Positions 1-64,000 of a stretch of 64,000 bases of DNA are shown in pieces (the first letter of the stretch is position 1; the number at the start of each line of letters is the position of its first letter). The notes under the pieces were generated by a model. The model was not told where the DNA came from. It was given only the letters and a program-made list of their open reading frames with translations, and made no database searches. Made by a program: the position numbers and the translations under genes. Where the stretch lies: positions 2,058,844-2,122,843 of the forward strand of contig MU057711.1 in NCBI GenBank assembly GCA_013265495.1, given 5' to 3'. This stretch comes from Vicugna vicugna (lineage: Eukaryota).

Positions 1-424
1 GAGAATGTCATTCTAAGTGAAGTAAGCCAGAAAGAGAAAGAAAAATACCATATGAGATCTCTCATATGTGGAATCTAAAAAACAAAAACAAAACCAAACA
101 AACAAACAAAAACAAAGCATAAATACAGGACAGAAATAGACTCATGGACAGAGAATACAGACTTGTGGTTACCAGGGGGGTAGAGGGTGGGAAGGGATAG
201 ACTGGGATTTCAAAATTGTAGAATAGATAAACAAGATTACACTGTATAGCACAGGGAAATATACACAAAATGTTATGATAAATCACAGAGAAAAAAATGT
301 GACAATGAGTGTGTATATGTCCATGAATGACTGAAAAATTGTGCTGAACACTGGAATTTGACACAACATTGTAAAATGATTATAAATCAATAAAAAATGT
401 TAAAAAAAATAAAATAAAATAAAA
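1..424 (+). mobile_element. LINE-1 3' end (young-looking, cetartiodactyl/camelid type), continues past the window start
   Basis: Typical L1 3' sequence (ctaagtgaagtaagccag...tgtggaatctaaaaa...ctgtatagcacaggga), ending in AATAAA and an A-rich tail. Confidence 0.9.
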
Positions 425-630
425 TAGATAAACAACAAGTTTATACTGTATTTAGCCCAGGGAACTATATTCAATATCTTGTAGTAACTTACGGTTAAAA
501 AGAATATGAAAACGAATATATGTATGTTCCTATATGACTGAAGCATTGTGCTGTACACCAGAAATTGACACAACATTGTAAACTGACTAGACTTCAATAA
601 ATATATATTTTAAAAAAAAGAAAAAGAAAA
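425..630 (+). mobile_element. second LINE-1 3' UTR end
   Basis: gggaactatattcaatatcttgtag...acattgtaaactgact...caataaa followed by an A-rich tail. Confidence 0.85.
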
Positions 631-654
631 GCAGAATTGCTCGGGGGGTGGGGA

Positions 655-1060
655 GTGGAAATGTGGTATATACATACAGTGGAGGAGTAGTTGGCCATAA
701 GAAGTTCCATTCCGATACAGGCTACCAAGTGGAAGAACCTCGAAAACACGCTAAGTGAAATAAGCCAGACACAGAACAAACAATATATGATGCCATTTAT
801 ACGAGGTACCTAGAACAGGGAAATTCTGAGAGACAGAAAGCAGAATGGAAGTTACCAGGGGGCGAGGGGCAGGTGGGGCATGGGCGTTACGGCTTCCTAG
901 GCACAGAGTGTCAGTCTAAGATGGTGGAAAAGTTCTGGAGGTGGGTGGTGGTGATGGTGGCACAACTTAATGTCACTGAACTGTACACTTAAAGATGGTG
1001 TAAAATGGTAAATTTTGTCGCATGTATTTAACCACAATTTTTTTAAAGTGAGCCAATTAA
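655..1060 (+). mobile_element. older L1M-type 3' end fragment
   Basis: aaatgtggtatatacataca...ctaagtgaaataagccagacacag...cactgaactgtacacttaaa motifs. Confidence 0.75.
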
Positions 1061-2115
1061 AACATTGATTTCCATGAAGATATCATGTAAGTAATAGCAC
1101 ACCCTGCATCCATCTGTGACAGAGGGAGACTGAGAAACTGTCAGGTGAGCTTAGGGGGAAAGTAATAGGCTGCTGGGCTTCTGGAAGCAGAGCCAGGAAG
1201 TTTGCCCAGGGGAGGAAGGGAGGAAAGACGGTCCAGGTTGCTGGCGGGGGCGGGGGAGGTGGGGAGAAGGAGCGGGGATTGAGGAGGCAAAGCTAAACTA
1301 GGCCCACACCTGGTTCTAAGTTGTTTTTGTTTGGGTCCCCCTCTTCTAACTCTACATCAGCCACAAGTGGTAAATTAAAACACAGGGTGAACCCCAGCTG
1401 CAAATGGTTCTGCAGGTGGCACTTTTGGTACCTTAAAAACTGAAGTGGAAACCCAAGTGGGGTTCCGAGCACCTAGAGAGCCTCCAGGGTTTCCAGGAAG
1501 CTCCCAACCCATCCTCCACCCTCACAGCCCAGCCCCCACTTGCCCCTCCAAACTGTGCCCCTCGAAACCACCAGAACAGTGTTCTCCAAATGCAGAACTG
1601 ATCCCATCCAACCCCCACTAAGACTTTCCAGTGGCCTCTCTGACAATCAGAATAAAAGTCCATCTGTCCGGCCCCCCACAAGCAGCCCGGCCCAGCACGA
1701 TGGGGACCTGCTGGCCTCACCTTGCACCTTGCATGCCCCCTGCCCTCCATGCACGGACCCTCTGGCCACCCCCTACTCCTGGAACTCCTCTGCCACTTCC
1801 TGCTTCGGGGAGTTTGCCCTGCATGGGGCCTCAGTGCACCCACCCTATTTCATGCTCCCCCACCTCATCGCTTCCTGTCAAATCACTCTGATTCACTGTC
1901 ACCACAGCCCGTATCACTCTGGGGAGATGGCTCACTTCTCTGTTATGCACCTGCTCATTGGCTGTCGGCTCCCTGAGATCAGGAGTGCTGTCCCTTTGTT
2001 CCGTACGGTGTCCCCTGGCACCTGGCCCAGAGCCAGTGCTCAGTAAACACATCCTGAGTGGATGACCAGGTGATTGAACTGCGTGCAGTGGGATCACCAA
2101 GAGTTGGTGGAAGAA

Positions 2116-2264
2116 GAGGGGAGGGTATAACTCAGTGGTAGAGCGCACACTTAGTGTGCACGAGGCCTTGAGTTCAATCCGCCGTACGGCCACTTAAATA
2201 AATACATAAACAAACCAACCAACCTAATTACCTCCCCCCGCAAACCCACTTCCCCCCCAAAAAA
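2116..2264 (+). mobile_element. tRNA-Ala-derived SINE (Vic-1-like)
   Basis: A box/B box tRNA head, ctaattacctcccc body, A tail; 17-bp TSD aagagttggtggaagaa at 2099-2115 and 2265-2281. Confidence 0.9.
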
Positions 2265-3669
2265 AAGAGTTGGTGGAAGAAACCGAGGAAAGAGCTGCTT
2301 CCTTGCACAGCGTCCCTGGGGGAGGGCAGCCCCCTTTTTCAACTTGTGAATCCAAATAACCAAACGTGTGTTTAGGAGGCGCAGTAAGCTGCTCCTGGCA
2401 GGTCCTTCTGCCATCTGTAACTGCTCGGATTTTTCATTTTCCACCTAGGCCTCTCAAGGCCCAGGGGAGGCCCCACTCTCCAAAAGCGTGGGGAGAGCGA
2501 GGGCCTGGCAACCGGGCGGGGAGCACCAGATCCTCGGGGCTTTCTCCAGGCTTCTCTTGGTCCCCAGGGTCTTTGGTGGCTTTGCTCAGCAACCTGTGCC
2601 CCAGCCTGGGAGGGAACAGGTCCCTGGGGGAAAGGACTGGAAAGATAGGCTCCGGGGTCAGGGGCCCTGCTGGGAAGGGGCCCTGAGAGGCACATGGTTC
2701 GCTTGGGAGTTGCCAGGCTCCAATCACCCACCGCCCCCTCCCCAGGGCCTGCACCCACGGGAGACAGAACCCAGGGAAGCAGAAGGCCATGTTCTCTGAG
2801 GAAACCTCCGGCCACTGGAAAGTTGCTTGGAAGAGTTTGCCAATGCTCTCTCTCCCCTGGGCATGCTCTGGGCCTCCTGGGCTCCTGCAACTCCAGGGAA
2901 CATAGGGACGTGGGTCCCAGGAGGCCTAACGCCTGGCTGACCTCACTCTTTCCAAGCTGGGTCCCAAGAGCCAGGAGCTCGTGAAGAATCAGACTCCGGG
3001 CCCAGACTTCAGACCTCACCGTGTCCGGGCTCTGCCTTTCAGCTTGACCACATCTTCCTGATCCAGAACAGTATTTTATCACCTACAGTGAGGAAGGGCT
3101 TTCTTAAGTCCAACTGCTGTCTCTCCCACTCTCATGTAAAAGTGTCCTGAGCATGTGGCACCCAAAGGTCAGATCATATCTACATCTTGGATGATAAGGA
3201 AATGTGGTTTAAAGACCAAACATTTGAAGACCCAGCATTTGGAGGAAAGGAAGTATCAGGAGACCGGGAAGGAGTTATCTTCCTTCCTCATCTTTCTACT
3301 TGAGCAAGACCAAGCAGGAAATGTGAGGGCCACGAGCTTGGGCCCTGCTGTCAGTCATGGGTACGAGTCCCACCGCTCCTTGCCGTGAACCTGTGGGCCC
3401 ACGTCTCTAATGTGTGTGGAATCCAGGTACCTCCTTACCTGAGAAGAGGGGTGAACACTGAGCCTAGTGGTGGTAGCTGCTCTTGACACTGTGGTTAACG
3501 CATCCTGCAGTGTGCCGGCGACAGGTTCTCCTGGTCTCCCTGCTCAGGGCTTGCAGACCCTAAATGGACATAGTCTCCCAATAGACGGGCAGGTGTGGAG
3601 CCTGGGACGAGAACGAGCATCAGCCTTCTCTCCTCCTCCTCCACGTGGTGGGTGCTTATTATTCAACAT

Positions 3670-3797
3670 GGGGAGGGTACAGCTCAGTGGTAGAGCACCT
3701 GCTTAGCAGTCATAAAGTCCTGGGTTCAATCCCTAGTACCTCCTCTAAAAAAAATAAATAAATCTAATTACCTCCCCCCATCCCAAAATAAAATAAT
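3670..3797 (+). mobile_element. tRNA-Ala-derived SINE (Vic-1-like)
   Basis: ggggagggtacagctcagtggtagag...gggttcaatccc...ctaattacctcccc plus A-rich tail. Confidence 0.88.
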
Positions 3798-4879
3798 TGA
3801 ATAATACAACAAACACCACTGCCTGCAACCTGTGTCCCAGGTGTCCATGCTGGGAGCCACGGCCACCAGCAAGTGGCTCACAGTCCAGGGAGACACCAGC
3901 AAGTCATCAGGTCACAGTGTGAGTAACACTAAGAAGGGAGTACTGGGGTTGGGAAAGGAGGAGCTCTACGCAGGCGCCTAGTGAGGTGGGGTCAGGGAGA
4001 AGGAAATGCTGGCGCTGAGTTTGCTGATCAAGGAGAAACTCACTAGATCAGAGAAGCCAGGGAGGACCCCTAGGTTGCAGGCATAGACACTTGACCCAGT
4101 GGCTTCTGTCCCAAAGCCCCCTTTTTTTGTCATTTATTTATTTTACATATATTATCTCGCTTAAGTTTTAAAACTGGTATGGCTTATAGTCACCTAACCC
4201 CATCTTTGGTGTACAGCTCAGTGAATTTCACACACGTGTGCACCCACATAACAACCTCTCAGGTGCAGACATAGGACATCTCCATCTCTCAGCAGGGCCC
4301 TCATGTTGCTCCTGGTCTGTGCCTCCAGCCTCAGGTCCTGGTTCTGGCTTCTGTCACCATCGGTGATGAAGGCTCCCCCCTCTATAACATGTATTTTGTA
4401 AGATCCTTTTACTACCATAAAATTAAATTCATAGGTAAGCTGTAACCTAAATGAAGAAGAGAAATAAAGGAAAGTATAATATATTCATGGGTATTTATCA
4501 TAAAACAGCAAGTTCAATGGTACAAGATGCTAATGTTCCCACAGGAATATCCCAAGGGGACACTTATGCCCCAATGAGAACCACGCCCCAGATCATCAGA
4601 GCTGCAGGGACTTCAGAAACACTCAACCAACTCCCCTTGTGGTCAGAAGGAACTCCAAGCTGGACATGACCAAAGTCACAGTTGGTTACTGAAAGAACCA
4701 GGGCTAGGACCAGGGTCTGAGAGATAGGGTCATGCAGGCTTCAACAGCAGGAGCTGCAGAGTCAGACATAAGGTTTCAATCCTCAGACAGTTTCCTTGTC
4801 TCCATGATAACAGAGGAGATTATGAGGATTAAATGAGATAATACACACTGAGCGCTCAAGATTAGCACAGGTAAAGCAC

Positions 4880-5560
4880 ATTCGTTCATTCAACAGATAT
4901 TTATTGCATATTTACTATGTTCCAGGCACTGGGCTGGGTATGGGAGATGAGCAAGGATGGAAAAACTTCAGGAAGCTTACACTCTGGTGGAGGAGACACT
5001 ACACAGACAACCAAATACAGACAAAAGAAAGCTGTGGATGGTTACATATGATAAGCAGGTATTAAAGTAAGAAGTAATTTAGGGTTTTTTAAATTCAAGG
5101 GCTCAAAGAAGTCCTCCCAGAGGAGGAGGCACTTGCACTGAGACACAATGGGATGTTACCCAGGCAAAAATGGGAGGAAATAGCATTCTAGGTGGAATAG
5201 CAGTAAGTGCAAAGGCCCTGAGGCAGACACTGGCTTGAGTTCTTGGAAAAGAAAGATATTATAGAGAGCAAGAATGCTAAGTCATGAAGTTGGCCAGGGA
5301 CATGGGGTCAGATCATGTAGGGCCTTGCAGAATTGTATTCTGTTGGCAAAGGAAGCCTGTAGGTTTTAACCAGGGATATGGCATAATCTGATTTACATTT
5401 TTCAGTGTAATCTTATCCCTAGGCTGCTACGTGGAGAAAGGATTGAAGGAGCAAGAGTGGGGAGGAAGTAAACCAGTGAGGAGGCTATTGCGGGTGTCCT
5501 GGAGAAAGGCAGTGGAGGCCTGTGTCTGGGAGGTGGTGAGTGGACAGAAGCGAACAGATG
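4880..5560 (-). mobile_element. L2 3' fragment
   Basis: cattcgttcattcaacagatatttattg...tgttccaggcactggg and later gtgcaaaggccctgagg, characteristic of antisense L2. Confidence 0.65.
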
Positions 5561-6741
5561 TAGGTTGCACATAACTCAGTGGCAGTCGGGGTCAGTATTT
5601 CCACCCAGTGCTCTTCCTGTTGTGCCTTTAACAAACATTATCCTAGTGCATTCCAATAGTGCCTGGCTCATTCTTTGCAATCACTATGCATTCAGGACCT
5701 ACTGTGTGCAAGGCTCAGCACGACACTGAGCTGAAAGGAGGTGGCAGAGGAGGCAGAGCCCCGAGTCCAGGCCAGCTGTGATTCCTAGCCTGTCCTCTGC
5801 CTGCAGCTCTCTCGTCACACAGGAGAGCTTCCTCCTCCTGTTCCACCACAGGGCTCCCCAAAACCACCAACCCTTGCTGCCTCCAGGAGTCCCTCTAATC
5901 ACCGGTTCATGGTCCCTCTGCCTCCAACCCAGCAAGGATGCTGTGGGACACATGGCTTCCTCCACAGCCCCCAGGCTTCCGTCTACCAACTGGGCAGTTG
6001 CCTGGCGGGGGTTTGGGGGGCGACTTCCGTGGGGCAGACCAGGCCAAGATGTTGGCCTGAGCACTTTTAAAAACCAAGTATGGTAGCTTTTGTGGAACAT
6101 CTTATAAAGTAGAGCAGACTCAAAGAGACAGCAGGTGCACGGAGCCCCAGCTCCTTCCAGCTCATGGTCATTGCATCTGTAAATACAGTGGCACCCCATC
6201 CATTGCTGCATCTGTAATAATGGTAGCACCTCATGGATCGCATACATAGTCTATGCCAGTCCTATGTACCACCCATCGAACTTTCACAGCTCCAGGAGGC
6301 TGGCCCCACTGCCTCCATTTTACAGATGGGAAAGTAAAGACTGGGATTCTCTCAATCACCTGTCAGACGAGACCTGAGTTTACACTGCCTCCATGCAGAT
6401 ACCCGGTTCTCCTCTGGCCTCGACCCCCAAAGGCCCCTCCCTGGGCATTGTTTCAGAGTCTGGTTCCATGAGAGGACCATGACTCTCTGGACCCCATCTC
6501 CCTTTCCACTACCTCCCCACCACAGCGTGATGGGCAGACCCCGTGCCAAGCAATCATCCCACACGCATCTGGGAAGCAACGCCTCACACCCCAGCTGCAA
6601 ACTCAGCTTCACAATACATCTAGATTCCCACCCTTTACCACCACTCCGTCCCCTGGCTCAGCAGCCAACACCTCTTACCTGGATTATGGCCACGGCCTCC
6701 TATGTCTCCCAGCTTCTGCCCTCAGCCTGGGCTGTCTGGAG

Positions 6742-7051
6742 CAGTACTGTCTAACAGGAATAGAATATGAACCACATATGGAATTTTATATTTTCCTGTG
6801 GCCACATTTTAAAAAGTAAAAAGAAATGTATTAAACTTTAATAATATACATTTTAAACAAATATATCCAAAGTATTGTCATTTCTACATGTAATCAATGT
6901 TTTAAAATAGTTAATGAGACAGTTTCTCTCTTTCATAGTAAGTCTTCAATATCCAGTGTGTATGTATACATACAGCACATCTCAAATCAGACTGGCCGCA
7001 TTTGAAGTACCCAACAGACACATGGCGGGTGGCTTTAGTAGTGGACAGCAG
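6742..7051 (+). mobile_element. MER33-like hAT-Charlie non-autonomous DNA transposon
   Basis: cagtactgtctaacagg...ccacattttaaaaagtaaaa...acagcacatctcaaatcagactggccgcatttgaagt...tggacagca follows the MER33 layout as recalled. Confidence 0.75.
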
Positions 7052-7300
7052 CTCCATTCTCAACACAGCATCCAGTGCAGCCCTTTAACAAGTAGGCCAG
7101 TGCACATGACTCCTCTGTTTGCAACCCCATGGCTCCCACTTCTCTCAAAGTCAATTCACAGTCCTTAGAAGGGTGAGCAAGGCTGCACAGCTGCCCCTTC
7201 CTCACAGCCTCCACACTTGCTCTTTTTGTCTATCTGAGACCCTTCCGCCCCAGACATCCTCATGACCTACTTTCCAGCCTCCTTCAAACCTTTGCTCAAA

Positions 7301-7871
7301 CCCAGTGTTCATAGTGGCACTACTTCCAATAGCTAAGACATGGAAGTAACCTAAATGTCCATCGACAGATGACTGGATAAAGATGTGGGTGTGTGTGTGT
7401 GTGTGTGTGTGTAATGGAATACTACTCAGCCATAGAAAAGAATGAAATAATGCCTTTGCAGCAACATGGATGGACCTAGAGATCACCATAATGAGTGAAG
7501 TAAGTCAGACAAAGGCAGATATCATATGATATCACTTATATGTGGAATCTAAAACAAGATACAAATGAACTTATTTACAAAACAGAAATAGACACACAGA
7601 TATAAAGTTATGGTTACCAAAAGGGAAAGGGGGGAAGGATGAATTAGGAATTTGGGGTTAACAGATACAAACTACTATATATAAAACAGATCAACAACAT
7701 GGGCCTACTGTATAGCATGGGGAACTATATTCAATATATTGTAATAACCTATAATGGAAAAGAATCTAAAAAAGAATATATATATACGTATACATACACA
7801 TATATAACTATCACTTTGCTGTTCACCTGAAACGAACACATTGTAAATCAACTATACTGCAATTAAAAAAA
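7301..7871 (+). mobile_element. 5'-truncated LINE-1 inserted into an L2
   Basis: L1 3' end with poly(A); TSD aaa(c/t)ctttgctcaaa at 7286-7300 and 7872-7886; internal (GT)n at 7389-7412. Confidence 0.9.
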
Positions 7872-8175
7872 AAATCTTTGCTCAAATGTCACGCTATCAG
7901 AGAGGCCTGATCCAACCACCCTATTTAACCCCAGCTCTCCTTCCTGTCTCACCCCTCCATCCCAAACTAGTTTTTCTCCACAGCACTTACTACCTTCTAA
8001 TATACAGTATAATGTTCTTATTTATTGTGCTTACCAGCCCTGTCTCCCCTCTTAAAATGTTAGGTCCAGGAGGGCAGGGATTTCTGTCTGTTTTGTGCAC
8101 AGCTCTATGTGCCCAGAGCTTGGCACACGGTAGGTACTCCAGTAATAGTGATTGTTCGGATGGATGGACGGATAC
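7872..8175 (+). mobile_element. L2 3' end
   Basis: ctcaaatgtcac...gagggcagggatttctgtctgttttg...gcttggcacacggtaggtactc. Confidence 0.7.
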
Positions 8176-11100
8176 AGATCTGCTCCGTTCCAGGCAGCTG
8201 AAGTGGGTGGCAAGCCATTACTCACACAGGCCCGCACGGTGGGGAAACTGGGGAGCCCGCTGCTTCCTCTCGCCGCAGCAGACCCTCAAGCTCTGCTGGG
8301 CACAGTGGCCACCTGCCCTGGAGGATCCCAGATGCAACAAGAGAGATGGCAGGGGTGGGCTGCTGCCCGGGCCACCCTCTGGAAGTTTATTTCCTCAGGC
8401 CAGTTTCTCGTGGTCTGGGAGGTTTTAAAATAGTCCATGATTTTAAAACAAAAAAATCTCCCGGTCTGCCCAATTAATGCTCACAGTTCATTGTTTGTAA
8501 TTGCACATAAAATTTTATAACAGGAAATTACGAGAATTCTCTTTGAAGACTTCCCCCAAGGAACGGATTTGGGAAGAAAAACCCCCTTTCTGCTTTCAAG
8601 GGATAGGTCCTATTAGCAGAGCTCTGAAACCTTCCCAAGGGATGAGCTTCTGGGGCAGCGGGTGGTGTAGGAAGAGTGGGAGCCTTAGGGCTGAATCCCG
8701 GCTCTGCGTGAACCAGCAGCCCGCAGTGCTAAGCACTCCACACAGCCATCCTCAACTCAGTCCTGTGGTGTACCAAGAAGGGTACCCCTTTTTCAGGTCA
8801 GAAAACTGAGGCCAAAGGGAGGACTTGCAGCCTTTGCCTTCCACCCACAATGACCACAACTGTGGACAACAAAGGGTCTCCTAATGGGCCTGCATAAAGT
8901 CACAAGAGGCCAACTGGCAGGAATAAATAAAGACCACATCCATGGTACAAGGATGTCCATTTGCTCCCAGACCAGCCCTGTGGGATGCAGTAATTGACCA
9001 TTGTTTCTAGACACTGTGATTCTTTTCTGAAGAGCACGACTGCATTGTGTGATATTTTTTGAATATGTTTAAGTGTTTGTCTGATGCAAAAATGTTAAAC
9101 ATATCACAGTTTTTTAAAACCCTCCTTGGGCATTTCTCTACTTGTTTTCATCTCTCTGGAGACTCAAAAACAACAGTGTCTGCCTTTCTCTGGATTCACA
9201 GAGAGTCTGACCCCAAGCAGACCTCTGCATCCACAGAGACTTGCTGTGACTCAGACCCCACTATGAGCCTCGGTTTCCCTCTTAGCCCTGACATTCCAGG
9301 ATGCTCAGATTCTCACTGCTGCCATGAGGGTGCCCTCAGGGTGAGGAAGGGGGATACCCCAGGCCCCACCTGGAGCCCACCCAGCCAATGCTGCCTCCCT
9401 CCCAGTGGCCTCCCCTCACAAGGTCTTACCCGTGTTGTCCCTGCACTAGGGGCTTGCAATCATCCTACATATGGATGCTCTGAACCACCCTGTAACCAGC
9501 AGACATTTCAGCAGCCTCAGAGCAAGTAGCCAAGGCCTCACCCCCACTTGCCACTTCAGTGGCCCCAGTGCCAGCAGCCCCTCCCTTTCCTCTCAGAAAG
9601 CCTCCTTCCCAGCACCCCTCCTCTCCAAAGGCTCCTCTGGGTCCGACACCCAAATATGGCACTTTTCACTCAGTCTTTACATAATTATTGAGCACTTACT
9701 AAGTACAGACTATGTGGGTACAGCAGGGAACAGACTAGGTCCCCCCCCCCGTGGAGTTTCACTGCTGGGGGTAATACACACAAAAGCAAAATAAGGCGAT
9801 TCTAAGGAGACATGAGTGCTGCAGAAAGAGGGTTACCAGTGAGCAGGGGGTCCACTTGGAGGACATGACTGAGACCTGGAGGACAAGAAGGAAGCAGAAC
9901 TATGAAGATCTGGGGAAGAAACAGCAGAGCAAAGGCCCTGGGGGCAGGGTCGCGGAGCCTCTGGGAGGACTTGCCAGGGTCTGAGCTTGTATCGCCTGCT
10001 TTTGACGTGGCTGAAGGACAGAAGGGAGTGTAGTGCAGGAAGGGGCGGTGGTGTAGATCACGTGATGCTTTGGATGCAGCCACTGCCTAGCTAAGGTTTG
10101 AAGCTGTCTTCACTACAAGACTCGTCCTGCCAGACTAAGGAAGGGGCAGTCAGAGGGGGCCCAGGGCACCAGTGAAGTTGGGCTTTGGATCCGGCTAGAC
10201 ATGGGTTCCAATCCAGTCTCTCTCAATTAACCAGCTGAGTTACACAAGTTATCAAACTCTGTGCCTCAGTTTGCTCAGCTCTAAAGTGGGAACAGAGCCC
10301 GTGTCACAGGCTGTCACTGAAAGTATGCCTCCCAGGGAGGGCTGAGTGGCCTCCAGAGACTGGTGGGGCTGCTTAAGCTCCTTCTCCAAGCTCCCCCAGC
10401 TCTGAGTCACTGTGGTTTCAGAGCAGAGAAGTAGAATGGTAAGACAGAGGAGCTGGGACTTTAAGACAGAGGTTTCAAATTCAAGGCCCTGCAGGGCTTT
10501 GCAGGGAACTCAATGATGACACCACCTGGCACCCTCCTTCCCACCACTGCCCACTTTACAGTTTATCACAGGGGTCATTCGGCATTTCTACCAAAAAAAA
10601 AAAAAAGGCATATACCCTTCCCCCCTTGAAATTTGCTCTCTTTGTCCCTCTAAACTCTCCCACTTCATAAATCACAAGAAAGTGTTCCCATTGACTCCAT
10701 TCTAAGCAAAACAACAGTGCAAATCCAATAATAAATAGCAACTAACATTTGGCCTCAGGGCCAGAGAGGCAATAGGGAGCAGTGGGGTCTGCAGCATGTT
10801 GGGGTATGTGCCTCTGACTTGAAAGGCCAGGGGCTACTTCTTGATTCCAGCCAACTGATGGCAGCAAGACCACAAGGCCATGTAACCAGACATCCTGATC
10901 TTCCAATAGAAGTCAGATGTTCTCAGGGCATGAGAAATCTCCTGATTTCTTAATGTCGACAGCCAATTCAGATGTTTTACAGTCACTGCTCAGGCCAAAG
11001 AAAACACATCTGTAGGCAGGATCGGGCCAGCAGACCACTGTAAGCAAAAGGGACAGATGCATTGTTCCAGAGCACAGAAAGAAGGATGAGTTTCTTTGGC

Positions 11101-12734
11101 CTACCAGGGAAGAATGAGGCTAGAATCCAAAGGTCACGGGAGAGAATACGGCTGGTGAGATGGGGTGGTGGGACATGGGGACCAACTGAGCAAAGGTCTA
11201 GTGGCCAGACTGTGTCTGTCGTGGCCAGGGCTGGCCAGCTGGCCATCGGCATGGCTGGGACAGCAAGTGAGAGCCCAGAGGAACTGGCCCCAAAGACTGG
11301 CCCAGAATCCAGAATTCACTCTGCTTGGCTTTTGCCTTACCTGGAAGGGTTCCTAAATTTTTAGGTTTTAAGGAGAAAAAGCCTAGTGACTTCTGCTACC
11401 TCCTTAGCCATGCCCTTCCTCCCTCCACCAGAAATCCAGGCACCCCTTCCCTCTGGTAATCTCCATGGCTCACTCATAAATTATGAGCGCATTCATTTGC
11501 ATGTCAGAAGCTCGGCCAAGAAATTAGATAAAATTGATCCGCCACAATTTATTCTCTCTATTTTTCCAAGAAATGGCCTCCCTCCCATGTTTTATTCATG
11601 GAGACACCCAGCTCTCTCTTTTATCTCCAACCCTCAGTAACATTTTCAATTTACTCAATTTATAGCTGCAAGACGCCCTTGGGCTGGGCAGGAGGGAGGC
11701 CACCCAGAATGGGCCTGGGCGCCCCAGGCGGCTCGCCCATTGCCGGCGTTGTCTCAGCCAGGCAGGCACTCTGAAGCGAGACGGAAGGGGGTTCCAGCTA
11801 GATCTTGAGAGAAAGGCTCCTGGGGGCAGCCTGCAAAGAAGGCTCTGAGCACTAATGAGGGGCCTCAGCTCAGAGGTGAGCCAAGGCAGAGTCTGGGTCC
11901 CGGCTGAACTGGAGGAGCTTCCAGCAGCTGCTCTGCCTCCAAGGAGTAGGCCCGCCTTTGGCCTGACACAGGGGTCATCTGCTGGGGAGAGAGACATGCC
12001 TGCCTCTGTCAGCCCTCCCTGCCTCCACATGCCAGAGACGCATGTCTCAAACAAAAGAGAAGTTGAAAAAGGGTATTTTCACATGTTCAGTCTCTTCTTC
12101 AGAGAAGAGGACGAGATTTCTGGAAGGCATGGCGGTTTGGTTTGCTTTTTAATTTCAGAGTCATTTTCCTCCCAGAGAGGCACAAGTTCAAGCGAGTTCA
12201 CATTTTACAGGGGTGGTTTCAGCAGTGTCGGCTGGCTGTCCCCACAGAGACATCTGAAACCTGTCCAGCAACCCACTGGGTCCTCCTCTCTAAGCAGAGC
12301 TTGTTAACTCAAGTGCCTGTCTTGGCCATGCAAATATCTCCAGGGGTGTGAGGCAATAGAGTTTGGCAGAGTCTGTGGCAAACAGGAGAGGGACCTTTCT
12401 AGAGGGACGGAAGCTTCTCTAGCCAATTGCTGCCAGGACAGTATAAAGCAGGCCTGGTGTTGCAAGAACTTCAAGTGTTTCAAGAGACTCCAAAATTCCA
12501 GAGCATATGTGAATTCTCCTAAGTTTCAACAGTGGCATTTTTTTTTCTTTTTAAACACTCTGTTGTCACAACAGTTCATAACTATGAGAGCCATTTCAGT
12601 TGTGGTCCACCATCCACTCTTGAAGGATAAGGACCATGTCTTATTGTATCTCTTTGTGGCTCAGCCTAGCCCTATGCCTGGTATACTGTAGGTGCTCAAT
12701 AAATAAATGTCGACCTAAGATGTAGCTTGAACTT

Positions 12735-13237
12735 TGGCAGAAGCAGATTTTTACCTTCTCCAACATCAGTTTTCCTTTCTTCTTTGAAGTTATCAAGCCT
12801 TGATTTTTAGCTGATCATATTGTTCCCTGGCATAAAAGACACACTTAGCTTCCCTGGCAGCCAGGGACTATGTTCCAAGGAATGAGAAATGAGTAAATAT
12901 TGTGTGGAACTTCTGGAAAAGATGTTTAAAGGGAACTGACAGAGCTGAGAGGAGGCCTTTTTTGCCCTTCTACATTTCCACTTTCCTGTGATCCTGGTCA
13001 TGATGGCTGGAGCTCTGGCAGCCATCTTGGACCATGCATTGTCCTTAAGGATAGAAGCCAACTCTAGGATTGATGGGACAGTAAAAGAGAAGGAGCTTGG
13101 ATCAGTGTTGGTGATAATGCTGTCCTACCACCTCAGGCCATCTATATCTGGACTTGTTTTACAAGACAGGAAAAAATTTTATCTTCCTTAAGTCACTATT
13201 AGATTTTCTGTTAGATACAGGTGAAACTAATCTTAAT
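12735..13237 (+). mobile_element. MaLR LTR (MLT1J-like)
   Basis: atgatggctggagctctggcagccatcttggaccatg core and ttaagtcact 3' motif. Confidence 0.65.
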
Positions 13238-14164
13238 TTAAGCACCATCTTCCAAGGCATGACCACTCAGCACCATGTTTACCACTCCCCACTAGGGAAA
13301 GAAGGGGAGAATCTAATCCATAGATTTACCCTTTGCAAGTAAATCCATGGAATGGGCTGAAGGGAAGGAGACTAAAGACAGTTTGTCTGGGATCCTTATG
13401 GGTTTTTTGTTCACAGGTGGCCCAGGGAAGCCACTGTCTTTGGCAGAAATGGAATGGTGACTATCAATCAGCTTGATGTGGTTTAGGTAGGTACATACAG
13501 GGGGGCAGGGGGATGGACCAAATAGCTCTGGACAGTCCAGATTTGATAAGAATGGGCAGACAATTGTTGGAGGAGACTGCCTTCATATGTGGTATCCCCC
13601 AAAGCCTAGGACAGAAGCCATTGCATGGGCCCCTTTCCCCAATGAGATAATCAGTGTCCCCAGAGGAAATGGGGCCAGTTTTCCAGAGTCTGATCCTTCC
13701 CCCCAGACACACCCATGGCTGTGGGCAGTGCTTCAGAAGAACTGCTCCAGGATGCAGTGCAAAGCCTGTGGTCTCTCTCTGTTCCCTTCTGGGCCCTGTG
13801 CAAGATGAAGATCCCTATGGCCTGGGACTGGAGAGCGGGAGGTTTAAATAACATGCTGCGAAACATAGCAAAGGCCCACAAAGGCACTGCAAAGAGGCTT
13901 AGACCCAGAGTGTGAGGGTCCTGCCCAGGTCTCAGCTCCACCACTTTCTAGCTGAGTGATCTCGGGCTTGTTAGTGACTTTGCTGCAAGTAACAGAAGAT
14001 GCAATCCAAAATGGCTTACATGATGAGAAGATTTTTTTTTCTTGAATAACGAAAAGCTCCAAGTTACGGCAAGTAAACCAGGCTTGGTTAATTCAGCAAC
14101 TCAACTACATCATCAAGGAGCAGATTCCTTTTATATTTCTGCCCTGCTATCTGCAGTAGATTGG

Positions 14165-14571
14165 AAGAGAGGCCTCATTCTTTATCCTTCATCCATGCCC
14201 TCTGCCCTGTGACTTTGCAGTGCCCACACCCCCAGAGAAGTCACAGGCCTTGTCCCCTTTGACTCTAGGCTCAGTCATGTGGTTTGCTTTGACTTATGTG
14301 ATGTTAACACAGGGATGCAGGATGTTAACACAGGGATGCACAGGATGCAGGCAGAAGCTTGAAATGAAAATGTACCTGGGGTTTGTCCTTTGCACCTCTG
14401 CCATCACCTGAGAACCTGCTGGAGGATGAGCAACATGTGGGGCAGATCTAAGCCAGCCTAGATCAGGGGACTCCAGTCCAATGAGCAATGAATGCTTCTT
14501 GCTGAATGCCTTTAAAATTTTGAGGGGGGTTTTGTTATGCAGCATTGCTGTGGTCATAAATAACTGATACA
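14165..14571 (+). mobile_element. MaLR LTR (MLT1H/I-like) with internal 21-bp tandem duplication at 14300-14340
   Basis: tgtgactttgcagtgccc...ggggttttgttatgcagcattg...aactgataca terminus. Confidence 0.6.
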
Positions 14572-14593
14572 GGTCTCTAGCACACTGGGTCTT

Positions 14594-14728
14594 TTTTTTA
14601 CATTTTTGGGGGGCTTTTTGGGGGGTAATTAGGTCTATTTTTTTATTTTTTAGTGGAGGTTCTGGGGATTGAACCCATGACCTTGTGCATGCCAAGCTTG
14701 CACTCTACCACTGAGCTATACCTTCCCC
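14594..14728 (-). mobile_element. tRNA-Ala-derived SINE (Vic-1-like)
   Basis: Reverse-complement SINE; TSD tagcacactg(gg/aa)tctt at 14578-14593 and 14729-14744. Confidence 0.9.
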
Positions 14729-16254
14729 TAGCACACTGAATCTTAGACTGACTCTCTTCATGGCTCCAAGGGGTACCACAGTTCTAGTAATTACATGTAG
14801 CCAACAATAACCAGAGGCCAAAAGTAAAAGGGAGTATCCCTAACTTGGATACTTTTACTTACTTCTTTACCAAAGAAAGGAAAACCTACACCCCAACCCC
14901 CAACAGACTTCTCAGCCAGCAATGCATCTCATGTCTATGCGTCTCCAGCAAGAGGAGGAGAGCGACATGGCTTTACCAGCCAAAAATCACTTCCTGGGCT
15001 GTGGAGAACCCACTTTTCTAGGAAAGAAGAGGACAAGAAAAATGGGGGTGAAGAAGGGTATGTGTGTGAGGGTGGGAATGGCTGAGGGACAGGCAACAAA
15101 TAGCATCTCCCACACTCAGTCCCCTAATCTGTCACATGGAAATAACTCTATCCACTTCCCTGAGGGAAATGAGAAAGTGCAGGTGAAAACAGCATAGCAG
15201 ATATTATAATTACGTGACTGTACTACAGGTGGCCTATAAGCCTTTCAAACATGAGCCTTATCCCCTGAAAGAGGCCTCCATTGGATCCTAATGGGGACTA
15301 GAAACATACTAGAAACATACTTTCCCCCAGTCCCCAGTGGTAAGGACCCCTGTATGGTGACTGTCTGAGTTGGGTTCTCTTGCAGTTTGTCCAACAAGAT
15401 CCATGGGGGTAAGGCCACACCGCCACTAGCAGAGCAGTTCTCCTTTGACCAGACCCACCTCATTGTCCATCTGCAGAAGAGGTGGGGCCCAGGGAGGAAC
15501 CAGGAATAGTATGGCCTTGGCTGGTGGGGATAGGTCCACAGCTTGAGGGGCAGTGCTTGTTCTGGAAGAGGGGGGAATAGGGGGCAGAGTGCCTGGGGGA
15601 GCCCTTATGATCTGGGCACCCTCCTCAGGTATCTGTGACATCAAAAGTTTCCAAAGGAAAGGGAATCTCAGGGTGCCAGAGGCTCTTAAGGCTCTCATAG
15701 TCTGGATGTCTGTAAAACTCACTTTTATATGTGGTTCAGCTCACACCAGAGGCAGTTGAAAAATAAGGTTTGGGCAGTGGAAGAAAATTCAGGAATAAAA
15801 TCAGCAAAGCCAAGCCCTGAAACCATTGCCACAGGTCCCGGTCTTCCCCCAGCCCCACACTCCTTTCACTATGGTTAAGTCAGGGACAAAAGCATAGACT
15901 TTCCAGAGGGTTTGTCAGGTCCCTGGCGTAACGCCTGAGTTGACCTGGTGCTTTCCACTCTCCAGGCACTGGCACACACGGACCAGCCTATTGGTTGCGA
16001 CACTTTGCAGCACTTGGATACCCGTGGGTAAGGGACTGGCTCACACATGGAGTATCCGCACAATGGATTTTTTTCAATAATGATAGCTGATGTTATTATT
16101 ATTATTCACAATAGTGTTGGGTTCCACTTCTCCTCCCAGCTCTTAAGACTCTACCTCTAGCAGGATGAGCAGAGCCTGTTGTGTTCCTTCGTCCTCTCGT
16201 ATCCACCTTGCCCCTTCCTTTCCTGCTAGATCTCTCCCTTTCCTTAGCCCTGCC

Positions 16255-16510
16255 CCTCCTGCGAGCCCCGCCCCGCCCCGCCCACTTGCTCCTCCCACTG
16301 GCCTTGCCTCGGTACTGCTGAAGGGCAGGAAGCTCACCGTGTAGTTTCAAGGGGAGGTGGCGAAGCCCACGTGTTTAGGGGCACATACCGAAAAAGGAGG
16401 AGGCCATCCTCTAGGAATGGACATTGAAAAGGGGAAGGCCAAGAGAGAAAAAAGCCAAGCCCCAAATAATGTGTACGCGCATGCGTATGCGTATGCGTAT
16501 GCCTGCGAGG
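16255..16510. promoter_or_regulatory. CpG-retaining patch with tandem GC boxes and an NRF1-like site
   Basis: gccccgccccgccccgccc near 16265-16283; CGCGCATGCGTA at 16476-16487 followed by (TGCGTA) repeats. Confidence 0.35.
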
Positions 16511-19500
16511 ACCATCTCTGGAAGGACACGCGCAAAAAGCCGAGTAGTTGTCTCTCTGGAGAGGAAGGGAGGAGCGGGGGTCCAAGGGCAGGAAGGAAAC
16601 TTCCTCTGAATCTTAGAGCCTTTTGCATTGTTTGAAAATTTTTGTCACGCGAAGTTTTCCCCCGTTTAAAATAGATTCATTTTCAAAGTGTTTTAACTAC
16701 CCCTCCCCCGATCTCATCTAACCCTCCCTGTGGGTAGGTGTAGTTATCCCCACTTAAAAGAAAAGAAGGCCGACTCCCACAGAGTCAGGCTGACAGGTCC
16801 CTGGAAGATTCCAGGCGGGCCTGGACCGGCACCAGCCTCCTTGCTCTCAATTCGGAAGGATTCCAGAATGAGCATGGCAGTTACCTCGAGGGTGAGCCCC
16901 TCTCTGGCCGGCATCCCCAGCTGCCAGCAGCCCGGCCTGCAGGCGCCCTCCAGTCTGAGCGTCGGGGGCTGTGAAGCTGAGCTGGAGACAGAGGAGCGCC
17001 TAGGAGGCTCCGTGTCAGACCTTCCTGACGGGGATCAGCGGCGAGGCCTTAACCTGTCCGCCATCCCTGTTCCCAGCACAGTGCATTGCTCGTAAAATAC
17101 ATTCTTAAAACGCCTGTCATATTTTATCTGATGTTTAAAATTGATTTTCTTTTTGGATGACACACAACATGAACCGGCTGCTCGATGATCTCTTTATCAA
17201 CCATAGACTCCGGCATGACACTCATCGTCCGCGTGTGGACACCACGAGCAGACCTGGAACTGGCCCAAATGCGGGGTTCCAGGAAGGCTTCAGACCTGGT
17301 GGGGGCGGGGGCCAGGGGACCGCCCAGAGGGTTTTCCAAATTACAAACGGGACTGCCTTTTGCTGGCTGAGGTTGCTGGGACACGAACATTGAAACTTTC
17401 AAGCAAGACAGGCAATGCAAAGCCCTAAAATACCAAATCCAAACATGTACTGAGCAGCTACTACAAGCCGGGGTCTGCACTTGGCACTGTCACTTTGTCA
17501 CCTCCTTTGCTTTGCGGAACAGCTGATGAGGTCGTGCTTTATTGTAGTTCTTTTGATTGCCAGAACAAGTCTCCCTGAAGCTAGCACAAGTCACCGGGGG
17601 AGCAGGGGGAAGGAGTGATGCGGGTAGGATGGGACATTGTGGAGTAACAGGGGAGATGGACTTGCTTGAGAACTCATGTCCTTCAATAAATATTTGGCGG
17701 GAGTCTGTGATGTGTCAGGCACCACTCTGGATGCTGTGGATACAACAGAGAACAAAATGGAGAAGAAAAAATCTGTCTTGGGGTGCTGGGCACTTTAAAC
17801 AGAATGATCAGAGGAGGCTTCAGCAAGTAGGTACCACCATCGGATCTGAAGGACAAAAGGGGCGGGGCCTGGGAGGACCAGGAGTATGAAGAGTGGGAAA
17901 GGGGTGGTCCAAGGCAATATTGGCCCCAAGGTGCAGCAAAAATTATTGGCAGCCTAGGATTGGCTGCCCTGGGTCAGGTGCCCACCCCTGGTCCAACCAG
18001 CACTGGCCAGGGGTTAAGTGGCCTCTGGGCAGAGCTGATTCACTGGGAGATGCTGTGGGTGCCTCCCCCACTACCCCTGGGAGGGAAAAAGGGGAGGGGG
18101 ATCCCACCAACCCAGCCAAGAAACAGCAACTTCATTTTACAGTAAGGACCCTCCAAGGGCTTAACTCTGGAACTACCCTGTCAGATGTGGCCCATAGAAA
18201 CATTTTGTTTGCCTTGTTGGTGTGTTGTTTTAATTGAAATTCTCAAAATGGGAAATCATCTATAACAACTCAGATTTTAAAAAATTTTCTTAAGAACAGT
18301 CATCAGATCTGAAAACTCTGGCGCCTCATTTTTCCGCCAGGTACTAGTGGGCTGGAGTAACCAGCCCTTCAGGTGGGGCGTCAGGTGCAGCTCTCCCTCA
18401 TTTATGCTGCTGCCTGGCCCCTCTGGCCATCTGATTTGCAACATTGATCTAAAGGTTTGTCCAGGATCACGGAGGGGCTGGTGGGAGTTGGGCAGGGTCT
18501 CCTTTGAGTCCCGGGGTGCTGCTCTGCTGCCGCATCCTACGACTGCTCCCTGTTAGCTGTGGCAGCCGGTCCAGGGGTGCCCTGCCACTAAAGGACTCCC
18601 TGAGCAGACAGGAAAGGGTGGGCTCCCAGGGGCTCTGCTCCCCACCTCTGCCAGTGATGCGTCATTCTTGCTCCTTAGGGTCCTCTCACCGCTTCCCATG
18701 AGCCACTAACATTTATTTTTTCAAAAGGTTTTCCTGAGCAGAAAGAATGAGAACTCCTGGGGTAAGCTTGGGTTTGGGAAGCAGTGCTATGGTCATTCCT
18801 CTTGGGTTCCCCCAAGTCTGAGTGCTGTGTGAGGCTCAGTGGGCCCATCTGAATGGTGACCGAGTAATGGACCAAATGCCACACGCCAAGTCCACGGGCC
18901 TCAGAAGGACCTGGCTTTGTCCCAGAGGGACAACTTTCTCTCTGGCCAGCAGGCTTCCAGCAAGAGGCTCAAGGTGGGGGTTTAGGGGAACGGTGACGCT
19001 GGGGCATCTGCCTTTCCAGGCAGGTGGGTTCAGGGACGGGGATTGCGGAGGGTAGAGTGGAAGGGGCCTGAGAAGCAGAGCCCACAGGCTCAGACAGGCT
19101 CTAGACTACTGACCATGGCCGCTCCCTGCCTGGGAATGTGCACGCAGCCAGGTCAGCTTGGTTCCTGCAGGCGCCAAGTCTGTGGTAAATGAGGAAGGTG
19201 CACTTCCAGGGAGAGGGAGGAGCACATCCTGGGCAGGTGGGAGGCCTCAGGTACGGCTCAGATGCCCATCTGTGTGCCCTTAGATTTAAAGCCAAGCCCC
19301 ACCCTCAGCCTGTCTCCTCCTGAGGGAGCAGACGCCACGGGCACATAGCTGCCCCTCATCCCCTCCTGCCTGCCTTCACATCACACATTTGTTGAGCACG
19401 TACTACGTGCCTGGCACTGAGCTGGGCTGCAGGTTCAGAGGGCAGCCCTTGAGTAATAATGACAGCACAGAGCTGGGGGACAGGACCGAGGGTCCTGGTG

Positions 19501-21708
19501 GTAGGGGAGGTCTCCGTCTCTCATAAGGAGACACACATTGAAGTGGTCACTTGAACGATGGGGAGGAGTTGGCCACACACACTAGAGGAGGGTCCAGGCA
19601 GAGGCAGAGCAAGGCATGATGGACCAAAGGCAAGCTCAGGGTTCAAGAGATGGGAAGCAGTCCACATGGCTGGCAGTGCGTGGGAGGGAGGACCCGGGAA
19701 GCAGGTGGCCAAAGGCAGGAGAGGTGGGCGGGGCTTCCCAGAGGCAGTAAAGGCCTGGGCTCTGTCCTGAGGCAGCGGGAGTCATGCAAAGACTTTAAGC
19801 AGAGGGTTATCCTGGTGGGACTTGTGCTGGGAAAAGGTGAATCTGCTGCAGGGGAAGGACAGAATGGAGTCAGGACACTTGGTGCAGAAACAGGTCCAGG
19901 CGTTAGTGTCACTGCCTGGGGCAGTGTGTGCGGAGGGGATGTGACAAATACCAGGTGCCCCAACCCTCCCCCACAATCCCAGTGACACAGTGAGGCCTGT
20001 CCCAGGGGGTGAGGCTGGGTGGTGAGGCATTTCTTAATTCTGTTGTGAAAATCCATCTTCACTCCGGGAAATCAAGTGCCTTTCAAAGGCCCAAAGCTGG
20101 AGCTTGCCTTAATCTGGGCAGAAGCATGTCCAGCTTGTGTCACTTTAAAATTCTCTTTGTTTGCGCCATCTGAGAGCCTGGGCTGCTCGGCACAGGGAAT
20201 CCACAAAGGACTCAGTCTGGGCAGGGACTGAGGTCTGGAAAGCTGGCTGCCGGCCCCAAGGAGAACCTATCACTGAAGGGCCAGCCCACGAGGAAAACCC
20301 AGCACACCACTGGCCCTTGGCATCGTGTTGACCACCAGCACTGGTGGTAGCTGTGGAGCAGTGGGTCAGGTGTCAGGAAACAGGAGGGGACACCCTCATC
20401 TCCCAGCTCTGCCCACCTGGAGCCACAATGCACAAGGGCATTTCGAAGGTTTGCTCCTGTGCCTTCCGCACAGGGCAGTGTGGCGTCCCTGAAGGTTTCT
20501 GAGGCCTGAAGTGTCTCCCTGAGCAGTGGCCAGGCCTAAGGGTGGCTTAACCCCACCCTAAATCTCCACCAGTCCCACTAGCCACCCCAAGTAAATACAC
20601 AATCAGGTAAAGGTGGTGTGTCTGATTTTCAGCTTCAAGACAAGCCCCCAGCCCCAACTCCCAGCCAGACTGCCAACCCTTGAGCTGTCCTGGCTGCCCC
20701 GCCTCCAGGTGACCTCACGTAAGACACGGGGTTGGGGTGGGTCCTCAGAGCCAAACCACAACCTGAAGTTTTCAGGGAGCCAGGCCCAGCCTACCCGGGC
20801 CCAGCTTGTCCTGAGGTGGCGGCCTGGCACCTCCATCTCCTTCCACCTGCCTCCTCACAGGCCCATTGTGTCCTGGCTTCAGAAGTCACAGTCCGCCCCC
20901 TTCTGGTGGCTGGAAATTCTCAGGAAGCCGCTGGCTGACAGGAACTTCAGTGCAGATGATGGGGGTGAAGGTGCTGGGCTGAACCTGCCTTGGCTTGGCG
21001 CCTGGGTGCCCCTCCCAAGCCCTGCCTGAGGTGGGCCCATCCTCCCTTCCATAACAAGGGCCTAAGTTGCATGCCTTTGACCTTCCCTCCCTTGTTATGC
21101 AAGGGTCACAGGAACAGGATGGACTGTAGTGACATTCTCCATCTTGAAACTTGTGTCCTGTTACCAGGCCATGCTGCCTTCAGTGACCTATAAATTAAAT
21201 TTTTGAAAGGATTATGCTAATTACCTTGGCACAGTTAAATTTTACCATGTTAGGAACAATTATTTGTTAAATCTATTCATAGTAAGTACACTACAATGGT
21301 AGAAATTTGTTTTGAGGCTTCCTCACTTTTTAACATATGTAAGTTTCAAAACTGGAAATGGCCTGGCTTTGCACACCACCAGGACCAGATACCAGCTGAG
21401 ACATGAGCATGGAAGGCCTTTATCTCAGGGAGTCCGGAGCCTGGGACAGGTTCTAAATTGCCTCTAACAGCAGAGCCTAAAAGCTAAAACAAAGGACTCT
21501 GGGGTCAGCAGATCTGGGCTCAAGTGCAGCCTTCTCCGCTGACTAGCTGTGTGGTATTGGACAAGTGACTTCATCTTGCTGTGCCTCGGTTTCATCATCT
21601 GTAAAATGGGGCTAATACTGCAGCCTTCCCAATCCAGCAGCAGAGTAAGATAAGCGAGACTTCACAGATACAGTATGTAGCACAGGGCCAGTGAACAGGG
21701 GCTTGTTT

Positions 21709-21727
21709 TAGCGCCCCCTGCTGGCCA
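21709..21727 (-). promoter_or_regulatory. CTCF binding site
   Basis: Minus strand reads TGGCCAGCAGGGGGCGCTA, 18/19 to the CTCF consensus TGGCCACCAGGGGGCGCTA; the mismatch is at a C/G-tolerant position. Confidence 0.75.
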
Positions 21728-22339
21728 CAGGAGCATTTGCACTGACACTTCCAGGGCCAGGCTCATGATCCTCCTGCCATGGGTAGAAGCAGCTGGAGCT
21801 CAAAGAGGCCCAAGCAAATCACTGAATAAATGCAGGGCCAGGATGCCTTCCTTTATTTTTGGACTCCATGTCCGGTGCTTTTTCCTAGTCCCAGGTCAGC
21901 CTGTGTTCAGATTTCTAGGTGATCCGGTCTCCTGATGGGCTCCTTTCCTTTTTCCATTCAATTCACTGAGCACCTGGTGAGTGGCAGGCAGGGTGCCAGA
22001 GCCTGCAGGGGAAGGAGGGTCAGACTGGACTCCAGCTCCCCTGGGACTCACATTCTCCTGCAGGAGACAGACAGATGGACGCCCAAGCAGCCATGTATCT
22101 GGTAGGTGCTGCTCAGCACTACCACGGGGCAGGGCTGCAGGCAGGTAACTGGGCTCAGCGGGATTTGCAGGACAGCCCCAGGTATGAGTGTTAGGGAGTT
22201 AGGAGGGAGTTGGGAAGGAGGCTTAGGCTCTAGGAAAGAGTGAAAGGCACAGACCTGGCTTCTCTCCTCTGAGTCTGGAGTTTGTCTTCCCACAATTAGG
22301 TCTGCTGCACGCAGCCCTCTGCACTGTTCTTAGAGGATA

Positions 22340-22860
22340 GTAGTTTAAGCTCTTTTACTTTTAAGTGACAAAAACCACTCAAATTGGATTAAATATAAAA
22401 GGGGATTTACTGGCTCATGTAACTAGAAATGCCAAGACATAGCTGCCTTCCAGTACAATATGACCCAGGGCCTCAGGCAACCATATCACACCCCAGTTTC
22501 TCTCCCACCTCTTGTCTGTGTTCTCCTCTGTGGTACCTTCATCTCAGGTAGGCTCCCCAGGCCCTCCTCTGGGTGCCTCCCTTCCAAACCCAGCTCTAGG
22601 ATGACATCCTAAGTTTGGCAACCCCACTAGAAAGGTTGGGCCGGCCTGGTTCCAAGTAAATTCTAGCGAAAGTCCTGAGGAGGCTCTCATTGGACCAGCT
22701 GGACTCCCAGCCCACCAATCACGAGGCCAAGCCAGTGGGATATGCTGATTGGTCAAGCCAAGTCACATGACCCCCTCTGGAACCCTAGGACAGAAAAGTC
22801 TGTCCCTTGGGCTGAGAGTTGGGAAAGGCTAATTCTCCAAAGAGACATCAAGGTACTGTG
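22340..22860 (-). mobile_element. MaLR LTR (MLT1K-like)
   Basis: aagtgacaaaaaccactcaaattgg...ggatttactggctcatgtaact...ctgattggtcaagcc...gtcacatg. Confidence 0.6.
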
Positions 22861-23479
22861 AGCCAGAATCCCCCTATGTGAGAACAACTGGTGTCTACTG
22901 TAAAAACGGATGTTTTTGATAGCCTCAGGTGTTTTGTTTTTTGCTGGAGGTGGGGTGGGGTGGGTAGATTTTTTTGGGTTTTGGCTCTTTCATGCCTAGA
23001 AGCTGCTGTTCTTTGCCAAACACAGAGGAAAGGTACTAGCACCAGTTTGCAGGCCCATGGACTGGAGACTCCTGTGGCCCCTGCCCTGGCTGCTTGGAAA
23101 TGACCCAGAATGGAGAGGGGCTGCCACTGCTGACTCTCCAGTCCCAGATCACCAGGCTTTTGCCTCCCAAAGATCTGGAGCAGCCCTGACACCCACAGCA
23201 ACCCAGACAGCCAAGGTCTTAGCTCCCAGCGCGAGACCACCAAGCCCCAACATGGATACATCTTTTATTTCAAGAAGCAGTTTAGGGTGCACTGTGTTTC
23301 TAGAAGAATTACCTAAGGTGCATATTTTCTCCCAAGTGTGTTTTATAATTATTGTGCACTTTCATAGGATGATGGTTCTCTCCCTCCTCAGACCCTCCTC
23401 TCCCCACAAAATCTCTCACTGGGTAGATGACAGTTTAGGAGCAAAGTAGGGTATAAGTTTTAAAAAGTGATTGTTCTGA

Positions 23480-25662
23480 TGTGGAAAACCAAAAGAATGG
23501 ACAAAAAACTCCTGGAACTAATATACAATCATAGCAAGGTTGTAGGATATAAGGTTAATATACAAGTCAGTTGCTTTCCTCCACACCAGCAATGAACAAG
23601 TGGAATTTGAAATTAAAAACATAATTACAAAATAAAAAGTTGTTTACATTAGCAGGCCCCCCAAATTAAATACTTCTACATAAATCTAACAAAATATGTG
23701 CAAGATCTATATGAGGAAAACTACAAAACTCTGATGAAAGAAATCAAAGAACTAAATAAATGGGGAGACATTTTGTGTTCATAGATAGACAAATATTGTC
23801 CATATGTCAGTTCTTCCCGACTTGATCTACATATTCAATGCAATCCCAGTCAAAATCCCAGCAAGAAATTGTGTATCAACCAACTGAGCCTGAAGTTTAT
23901 ATGGAGACGCAAAAGACCGAGGATAACCAACTCAGTATTGAAGGAAGAAGAACAAAACTGGGGGACTGACACTACTTAACTTGAAGATGTACTATAAAGT
24001 GGCAGTAATCAAGACAGTGTGGTACTGGCGAAAGAACAGACAAAGACAAATTCAATGGAACAGAGTTGAGAGCCCAGAAATAGACTCCCTATAAATATAG
24101 TCAACTGAACTTTGACAAAAGAGCAACACAATGAAGAAAAGATAGTCTTTTCAACAAGTGGTGCTCGAACAGCAAGATATCCACAGGCAAAAAAATGAAT
24201 TGAGACACAGATCTTGTATATCCGTCACAAAAATTAACTTAAAACGGATCACATACAAACTACTATCTATAAAATAAACAGTAAGGACCTACTGTATAGC
24301 ACAGGGAACTATATTCAATATCTTGTGATAGCCTATAGTGACAAAGAATCTGAAAAAGAATATAAATATAAATACACACAACCACCCAACCCCTACATAT
24401 ATATGACTGAATCGCTTTGCTGTATACCTGAAACTAATGCAACATCGTAAACTACTATAAGTCAATAAAAATTTAAAAAGAAAAAATGGATCACAGGCTA
24501 AAATGTAAAATGCAAAACTCTAAAATTTCTAAACAATAACATAGGAGAAAACCTAGATGACCTTGGGTATGGCAATGATCTTTTTAGATACAACACCAAA
24601 GGTACAACTCATGAAAGAAATAATTCATAAACTGGATTTCATTAAAATTAAGAATTTCTGCTCTACAAAAGGCAAGGTCAAGACAATAAGGAAACAAGCC
24701 ACAGGGTGGGAGGAAATATTTGAAAAAAACACGCAGCTGATAAAGGACTGTTATCCAAAATGTATAAAGAACTCTTAAAATTCAATGAGAAGAAAATGAA
24801 CAATCCAATTTAAAAATGGGCCAAGGACCTTAATGGACACCTCACCAAAGAAAATACACAGATAGGAATAAACACATCAAAAGATGCTCTGTCACATGTC
24901 CTGATTTTAAACCATATTGCAAAGCTGTAGTAATCAAAACAGTATGGTACTGGCATTAAAAACAAAGCATGTAGACCAATGGAACAGAATCAAGAGCCCC
25001 CAAATAAATCCATACATACACAGTCAACTAATATTAGACAAGAGAGCCAAGAATACTCTATGGGGAAAGGATACTCTTTTTAATAAATGGTGTTGAGAAA
25101 ACTGGATATTCACAGGCAAAAGAATGAAACTAGACCTGTATATTACATAACTCACAAAAAATTAACTCAAAGTGGATTAAAGACTTGAATGTAAGACTTA
25201 AAACTATAAAACTTGTAGATGGAAACAGATGAAAAACTCCTTGACATTGGTCTTGGTAATGATTTTTTTGTATCTGACATCAGAAGCAAAGGCAATAAAA
25301 GCAAAACTAAGCAAGTAAAACTGCATCAGACTACAAAGCTTCTGCATGCAAAAGAAACAATCACAGAATGAAAAGAAATGAGAGAAAATATTTGCAAACC
25401 TTGTCTGCATCCCCATGTTCACTGCAGCATCATTCACAACAACCAGGATATGGAAACAACCTAAGTGCACACCAATGGATAAATGGATTTTTTAAATGAA
25501 ATATACATAATTTCCCATATATATTGGAATATTCCACATGTATAATGGAATATTACTCAACCACAAAAAAGAAAGAAAAATCTGCTATTTGCAGCATTAT
25601 GGATGATCCTTGGGGGCAAAAACGTCAAGTAGAGAAAGACAAGTATGGTACGATGTCACTTA
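23480..25662 (+). mobile_element. degraded LINE-1 ORF2/3' fragments with a nested younger L1 3' end at 24254-24482
   Basis: ORF2-like pieces (e.g. LDFIKIKNFCS in ORF 24557-24778); nested insert has TSD aaaa(c/t)ggatcaca at 24241-24253 and 24483-24495. Confidence 0.85.
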
Positions 25663-25664
25663 TA

Positions 25665-25940
25665 CAGGCATACAACAGAGACACTGCAGGTTCAGTTCCA
25701 GATCGCTGCCATAAAGCAAATATTGCAATAAAGCAACTCACATGAATTTTTTGGTTTCCCAGTGCATATAAAAGTTATTTTTACACTCTGCGGTAGTCTA
25801 GTAAGTGTGTAATAATAGCATTATATCTAAAAAAAAAAGTGCATACCAATTTAGAAATACGTTATTACTAAAAATGCATTATCTGAGCCTTCTATGAGTC
25901 ATAGTAGTAACATCAAAGCCTACAGATCACTGTAACAACA
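25665..25940 (-). mobile_element. Tigger1-family (TcMar) terminal fragment
   Basis: TA|caggcatac...gcaggttcagttccaga...aataaagc...ttttttggtttcccagtgcatataaaagtt matches a Tigger1 end as recalled. Confidence 0.8.
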
Positions 25941-26699
25941 GACAGCTGGGTTCCAAGGGTGAGTATACCCAGTCAGGGAGGGAGAAAGGACAGGAGCAGA
26001 GCCGGCAGAAGCTTCATTACCTACCTCCAGAAGGCATGCAGAGTGCCAAGGTCATATTACAAGAAAATACACAGTATGGGAGACAATCGTGGCTCTCTTT
26101 AGAAAATACAACCTGCCCCACTGACCTGCCTCCTGGTATGGCTGAGGCCAAGGTGTTATCTGGGATGTGGTCCCAGGTTTGTCTCCCATCCTCTTCCTGG
26201 AAACTGTGCACCTTTTGTCTACCTGATGCTGGCGCAGATACTCCCCAAGGAGAGCAGGATGAAGTCCCCTCTTCCAGGTGAGAAAACCAGAGCTTACCCT
26301 GGGTCTCAGAGCTTGGGACTGTTTGCTGCAGAGGAAAGCTGGACCCCTGAGCCGGAGGCCACCTCTCTGCTAACTGCTGGACTGCTGTCTGCCTCACCTG
26401 TTCTGAGCAGAAGCCTGCCTCCCTCACAACTCCTTGCGCCCCTCCACCGCCTCCCTGGAGCTGACTGCCCTGACCCATGTGCCCCCTTCAGCTTTCCCTG
26501 GTCTCCCCCACATCCCCAGTCTGTCTCCATCCAGGGCCTGGTACCCTCAGCCCCTCGCTCAGAGCCGGGGACACAGCGCCCAGGCTTACTTACTGTCTAA
26601 CACTCCCTCTCATGCCAAGTGCGGTCCTCCTGTGCCTCAGCTTACCTGCAGACGACCCACGGCCCTCGCTCAGAATCGGCTGCTGAGTCCTCACAGTGT

Positions 26700-26830
26700 G
26701 TCAGCTTCCTCTCAAAAGCGCCTCTGCCAGTGATCACGGGTCTCCAGGCCCACGATACGCGGCGAGCCCGCAGTAGCCGCGAGCGCGCATGCGTGTCCTC
26801 ACGCGGGCCTGTGAACTTCCATGCCCCTTC
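26700..26830. promoter_or_regulatory. CpG micro-cluster with NRF1-like motif
   Basis: CGCGCATGCGTG at 26784-26795 inside a dense local CpG run. Confidence 0.35.
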
Positions 26831-27569
26831 GTGCCCAGGGGCACTCATCTACTGATGAATGAGTGACTGAATGAACAAATGAATGGACGAGGTTTTAAAA
26901 GAGTGGAGCTGGGCTGCCTGTCCAGGGAACTAAGAGTTACTGCCATTCCCCAGCCACACCTCCCGCAGTCACCTGCAGCTGGGCGCAAACCTGCCTGCCG
27001 CTTTCTTCCAGGCTCACAGCCGTGGACTTGGCAAAGCTGCCTCCCTCCCCTCCCCTCCATGCCACCCTCCACCCTTGTCTCCACCTCACCCTCAATTCTT
27101 GTCCCCACTTGGTTGCAGCACAGCCACACACTGGTCCAGTGGAAGTTATGTTGCAGCCTGGATTTTAAGTTAGGATTTGTTCTTTAGGCATGCATAGAAT
27201 GAGCACTTTAATATATAAAAAGAAAAAAGGAAACGAAAAGGATCACAGAATGAAGTTTACCCATATCACTGTGAGATAATTACTGTGAACATTTCTCTAT
27301 ATTTTCTTATGGCATTTTTCAAAGCGTATATATTTTACCCAGTTGAAACCATACTGCATATACACCTTGTAACCTATTTTGTCAAATCATACTAGCATAA
27401 ATCCTACCATTAAATTTTCTCCATAGATTTAATTTTAATATGTTTTAGTGGTTGCATAATATTCCATCTTATGCATAAGCCACAATTTAAGCCATTCTTC
27501 CAGAGCTGGTCATTTGTTTGGCTTCTCACTTTTTCATGTGATGCTTTGAGGAAGTCAAGGATTTCACGA

Positions 27570-28000
27570 GTCTTTGCTCACCCAACATGCACCCTTCTTT
27601 AGGCAGGAGCACTCCAGGTATCCCCACGGAGCCCCTCCCACCTCCCAGTGTGGTCCATGTGGGGATGGCCTTATTCCCCAGCTCTAGGAGACAGCATGTG
27701 ACCAAGGCCCAACCAATCGGCTTCTTCCATCCCTCTAGCCACAGTGATCAGGTCCAGGATGAGCATGTGGTCCAATAAGAGCCAGAGACTCAATCCTAGA
27801 ACAGCTGTGACCTCCCATGAAGAGAGGACACTGGTGTCCTGGCAGGTTAAGATGAAAGCCTGGAGATGCTGGTGTGTATCTTCCCATCAAGAGAAGAGCA
27901 AACAGCAGCACATGATCCCCTGGACTCCTTGACTTTTTATGTCACATGAGCTAATAAATTCTCATGTTTGCTCTAGTCAGTCTGAGTTGGGTTTCTGACC
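27570..28000 (+). mobile_element. MaLR LTR (MLT1K-like)
   Basis: catgtgaccaaggcccaaccaatc...gtcacatgagctaataaattc...gagttgggtttctg. Confidence 0.6.
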
Positions 28001-28929
28001 TAAATCCTGTTACTGATTTGTCAGGCATGTTTTCATCCACAGTACAAATCTTTCATTTCTTAAGAGATGGACCCAAAAGCGGAGATTGTGAATCAAAGCA
28101 GAATGTTTTTTAAAGCTGCTAACATATACTGATAGAAAGTCTATGACCATCGATCCTCCCTTACTGGGTGGGGAGAGAAGCCACACTGTGCTCCCAGCAT
28201 GCCCACTGCATGTTTGGAAACAACCAGGCTGAATGCTGTTGCTGAGAGACCTTGGCAAAAAACTCAGCGTCCAACTGCCCAGCATGTGGGTGACTCAGTG
28301 TAGAGCAGACTCATGGGGCTGGGAGAGGAGGGACCAGGCAGCCCTGGAGGCTGCTTCCAAGTGGATCTTGAAGCAACACCTGAATGGTGGGTAGGGCAAG
28401 GGAGACTTGAAAGGCAGGCATGGTCAGTTCCCGGAAGGGACAGCCCCCAGAAATCACTAGGAAAGTCACTCTGCTACAATTACAAGTTGCAGCCTCCAAA
28501 CATGATTATTTCTCCTCTACCAACCCCTCTCGCTTGAGTTTTTGGAGTGGCCTAAAATCCTTTTCTCCCTGGAATCGAGAGCCTAAGATGAATTCTCGAT
28601 GAGCAAGGACATTTATTTCTAAGGAAATTCTTGTTGCAGTAATCATTCTGCCCAATTCATCTTGTAGGAAAGGATGCTGGGAAAGGTGGAAACGTGATTC
28701 AGGATCATGAGAACTAGCTCCGTGAATCAGAGGAGAGCTGAGCCTGCCGGCTTCTCTGCCCATTTTGAAAAGCAAAACCTGGGACGTGGGATGCCTGCTG
28801 CTTCCCCAGGCCTGTGGCAGGCAGCAGGGGGCTTCTTACTGCTGTATCGCTGCCATTCAGCAGGCACCTGTCGGTTATGTAACTGACTGCACTCCTCCCT
28901 CAAAGGACAGACTAGGACCCCGACAAATT

Positions 28930-29365
28930 CCCTTTGCTGGTTCCTGTCTGCTCCCTGCACACACCAGCCTGCTCTAAGCAGGGAGTGAACACACTGCACC
29001 CTGTCCCCTGGATTTCCAACCACCCTGCTGCCATTCCTGGGTGGTGGATGTGGAGGAAACACTTGGGGGCTCGGTGGGGGGCCCGGGGCCACTTCCGGTT
29101 CTGGAGGGGCTGCCTCCCTCCAGCAAAGGCCACAGCTCCCAGCAAGCCCTCTCCCATGCGTCCAGCTTTCCCTGAACTCCACTAACTCCACTGCCTCTCC
29201 CGCTCCTTCCACGCCCAGTGGTGGGAACAGCCGTGTGTTGGTCACGGCCCCCCAGGACCTCCCCATCCTTTGTTGAGTTCCCATGCCTCTGGAACTAGTC
29301 CCTTTATCAGACCCTTTTCTATTAAAACCCTTTGAATATGCCATGTGTCTCCTGGCATCAAAATA
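28930..29365 (+). mobile_element. ERVL LTR (LTR33-like)
   Basis: tggttcctgtctgc...ccctttatcagaccc...attaaaaccctttgaatatgccatgtgtctcctg. Confidence 0.45.
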
Positions 29366-30357
29366 GCACAAACGTCCCAGAATTCTAACGTGCAGAACTC
29401 GAAGCCTGAGAGATGATATAATCCTTTCTCATGGTTCAAGTGGGAAAACTGAGAACCGAAGAGAAGGGATTGGTCCACAGTTGCACAGGATAGTTTACAG
29501 GCAAAGCCGAAGCGAGACTTGAACCCACCCCCTCCACCCTCACCAAGTCCCCCTTGTTCATGGCACGGGAGTCACACAGCAGGGTTTGTAGTTCTGCTAC
29601 TTATTAGCTGTGTGATCTTGATCAAGTGACCTAACCTCTCTGAGGTGATAACATGTACCCACTTCAGAAGGCAATTAGGAGGATTAAATGGACTGATCTG
29701 CATGAGCACTTAATGCAGTTTATACATCTGACTAGGAGCTGTCATCATCTCATGAGTTTGGCATTGAGGTCTGCGGGTGGCAAGGTGAGAACGACTGGCG
29801 TGGGTGCCTCTCCTGCAATGAAACAGGCCACTTAAAAAACAGACACCCAGAACAATGGAGACACAAACCAGCTGGCCGGCTGCTGCGGAAGGACAGCTCG
29901 GGCTCTCAGAAGGCCCTCCTCCTCTTCTCTTCCAGGGTCTGTCCGTGACTGTGGACTCTGTGAGGTCAGGGACCACTATTCTGGCAGAGCCAGTCTCCTC
30001 GCTGAAGGACCCTGCAGACGATGGAGGTGCCCCGGAGCACACACAGGAAGGGGATTTTGGAGCTGGCAGGGAGCACGTGCCCGTCAGCCCTCTGCATGCT
30101 GTTCTGGGAGTGGGGCCTGCGGTGGGGAGGGAGACAAAGGCCTTGACCTTGTGTGGTTCACTCACCTGTGATCCTAGACCGTAGTTCTTCACTTTAAAAA
30201 TGAGGAAACCAGGGCCCAGAAGGGAGACTGTCTCCTTTCAGCGACACTCTGTGAGTCAGTCAGCTGCCAAACTCGATCTTGAAATGCCAAGTCCTGCCCA
30301 CTCTGCTCTGGGTCTGGTCTGCGTTAAGCAATGGGCAGGACAGAAGTAACTGTTTCA

Positions 30358-30486
30358 GGGGAGGGTAGAGCTCAGTGGTAGAGCGTGTGCTTAGCATGCA
30401 GGAGGTCCTGAGTTCATCTCCAGTACTTCCATCAATTTTTTTTTAATGTTTTAAAAAGTAAATAAATTAAATTAAATTTAAAAAAA
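30358..30486 (+). mobile_element. tRNA-Ala-derived SINE (Vic-1-like)
   Basis: tRNA head; 16-bp TSD agaagtaactgtttca at 30342-30357 and 30487-30502. Confidence 0.9.
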
Positions 30487-31539
30487 AGAAGTAACTGTTT
30501 CATTTCACTTCCATGGGACTTTCTGGGAGAGATTTGGCAGCTGGTCAGAGAATAACTGTCCCCCTACATATGACAAGAAGCAGTCCTTCAATCATTTAGT
30601 AACGTGCTCATTGACCATTGAAGGGTATTAACACGAAATGCCCTTCAGACAGGTTATGGAAAACGAAAACCCTTCTACGCTGCTATGTGAAAAAAAGCAA
30701 AGTGCAGAAGAAGGCTTCAGTACACTCTTACTTCTAGAAAACAGTTAGGACACAGCTATATATTCACACAGGAGTAAAAATATTTCTACACAGACACACA
30801 AAAAAATTGGTAACATCGGTTGCCTCAAGGAGGAAGACTAGGATCTGGGGAAGGAGGGGGGTGATTTATTTTTTCATACTAAACTTCCTTTTTTTTAACT
30901 AGTTGCAAGTTTTTGCATGAATTACATTTCCAATTAAAACATTACAAAGAGTAGGGGAAATCAGGACAAAACAATAGAAAACAGTAAACTGAACCAGCCC
31001 TTCTTTGCTTTTGGATAATTTCCCTGTATTGTATGTCTTACAAGAGAGGCTAAGAGGGCGACAGTGACAAGGCTGTTTTGGAATTCCTGGACTCTCATGG
31101 AGCGGCACTGCACAACAGCGGTGGGGGTCTCGGCCATTCAAGTTCAGCAATAAAGTCTATGTTCTCCATTGTTCTCACAATTCCAGTTATACCCAGGTGA
31201 CAAGATGAAGCCACCCAGCAAAGCACAACACTTTTTTCTTAAAAACCCAGTGGCTTCCCTGCCAAGCAGGCATGCTAGCTATTCTCTCTGAAGATGTAAC
31301 TTAGAAATTCGTATACTTAAAAAGCCTTTAAAAGTGAACACCCCCATCAACCCCAGCTCGAGGAGTTTATCACATGGAGGTAACTAGCAAGAGCAGGAGA
31401 CTGGAGGAAAACACACACACACACAAATGCAGTCTTATAATGGAATACTACACAGCCACTAAAAAGAGTAGCTGGATCTATGTTCATCCATGTGCAGGGT
31501 GACTTGCTAAGTGAAAAACTAGATGAAATAACCACAAGC

Positions 31540-31760
31540 ACTTGCTGTGTGCCAGGGGCTATGCTAAGCTCTCTACCTAGAGTAGTTCATTTTTCCTTAC
31601 AACTTTATGAGGTGGGTACGTCTATTGTCCCCACTGTGTAGATGAGAAAACTGAGGCAAGGAGAGCTAAAGTGACTTGGCAAGGTCACACGGCAGGTTGG
31701 TGGTAAAACAGGACTCAGAACCCAGGCAGCGTGGCTCCAAAGTCTATGGTCTGATACTGC
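31540..31760 (-). mobile_element. MIR SINE
   Basis: gatgagaaaactgaggca...aagtgacttggcaaggtcacacggc core. Confidence 0.7.
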
Positions 31761-31868
31761 TTCCCAACATGTGTGACGTGATGTCATCCACAGCAAAGCA
31801 GACAGAAATTTTAAAGGAGAGTCACCAGCTATTCACAGTGATTGTGGGATTGGAGATCTAGCTTTCAT

Positions 31869-31986
31869 TTTTGGGGGGAGGGGGTAATTAAGTGTATGTA
31901 TGTTTTTAGTGGAGGTACTGGGGACCGAACCCAGGACCTCACGCATGCTAAGCATGCGCTCTACCACTGAGCTTACCCTACTCCCC
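31869..31986 (-). mobile_element. tRNA-Ala-derived SINE (Vic-1-like)
   Basis: Reverse-complement SINE; TSD agat(c/t)tagctttcat at 31854-31868 and 31987-32001. Confidence 0.9.
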
Positions 31987-33902
31987 AGATTTAGCTTTCA
32001 TATTCTACGTGGATGACATTTGCTAAATCGATCCATTTATATTTTGGTGTTTTAAAAAATGTACATTCTCTTTGATTCAAGAATTCTATTTCATTTCTCA
32101 GAATTTATCCTCAGGAAATTATAAAAGAGATGCCAGGGAAGACGCACAAATAAAGATGTTTATCACAAGATAACTATAATAACAAGATTAGAACCAAACC
32201 CGATGTCCAACAAGGGACTGGTTAAGTAAAATGTGCTCTCTACATATGGTAAAGGAATAAATATTGACATGGTGAGATGTTCATGCTCTATTGAGGAGTG
32301 AAAGAAACAGTACGCTACACTTGTAAAACAAATCCGTAAATGTGCAGAGGGACAGTGTGGAAGGAAATATAGGAAAGAGGCACTGACAGCCGCCTCAGGG
32401 TGTTGAAATTGTGCCTTTTTATTTGTGAATTTCTGAATCTTGCATCTTTTCTGCCTTGAGTGTATATTACATGTATAATAGTAGAAAGTGTCATTTTTAT
32501 AAACTGGTTGTCACTCTTCCCCTGCTCAGGTATCAGATCTGAGACAACAGAATCCCCAGGGGTTACATGCCCTTCGTTGTGATTCTCAGGGGAGACGATG
32601 CAGGGTTCTACTTGTGAAAAACTCCCATTAAGTTAATTTCTACACAACAGCCAGTCTCTGCCAGAGGAATATTAGGAAACAGTCAAGACGCAGAGAGCCA
32701 CTAGGGTGCCTTCTCAAGGCAGCGGCTCCAAGTCTCTCCTGCCCCCAGCAAGCCAGCCAAGCAGCCCCTCTCTAGTCCGACAAGACAGTGCAGGGAGTGC
32801 AAAAGGTCAATCAAATAAGGATGCGCAATTCAAACATTTACTTTTCAAACATCTTCAGAAAGTTTATCATACACAAACAAGCACAGGAGAGAGAAGAGGG
32901 TTCAAGTTCAAGCCAATTCATTTGCCCAGCGGCCCCCGGGAACACAAGCATCATACAGTGAGTAGACCACAGAGGCCGTGAGGGCGGTTCCCTTTGGCAG
33001 CCAAATTGCATGGCTGGCAGAACAGGCTCAGAGGCTCTGAGGTGGCTGGCTCTGAAAAGTACTGTGCAATAAGCATAACCAGAGACATCAGAAAAAATGG
33101 TGGCAGTGCCAAGTGAGCATGAGAGTAGCCTGCACTGAGAAAATAATTCAAGGAAACTTTCAGTGTGTCCAGAATAGTCCATAAGCAATTCTTGCAATGT
33201 ATTTCAGCAAACACTCTGATGCTGTAACCAAGTGAGGCAGATTTTAAGGAAAACTGCAAAATAATATGTCAGCAAAGCTTTTTTGGCATCTTAATTGACA
33301 GTTCTAATTTTTTTCCTTTTCAAAAACATTTGTCCATAAGGGAAGAAAATTACTCTTGATCTCAGTCTTGAGCAAAGAAATCAGAAGATGTTAATTGAGC
33401 ATCTAGTATACACATGACAGGATGCTAGACAGTCTCTCAGAGCAGCAAACCCGGCTCCCCAGGACATGTGATCGAAGCTATCATGGGAAGAGAGCTCAAA
33501 GCCTCCAGGTTAGACAAGATCATGTGACAAGTTTGTATTAGGCACAGAAAGGCAGGGAGGACAGCCCTGTTCCCTGGGGCTCACTGTCTGCCAGGAAGAC
33601 AGACAGGTGGATGCTTGATGGCATCAATGAGATAAACGCTGTCACCAAGGGCATTCGAGGAACTACAGAGGAAATGTCACAGTCTGAGAAGGCGTCCAAG
33701 AGGACGGGACACAGAGTTGAGTCTGAAGAGGTGAAAGGAATTCAGGGGGTACCCTGAGGACTGAGGCTGTGGGATCAGGGAGGAAGCCGTCGCACTGGAT
33801 GGGCATGGACAGAGGTAAGACTTGAGGCTGGAGAGGTAACATGAGTGTGAGCATGGAGGTCCCTGTACACTGAGTTAAGGAGTACAGTTTTAGCCCATGG
33901 CC

Positions 33903-33924
33903 CAGTGCTTCTCAAAGCTGCAAA

Positions 33925-33967
<43 letters not shown>

Positions 33968-34260
33968 ACACACACAGAGCATGGGAAACATACTGAGTGA
34001 ACAGTTAAAACCCTATCACTGTGGATGTTCTCTTGTCACCAAAGCAAATCAAACAGAAATGCAGGCACTGAAATCGTACAGCAGGATCGGTTATAAAGTA
34101 GTGACCCAGATAATCCAGTATAAGCTGATATTAAAAAACCTCTTGAAGATTATCATTAAAACCAAAACTCAAGATCAAAAGATCCTTGTAGAACTCACAG
34201 TCACCTCGATACAGTTTTGAAGACTCCTAGGGGTCTGTGTCCCTAATTTGAAAAACACTC
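33903..34260. mobile_element. hAT-Charlie-like element containing a (CA)n microsatellite at 33933-33976
   Basis: Imperfect TIRs cagtgcttctcaaa ... tttgaaaaacactc; interrupts L2-like sequence. Confidence 0.45.
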
Positions 34261-34614
34261 CTGTAGGCAATGAAAGGTTTTAAGTAGATATTTGGGGTGG
34301 CGGAAAGCACGGGTGTGACTGAATTAGATTCATACCATTTCCAGAACACTAGGTCAGCATCAGAGAAAAGCGATGCACCAGTGAAGGGGTGACCCCAGGG
34401 GTCCAGACAAAGAGTAACGCAGGCCTGAGAGGCAGTGAGAACGGAGAAGAGAGGCTGCCTTTCCTGAACATCTTCTGTATTCAAGGCCAGGAACTCCACA
34501 CTTTGGGGAACTCCTAGGAGACAGCGTCCCCACCCTCCTAGAACTTGGAGCCTAGTTGGACACCTAAGACATGCGCCTCATCAAAGAAAAGATATATTAC
34601 ATCATTCAAAAAAA

Positions 34615-35250
34615 AAAAAGCCACAAGCCAACCTAAATGTCCATCAATGGAAAAATGGATAAAGAAAACGTGGTGTATATACAGACATATTTTTCCCTTA
34701 AAAAAAGAAGGAAACCTTGCCATTTGCTACCACACGGATGGACCTGGAAGACAATATGCTAAGTGAAATAAGCCAGACCCAGAAGAATATATATGATCCC
34801 ACTCATATGAGAAATCTAAAATAATCAAACTCACAGAAGTAGAAAGTAGACTGGTGGTTACCAGGGGCTGGGGGGAGGGGGAATTGGGGAGGTGCTGGTC
34901 AAAAGGGACACTTCACTTATGCATAAAGATGAATAATTCCTGAAGATCTACTATACAGCACAGTGTCTGTAGTTAACACTGCATTGTATACTTAACGTAT
35001 TTTAAGAAGGTAGATCTTACATTCATATCAAAAGAAAAAAAAGAGGGGAGGAGGAAACTTCTAGAGGTGATGGATAATTTCAGAGCATCGTATATGGGGA
35101 CCGTTTCATGGGGGTACACTTACCTTCAAACTCATTAATATATATACATTATACATGTACAGCTTTTTTGGTCAGTCAGTCATACCTCAATACACACACA
35201 CACACACACGAATAAATGAATAAATAAATAAAAACAAAAAGTAAAAAGCC
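34615..35250 (+). mobile_element. LINE-1 3' end (L1M-type)
   Basis: caacctaaatgtccatcaatgg...atgctaagtgaaataagccaga...tggtggttaccaggggctgggg. Confidence 0.8.
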
Positions 35251-36368
35251 CTTCAGAAAAAGTAGGATTCTATTAATGGCAGAGTGCAGTCCATGTGACT
35301 AATCTCCCCATAGGAAAGGCTTCAAGGCAAGTCAGAACTTAAGACTTTAAAGCTTAGAGAATTGAAGTAGAAGGGGCAGACAGGAAAACGCCATCCATGG
35401 GACAGGGTGGAAATCCAAGGAACGAGTCCTGCTTGGCATGGCAAGGGACTGCCGGCGGTGGGAGCAGAGGCCCCACTGGGGCTGCCACAACCACTGGCAG
35501 CTCACAGACCCAGGACCTGAGCAGGGCTGCAGGCTGCCCTGGCCTCTCCCACCACCAAGGTCCCAGAGAGGATGACATTCTGACAATCTGGAAAATCTGT
35601 ACAGATTTTCCAAATTTCGGTCATTCATATACTGCAGTCACCATTTTTATCAGTTCCTTGCATCTCTTGTACTGTTTGCTTCCTATTTTTCTTTAAATGG
35701 ACTCACTTGTTAATTTTAATAAATTATTTTAAAAGGAAACTTCCCAGGACCACAAATGGAAAACTAGCGTCACTTGTACCAAAAGGAAAGTAACTGGAAA
35801 ACTCAAATTAAAGGGTCTTCTGTAAAACAGTAGATACCCAAAGAGATATGGCAGTTGAATGCATTGTGTGGCCATGAATTGGATCCTAGAGTGAGGAAAA
35901 AGTTGCTTTAAAGGATGGTATTGGGACAACTATAAACACATATACTTAAGACAACAGCTTTGTAACACTATTACATTTCCTGATTTTGACAATTTCACTA
36001 TGGTTAAGAGAATAAAATCCTTATTCTTAGGAGATAAATGCTGCAATATCTAGGTGTGAAGGGCACTTACTGCAACTTACTCTCAAATGGCTAAATTAAA
36101 AAAAAAGAATTCAGGTATCATATGTATATGTATGAATTATAGAGTGAGAAAGACAAAGCAGATGAGACAAAATGTCAATGATGGGTGAATGTGTATGAAA
36201 GATACGGGAATTTATTGTAATCTTACCATTTCTCTGTAGGTTGAAATTTTTCAAACTGTTACAAAAGACAGACCTAACAAATCATTTTGTATGGACCTGC
36301 AACCATGGTAAGCCTGGGGCAGGTGCTCAATGTTTGCTGCTGGATGAACTGTTATAATAAAAATGTGC

Positions 36369-36486
36369 GGGGAGGGTATAGCTCAGTGGTAGAGTGCATG
36401 CCTAGCATGCATGAGGCCCTGGGTTCAATCCCCAGTGCCTCCATTAAAAAATTAACCCTAATTACCTTCCCTCAAAATTAAAAAAA
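36369..36486 (+). mobile_element. tRNA-Ala-derived SINE (Vic-1-like)
   Basis: ggggagggtatagctcagtggtagagtgcatgcctagcatgcatgaggccctgggttcaatcccc plus SINE body and A tail. Confidence 0.9.
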
Positions 36487-37910
36487 ATTTTTTTTGAATG
36501 AATGAAGAAGGAAAGACGGAAAGGAAGGAAGGAAGGAAGGAAGGGAGGGAGGGAGGAAAGAAGAGTGTCCATTTGCCCCCTACAAACACCTCAGGTAGTA
36601 TCAGTGGTCCACACACTGTGCTGGGAAGTGAGAATGAGCCAGGAGGAACAACACAGAGACAAGCCATAGGGGAGTGTGAAACACATCATGCGGGGCCATC
36701 ACAGGCCAAAAATATGTCTCGATGCCCACACTTTCCACCAAAGAACAAGACAGAACAACAGACCCCAGGGACCCCTGCCCCGGGTGACTGTGGAGGAGAA
36801 AGAGCTATGCTGCAGGGGTTGTGGAGAAGGAATATTGCTCTTCCTTCCTTCTTACTAACACCAACATTCCAACCCAAGTAGTGGCCAAAGACAGTATGAT
36901 ATAAGTGACCCCAGCCCTGATGGAAAGGATCTGCTGCTTTGGGTGGGAGGAGCACAAACAAGCTTTCAGGGCAAGACAAGAGAAATGCAAGCACCCAGCA
37001 GGCGGATGTGGGCTCCCACCTCTTCCCACTCTGAAGGGGAGTCTTCGGAGACATCCAGCTTCTCCTGTCAGTTCCTGACCTGTAACTCACTGGCCTAATA
37101 ATGACCACTGCCATCACTGTTTGTGAGACTTAACATTATTTAATACAGGAAGAAACAAATCTGCTAATTATTGCAGCGAGATGCCTTCCATTACACGTGT
37201 CATGACTTCAGAGACACCAATGAGAAAAAATATGCATCTTAGAAATGATGAAATATAGCCCTGCGTTAAGTTTCCAGTTCTTTCTCATTCTGCATCAGTT
37301 CCTCCTAACCATACGGGAATGAGGTGAGGTTAACCTGATTCACAAGAAGATGTTGAGGTTGAGAGCTGATGCAACTTGCCCAAGGTCACTCTGGACACAA
37401 ACACGTGGTCCTGACTCCAAGGCAGGGTCACAGCACCTCACAATCTGCCCAGAGGACTGGCTGATGGAACCAATCGAAGAGTTTCCCATGACAGAAGCCA
37501 GTGCTTTCCCATCACATCAGTGAAGGGAGCAGGCACAGGAGTCCGTACATGAAGAATGGCTATACAATTACAAGGCAGAAGGAAGCCGGTCTCCCCACCT
37601 GTCTTCCCAGCATTCACAAAGCAGTATAGTGTGTTATAGTGGGTGATACAGTGGGATAAACCAATGTCTATTACTATATTCCAAATGCTCTGCTACAGTG
37701 TCAGAAGGTATACCTGATCGGACCTCCTTTCCAAATGTGAGCCCATCATGCTAATTTATGGCCTAAAGACAAGCATGAGTGTTTTGTCAAAGTAAAATAC
37801 TTCCATTCATAAAATTTACAATGTGAGTTTTCTTTATATTCCCAATAGCAGAAACCCAATTTTGTTATTTATTATTGAATAACCATTAGGAATATTTGAA
37901 ATTAGCTTCT

Positions 37911-38055
37911 GGAGGGGAGGATATAGCTCAAGTGGTACGGCACATGCTTAGCATGCACAAGGTCCTGAGTTCAATCCCCAGAACCTCCTCTAAAAATAAA
38001 CAAATAAGCCAAATTACCCCCCCAAAAAAATAAAATTAAAGTTTTAAAAATAATC
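37911..38055 (+). mobile_element. tRNA-Ala-derived SINE (Vic-1-like)
   Basis: tRNA head; imperfect TSD ttgaaatt(ag/ga)cttc at 37896-37909 and 38056-38069. Confidence 0.88.
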
Positions 38056-38504
38056 TTGAAATTGACTTCACAAAAGGGTGGTTCAAAAAAAAAAAAAGTG
38101 GGTGGTTCTATAACAGAAAAGCAAACCAACTTACATCAGAATTCTTTTTTGCTCAAGCAGCCAAAGATTAGAAATGACCTAAAATGTCTATCAATAATAT
38201 CTGATGACATAAATTAAGACACATCTCTACTCCAGAATGATCTGCAACCATTAAAAAGAGGCAGTGATACACTTCATCAACACAAAATCATGTCTAAGAT
38301 GTAATGGAAAAAATATTTAAAGAGCTAGAATAGTGCTCCCAGCATGTTACCACTTGTGTGTAAATTTATATACACTTGCATACGGATAAAGAAACAAGAA
38401 ACAGTTAAGCTAAGAAACAGAAATGGGAGAACTACTTTTTTACTGTTTATCTTTTCTTTTGAATTTTGCACCATGTGTACCTATCATCTATTTTTAAAAA
38501 TACT

Positions 38505-38568
38505 ATTTTTTTAAAAAGAGGAAATAATTTTTTTAAAAAGAGGAAATAATTTTTTTAAAAAGAGGAAA
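38505..38568. repeat. 22-bp tandem repeat, about 2.9 perfect copies
   Basis: Unit atttttttaaaaagaggaaata. Confidence 0.9.
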
Positions 38569-39129
38569 ACCTGTGCTTTAAAAAAATACACAAACTGTCT
38601 TCAGAACCTTAACACAAGTTACTGTTCTAATCTTGTTCTACTGAATTATTTAGACAACTACGAGAAAATAAAAGTCTTTCCCCCGTAGATGCTAGTGATT
38701 CATCCAACAACTCCAAATGTCTCTAAAAAGTTTATGTATATACACGTGCAGGGGAGGGCTCCAGCACCCTCAGGGAGTCTCTTTAAGACAGGAGAAGGGC
38801 TCAGTGACGAATGTTCAGCCAACAGCAGCACCTGAGGCCAGACCCACAGGACAGACACAAGGGCTCCACAAAGATGAGTTTCTCAACCTCCAGTCCCTCA
38901 GCAGCCTGGTTTGTGGCCACTGACTGGGGTTCCCACCTTGCCTCACATTACCCGTTTAGTAGGACAAGACATTAAACGTCAACAGTGCAAGCCAAAGAGC
39001 TCACTGACAGATGTAAGACTTCACACTGTGCAGGAGAAGACCTACCAGTTCATGTAATCTAAGAAGACACCCTGAGGTAAAGGAAAAAAGTGTGTGTTTT
39101 TTTTTTAAGTTGCAAAAAGGCAAAATAGA

Positions 39130-39270
39130 GGGGAGGGTATATAGCTCAGTGGTGGACGGGTGCCTAGCATGCACAAGTCCTGGGTTCAATCCTCAGTACC
39201 TCCACTCAAAAACAAACAAGCATAATAACCTCCCTTCCTCCTGCAAAACAAAAAAATATTAAAAAAAAGA
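39130..39270 (+). mobile_element. tRNA-Ala-derived SINE (Vic-1-like)
   Basis: tRNA head, body and A-rich tail. Confidence 0.88.
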
Positions 39271-39274
39271 CAAA

Positions 39275-39550
39275 ACACACACACAGGGGACAGATGTCAT
39301 GAAGACACACGAGAGAGGACAGCCATGTGATGATGGAGGCAGAGACAGGAGTGATGCATCTAGAAGTCAAGGAACACCAAGGGCTGGAAGCTAGAAGAAT
39401 CAAAGAAAGACTCCCCTACAGGTTTCAGAGGGAGCACAGCCCTGGGACACCTTGATATCAGGCCTCTGGCCTCCAGAATTGTAAGATAATTTGTTTTAAG
39501 CCACTCAGCTTGTGGTCCTTTTTTATGGGAGCCCTAGGAAACTGATGCAC
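39275..39550 (+). mobile_element. MaLR LTR 3' part (MLT1C-like)
   Basis: ggagtgatgcatctagaagtcaaggaacacc...tggcctccagaattgtaaga...ttttaagccac...gccctaggaaactgatgca. Confidence 0.75.
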
Positions 39551-40626
39551 TGCGAAAAATCTTTTAATCTTCACTTAACTCATTCCCTGAACAGATAAAC
39601 AATGAAAAAGTCAAGGTGCTCAACACCATTAGTCATCAGAGAAATGCAAACTAAAGCAATAATGACAAACATTTCACCCATTAGAAAGGCTGAAATGAAG
39701 GCTGACAACATCAAAAGTGAGGGTATGGAGCAACCAGAGCCTTTTGATGCTGCTGGTGGCTACGTCAAATGTCAGAGCCACTCCAACCAATTCTTATAAA
39801 TTAAACATACATCTATCCTATGGCCCAGCAATTCCACTCCTAGGTGTTTACTCAAGAGAAATGAAAATATATGTCCATAAAGGATATATACAAGAACATT
39901 CATAGCAATCTTACAACAGCTAAAAAGTCCAGCATCGGGAGAACAGACAGACTGTGGCATGTCCATACAATGACCCCCTGCTCAGCAACAAAATGGAATG
40001 CTCTGTGGGCACGTGCAACAGTGTGGGTGAATCTCAAAATAATTCTATTAGCAAAAGATGCTAGGCTCAACAAAATATACATCGCATGATTTCACTTATA
40101 TAAAAAATAAGGACAAACAAAACTAAAGTTACAGAAGTCAGAAAGGGCTGGGGGAAGGATAGGGAAGTGCCTGCAATGTTGTGGAGTGATGGAATGTTGA
40201 TACCCTGTTTGGGGTGCTGGTTACATGGGTATGTACAATTTTTAAAATTCAGTAAACTGAACACTTAAGACATACTTCAACTAAAAGAAGGGAGGGTCTG
40301 ATACAACACAGGCAGGCAAGAATCATCAATGGACACTAAAATCATTAGGTAAAAGTTGTTAGGGAACAGGATACTTGCTCCGTGCCAAAGCATCATGCCT
40401 TAGGGGAAAAAAACTACCTGTCCCACAGCAGTCAGCACCTTACCCAAGTGACCAGCCAGACTAGCACTCCCAGCAGGACAACTGTTAACGCGCCTTCTGA
40501 TACAATGCAGTATGGAACTGCACCACCTATGACATATCCTTGCCAAAAACGTAGGACCTAAATCTAACCAAGCCTCTAGACCAAACTTCCAGCGTGCAGA
40601 AAATACAGGGAATAGAAGAACAGTTA

Positions 40627-40865
40627 GGGTGGGAAGGGATAAGTTGGGAGTTTGAGATTTGTAGACACAAATATACATAAAATAGATTAACAAGTTCATA
40701 CTGTATAGCACAGGGAACTATATTCAATATCTTGTAATAGCTTATGGTGACAAAGAATATGAAAATGAATAGATGTATATTCATGCATGACTGAAGCATT
40801 GTGCTGTACACCAGAAATTAAGACCACATTGTAAACTGATTGTACCTCAATTAAAAAAAAGAAAA
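40627..40865 (+). mobile_element. short young LINE-1 3' end
   Basis: TSD aagaacagtta at 40616-40626 and 40866-40876. Confidence 0.85.
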
Positions 40866-41003
40866 AAGAACAGTTAAGTGATACCATGAGGAAACAATCA
40901 GACAAATCTAGAATACAGGATATTCTATAAGACAACTGGCTTAGTCAGTATCACTAGGGGGAAAAAAAAGAGGTACGAAGACTGCTCTAGATTAAAAGAA
41001 ACT

Positions 41004-41220
41004 GGGGGAGGGTATAGCTCAAATGGTAGAGTGCATACTTAGCACGCATGCTGTCCTGGGTTCAATCCCCAGTACCTCCATTAAAATCCCCAGTATCTCC
41101 ATTAAAAAAATCAATAAATAAATAGGTAAGCCTAATTACTTCTCCCTCAAAAAAAAAATAAATAAAACAAAACAAAGTGTGTCAGGAAAGCATTGAAGTG
41201 TTAAAAAAATAATAATAAGA
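41004..41220 (+). mobile_element. tRNA-Ala-derived SINE with extended tail
   Basis: TSD taaaagaaact at 40993-41003 and 41221-41231. Confidence 0.88.
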
Positions 41221-41312
41221 TAAAAGAAACTAAAGACACATAAAAACTAAGTGCAATGTACAAACCTTAATTAACTCCTGGTTTTTAAAAAGGCCATAAA
41301 AGCACCCTTGGG

Positions 41313-41486
41313 TGAAGAAAGCTGGAGTAACTATTCTCATATCAGACAAAATAGACTTTAAAATAAATATTGTAATGAAAGACAAAGGAGGGCATTACAT
41401 GATGATAAAAGGGTCAATCCAGCAAGAAGATAGAACATTTATAAATGTAAATACACCCAATACAGGAGAACCAAGATATATAAAGC
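41313..41486 (+). mobile_element. internal LINE-1 ORF2 endonuclease-domain fragment
   Basis: Translates KKAGVTILISDKIDFKINIVMKDKGGHYMMIKGSIQQEDRTFINVNTPNTGEPRYIKQ, a recognisable L1 EN segment. Confidence 0.88.
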
Positions 41487-42919
41487 AAAAGCATTTTTGG
41501 GGGGACAATTAGAAATTCAAATATGAGAACCAGAGATTAGATGTAATAGAACTGCTATTAGTTTTTAAGGTGTGAAAATGGTATCGTAATTAGGTAAGAG
41601 AATGTCTCTCTTCTTAGGAGCTGCATGTGAAGGACTTAAAGGTGAGATGTCATGAACTCTGCAACTACTTTTCATGGTTAAGAAAAAATTTTATTTATAC
41701 AGCATATGTATAAGTTAAAAAATGGCAGAATGGTAATAATTACTGAATCTAGATACAAAATACATGGGTGTTCATTACAGTATTCATTCAAATTTTCTAT
41801 ATACTTAAAATGTTTCATAATAAAAAACTGGAACAGAATAAAATTAAAAGGGGCCTAAATGCAATGAAGTGCCCAGAACAGGTTCCTGAAACAAAACAAA
41901 ACAAAATACGTTAGTAGAAAAACTGGTGAAATATGAATAAACTCTGTAGTACATTTAATATTATTGCACTAATGCTAATTTCCTAGTAACTGTGCCTTCA
42001 TTATACAAGATTCAGGAAGGAGAATTTAGATTAAAAAAACGCCCTGTACTATCACTTGATATTTTCTATAAATGTAAAATTATTCCAAAATAAAACCTTT
42101 TTTTTTTAAGGGGGCAACCAGTGTATAAAAACTCTAAGTTTTCATTGGTTTTTAATATGCATGTAATTGAACAACTTCAAGATCCAATGTTTACCACTAT
42201 GACCTTCCACAAATATCTAGTTTGGCACAAAAAGACCCCAAATGTGAGAAAAGCTTCCATGGGACCACGTATGGGACAGAAGGGATGCCACGTCTGTACC
42301 CACTGCCTGGGCATCAGGGCTGCAGGCCAGACAGGGGGCTTGGTCCTTAGAGGAGAGTGAGGCTACTGCCTGGGTGCAGCTACCTTGTTCTGGCTCAGAG
42401 AAGCTTTCCTTAGTTCAGCAAAGACACAGGTTGAACTGTCTGCTTGTGCAGCACCGACTGCAAAAGAACTGCAAAGAGGAGGAACACAGCAGTGTCAATT
42501 TATGTCCCTTCTCTGGTCTGCAGAGCCCCCAGCCACCCACCTTTGCGAGCTAAATCAGATTAACCAAGTCGCCACATCACAGACATCTGTGCAGTTTTTG
42601 GAGTGTCTATCAGATTTTCATTCATATTATCTCATTTAATCGTGGTAACAGCTCCCATTTTACAAAGGAGGAACAGAGGACACCTAGCCCCTCTCTACCT
42701 TCGCTGAGTCATAAACACTTTTCACCGGAAGCTCTCTCTTTAACAGGAGATGCTGGTGCTTCACCTGACTCACATGAACCGCATTCACTCCTTCCCTCTG
42801 AACTTCTACCAGCCTTATACTGTGATGAATCAGAACAGGTAAGGGATGTGAAAACACTTTTAGCCTTTTGTCAAAGGGGAGTGTGGGTGGAAGAATGTGG
42901 TTGAAATCCAAGCAAAAAT

Positions 42920-42984
42920 CTATGACTTTTTTGAAAGCAACATCAATTTGATAACACATCTGTGCTGCTGGGATTGCGTGGTGG
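42920..42984 (-). CDS. NCOA5-like: candidate terminal coding exon A
   Basis: Acceptor tgctctgtgctctag; phase 1; (A)TTQSQQHRCVIKLMLLSKKS*; no homology support. Confidence 0.3.
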
Positions 42985-43963
42985 CTAGAGCACAGAGCAC
43001 AGAGTCACACGGCTGGTGCGCAGCCTCGGCTCCACCAGGTGCCGCTGTGTGACCTTGGGCGGGTTAATCGCCCTCTGAGCCTTAGGTGACTCATGTGGCA
43101 AATGGAGATGATCCCAGTACGTAGCCCACAGGGTTGTCTGAGGACTCAATGGAATTATCTCAGTGCCTGGCATACAGTGAGAACGCAATACATGGCAACT
43201 ATTACTGGCATGCCTCATGGTTCTGATTTACATCTTTGTTTTTTAAAAGAGCTTTCTCCAACTATTAGTGCTTGACTTTGGGGCTGAGAGGGCCCCTGGA
43301 AGCCATGGAAGGCCATTTTGGGGGTAAGGAAAGTTCTCCAAATTTTTAAAAAATTGTGATCCATGAGCGGAGGATCTTCAGAATTAGATAATTATCTGGC
43401 TCTCCGGGAGGGTGGGAGCCACTGAGCTCCGTCTGTTCTATCTCTTGCCACTATTTTGTAAATGTATATTCTTTATACCACAACCACAGCAATATCTACC
43501 TCACAGACTAAAAACCAGAGGGTTGAAACTTTTAAATGATAATAAATATCATGAAAAATGTCTCTTGCATGGAAAACGAAGAAGGACAAAGGCCCACTTT
43601 CCTAATAGCTGGGGCTTCAGCCCCAAATCTTTAAACAGAATTAAGAGGAACTCTGGGCGGTACCTTCATCTAGGCTTAGTAAGTCTGAATGACTAGAAAT
43701 GAAGCAGCCAAACACCTGTTTGGCCGCCTTCTGTTCCAAGCCAGAGCACAGCCTCAGCTCTTCCCACCGCCTTGGCAGACCAGCCAAAGGTCTGCGCTCA
43801 CACCCTGGTGAGTTTGGGGACAGCCTGGAAGCCTCCAGCCTCATCTCCCCGAGCCATGCAGGAGGGAAGGCAGCATCAGAGAAAATGAGAGCTGGCCAAG
43901 GAAGGAAGATAGAGAGAAAAGCCTCTATTCCCGTGCAGGCTCTGAGCCAGGGCTGGGTATCAG

Positions 43964-44037
43964 TTAGCACTTTAAATATGGTAGATCAGATCCCTGTCCT
44001 CCGGCCAGGCAGGGAAGGGGCTGTTCCTCCTTGAGCC
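43964..44037 (-). CDS. NCOA5-like: candidate terminal coding exon B
   Basis: Acceptor cctcatttctgcag; phase 1; (G)LKEEQPLPCLAGGQGSDLPYLKC*; no homology support. Confidence 0.25.
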
Positions 44038-44594
44038 CTGCAGAAATGAGGCATATACCTCCAACGACATCAAAGACCCATGACTAAATGACATTCAGTC
44101 TCATGAAAAGATACTCCCTTTGCCAACCTTTTGCACTCCTGACTTGTCAAGGAGAGAGTTTCTGCATTGTTGGTGTCCCACTGACACCTCCTTGACCCTT
44201 AGTAACTCCCTTTATTTACCAGGGATGGAGTAAGCCTCAACCTTAGACACTGAGGCAGGTAACAGTAATGAGTAGGAATTGAGTAACATTGTTTTGTGTT
44301 CTTTTTATTATGGTTGCCTTCTATTTTGGAGCAAATAACAATGATGTCCATTCATGAAAGAGATGCAACATCCCTTTTTAAGTACATTTGTAGCTTTAAA
44401 AAAAAAGAAAGGGAAGGGAGGGAGAAAAAGACTAAGAAATAATAGATTTCTACATAAGAAAAATATAGCACACTTTCCTACCTACTGTGACATTTTCTTG
44501 ATGCCTCCAACAGCCCATAACTGTGCTGACCACTACCAGCCACCAGCCACATACCACATACAACCCTTATTTAATTACTACATGACTAGAATCA

Positions 44595-44763
44595 TTTAAA
44601 TAATTAAAAAGTAAATAAAATTTTAAAAATTCAATTCATCAAATGTGTCGTACTAGCCACATTTCAAGGGCTCAATAGCCACGTGTAGCTGACAGCTCAC
44701 CTCACTAGACAACGCAGCTACGGAACATTTCTCCCACCACAGAAAGTTCTTTTGGTCAGTACG
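44595..44763 (-). mobile_element. MER3-like hAT-Charlie element
   Basis: actagccacatttcaagggctcaatagccacgtg...gaacatttc...cacagaaagttct. Confidence 0.7.
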
Positions 44764-44801
44764 AGCCTAGAATGCCACTCAAAGCTCACCTGGCTACTCA
44801 C

Positions 44802-44948
44802 CTGGTGGTGGTACTAAAAGGCCTGGCTTCTCCCCAAGTAATGGACGTTTGGGAGGCTTGGGAGGGAGGCATCCCAAAGGTGCAGGCCTCTTGGAGGGGA
44901 CTGCCAGAAGTGGGGGAGGGGGAAACAGACCTTTGGGGTTGACCAATC
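44802..44948 (-). CDS. NCOA5-like coding exon (Pro-rich repeat 2)
   Basis: ttttgttctctgcag acceptor, gtgagt donor, 147 nt, phase 1-1; LVNPKGLFPPPPLLAVPSKRPAPLGCLPPKPPKRPLLGEKPGLLVPPP. Confidence 0.8.
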
Positions 44949-45144
44949 CTGCAGAGAACAAAACCAAAACATAAATGGGAAGATGCATGACGAACCCATT
45001 CCAGCTGTTTGCCCCAAAGGGACATTTCCTCATCTTTAGAAAGGGGCTGAGCAGGGAGCACCTGCCACGCACACCAAGCCCAACCTCAGCTCCTCAAGCT
45101 CTGCCAAGTCCTCTCTGAGCCCAGACTGTGACTCAGTGATTATC

Positions 45145-45360
45145 CAGGGTTCAGCAAACTAGAGTCTGGGGGCCAAATCCAGCCTACTGTTGGTTTTGGT
45201 ATGGCCTGCAAGCCAGAATGGTTTTCTCATTTTTAAATGGTTACATTATAAATGGTTATATCAGTACATACATAATATCCTTAATTTTGCTTCTTGGCCT
45301 GAAAAGTCTAAAATGAAATATTTACCATCTGGCTCTTTAAAAAGAAGTTTGAAAACCCTG
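45145..45360 (+). mobile_element. MER58-like hAT-Charlie element
   Basis: TIRs cagggttcagcaaact ... agtttgaaaaccctg; ggccaaatccagcc motif. Confidence 0.75.
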
Positions 45361-46885
45361 GGCCTAAGTCCATGCCTGTCCTGACATCCTGGTCCTCCAC
45401 CTTCACCTTGTCACAAGTGGGTTTTGTTCCAAACATTCTGTTTTGACACAAAAGACCCAGAATTGCCAAAGTAATACTGAAGAAAAAGAGAAAAAAATGC
45501 AATACATTTTCTCAAACATCCAAAGCACTTAGGTTCCCAGACAGGTCATAAAGGCAGACCCACAACATACCTGAAGCACTCTGTTCTTCAGAATCTAACA
45601 TCCATCCACCCAGGACACGGGCCCCCAGTGGTGTAACACATGGTCTAGTGCCCTGTCACCTTGCTCTTGGTGATAGTCTGCCAGGCACAATCCTCACCCT
45701 GCTGAACAGGACATTTTCTCCCAGTTCTTGCCAAGGTCCTGAAGCAAGAACCTAGCCCTTTTTGAAGGTCTAGAAGAGTTTTGTTTTTAAACTAATGGCA
45801 AGGATGGGAAACCATTAAAGGCAAAAAAGATTTCTTCCTGAGTCCTCCTCCCTTTTATTCACTCACTTCTCATGGGAAGCAACCAGGTAGTAAGAACAGG
45901 CCTGTGGCTGAGGCACAGGGGAGTGCCAGGACAACGGGAGAAGGAAGGGAAGAAACAAAGACATGGCAAACAAAGCGCAGGCCGTGATGGGGACAGAGAA
46001 GATGCTGAACTGATACACCCTCGCTCACCCTGAAAGTCAACAGGTCAAAAAGGGAGGGGGTGCGGAAATGCTCGTCCCTAGGGCTGTGGAGCTTCAGTGC
46101 ACTGACACTGCCAACAAAAGATGTGTGTACTACAGCTAGAAAGCAAGCGGGCACATTCCCTCAATTACAATCCACAGTAATAGTCAAGGTGGAAATATTG
46201 TGCTCAAAGGAAAAATTTTTGGTTCAAAAATAACCCTTGTTCACATAGGAGGCCAAAGCAATAGATGACTCTTATGAACAAATGCATCTCCAGGTCTAAA
46301 TTTTATTTAAGGTCCAGGTGAAAAGCCACCTTCCTGAGAAGACCTCACTGACAACTTCCTCTTTAACATGGAAGATTGAAAACATGCTCTCATCTGGTTC
46401 CTCCTCCGCTCCCACTGCCAACACACAAGGAGGACAGGGGAGGAGACAGAGTGTATGAACAAATGTTTGGGAAGGTGAGGAACAGAAGGGACGGTGAGTA
46501 AATGGAGGAAACTACATCCTAGGTGCCTGAACTCTTTACCCTCAAGAGCAGGGAAAAGCTCCAACACTGGACGAACCAGAAACCCCACAGGGCTGACCAC
46601 TGGGCTCGAGTGGGAGTCTGTGCCCACCCAGCTCTCCTCCCAGAGGTAAGAGATGGATGTCTGATGAAGCTGCATGAGCAGCAGGATCCAGTGTGGCCCA
46701 AAGTTAGTCAGCTCGGGATTTCCTGTCATACAAGCCAATCAAGTCCCCTTGTTGTAAGCTAACTCGAGTTGGTTTTTATGTCACTGGCAATGTGAGAAAT
46801 CCACAGCACTAAAACTTCATTTTAGGCAGATGTTGGATACTATTTAGCACCAACTGCTCAGAAAAGAAACCTCAAAAACACTACT

Positions 46886-48549
46886 TCAAAGTACTGAGGA
46901 CATTTTTCACAGAACTAGAACAAATAATCCTAAAATTTATATGGGATCACAAAATACCCAGAATTGCCAAAGCAACACTGAAGAAAAAGAACAAAGCTAG
47001 AGGTATAATCCTCTCAGACTTCAGACAATACTACAAAGCCACGGTAATTAAAACAGTGTGGTACTGGCACAAAAACAGACATATGGATCAATGGAACAGA
47101 GTAAAGAGCCAGAAATAAACTCACACACCTACAGTCAATTAATCTTAAACAAAGGAAGCAAGAATAGACAATGGAGAAAAGACAGTCTCTTTGGCAAGTG
47201 GTGTTGGGAAAAATGGACAGCCGCATTTAAATCAATGAAGTTACAACACTCCCTCACACCATACACAAAAATAAACTCAAAATGGCTTAAAGCCTTAAAC
47301 ATAAGACAAGACACCACAAACCTCCTAGAAGACAACATAGGCAAAACATTCTCTGACATAAATCACAGCAATGTTCTCCTGGGTCAGTCTACCCAAGCAA
47401 CAGAAATAAAAGCAAAAATAAACAATGGGACCTAATTAAACTTATAGGCTTTTGCACGGCAAAGGAAACCATAAACAAGACAAAAAGACTAGGAATGGGA
47501 GAAAAATACTTGCAAATGATGTGACTGACAAGGGCTTAATTTCCAGAATATACAAATAGCTCATACAACTCAGTAACAAAAAAACAAACAACCCAATCCA
47601 AAAATGGGCAGAAGACCTAAACAAACATTTCTCCAATGAAGACATATAGATGTCCAATTAAAAAATGTTCAACATTGCTAATTATCAGAGAAATGCAAAT
47701 CAAAACTACAATGAGATATTACCTCACACCAGTCAGAATGGCCATCGCTAAAAAGTCCACAAATGATAAAAGCTGGAGAGGATGTGGAGAAAAGGCAACT
47801 CTCCTACACTGTTGATGGGAATGCAGTTTGATGCGGCCATTATGGAAAACAGTATGGAGATCCATTAAAAAACTAAAAATAGACTTATCATATGATCTAA
47901 CACTTCCACTCCTGGACATACAACTGCAGGAAACTAATTTCAAAAGATACATGCACCCCAATGTTCACAGCAGCACTATTTACAATAGCCAACACATAGA
48001 AGCAACTTAAATGTCCATTGACAGATGACTGTATAAAGAAGTTGTGGAATACACACACACAATGGAATACTACTCAGTCATAAAAAAGAATGAAATAATG
48101 TCATTTGCAGCAATATGAATGGACCTAGAGATGATCATATTAAGTGAAGTAAATCAGGAAGAGAAAGACAAATACCATATGATATCACTTATATGTGGAA
48201 TCTGAAAAAATGATACAAACGAACTTATTTACAAAACAGAAACAGACTCACAGACATAGAAAACAAACATGGTTACCAGGGAAAAAGGAGGTGGGGGAAG
48301 GATAAATTGGGAGTTCGGGATTTGTAGGTACCAACTACTATATAGAAACAGATAAACAACAATGTCCCACTGTATAGCACAGAGAACTGTATTCAATATC
48401 TTGTAGTAACGTATAATGGAAAAAAATAAGAAAAGGAATATATATAGATATATATATGTCTGCATAACTGAATCACTATGTTGTACCCCAGAAATTAACG
48501 CAACACTGTAAATTGACTATAACTTCAATTAAAAATAGAAAAAAATTTT
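46886..48549 (+). mobile_element. 5'-truncated LINE-1 (ORF2 3' part plus 3' UTR), intronic and antisense to the gene
   Basis: Decayed ORF2 C-terminal sequence, 3' UTR and A tail; 12-bp TSD aaaaacactact at 46874-46885 and 48550-48561. Confidence 0.92.
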
Positions 48550-48853
48550 AAAAACACTACTGAATTCAGAGTGCTCATTATGACAACTCGAAGTCACTCT
48601 AACTGAGGTCACAAACCTTGGTCAAAGAGCTTCTCTAAACCTCTCCCTGTATTAAAACTTAAGGCAATTCGTTCAAGAGAAATAGCACCCATTGAACCTC
48701 AAAGCATCTCTCCTGTCTTCTGAAATTGGATTAGTCATTAAAAACGTAGCAACAAACACTGTCACTGCTCTAAACTATCCTGCATCCTCAGGAGAACTCT
48801 CATGGAAACAGAAGAGCGACCGCTAGGTCGTATGCCGAGAGGGAAGCACTGAC

Positions 48854-49045
48854 CGGGCGGTGGAGGGAGACTGCCTGGCCTCTCACCTAACAAAGGGGAC
48901 TTGACAAGAAGTGGGGGAGGAGGGCCTACGAAGGATCTCTTTCTGGGGGTTGGAAGAAGTGGAGGTGGCTTGCCCACGGTGAGGGTAGTTCTGCCTTGAA
49001 ATGAGGGATGATCACTGCTGGCCAAAGGATTTGGTGTCTCAAAGC
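48854..49045 (-). CDS. NCOA5-like coding exon (Pro-rich repeat 1)
   Basis: ttcttcacttttccag acceptor, gtcagt donor, 192 nt, phase 1-1; FETPNPLASSDHPSFQGRTTLTVGKPPPLLPTPRKRSFVGPPPPLLVKSPLLGERPGSLPPPP. Confidence 0.8.
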
Positions 49046-49869
49046 CTGGAAAAGTGAAGAAAACAAATGGTCAGCAGAAATCTGCTGCAGAGGCCAGCAA
49101 GCTGCACAATTACTCAGGTAATTCCAGGAAGGTTTTTGATTCTTCCTACTTAGAGGTTTCTATAATAAAAAAGCAACAGGATGTTAGCTAGACTTACTGT
49201 GGTGAGCGCTACACAACATAAACAGATAATTGAAGCATTATGTTGTATACCTGAAACTAATATGTTAAATGTCAGTTTTATCTCAATAAAGACAAATTTA
49301 AAAAATAAATTAAATAAGCACTCAGAAGAAAAAAGAAACAAAACCGCTATGCTTTAAAAAGCTTACGGATTCCATCCCCATCCTGAGAAAGTAAGTTCAA
49401 TAAAAGCACAAAAAATAAAATACAGTCCACATTTTATAAGAATAACAATTTCTTTAAAGATTTAACATGGTCCTGTAACTTCAGCTGCTTTTCCCTACAA
49501 GGGACAAGTGATTATTATTTTCTTCTCACCTACTCAACTCAAAACAAGCAATCTGAAAAGTCACTACTTTAAGGACTTGACTTGTAACTGGAGTGCTCTT
49601 TAAAACAGGTGAGAGTAGGAACTGCTTCTTTACATTTACCACACACTTCAAAGTACTCTTAAAATGTCTCAATTAACAACAACAACAACAACAACAAAAA
49701 AAACAGAATCAGAAAAATAAACTGAAAGGGAACTAGAACTGTTTCCTACATGTCCATCTATATAGAGAGGGCATCCTATTTATACATTAAAAATCTGGTT
49801 CAAAAGAAAATTAAGCTTCAGAAGCAGCATTTCAGTCTCAACAGGCTAAACACTAAAATAGTGTATTCC

Positions 49870-50004
49870 TGGAGGAGGAGGGTGTAGCTCAGTGGTAGTG
49901 TGTGCTTAGCATGCACAAGATCCTGGGTTCAATCCCCAGTACCTCCACTAAAAACAATCACTAAATAAATATAATTATCTGCCCCCACAAAAAATAAAAA
50001 TAAA
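49870..50004 (+). mobile_element. tRNA-Ala-derived SINE (Vic-1-like)
   Basis: 16-bp TSD taaaatagtgtattcc at 49854-49869 and 50005-50020. Confidence 0.9.
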
Positions 50005-50175
50005 TAAAATAGTGTATTCCCACCCAGGATATGTTCAAATCAGATACCTCTGTATTACAGAGGTACATTCTCTCAACTAAATGAAAAGCTGTTAGTTTTC
50101 TTTCATACATGGATTTTTTAGAAAAGGATTTTCTGGGATTTAAAATAGGGAAAGAAAAGGGATGGTGCCAAATAC

Positions 50176-50451
50176 CTTCCAGTTGTCCTTTCCTGGTCTT
50201 CAGGTAGTCGATGAGTACGTCCAGCTCATTCCTGTACAAATGCTTGCCCTCGTTTAACAGGAAAAGAAGATGCTGAATGCCCGAAGGGACAGAGTAGCTG
50301 GTGAGGCACTCCCGGGCCAGGAAGTCATCTACCAGATCTCCAGCCCTCAGAGAAGTTTCAGTGCGTTCCTGCTGCTCCCACTTAGCAAAAACTCTCCTAT
50401 GTTCTTTAGCCACCAGCACCAGGGCATCCTCCAGGGGCATATGCCGATGTA
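50176..50451 (-). CDS. NCOA5-like coding exon (end of core domain, helical region and LxxLL box)
   Basis: tttcttgtccctag acceptor, gtattt donor, 276 nt, phase 1-1; HRHMPLEDALVLVA...IQHLLFLLNEGKHLYRNELDVLIDYLKTRKGQLE resembles NCOA5 HRNMPQADAMVLVA...IQSLINLLADNRYL...IINYLRERK (recalled). Confidence 0.9.
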
Positions 50452-53329
50452 CTAGGGACAAGAAAGAGCTTGCTTTACATCAAATGGGTGCTCTGTTTGC
50501 TTTTAAAATACGTTTACAAAAAGACAAGAGGAAAAGCAATCAGAAGATAACATGGTTAGTCTAAGAACATGTTTAAACTGTCTCAGCTTTCAGTACAGAT
50601 GTGACTGTCTACTGACTCGAGAGACCGGGACCCTCAACAGCAGGTGCCCTGTCAGATTTCAAAATCAAACATCACATTCTGTTTCAAAATTATAACATGT
50701 GACAGCGTGGTTTACTGTTTCCATATACACCCTTATTTCACAATTGGATAGCTTCATGCTAAGCTGAGATAGAGGGGGTCAGGGGGAGAGAGAGAGGAGA
50801 GATATGTGGCATGTATGTCAATGGGAATTCTTAGGGCTAAACAAATCTAGCCTTAAAAAAGAGACAGGATGCAACTACAACCATCACTGGCTACTGGAAG
50901 TTTTTCATTAAAAAAAAAAACTGAAAAAGAAGGTTTTCATTTGGGTCCAGTAATCAGGGTGTATGATTCGAGACGAGTGTGATTCACAGAAGAAACCAGG
51001 ACCTGGGATCAGCAGCCTCTAGATGGGGAGGCGGGGTGAGAAAAGAGTGAAGCAGGGGCTGCTGTTTCTCGTTATGAACTTTTCAGTGTTTATCTTTTAA
51101 CTCTGCATATGCAGTATTTTGGTAAAAGGCAGATAGATGGACAGACATGCGGCGCAGGGCTTCCTGGCTCTGTCATTGCAGCATGAGGTGTAACACACAT
51201 CCTCTAGGTGCCTCTGCACTCTTTGGTTCAGGTGTATGGGGCCTTAAACCGTGTTAAAACCCTTTCCAGGTCAGGTCAGGAGTGCTCTGGGTCCTCAATA
51301 TTACACAGAAAATGGATTCTAGACGCCTAGCATAGCTTTTACGTAACTTGATGGCTGTAGTCAGTGCACAGTCTTCTGATCTCCCCTAGGTTTATTTACT
51401 GAGAATGAGACCTAATAAAAGTTTAATTTGAGACAGGAGGCCCCTACCCTGTCTTGCCATATATCACGTGCTTCTGAACAAATTTTGGACCCAAGGGACA
51501 CCACAGAACTACAGTGGAGATTATGGTATTTGGCTAAATCTTAAACTGTGTTTATTAAGGTTACATTTAGGAAGAAGTATGAATAGATATTTGTCTTCAG
51601 GTGCTGAAGTTTCATTGTTTGACTATTTTTCATATTTGTCTCAGCACAGAAGCAGCTCCACACGCTTTTGAATAATGGCTGCATGCAAGGTATGAAGCAA
51701 ACTGTTGGCTACAAACCATTGTGAAAGAGAGCCCAGCTAAGACTAGTCTTACTAAAACAGACGCAGCTTATAGGAGGAAACAAAGTGTTCTTTTTACTTA
51801 TGATCTGAGTTCAATAATTAAATTCACAAATGAGAAATGAAACACTTACCTATTAATACTTTTCTGGACATGATGAAGAAGCTATCTTCTGAATTTGTAA
51901 CATGTTAAAAGTAGATTACACTTTTCTTGAAGTAATGCTGGGTTTTTCTGAAGTATTTCAGTATTCAACAAATTATTCAACCTACTTATTTTAGTGATAA
52001 TTTCCTAAATGACTGTGCATGAACATAACACTTAAGTAACCAGACATGATTCATCTTTTGCACAATCTGTCCAAATTATACAGTTCTCCATCCCCACCCC
52101 AGGAGACTGGGATTTGTAATTTTTGAAAGTATGCATTTTCTTTCACATTTTCGGAACTTATGTACCACATAAATGTGGTTTAGTCTTATTTCTTTAAAAT
52201 AAATTGGACATTTTTCTATGCTTAGAGAAACTGCTATTTCATACTCTTGGGTACTGAGCAAGGGCTGGCCAGATGGGTGTGGGTGGCTACAAAGAGGCAA
52301 AGCAAATGGACTGGTCAGAATAAAAGGTATTCTGGCATCCCCAAGATGATGGGGAGCAAGTGTTCTTCCCTATTGTTTTTTCAGACCCAATATGATGGCT
52401 GGAGTATTGAACATCAACCCTACGCTGACTTCTCTGCAAGCTCCAGAAGCTATAAGCAGCATATAAATCCAGCTACTAGTGCTCCACAAGGTCTCTGCCC
52501 ACAGGAAAGATCTCCTGACTCAGCAATGAACATCCTACACTGCTAAGAACACTAGAGCCGGGATGGACAGTCCAGGGTCTGTTGGAGAAGTGTGCCTGGC
52601 TGCTGCTTACCTGGACAAAACAAGGAAGCAAAGTTGGCCTGACATCTTGCAGAGGGCCTGGCACACAGGAGGAACTCAATATGTCTGGACTGAACAGAAC
52701 AGTACCAAGAGCTTCTGCAAATACGAGAGGACTGGTACACCCATGCTTGTCTGGCTATAACTCCAGGTAAGCTGCTAAAGGCCCTACTCAAGGCAGCCCC
52801 CTCCTCCCTCGAAGTAGCAGCTCTGACCAGGAGGGAGAAGCTGAGGGTGGTCTAGGACACGTGCATCCGCCAAAGTCTGGGTATTTCAGGGAGGGGGAAA
52901 AGAGTTCATTTCTGTGAATTCTCGTTGTATGTTCAAGATCTCATACAGAAGGCAGAGTTGGCAAGGAAGGTGTAAGAGAATGAAGGGGATAATGAACATG
53001 GAGTCTCATTATCACCAAGGGCAGAAAAAATGATGGTGGGACCTGGTCAAACGTTCCACATAAGAAACCTGAATTGGTTACATAATATTTTGGATGCGAT
53101 ATTTTGGATCCTTAAGTCAGAAGCAATGAAGACAATTTAAGTTTCAACTGTCTACAATATACCAAAGAGAACTCTGTGATAACATTTCAAGTCATCTTTT
53201 CTTAACTGGATCCAGTTTAGTTACTGACAAATGTGAACCTTCAGAATGTACTCACATACAAAGGAAAAATATTACATTTTAAAAGCAGGATCTATTTTAG
53301 ATGATGGTTCTAGATTGAGCTAAACTTAC

Positions 53330-53529
53330 TTTTGATAGACTCATGAAGCATAATTACAGTGCAGGAAGAAAGTTTTACGTTGGACTGTTCGACAAGAATA
53401 CAAAATGGGGACCCATCGTCTTTAACTTCCTGGAGTGCTCGAGTGAGGCTCGACTCAGAGGCAAGGTGAATCATTTCCACCACAAGGCCATGATCCTGCA
53501 ACCGATGACCTATAGCTATTGCATATTCC
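53330..53529 (-). CDS. NCOA5-like coding exon (anticodon-binding-like domain core)
   Basis: tttttttcag acceptor, gtaagt donor, 200 nt, phase 2-1; EYAIAIGHRLQDHGLVVEMIHL...LTRALQEVKDDGSPFCILV...SSCTV resembles NCOA5 DYAESVGRKVRDLGMVVDLIFL...LSQALEDVSRGGSPFAIVI...RSCTV (recalled). Confidence 0.92.
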
Positions 53530-54229
53530 CTGAAAAAAAACACACACACACACACAAACAAGAAAAAGGTGGGTTACTTTTCATCAAACAAACGGGGCAA
53601 AAAAAAAAATCTATGTCACCAAGCAGTTGTTCCGCAGATACTTTGATGCGCCCAAACTTAGGTAAGTGAGGTCCAAGACACTATACTTTTACTGTATTTA
53701 GATAAGTGAGGTGGGAGATGCCATATTTTTCCAAAAGTCATGCATGTGCTACAACTTATTGTCATTCCTAGACACACCGAACACATTCAAAGGTGTGTTA
53801 TCCATCTGATGGAATCAGTTAAGAGAACTGGAGGCAATTCTGACTAAAAGGAAGCTTACTTTTGTGAAAACATAGAGTCCTTTTATGGTTTATTATGTAC
53901 ATAACTTAATAAAGAAAGGAGAGTATGTCAAAGCTGTGTTTCTGTGTGACATGACACACTGGGTAAGCACCATGAATATGGCCAGCATTTTTCCAAATGG
54001 AATCATTCAAGTGTTATTTGATGAAGTCATTTCAATTTAAAGACTAGCAAAGAAAAATTTTAATTGTTTTAAAGAACAAATGAGACTATTATCTTCAGAA
54101 AAATGAGACAATGCTCATTTACAGTTAGTTCCTGGGATATACCAATACTTGTTGAGGTTACTACCGCTGAGACAATTCCTTGCTAAAGAGTAAATGGATG
54201 ATACTGGAGTTAACCATCTCAGTCAGCAT

Positions 54230-55000
54230 CAACCATCCCATAACTTAACCTTTGATCAAAACCCAGAGTCATCTCATCACCTACTTCCTTAGCCTTGGTC
54301 CTCAAGTCTTGAAGAATCTGCCCTAGACCACTCCTTTGGGTTAATGCTTTCATTCCTGCCCAACACTTGCTTAGAAAGCTACAAAGCCCTCCTAACATAG
54401 CTTTTAGCCTTGATTTTCTTTTCTCGCCCCAATCATTCTACATGTCAGTCTGAGTAATCCTGTTAAAAGTACTGCGTTCAAAACGGCCCTAGTAACTGTT
54501 CAGCATCCTAAATTTCTTAACCTAGTGTTCAAAGTCCTGGCAAGACATGGCTCAAACCTATCTTAATAGGTTTTGTAACCCACAGAGCTTCCAACATTCT
54601 GTTTCTCTCCCCAAGTTTAATTTCTTGTGATCTTAGGACAATCAACTCTCCCCACAGTGTTTCCAGCTGTGCCTTCCTTGCCATTCTGTTGGCTAGACTC
54701 TTAGCATCCTCACCTCAAAGGCCCAGCTCAAATGATATTATTCCCTAAAGCCTCCTTGATTCATCTTGTTGGAACCCACAACGGTAACCCACTCTTCCTT
54801 GAATGCACACTCTGCTCAGAACAACTCTTGGCATGTTCCATCTTCCAGTTGTTATTTATGCTCGTTTTATTTTATTAGACTGCACGTGATACAAACGGGA
54901 ATTGTTAATTATCTTTATGTTTCTCACTGTGCCCAGCACAGAGCTTTACACATTAACAGTGCACAAAATTTATATTTTGTGAATGAAAAATTAATATGAT
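54230..55000 (+). mobile_element. L2 fragment
   Basis: ggcccagctcaaatgat...gtgcccagcacagagct...gtgcacaaaatttatattttgtgaatgaa. Confidence 0.55.
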
Positions 55001-56906
55001 GGCAGGAAAAATGCTTTTCTGGCAATTTAGGAGAGAATGGATGATTTCAGAAAATAAATTCCAAGAGGAAACAAGAAAAATATGAAATGGTTCATATTTA
55101 CAGAGTGACAGCCCATGAGTCAAAATTATCACAAAAATGACTCACACTAGATGATGTGACTTGAAAATTAATTACTGTTTTGGACTATAAAGGAATGAAT
55201 TAGCCAACTAACTTATCACTACAAATCTTCCCGACACTGAAGTGACAAGAGAGCCGGCAGCATGGCCTAGTTTACAGATTCCCTGGCAGACAACAGACCC
55301 ACAAGGCAGAGGACCTAAAGGATAAAGGCCACCAGGATCCTAATCCCTGGCTAAATGCCAGACCTGCAGAACGCCAAGCAGGGGAGTGACCACCACTCCA
55401 GACGGAGAGGGGAACAGAGCAACCTCCAGTACTCCTCTCCCACAGAACTCTGCACTCAAATTAATACCAGTCAGCCTGGCTCCAGAGATGGGAAGGTGGC
55501 AAGAATATCACTATTAAGGTAAGTTGAATGGCAGCTGGAGTCACTCACAATTCTAAAAGAAGCGCAGGCTGCTACAAGTTGGGTGGGATTCTTGCTACAA
55601 GTTTTGAGAAAGCTAATATAATCAAAAACTAATGTCATTTCCCTGACTGATGCAGAGTATGGTGGCAAAGCTGCCAACTGTTGAGGGAAAACAAAGCTAC
55701 TACGCATGCAGAGTCTTTACTGCCTCTGGGTTCAAAATCAGTTTAAATTACATGATCAAATTAATCCAGAGCACACCTGGTTGTCTTTCAATTATTAAAC
55801 AGAAATTCTATAATTTTCTAATGTAAAAGGAACTGGCCTCTCCTACCCTCCCCACGCTATGACTGACCTCATTTCTTCTAGTATGCTGTCTCCCAAGGTC
55901 CAACCCAAATAACCCTCCAAACGAGATGGAGCTCTAATTTTGCTTTCACAAACTCAGACTAAAGATGCCATCTACAAATAAAGTAGATTTCTATAAAGGA
56001 GTTATCATAGAATAAAAATTCTGGGTCACTTTAAAATTGCAGATTTTCACATTAAAAAAGTGAGGAAACCAATGCTGCCTTAATGCTGGGCTACGTTTTG
56101 TGTATGCCTGGCCTCCTGTTCAGGAATCACTAGTTCTCATCACGTCTGGGTCTTCAGTATCACTCACGCAGGACCTAGCCTGGAGTAACCATGGATGCCT
56201 GCAGCCGACCATTTGTCTATGTGCCAGGCTCCCTGCCAAGCATGACAAAACCTGACATAATCCAGACACAGTTATCGTCATATGTGAAGTCCCTGTCTGC
56301 CCTCAAGGGCCAGGCAGTGGTGAGATCAGGGCACTACATAGGCCTGAAGTATGAGCTGGACACAGACTGGGCTGCAACTGTGCTTTAAGAGGCCTGAATG
56401 AGTGAGGTGCAGAACAGGGAACAGGCATCCCATGTAGAAGCAAAAACAGCACAAAGACTGAGAGGAATTCAACCGGCAGTTAAGAAATGAGAGAACCCTT
56501 CTCTGAAAGATCAGTGAGAGCAACTTTTTGGCACATGGTCAGTGCCTCAGGGCAGGGGTTTGCCCATCATGTTCACTCAAGTATCCCCAAAGCCTAGCTC
56601 AGTGCCTGGCACATGGAAGCCAGTCCTGAAAATAGCTTTTTTTTTTTTTCCTGATTATAAAAGTAATAGGTACTCACTGTAGAAGACTCGGGTAATACAG
56701 AAAACTGAATATGACAGTAATCTTTAGAAATCGCCCCGCCCACAAGATGCCTCTACCACCAGTTTGGTAAATCCAACAGCATAATGCTTGTAATTCTTAA
56801 AGCAGTGTTCCAGCAGAGCATTTCTCAGCAATGCATATAAAGCGGAATACTTAGTCATTTGGCTTTACACAACCTCATTTGACACGCTAAAAAGAAAAGA
56901 GTCTAC

Positions 56907-57033
56907 CTCTGTTCTTTGTCGATAGAAACAATAACGCAATCGGAAGGCCTCTCTCGGTCACGCTCTTTCTGAACCACTTGATAAAAGTGCTGGAAAAGCC
57001 CCTCTTTCCGAGCGTCCCTGCCGCTGGCATCAT
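56907..57033 (-). CDS. NCOA5-like coding exon (not shown in this frame in the ORF track)
   Basis: tattttccag acceptor, gtagac donor, 127 nt, phase 1-2; DASGRDARKEGLFQHFYQVVQKERDRERPSDCVIVSIDKEQ resembles NCOA5 RREELYRQYFEEIQRRFDAERPVDCSVIVVNKQT (recalled). Confidence 0.88.
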
Positions 57034-58499
57034 CTGGAAAATATTGATGTATTCATGCTTTTTGCGAGGCCAAAAGTAATGCACTGGTGAGCAAAAACTC
57101 ACCAGAAGAAAAAACTCACCCAAGAAAGGTTTTCAGGGTGTCTTACAAAAGTGTAAATCAAAGACAACACAGCTACAAAGAACAGACAAGGAAAATATAA
57201 GGACACTTTCAACAAGATTCTTACCCAGCTGAGAGTACTGGCATCGCGCGTGGCTCTCTTCATTCCCTTTTGTATAATCAGCCACCCTTCGCCATAATTC
57301 TTCAATGCTGTTGGATGCATGAAAATATAACAGTTTGTGCAAATACAGTCTCCCTCTAAACGGGTCCCCAAAAGCCCAAAAATAAATGCCAGATCACCAA
57401 GCACAACATATAGGCACCTAAATAAAGACTAAAACGAAGCTCAATGATCTGTTCTCGTTTCACAATATTTTTAGTTTCTGGAATTTTCTGCTCTTTCCCA
57501 TTCAGTTCCTTTTGTCTGTTATAATGAAAAGTACTACATGGAGCCATTGATCTTTGTCAAGTAAGATTCAGATATAGACAGAGAGTGAGATTCATACTTT
57601 CAGGTGTTTATTCTAAAGGACATGAGAGAATTTCATCTGAAGTGTTCATCTTTTAAACAAGAGGTGCTTATCTCTGAAGGTTTTCACTGGATATGGGTGA
57701 AAAGACGAATCAACAAGATCTGCCCACTTTACTCCTAAACACTCTACAGCTCCCGTGAGCAAGCGATTTCCCCCTGCTAAAGGTGTGCAGAATAGTGCAC
57801 AGATGCTGGGTGATCTATCAGCCATCTAAAGTGGTTCCCCTGCTGTGATTTAACAGGAAAGGGGGCATTCAATGCACTATGGACCCTAAATCAGGCATTT
57901 TTACTGCAGCTCCCCAGCATCCAGACACCGATGTTTCTGTCCACAAGGAATGACCTGCCAGAGAGAGAATCCCCTCGGCAGGCAGCAATTAGCTCGTTTC
58001 TCACCAGAGGCATCACACTGCCTGGCAAAGCAGCCGTGGAGCACCTCAAACCATGACTACTCAGCAAGCTGCCAACAAGCGTCGATTCCCTTTGCTCTTT
58101 CCCTGTGCGATGCTCATTCGGGTTCTTGTCCACGTCCAACCGCCTGACAGAGCAGTCGCAGCTCCAGACTTTAAGACGCAAAGCTTTTGCCTAAGTCCAT
58201 GCCTCCCCTACTGCCCTGAGAATCCTGAGCTACACAAGAATGCTCCCCTCCCGCAAGCAGGCTTTATCTTTGTCTGCTGTCTCTGACAAATGCTGGCCGT
58301 TGACTCCAGAGGCCATTCTTCAGACTGCCTGCTTTCTCTAACCCTGCTACACTATGCTCTTACAGGCTTCCCCTCAAACTTCATACAGTTACTTTCTTTT
58401 AATGAAGGGGTATTGTAAACTCCTCACCACTACCCTAAATAATAAGGGGGGGCTTACTGGGAGGTGCCCTAGAAGCTGGTACCTGTTCATCCAGGAAAG

Positions 58500-58725
58500 G
58501 CAGTATGTTGAAACTGCAGCTACCTGAGTTTGAATCTCAACTCCATCACTTACTTACCAGCTTGAACAAGTTACTTAACACCATTATGCCTTAGTCTCCT
58601 CACCTGTAAAATGGGGCTATTAGGAGAATCTGCCTCTAAACATTGCTATGAGGATTAAACGAGTTAATACAGGTAAATCCTATAGAATGGTGCCGGCCAC
58701 AGAGAGGCCCTCAATAGATATAAGT
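58500..58725 (+). mobile_element. MIR SINE
   Basis: acaagttacttaac...ctcctcacctgtaaaatgggg...tgaggattaaacgagttaata. Confidence 0.75.
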
Positions 58726-59428
58726 CCTTATTATCTACCTCTGCCTTTAGGTTTCTTTCAGGCCCAGGGCAAAGAAAATCTCTCCTTCAGAATATCGCCA
58801 AAGAGTTCTAAGTCTCATTTTCAGGAAATGCTACCTGAGAGAAGCTAGCCTCCGTTAATAGTCACTCCTGAATTCTATACTTTCAAGTGCTTCTGCAGTT
58901 GAGGAAAGCACTTTTCAATTTTGAATTATTAATCTAATCTGACACAAATCTCATCTTTAATGCAGGCAAGAGAGAGGCCCTGTCAAGGTTCATACATACA
59001 AAAATCAATTTAAATACAGTTCAAGGAACTTGCTTTTACCAAAACTACAGAGGTCGATCCAAGGCAAGAATCTTGAACTGCCATGTTGATTTACCTATTT
59101 AGTTTCTTAGAAGAACTCCACTGCTGAATGTAGAAGACAGAGTAAACTAAATAAGATAACCTTCAAAACTGGTTTACTTACTTGGGGATACCACACAGTG
59201 GTCAAACACAATGAGGATGAATAATCCTCTGCGACGTACTGTTAAGTGAAAGAAACAAGTTCCAGAAAAACATACCAGTGTGAAATGAACCATTTAAGTT
59301 ACAAGCAAGGAAAAAAACATTGGGAGAGTTCTGAAAAGGGATTTTCACTTTTTATTATCAGACACTTTCATAACTATTTTTCCATTTCTTGGGTTAAAAA
59401 ATAATTTTAAAGTAACTTTAATTTATAC

Positions 59429-59687
59429 CTGGTCTGGAATATTGACCTGTCTCATAATAAAATAAATTCGCATTTTTTGAGCACATACCAATGGTTAGAT
59501 GGCAGTAGAGAAAAGGTGTGTAGGCGTGGAAGAAGGGAGTTTCAGAAGGGAGTCCGGGGCCTGCTACAGATAACCCACCAGGTGGGTTACCCACCTTAGA
59601 GCTGACTGACAAATCCACAAAGAGAAGGCCTGAGTGGCTGAGTCCCTTCAGGCTGCAGGTCTGTTTTAGTTCCTAGAGTCCAAATGT
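59429..59687 (-). CDS. NCOA5-like upstream exon (coding at least from ATG 59486; 5' part has stops in all frames)
   Basis: Strong acceptor ttttcacctttgcatag, gtataa donor in phase 1; the 3' frame MCSKNANLFYYETGQYSRP joins the next exon in frame. Confidence 0.55.
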
Positions 59688-59868
59688 CTATGCAAAGGTG
59701 AAAATTAAAGTGGAATGGCTTAATATGATCAAGTTGGCCTGTGGGACTTCCCAAAAAGCAAATATTAATAACATCAATTTTAACAAACACGTAAGTCTGC
59801 ACAGTAAGACCACATCTAAATTATTACTAAAGCTTTTAGCAAATTGAGCCACAACAATAAAATTTTAC

Positions 59869-59949
59869 CTTAGCATGTCTTCACCCTCCTTTAAGTAGCC
59901 CTCTTGGGGAGAATAAGAAGTCGGCAGAAAAGGTTTATATGGCTTACTG
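59869..59949 (-). CDS. NCOA5-like candidate upstream exon
   Basis: tttgttgttttttag acceptor (NAGNAG), gtaaaa donor, 81 nt; the only open frame is SKPYKPFLPTSYSPQEGYLKEGEDML (phase 2-2). Confidence 0.45.
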
Positions 59950-61262
59950 CTAAAAAACAACAAAGATAAAATTACACTTAAGAAGAAATTATTTCCCATA
60001 GTCCTCACATCGGTTTCTGCAGCTCTGGTGCACTCAAAGGTGATTAAGTCTTCAGTTCAACCGGGTTTTAAAAACTCAAACAATGGCTTTTCTCAAGACT
60101 TTTTTTTTCAGAACCCCTACTTTATTTTGCAATGCCTATTTCTATTTTTGCCTAGTTTGCTTGCTCAAATGCTTTTGCCGAGTTGACAATTGAAGGCACA
60201 GCTCTGTCACAGAAGACCATTATAAACTCACTGACAGCAAGGAGCTTCAACATAATAAACCTGATTTGCCCAACTGAGCCAAACTCACTAAAAGTTTGCA
60301 TGCAATGCTGATGGTTTGGTAACTATGAAAGATAATAATAACAATAAATCACTATTTTTTAAAGCTTTTCTTTCCCAGATGCTCCACCAATATTACCATA
60401 AATTCTCGTGGATCATCTGCAACTTTTAATGTATCTGACACTAACTCCACAATGGAGCTTATAAAAGAAAATTCCTAAATGAATCATGTGCATAATTCTA
60501 AGTATTAAATCCTCAATTAAGGTCACTGTTATAAATATCTACATGCCAAATGCGTTTTGACAGAGACACCATCTTCCTCATTCAGAAGTTGTGTGGTTAA
60601 TTAATAACATAAATCAAAATCGAAGACAAAAATAAAGGGCAAAACCTAAGAAGCAAATGCCTGCTCCAAGTTGTTAGCTGGAAGAGACAAGGGGCTAAAC
60701 AAGATTAACTATTATAAATTTGGACTGAGAGGGTTAAAGAGTTATTAGAAAGATTTCCATTTCCAAAAAGGATAAGGAGCACAGATGCTCCACTCCACCC
60801 TCTTCTCGATGATCCTAGCCAAGTTTGAAGGCCATGAGAAGGAATAAGCAGATGGTTCAATGTGAGTAAGTCAAAAGGAAGTTGCATTTGCCTTATTCGG
60901 CTTCCTAGCAACTAGACTGAATGATGCCAAGAAAGCCAGCCGGCTCTAAGGAGAAACACTGCAGGATACTTGGAACCCAGTGGTCAGGCAGGGGAGAAAA
61001 GGCCTCCAGACACCCCCACCTGGCAAAATGAATCCTACCAACTCCCGCACTTCCCACCTCACCAGATCCTCCCATTTGCCTCGAAGTTCCCTCTCCAGCC
61101 CACCTAGCCATGCTAATGTCAACCACCTGACAACTTAAAACTCCTTTCAGGACCACCTTTCAAACTCCAGTAACATCATCAGATGAGCAGTTTGGCCCAG
61201 CCATCAAAGAGTAACTCCCCACTTCTCCATGGGAGGGAAGGCCCCATGCACTCTTAATGTAC

Positions 61263-61381
61263 CTCGGCCAGCTGGACAAAGGATTCTGCAGGCCAAAAGG
61301 CCCACGCTCAAACACTGCAGCCCAAGCTCTGGGAAAGGCAGGTGCAAACATCGGGTAGGATCCCAGAGGCCTGAGAAACAT
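61263..61381 (-). CDS. candidate first coding segment of the NCOA5-like gene
   Basis: ATG 61381, MFLRPLGSYPMFAPAFPRAWAAVFERGPFGLQNPLSSWP, donor gag|gtacat in phase 2, compatible with the 81-nt exon; no homology support. Confidence 0.25.
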
Positions 61382-62452
61382 TCTTCCTGGAGAGTGGATT
61401 TACACTCAGGCAGGAGTTTCCTTTGTAGAAGTACATAAATATGCACATGAAATACATCCCCATTACAACGCAAAAGGTCAAAGGCTTGGCCATTATTAAA
61501 AGTTGCAAGGTTACCCTGAGTTCTGGCAGTGCCACGGTATTCTGCCATATTCCCTGTGGCTTCCCTCTACCCAGTGGCACCTGCTAAACTTCAGTTCTCT
61601 CCTCACTTTGTGAGTGGCAGATTAACCATTGTCAGGTAGAAAATGGAACTTATAATTATAAACACAAGCAGGGAAATGAACAGTTTCCCATATGTTCACT
61701 GAAGATGTTTTCAACGCATTATATTTAAACCTTATAACAACCATACACGCTGGGTAATATCAACCTCCCTGCACACACTTTTTAAAAACAAATGAGGAAA
61801 CTGAGGCTCATATGACTTGCTACACTGCTAAGCTGTGAAGACCAAATTCAAATCCAGCTGTGTCTGATTTGAAAAATATGCTCCTTTTAATGCGTCACAG
61901 TCTGGAAACTCTGAGGTTAACCCAGGAAGTCTGCAAGTGAAAAATTTAGCAAAAGCAATGAAAGAAGGATAAGTAAAAGGGGTAAGTAAAGATATTAAGT
62001 CATCTTATATTTTTATGGAAAGTAAATTCCCATAGGTTAAAAAAAAACTTCTCCTTTGAGAACATAGGGAGGGATGGCTCCAGGCCCACGCCCCTCCTGG
62101 CTGTGTTGCAGCAGGCGAAGAGCCTCCCACCACACATCAGGGTGACCACCTAAGAGCAACTCAAAATTCAAACCTCAAGACTGATACGGAGGAACCGGAA
62201 CTCTCATGTGCTGCTGGTGGGAATGTAAGACGGTATAATCTCTTCACAGAACAATTTGGTAGCTCCTTAAAAAGTAAAACATACATAACCTGACCAGTCC
62301 ATTCCTAGACTTTTACCCAAAATAAAGGCACATGTCTACACAAAGACTTGTACATGAAAGTTCACAGCAGCTTTATTTGTAATAGCCAAAAACCGGAAAT
62401 ATCCACCAAATGTCCATGTGAATGAAAAAACAAATTGTAGTGTATCCACACG

Positions 62453-62830
62453 CCTTGGCCTCGGGCTGCCATAACAAAATACCACAGGCTGGGTAAAATA
62501 ACAGAAATTTATCTTATCAGAGTTCCAGAAGCTGGGAGTCCAGGATCAGGGTGAAGGCACGGTTGAGCTCTGGTGAGGGCTCTCTTCCTGGCTTCCAGAT
62601 GGCCACCTTCTTGCTATGTCCTTACAGGGCCTTTCTTCAGTGTATCCACATGGAGAGAGAGATCTCTCGCTTCCTCTTCTTAGAAGGCTACCAGTCCTAC
62701 TGGATTAGAACCCCACCCTTTTGACCTCATTTAACCTTAGCTCCTAAAAGCCCTATCTCCAAATATAGTTACATTGGGGGTGAAGGCTTCAATATGTGAA
62801 TTATAGGGGAACACAATTCAGGCCATAGCA
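62453..62830 (-). mobile_element. MaLR LTR (MLT1A-like)
   Basis: gggctgccataacaaaataccacaggctggg...tggtgagggctctcttcctggctt...acacaattcaggccatagca. Confidence 0.8.
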
Positions 62831-62948
62831 CCATAAAATGGAATACTACTCAGCAATAAAGAAAAGTACTAATTCACCCAACGCAGTTGAATCTCAAAGT
62901 AATCATGCTGAACGAAATCAGAAACATCGCCTCCAAAAAAAGAATATA

Positions 62949-63561
62949 CAGTAGTGTCCCCCTATCCACAGGGGATACATTCCAAGATCCCCAGTGGATG
63001 CCTGAAACTTCAGATAGCACTAAACCCTACATACACCATGTTTTTCCATAAGTACATATCAATAATAAAGTTTAATTTATAAATTAGACACAGTAAGACA
63101 TTAACAGTAATAAAATAGAGTAATTAAAATACATGGTAATAAAAACTGTATGAACATGGTCACTTTCTTTTTTCAAAATATCTTATGTTGTATTCACCCT
63201 TCCTCTTGTGATGAAGTGACATGATAAAATGTCTACGTGATGAGGTGGGGTGACGTGAATGACGTAGCACTGTGATGTAACATTAGGCTACTCTCGGCCT
63301 TCTGATGATAATGTAAAAAGGAGGGTAATCTGCTTCCGGTGATCCTGGATCATGGAGGCATGAGATGTTGATGGCTGGGGATCCCAGGCAGGACAGAGTG
63401 AGATGGCAAGAGATTTCATCACACTACTCAGGATGGTGCATAATTTAAAGCTTATGAATTGTTTATTTCTGGAATATTCCAAAAATATGTCCATTTAATA
63501 TTTTTGGACCAGGGTTGACTGAAGCCATGGAAAACAAAGCCACAGAAAAGAGGGACTCCCG
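62949..63561 (-). mobile_element. MER44/Tigger7-family DNA transposon
   Basis: TA-flanked; cagtagtgtccccctatccacagggga...tccaagatccccagtggatgcctgaaac...tttatttctggaat...gggactcccg. Confidence 0.75.
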
Positions 63562-64000
63562 TATACTGTATGATTTCATTTAAATAATTTACATAAAATT
63601 ATATACAATATATAAATTTATATAAAATTCTAGAAAACACAAACTAATCTATAGCAATAAAACTAATAGATCAGTTGTTGCCTGGAGAAGGGGGAATATA
63701 GGGAGGAATGAGGAAGCTTTGGAAGGTAATACCTACATTCATGAATTTTACTGTTATGCTAGTCTGACATCCATATGTCAAAACTTAAATTGTACATTTT
63801 AAATATGTGTAATACATTGTTATACATAAGTATTATGTATCAGTAATTACACATTGATAAAGCAGGAGAAAGTCCAAGCCTTTTTACTGCTTCATTTTTT
63901 TCCTTCTTTAATATCAATAGGTTTCAATGTGTTTCAGGTTTCAGTGCTGGTCAGAAATCACATAGATTCTGGTGTCTTTACAGAGAGAACCTTACACACC

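Follow-up and report, generated by a model that had tools for sequence, protein, structure and literature searches.

A probable intact orthologue of the vertebrate NCOA5-like gene in Vicugna vicugna

The minus strand of a 64,000-nt stretch of Vicugna vicugna DNA (hereafter, the window) carries a series of exons whose conceptual translation resembles the middle domain of NCOA5. This raises the question of whether these exons belong to NCOA5 itself, to a retrocopy, to a duplicate in decay or to a functional gene of its own. We conclude that the locus is very probably an intact orthologue of the vertebrate "NCOA5-like" gene, which is named "nuclear receptor coactivator 5-like" in RefSeq (alpaca and camels) and si:ch211-216l23.2 in zebrafish-derived UniRef entries.

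The exons were located by tblastn with the alpaca NCOA5-like protein. The gene consists of nine coding exons on the minus strand: eight lie within the window and the ATG exon lies beyond its end.

L004:4975-5033, minus strand: coding exon 1 (ATG), outside the window, about 15 kb past base 64000.
59869..59949, minus strand: coding exon 2, 81 nt, residues SSKPYKPFLPTSYSPQEGYLKEGEDML; tblastn 100% to alpaca residues 20-45.
57225..57307, minus strand: coding exon 3, 83 nt; tblastn 100% to alpaca residues 46-73; acceptor ending in cag, donor starting with gtaaga.
56907..57033, minus strand: coding exon 4, 127 nt; 100% to alpaca residues 74-116; encodes the helix preceding the alpha/beta domain.
53330..53529, minus strand: coding exon 5, 200 nt; 98.5% to the alpaca protein; core of the anticodon-binding-like alpha/beta domain, with the Pfam HGTP_anticodon match.
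50176..50451, minus strand: coding exon 6, 276 nt; E = 8e-54 to the alpaca protein; last strand, long helix and the helix with IQHLLFLL (PhixxPhiPhi/LxxLL box).
50378-50380, minus strand: codon TGG of R208W, in exon 6.
48854..49045, minus strand: coding exon 7, long form of 192 nt, start of the Pro/Leu-rich tail.
44802..44948, minus strand: coding exon 8, 147 nt, Pro-rich tail; 100% to alpaca residues 328-376.
42410..42468, minus strand: last coding exon, 56 coding nt and stop TAA, residues VLLQSVLHKQTVQPVSLLN; 100% to alpaca residues 377-395; acceptor ending in gcag.

All eight introns, read at their splice sites, are of the GT-AG type and are spread over more than 36 kb. The complete spliced frame spans 1224 nt (407 aa), or 1191 nt (396 aa) when an alternative donor is used, and closes with the TAA at 42410-42412. 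It contains no internal stop, and the probability of a random 407-codon frame staying open is about 3e-9. With all splice sites canonical and no frameshift or stop, the lesions of a unitary pseudogene are absent across the nine exons.

An earlier sequence-only reading of this DNA had assembled six exons into a stop-free core of 333 codons. Five of them (127, 200, 276, 192 and 147 nt) proved exact to the base, with their AG/GT sites and phases, and were recovered by tblastn with E-values of 3e-22 to 8e-54. The sixth, a 58-nt ATG exon most likely placed at 59429-59486 (ATG at the upper bound, ending at a GT), is unsupported: it is used by no orthologous protein or camelid model, and the orthologues use the 83-nt and 81-nt exons (57225-57307 and 59869-59949) in its place. 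The model was also incomplete, three coding exons having been missed, with the last exon lying below its lower bound and the ATG exon outside the window. We found no orthologue-supported exon between 42920 and 44801, and the 207 open reading frames with 75 aa or more in the window revealed no further obvious long coding exon. No convincing CpG island was detected, only two marginal 500-nt windows. The first exon of an old ab initio model of Camelus ferus (ORF 54219-54437) is used neither by the other camelid models nor by the transcript contig described below and was not counted.

Two exons present alternative splice sites. The acceptor of exon 2 is a tandem NAGNAG whose second AG starts the exon at 59946 with the loss of one Ser, as in the alpaca X1/X2 forms. 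Exon 7 possesses an internal donor, TTAG/GTGAGA, that yields a 159-nt form (48887-49045) from which 11 codons (ERPGSLPPPPG) are omitted; both forms of exon 7 are in frame. The short form is found in all annotated camelid models and in a Camelus transcript contig (junction SPLLG/LVNPKG), whereas the alignment indicates that the DRPGGLLPxPG tail block is kept in other mammals.

The same gene is present in the RefSeq/Gnomon models of camelids (Vicugna pacos XP_072824916.1 and XP_072824919.1; Camelus ferus XP_032344071.1), with which all exons match. The window protein differs from the alpaca X1 form at 2 of 396 residues and from Camelus ferus at 6 of 396. V168 is the camel state (I in alpaca), and W208 replaces the R found in both alpaca and camel. 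Since only two of 396 residues separate it from the RefSeq alpaca model, the gene was already annotated, although the camelid entries are automatic predictions. RefSeq has models of it in over 100 vertebrates besides alpaca and camels, so the gene is no discovery. Within the window it is an ordinary gene, correctly spliceable and already annotated in close relatives by public pipelines. In the literature searched, we found no experiments on the NCOA5-like paralogue and no mention of NCOA5LP, ch211-216l23.2 or the LOC identifiers; the paralogue was present in one sentence of a 2026 preprint only.

We then examined the relation of this gene to NCOA5, of which it is a true paralogue. The protein is 33% identical to Microtus NCOA5 over 194 aa (BLASTP, E = 2e-36), an alignment that covers the IQSLINLL/IQHLLFLL helix. 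A homology search with the spliced protein (phmmer against PDB) returned the human NCOA5 domain, 1V95, as its sole match (E = 5.9e-22), and comparison of the predicted structure by Foldseek also placed 1V95 first (E = 1.8e-10; rmsd 1.4 Å over 107 columns; TM 0.78 on the target). Identity to 1V95 in the structural alignment is 37%, which, with the 33% to the rodent protein, agrees with the low identity that the sequence-only reading had assigned to the middle domain. At least three introns coincide in position and in phase with those of NCOA5 (at either end of exon 5 and where exon 6 starts). The true NCOA5 exons are encoded elsewhere in the same genome, on contig C9598.

Several elements are common to this protein and NCOA5/CIA (coactivator independent of AF-2): a helix, the anticodon-binding-like domain, a long helix and the PhixxPhiPhi/LxxLL helix. 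IQHLLFLL aligns with IQSLINLL of NCOA5, which we take to be the residues forming its two motifs (LxxLL and PhixxPhiPhi), and L245, F247, L248 and L249 are invariant in the alignment of orthologues. The LxxLL-type box has not been lost; it is present as HLLFLL. Unlike NCOA5, the window gene encodes a Pro/Leu-rich tail and N-terminal motifs of its own (MSSxV..., NPYKP and YSPxxGY). Two claims of the sequence-only reading are borne out here: the Arg/Asp-rich N-terminus is missing (R+D of 0.149 for residues 1-87, against 0.503 for residues 1-173 of Microtus NCOA5), and the Pro-rich tail (P of 0.28) is unlike the Gln/Ser-rich tail of NCOA5.

The N-terminus (about residues 1-76) is predicted to be disordered, as is the Pro/Leu-rich tail, which contains six [P/G]LL repeats. 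The AF2 model presents a folded core at about residues 77-277 (pLDDT 85-96), predicted to comprise a helix, an alpha/beta domain with five strands and the anticodon-binding fold of class-II aminoacyl-tRNA synthetases, a further helix of 40 residues and a pair of shorter ones. The modelled helix at residues 76-102 falls within the part encoded by exon 4, and IQHLLFLL sits on the first of the two shorter helices. The window protein presents the motifs of the family, namely the MSSxV start, the [P/G]LL tail repeats of the KPPPLLPTP type and the HLLFLL helix. No usable match to the tail came from the ESM Atlas.

The core fold is also that of the anticodon-binding domains of class II aminoacyl-tRNA synthetases (Foldseek E of 1e-5 to 1e-4). 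The domains of ThrRS, HisRS, GlyRS and ProRS followed 1V95 in the Foldseek search, with rmsd values of 1.8-2.6 Å over about 97 columns and only 13-23% identity. Pfam HGTP_anticodon reached 21.1 bits on the full protein (cut-off of 21); on single exon-sized open reading frames the match remained sub-threshold (17.1 bits), so that the full protein was needed. Unlike class II synthetases, the NCOA5-like protein is devoid of a catalytic domain, and tRNA binding is an unlikely function of its core.

NCOA5 is a coregulator of ER alpha/beta and NR1D2 with an LxxLL and a corepressor motif, and binding to ER alpha/beta, NR1D2 or LXR and modulation of transcription are described for NCOA5 only (PMC5746116). 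By analogy, the core of the NCOA5-like protein could serve for protein docking, as in NCOA5, and its PhixxPhiPhi/LxxLL helix would contact nuclear receptors or NCOA5's own partners. The lineage-specific PxLL-repeat tail might recruit other effectors, and the RRM and Arg/Asp-rich region of the wider family are missing. The protein would then be a tissue-restricted coregulator or a competitor of NCOA5. We regard this mechanism of docking core and effector tail as possible rather than probable. Amphioxus and acorn-worm homologues conserve the LxxLL-bearing helix too, and the model places it with high confidence within the folded core; the helix may therefore have a structural role instead of being a free receptor-binding box.

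The gene could instead be functional with an ancestral and present role in RNA metabolism; having lost the RRM and RD-rich regions, its product would join an RNA-processing complex as adaptor or decoy. On this view the family descends from a protein combining an RRM with an anticodon-binding-like domain: Pfam RRM_1 is detected at the N-terminus (E of 1e-11 to 2e-15) of ray, teleost and frog NCOA5 and of the amphioxus and acorn-worm homologues, and the fold of the core is that of tRNA-binding domains. However, Pfam detects no RRM in the window protein, nor was RRM_1 found in rodent NCOA5 or in the NCOA5-like proteins tested, and interactions with receptors have been published for NCOA5 (cited in PMC5746116). 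An RNA role is a possible, though less than probable, alternative to the coregulator reading.

We further analyzed the evolution of the gene with a tree of 43 rows, hand-picked from about 380 fetched proteins. The NCOA5-like clade (31 rows; SH-aLRT 100) contains Callorhinchus, Rhincodon, four teleosts, amphibians, reptiles and mammals, and the NCOA5 clade (SH-aLRT 97) contains Mobula, teleosts, a frog and a rodent. The window protein is sister to alpaca (96) and then to camel (100). Both clades hold cartilaginous and bony vertebrates and the duplication therefore predates jawed vertebrates; the sequence-only reading had called it ancient. The gene arose when an NCOA5 ancestor was duplicated at the DNA level, at a time when cartilaginous and bony vertebrates had not yet separated.

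Transcription was observed in a relative of the vicuña. Logan contigs no longer than 1719 nt encode a 352-aa protein that matches the Camelus sequence exactly; a contig of this length that encodes 352 aa is a spliced transcript, and a spliced transcript thus exists in Camelus, a source other than the species of the window. In eight runs recorded as RNA, 65-78% of the words sampled from exon 6 are present; four of the eight are labelled reproductive system, a hint of expression in the reproductive tract.

These data also bear on whether the gene is in an early stage of decay, its frame being still open by chance of time after selection ceased in camelids, as apparently in other mammals. The substitution R208W lies at a mostly conserved site (R in 117 and W in 3 of 141 orthologues), and a new strong internal donor removes 11 conserved tail codons from camelid transcripts. 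The placental stem branch is long (0.36, against 0.05-0.07 for reptile branches), sheep and deer yielded nothing beyond single-exon relics, and the 69 protein-search matches and the 120 listed of 332 included no protein from primates, horse, rabbit, murids or birds. The long placental stem and the sheep and deer relics suggest that the gene is perhaps dispensable in some mammals. Yet the camelid gene retains 407 codons in nine exons with neither stop nor frameshift, and of the columns with at least 95% conservation across 141 orthologue sequences from outside the camelids, the window keeps 70 of 70. The W at position 208 recurs in the three other orthologues just counted, and the two camelid tribes differ at only 6 of 396 residues. 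With a length of 0.068, the camelid stem branch is exceeded by all other placental end branches of the tree (the shortest of them being Mesocricetus, 0.084), and the spliced Camelus transcript exists. Early decay is very improbable in this lineage.

Equating the locus with NCOA5, or with a processed retrocopy of it, is a reading favored by the similarity of the middle domain to NCOA5 and by nothing else. It is virtually impossible and was rejected, as it was in the sequence-only reading: true NCOA5 exons lie at the separate locus on contig C9598, the window gene is interrupted by eight GT-AG introns that extend over more than 36 kb and partly share position and phase with those of NCOA5, and the tree places it in a different clade (SH-aLRT 100).

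Taken as a whole, the gene might be a functional, pre-gnathostome sister of NCOA5 that shed the RRM and Arg/Asp regions and gained a PxLL tail. It would have been kept in sharks, fishes, amphibians, reptiles and many mammals, and lost independently in primates (including humans), ruminants, murids and birds. Its product would work in a restricted set of tissues, possibly those of the reproductive tract, as a partner or antagonist of complexes of the NCOA5 type. We put forward this full scenario only tentatively and consider it rather unlikely to hold in every part. If true, the gene encodes a coregulator, so far unstudied, that is missing from the human and mouse toolkits; its possible absence from human and mouse would account for it never having been studied. 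More widely, the locus points to a vertebrate gene that is an old paralogue of a nuclear-receptor coregulator and is patchy among mammals in protein searches; Xenopus or zebrafish would be its natural models.

Finally, the gene differs from the NCOA5 locus in its neighborhood, as it adjoins a TMEM188/CNEP1R1-type gene, followed by PAP_assoc and BRD7-type genes. The sequence-only reading had pointed to a human pseudogene, NCOA5LP, which presumably lies between ZNF423 and CNEP1R1 in the human gene order; if this placement is right, the window gene holds the matching position beside the CNEP1R1-type gene. For that reading's suggestion that humans have a pseudogene only, the one indirect hint is the lack of primate proteins among the 69 matches and the 120 listed of 332. 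In this genome, the Tmemb_18A exons are found 29-35 kb from the ATG exon.

An NCOA5-like gene lies on the minus strand; of its nine coding exons, eight are in the window. Exons were located from the list of minus-strand stop-to-stop ORFs together with a tblastn search using the NCOA5-like protein of alpaca (P0002), and their borders were then read directly.

L004:4975-5033 (stretch of the same contig past window base 64000; about 15 kb past that base and outside the window), ATG exon, 59 coding nt, MSSLVRLHRGQYGRPSVAK
59869-59949, minus strand, exon 2, 81 nt
57225-57307, minus strand, exon 3, 83 nt
56907-57033, minus strand, exon 4, 127 nt
53330-53529, minus strand, exon 5, 200 nt
50176-50451, minus strand, exon 6, 276 nt
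48854-49045, minus strand, exon 7, 192 nt
44802-44948, minus strand, exon 8, 147 nt
42410-42468, minus strand, exon 9, last exon, with TAA at its end

Joined by coordinates, the nine exons yield 1224 nt (407 codons) with only one stop, at the end, and the splice sites show that all introns are GT-AG with compatible phases. The ATG exon has an acceptor in front of it, so the gene has one or more 5'-UTR exons upstream of it. The sequence-only reading had proposed six exons, of which those of 127, 200, 276, 192 and 147 nt proved exact by both tblastn and border inspection. Its 58-nt first exon is used by no orthologue and most likely corresponds to 59429-59486, with an ATG at the upper bound of the proposed locus, a GT end and the right phase. 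Exons 2, 3 and 9 and the true ATG exon were absent from that model. At exon 2, a tandem NAGNAG acceptor (59946-59951, tag/cag/) accounts for the single Ser that distinguishes the alpaca isoforms X1 and X2. Immediately upstream of the exon-5 acceptor, (GT)n repeats give way to a run of T (53530-53575). The ORF at 54219-54437 (minus strand, intron 4), which an early ab initio model for Camelus ferus (EPY82133) took as its first exon, was rejected as an exon: no other model or transcript contig contains it.

A search with the exon-6 ORF alone returned 69 protein matches (E = 7e-54 to 2e-22), the majority labelled 'nuclear receptor coactivator 5-like' or 'uncharacterized LOC...'. They came from camelid, whale, hippo, pig, many carnivores, moles, shrew, pangolins, xenarthrans, cricetid rodents, marsupials, monotremes, squamates, turtle, alligator and frog. 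A profile of 20 orthologues matched 332 proteins, and every named one among the 120 listed was from a tetrapod. The 90% cluster of the best match comprises RefSeq models of Vicugna pacos, Camelus ferus, C. bactrianus and C. dromedarius; the 396-aa form encoded in the window (short exon 7) differs from alpaca X1 at two positions (I168V and R208W) and from C. ferus at six. These differences place the source genome among camelids, in the llama/alpaca lineage. The gene is thus already modelled in public annotation, which covers more than 100 species automatically. No functional study was found in the literature searched, although preprint supplements, outside that search, might list the gene. The sequence-only reading had correctly recognized a gene that was annotated before, yet is unstudied. 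The term 'NCOA5-like' appears in two of the papers searched, one of which deals with corals.

The relationship to NCOA5 is evident from both sequence and predicted structure. The full protein barely reaches the Pfam HGTP_anticodon cut-off (21.1 bits against 21); phmmer against all PDB sequences retrieved a sole entry, 1V95 (E = 5.9e-22), entitled 'anticodon binding domain from nuclear receptor coactivator 5'. An AlphaFold2 model based on a 20-sequence alignment presents a confident core (residues ~77-277, pLDDT 85-96) with both ends disordered. Its top Foldseek match is 1V95 (E = 1.8e-10, 37% identity, rmsd 1.4 A), followed by the anticodon-binding domains of ThrRS, HisRS, GlyRS and ProRS. The expected similarity to NCOA5 was also borne out by BLASTP against Microtus NCOA5 (33% identity across 194 residues), in an alignment that starts at the helix preceding the domain, continues through the whole helical module and pairs IQHLLFLL with IQSLINLL. 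The locus is neither NCOA5 itself nor a retrocopy, as the sequence-only reading maintained: true NCOA5 lies on a separate contig of the same genome, and a retrocopy is excluded by three intron positions and phases common to both genes. These are the intron preceding the (D/E)YA motif (phase 2), the intron past the fourth strand of the domain, before HR(H/N)MP (phase 1), and the donor past the helical module (phase 1, in a Gly codon).

To date the duplication, 1.84 billion cluster representatives were searched with a profile. There were 365 matches, of which 20 were named. Among these 20, NCOA5-like orthologues were found in elephant shark, whale shark, moray, sucker, Hoplias, Danionella, bichir, reedfish and coelacanth, NCOA5 proper in ray, trout, Siniperca, reedfish, frog and rodents, and single homologues in amphioxus and acorn worms. 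A maximum-likelihood tree (43 rows picked from the ~380 proteins fetched; 405 columns; a quick search with SH-aLRT as the only support measure) recovered the NCOA5-like proteins as one clade (support 100), whose branching agrees with the species tree, and NCOA5 as another (support 97); two hagfish rows form long branches of unsure placement. The two clades indicate that the duplication is older than the divergence between cartilaginous and bony vertebrates, in line with the 'ancient duplicate' first proposed, and we infer that it reflects the early vertebrate genome duplications.

Several observations argue for a working gene in camelids. The frame is open through nine exons, and the window protein retains 70/70 columns conserved at ≥95% (59 of the 70 within the folded core) in 141 non-camelid orthologue sequences, which include several isoforms per species and are hence non-independent. 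In the 43-row tree no other placental end branch is as short as the camelid stem branch (0.068; next, Mesocricetus, 0.084), and the two camelid tribes differ at just 6 of 396 residues, with four of the differences in disordered parts. Logan contigs (assembled from sequence runs) of at most 1719 nt encode a protein of 352 aa that matches the Camelus sequence exactly, and these contigs must therefore derive from spliced RNA; comparable short contigs exist in other species (P0009, P0032, P0042, P0065, P0103, P0120 and P0123). Exon-6 words in eight RNA-recorded runs from two studies, 4/8 labelled reproductive system, are a weak sign of expression. Against a working gene, residue 208 is Trp where 117 of the 141 orthologues carry Arg (Trp in three others), the placental stem branch is long (0.36, same tree), and sheep and deer are represented solely by single-exon fragments. 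Exon 7 also counts against it: in place of the donor at 48854, every camelid model and likewise the transcript contig use an internal donor at 48887 (TTAG/GTGAGA), removing 11 codons of a DRPGGLLPxPG motif that other mammals retain. Camelids have GGTGAG here, which creates this near-consensus donor and includes a Glu; Asp stands in place of that Glu in the pig, carnivore and other tested models, whereas hippo and whale also have Glu.

The protein combines a predicted disordered N-terminus with conserved short motifs, an NCOA5-type core with an invariant HLLFLL helix, and a predicted disordered tail (28% Pro, 19% Leu, six [P/G]LL repeats). PMC5746116 presents NCOA5 as a coregulator of ER alpha/beta, NR1D2 and LXR that has an LxxLL motif and a corepressor motif. 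Because the paralogue retains exactly that module, the simplest reading is a docking role like that of NCOA5, combined with another effector tail, which we advance tentatively as what the protein might do. An RNA-linked role is a serious rival and only slightly less likely. An N-terminal RRM_1 is present in NCOA5 of ray, teleost and frog and in the single homologues of amphioxus and acorn worm (P0171, P0174, P0177, P0200 and P0212), so that the 'coactivator' family descends from an RRM protein; the box helix is kept even in invertebrates and may therefore be structural. RRM_1 is absent from rodent NCOA5 and from the NCOA5-like proteins tested.

The NCOA5-like gene extends over 2.101-2.138 Mb of the contig (minus strand), and beyond it lie:

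2.167-2.173 Mb, plus strand, exons with Pfam Tmemb_18A ('Transmembrane protein 188')
2.301 Mb, plus strand, PAP_assoc exon
2.392-2.395 Mb, minus strand, DUF3512 (BRD7/BRD9-type) exons

We take TMEM188 to be CNEP1R1 and the human 16q12.1 order to be CNEP1R1, HEATR3, TENT4B, ADCY7, BRD7; if this order is right, the suggested synteny with human 16q12 holds on the CNEP1R1 side. The genome's second PAP_assoc and DUF3512 loci share another contig, C3689 (10.30 Mb and 14.42 Mb), mirroring the pair near the NCOA5-like gene, an arrangement consistent with ancient paralogous chromosome blocks.

On both strands of the window there are dispersed Rfam tRNA matches (seven, 29-58 bits), one of them within the intron just downstream of exon 6:

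3673-3744, 14654-14725, 31913-31977, 36372-36443, 39135-39204, 41008-41080 and 49878-49947, Rfam tRNA matches

These are most likely the heads of tRNA-derived SINEs and not tRNA genes. In intron 7, ORFs with LINE-1 ORF2-like text (46813-47435, plus strand) look like a repeat fragment.
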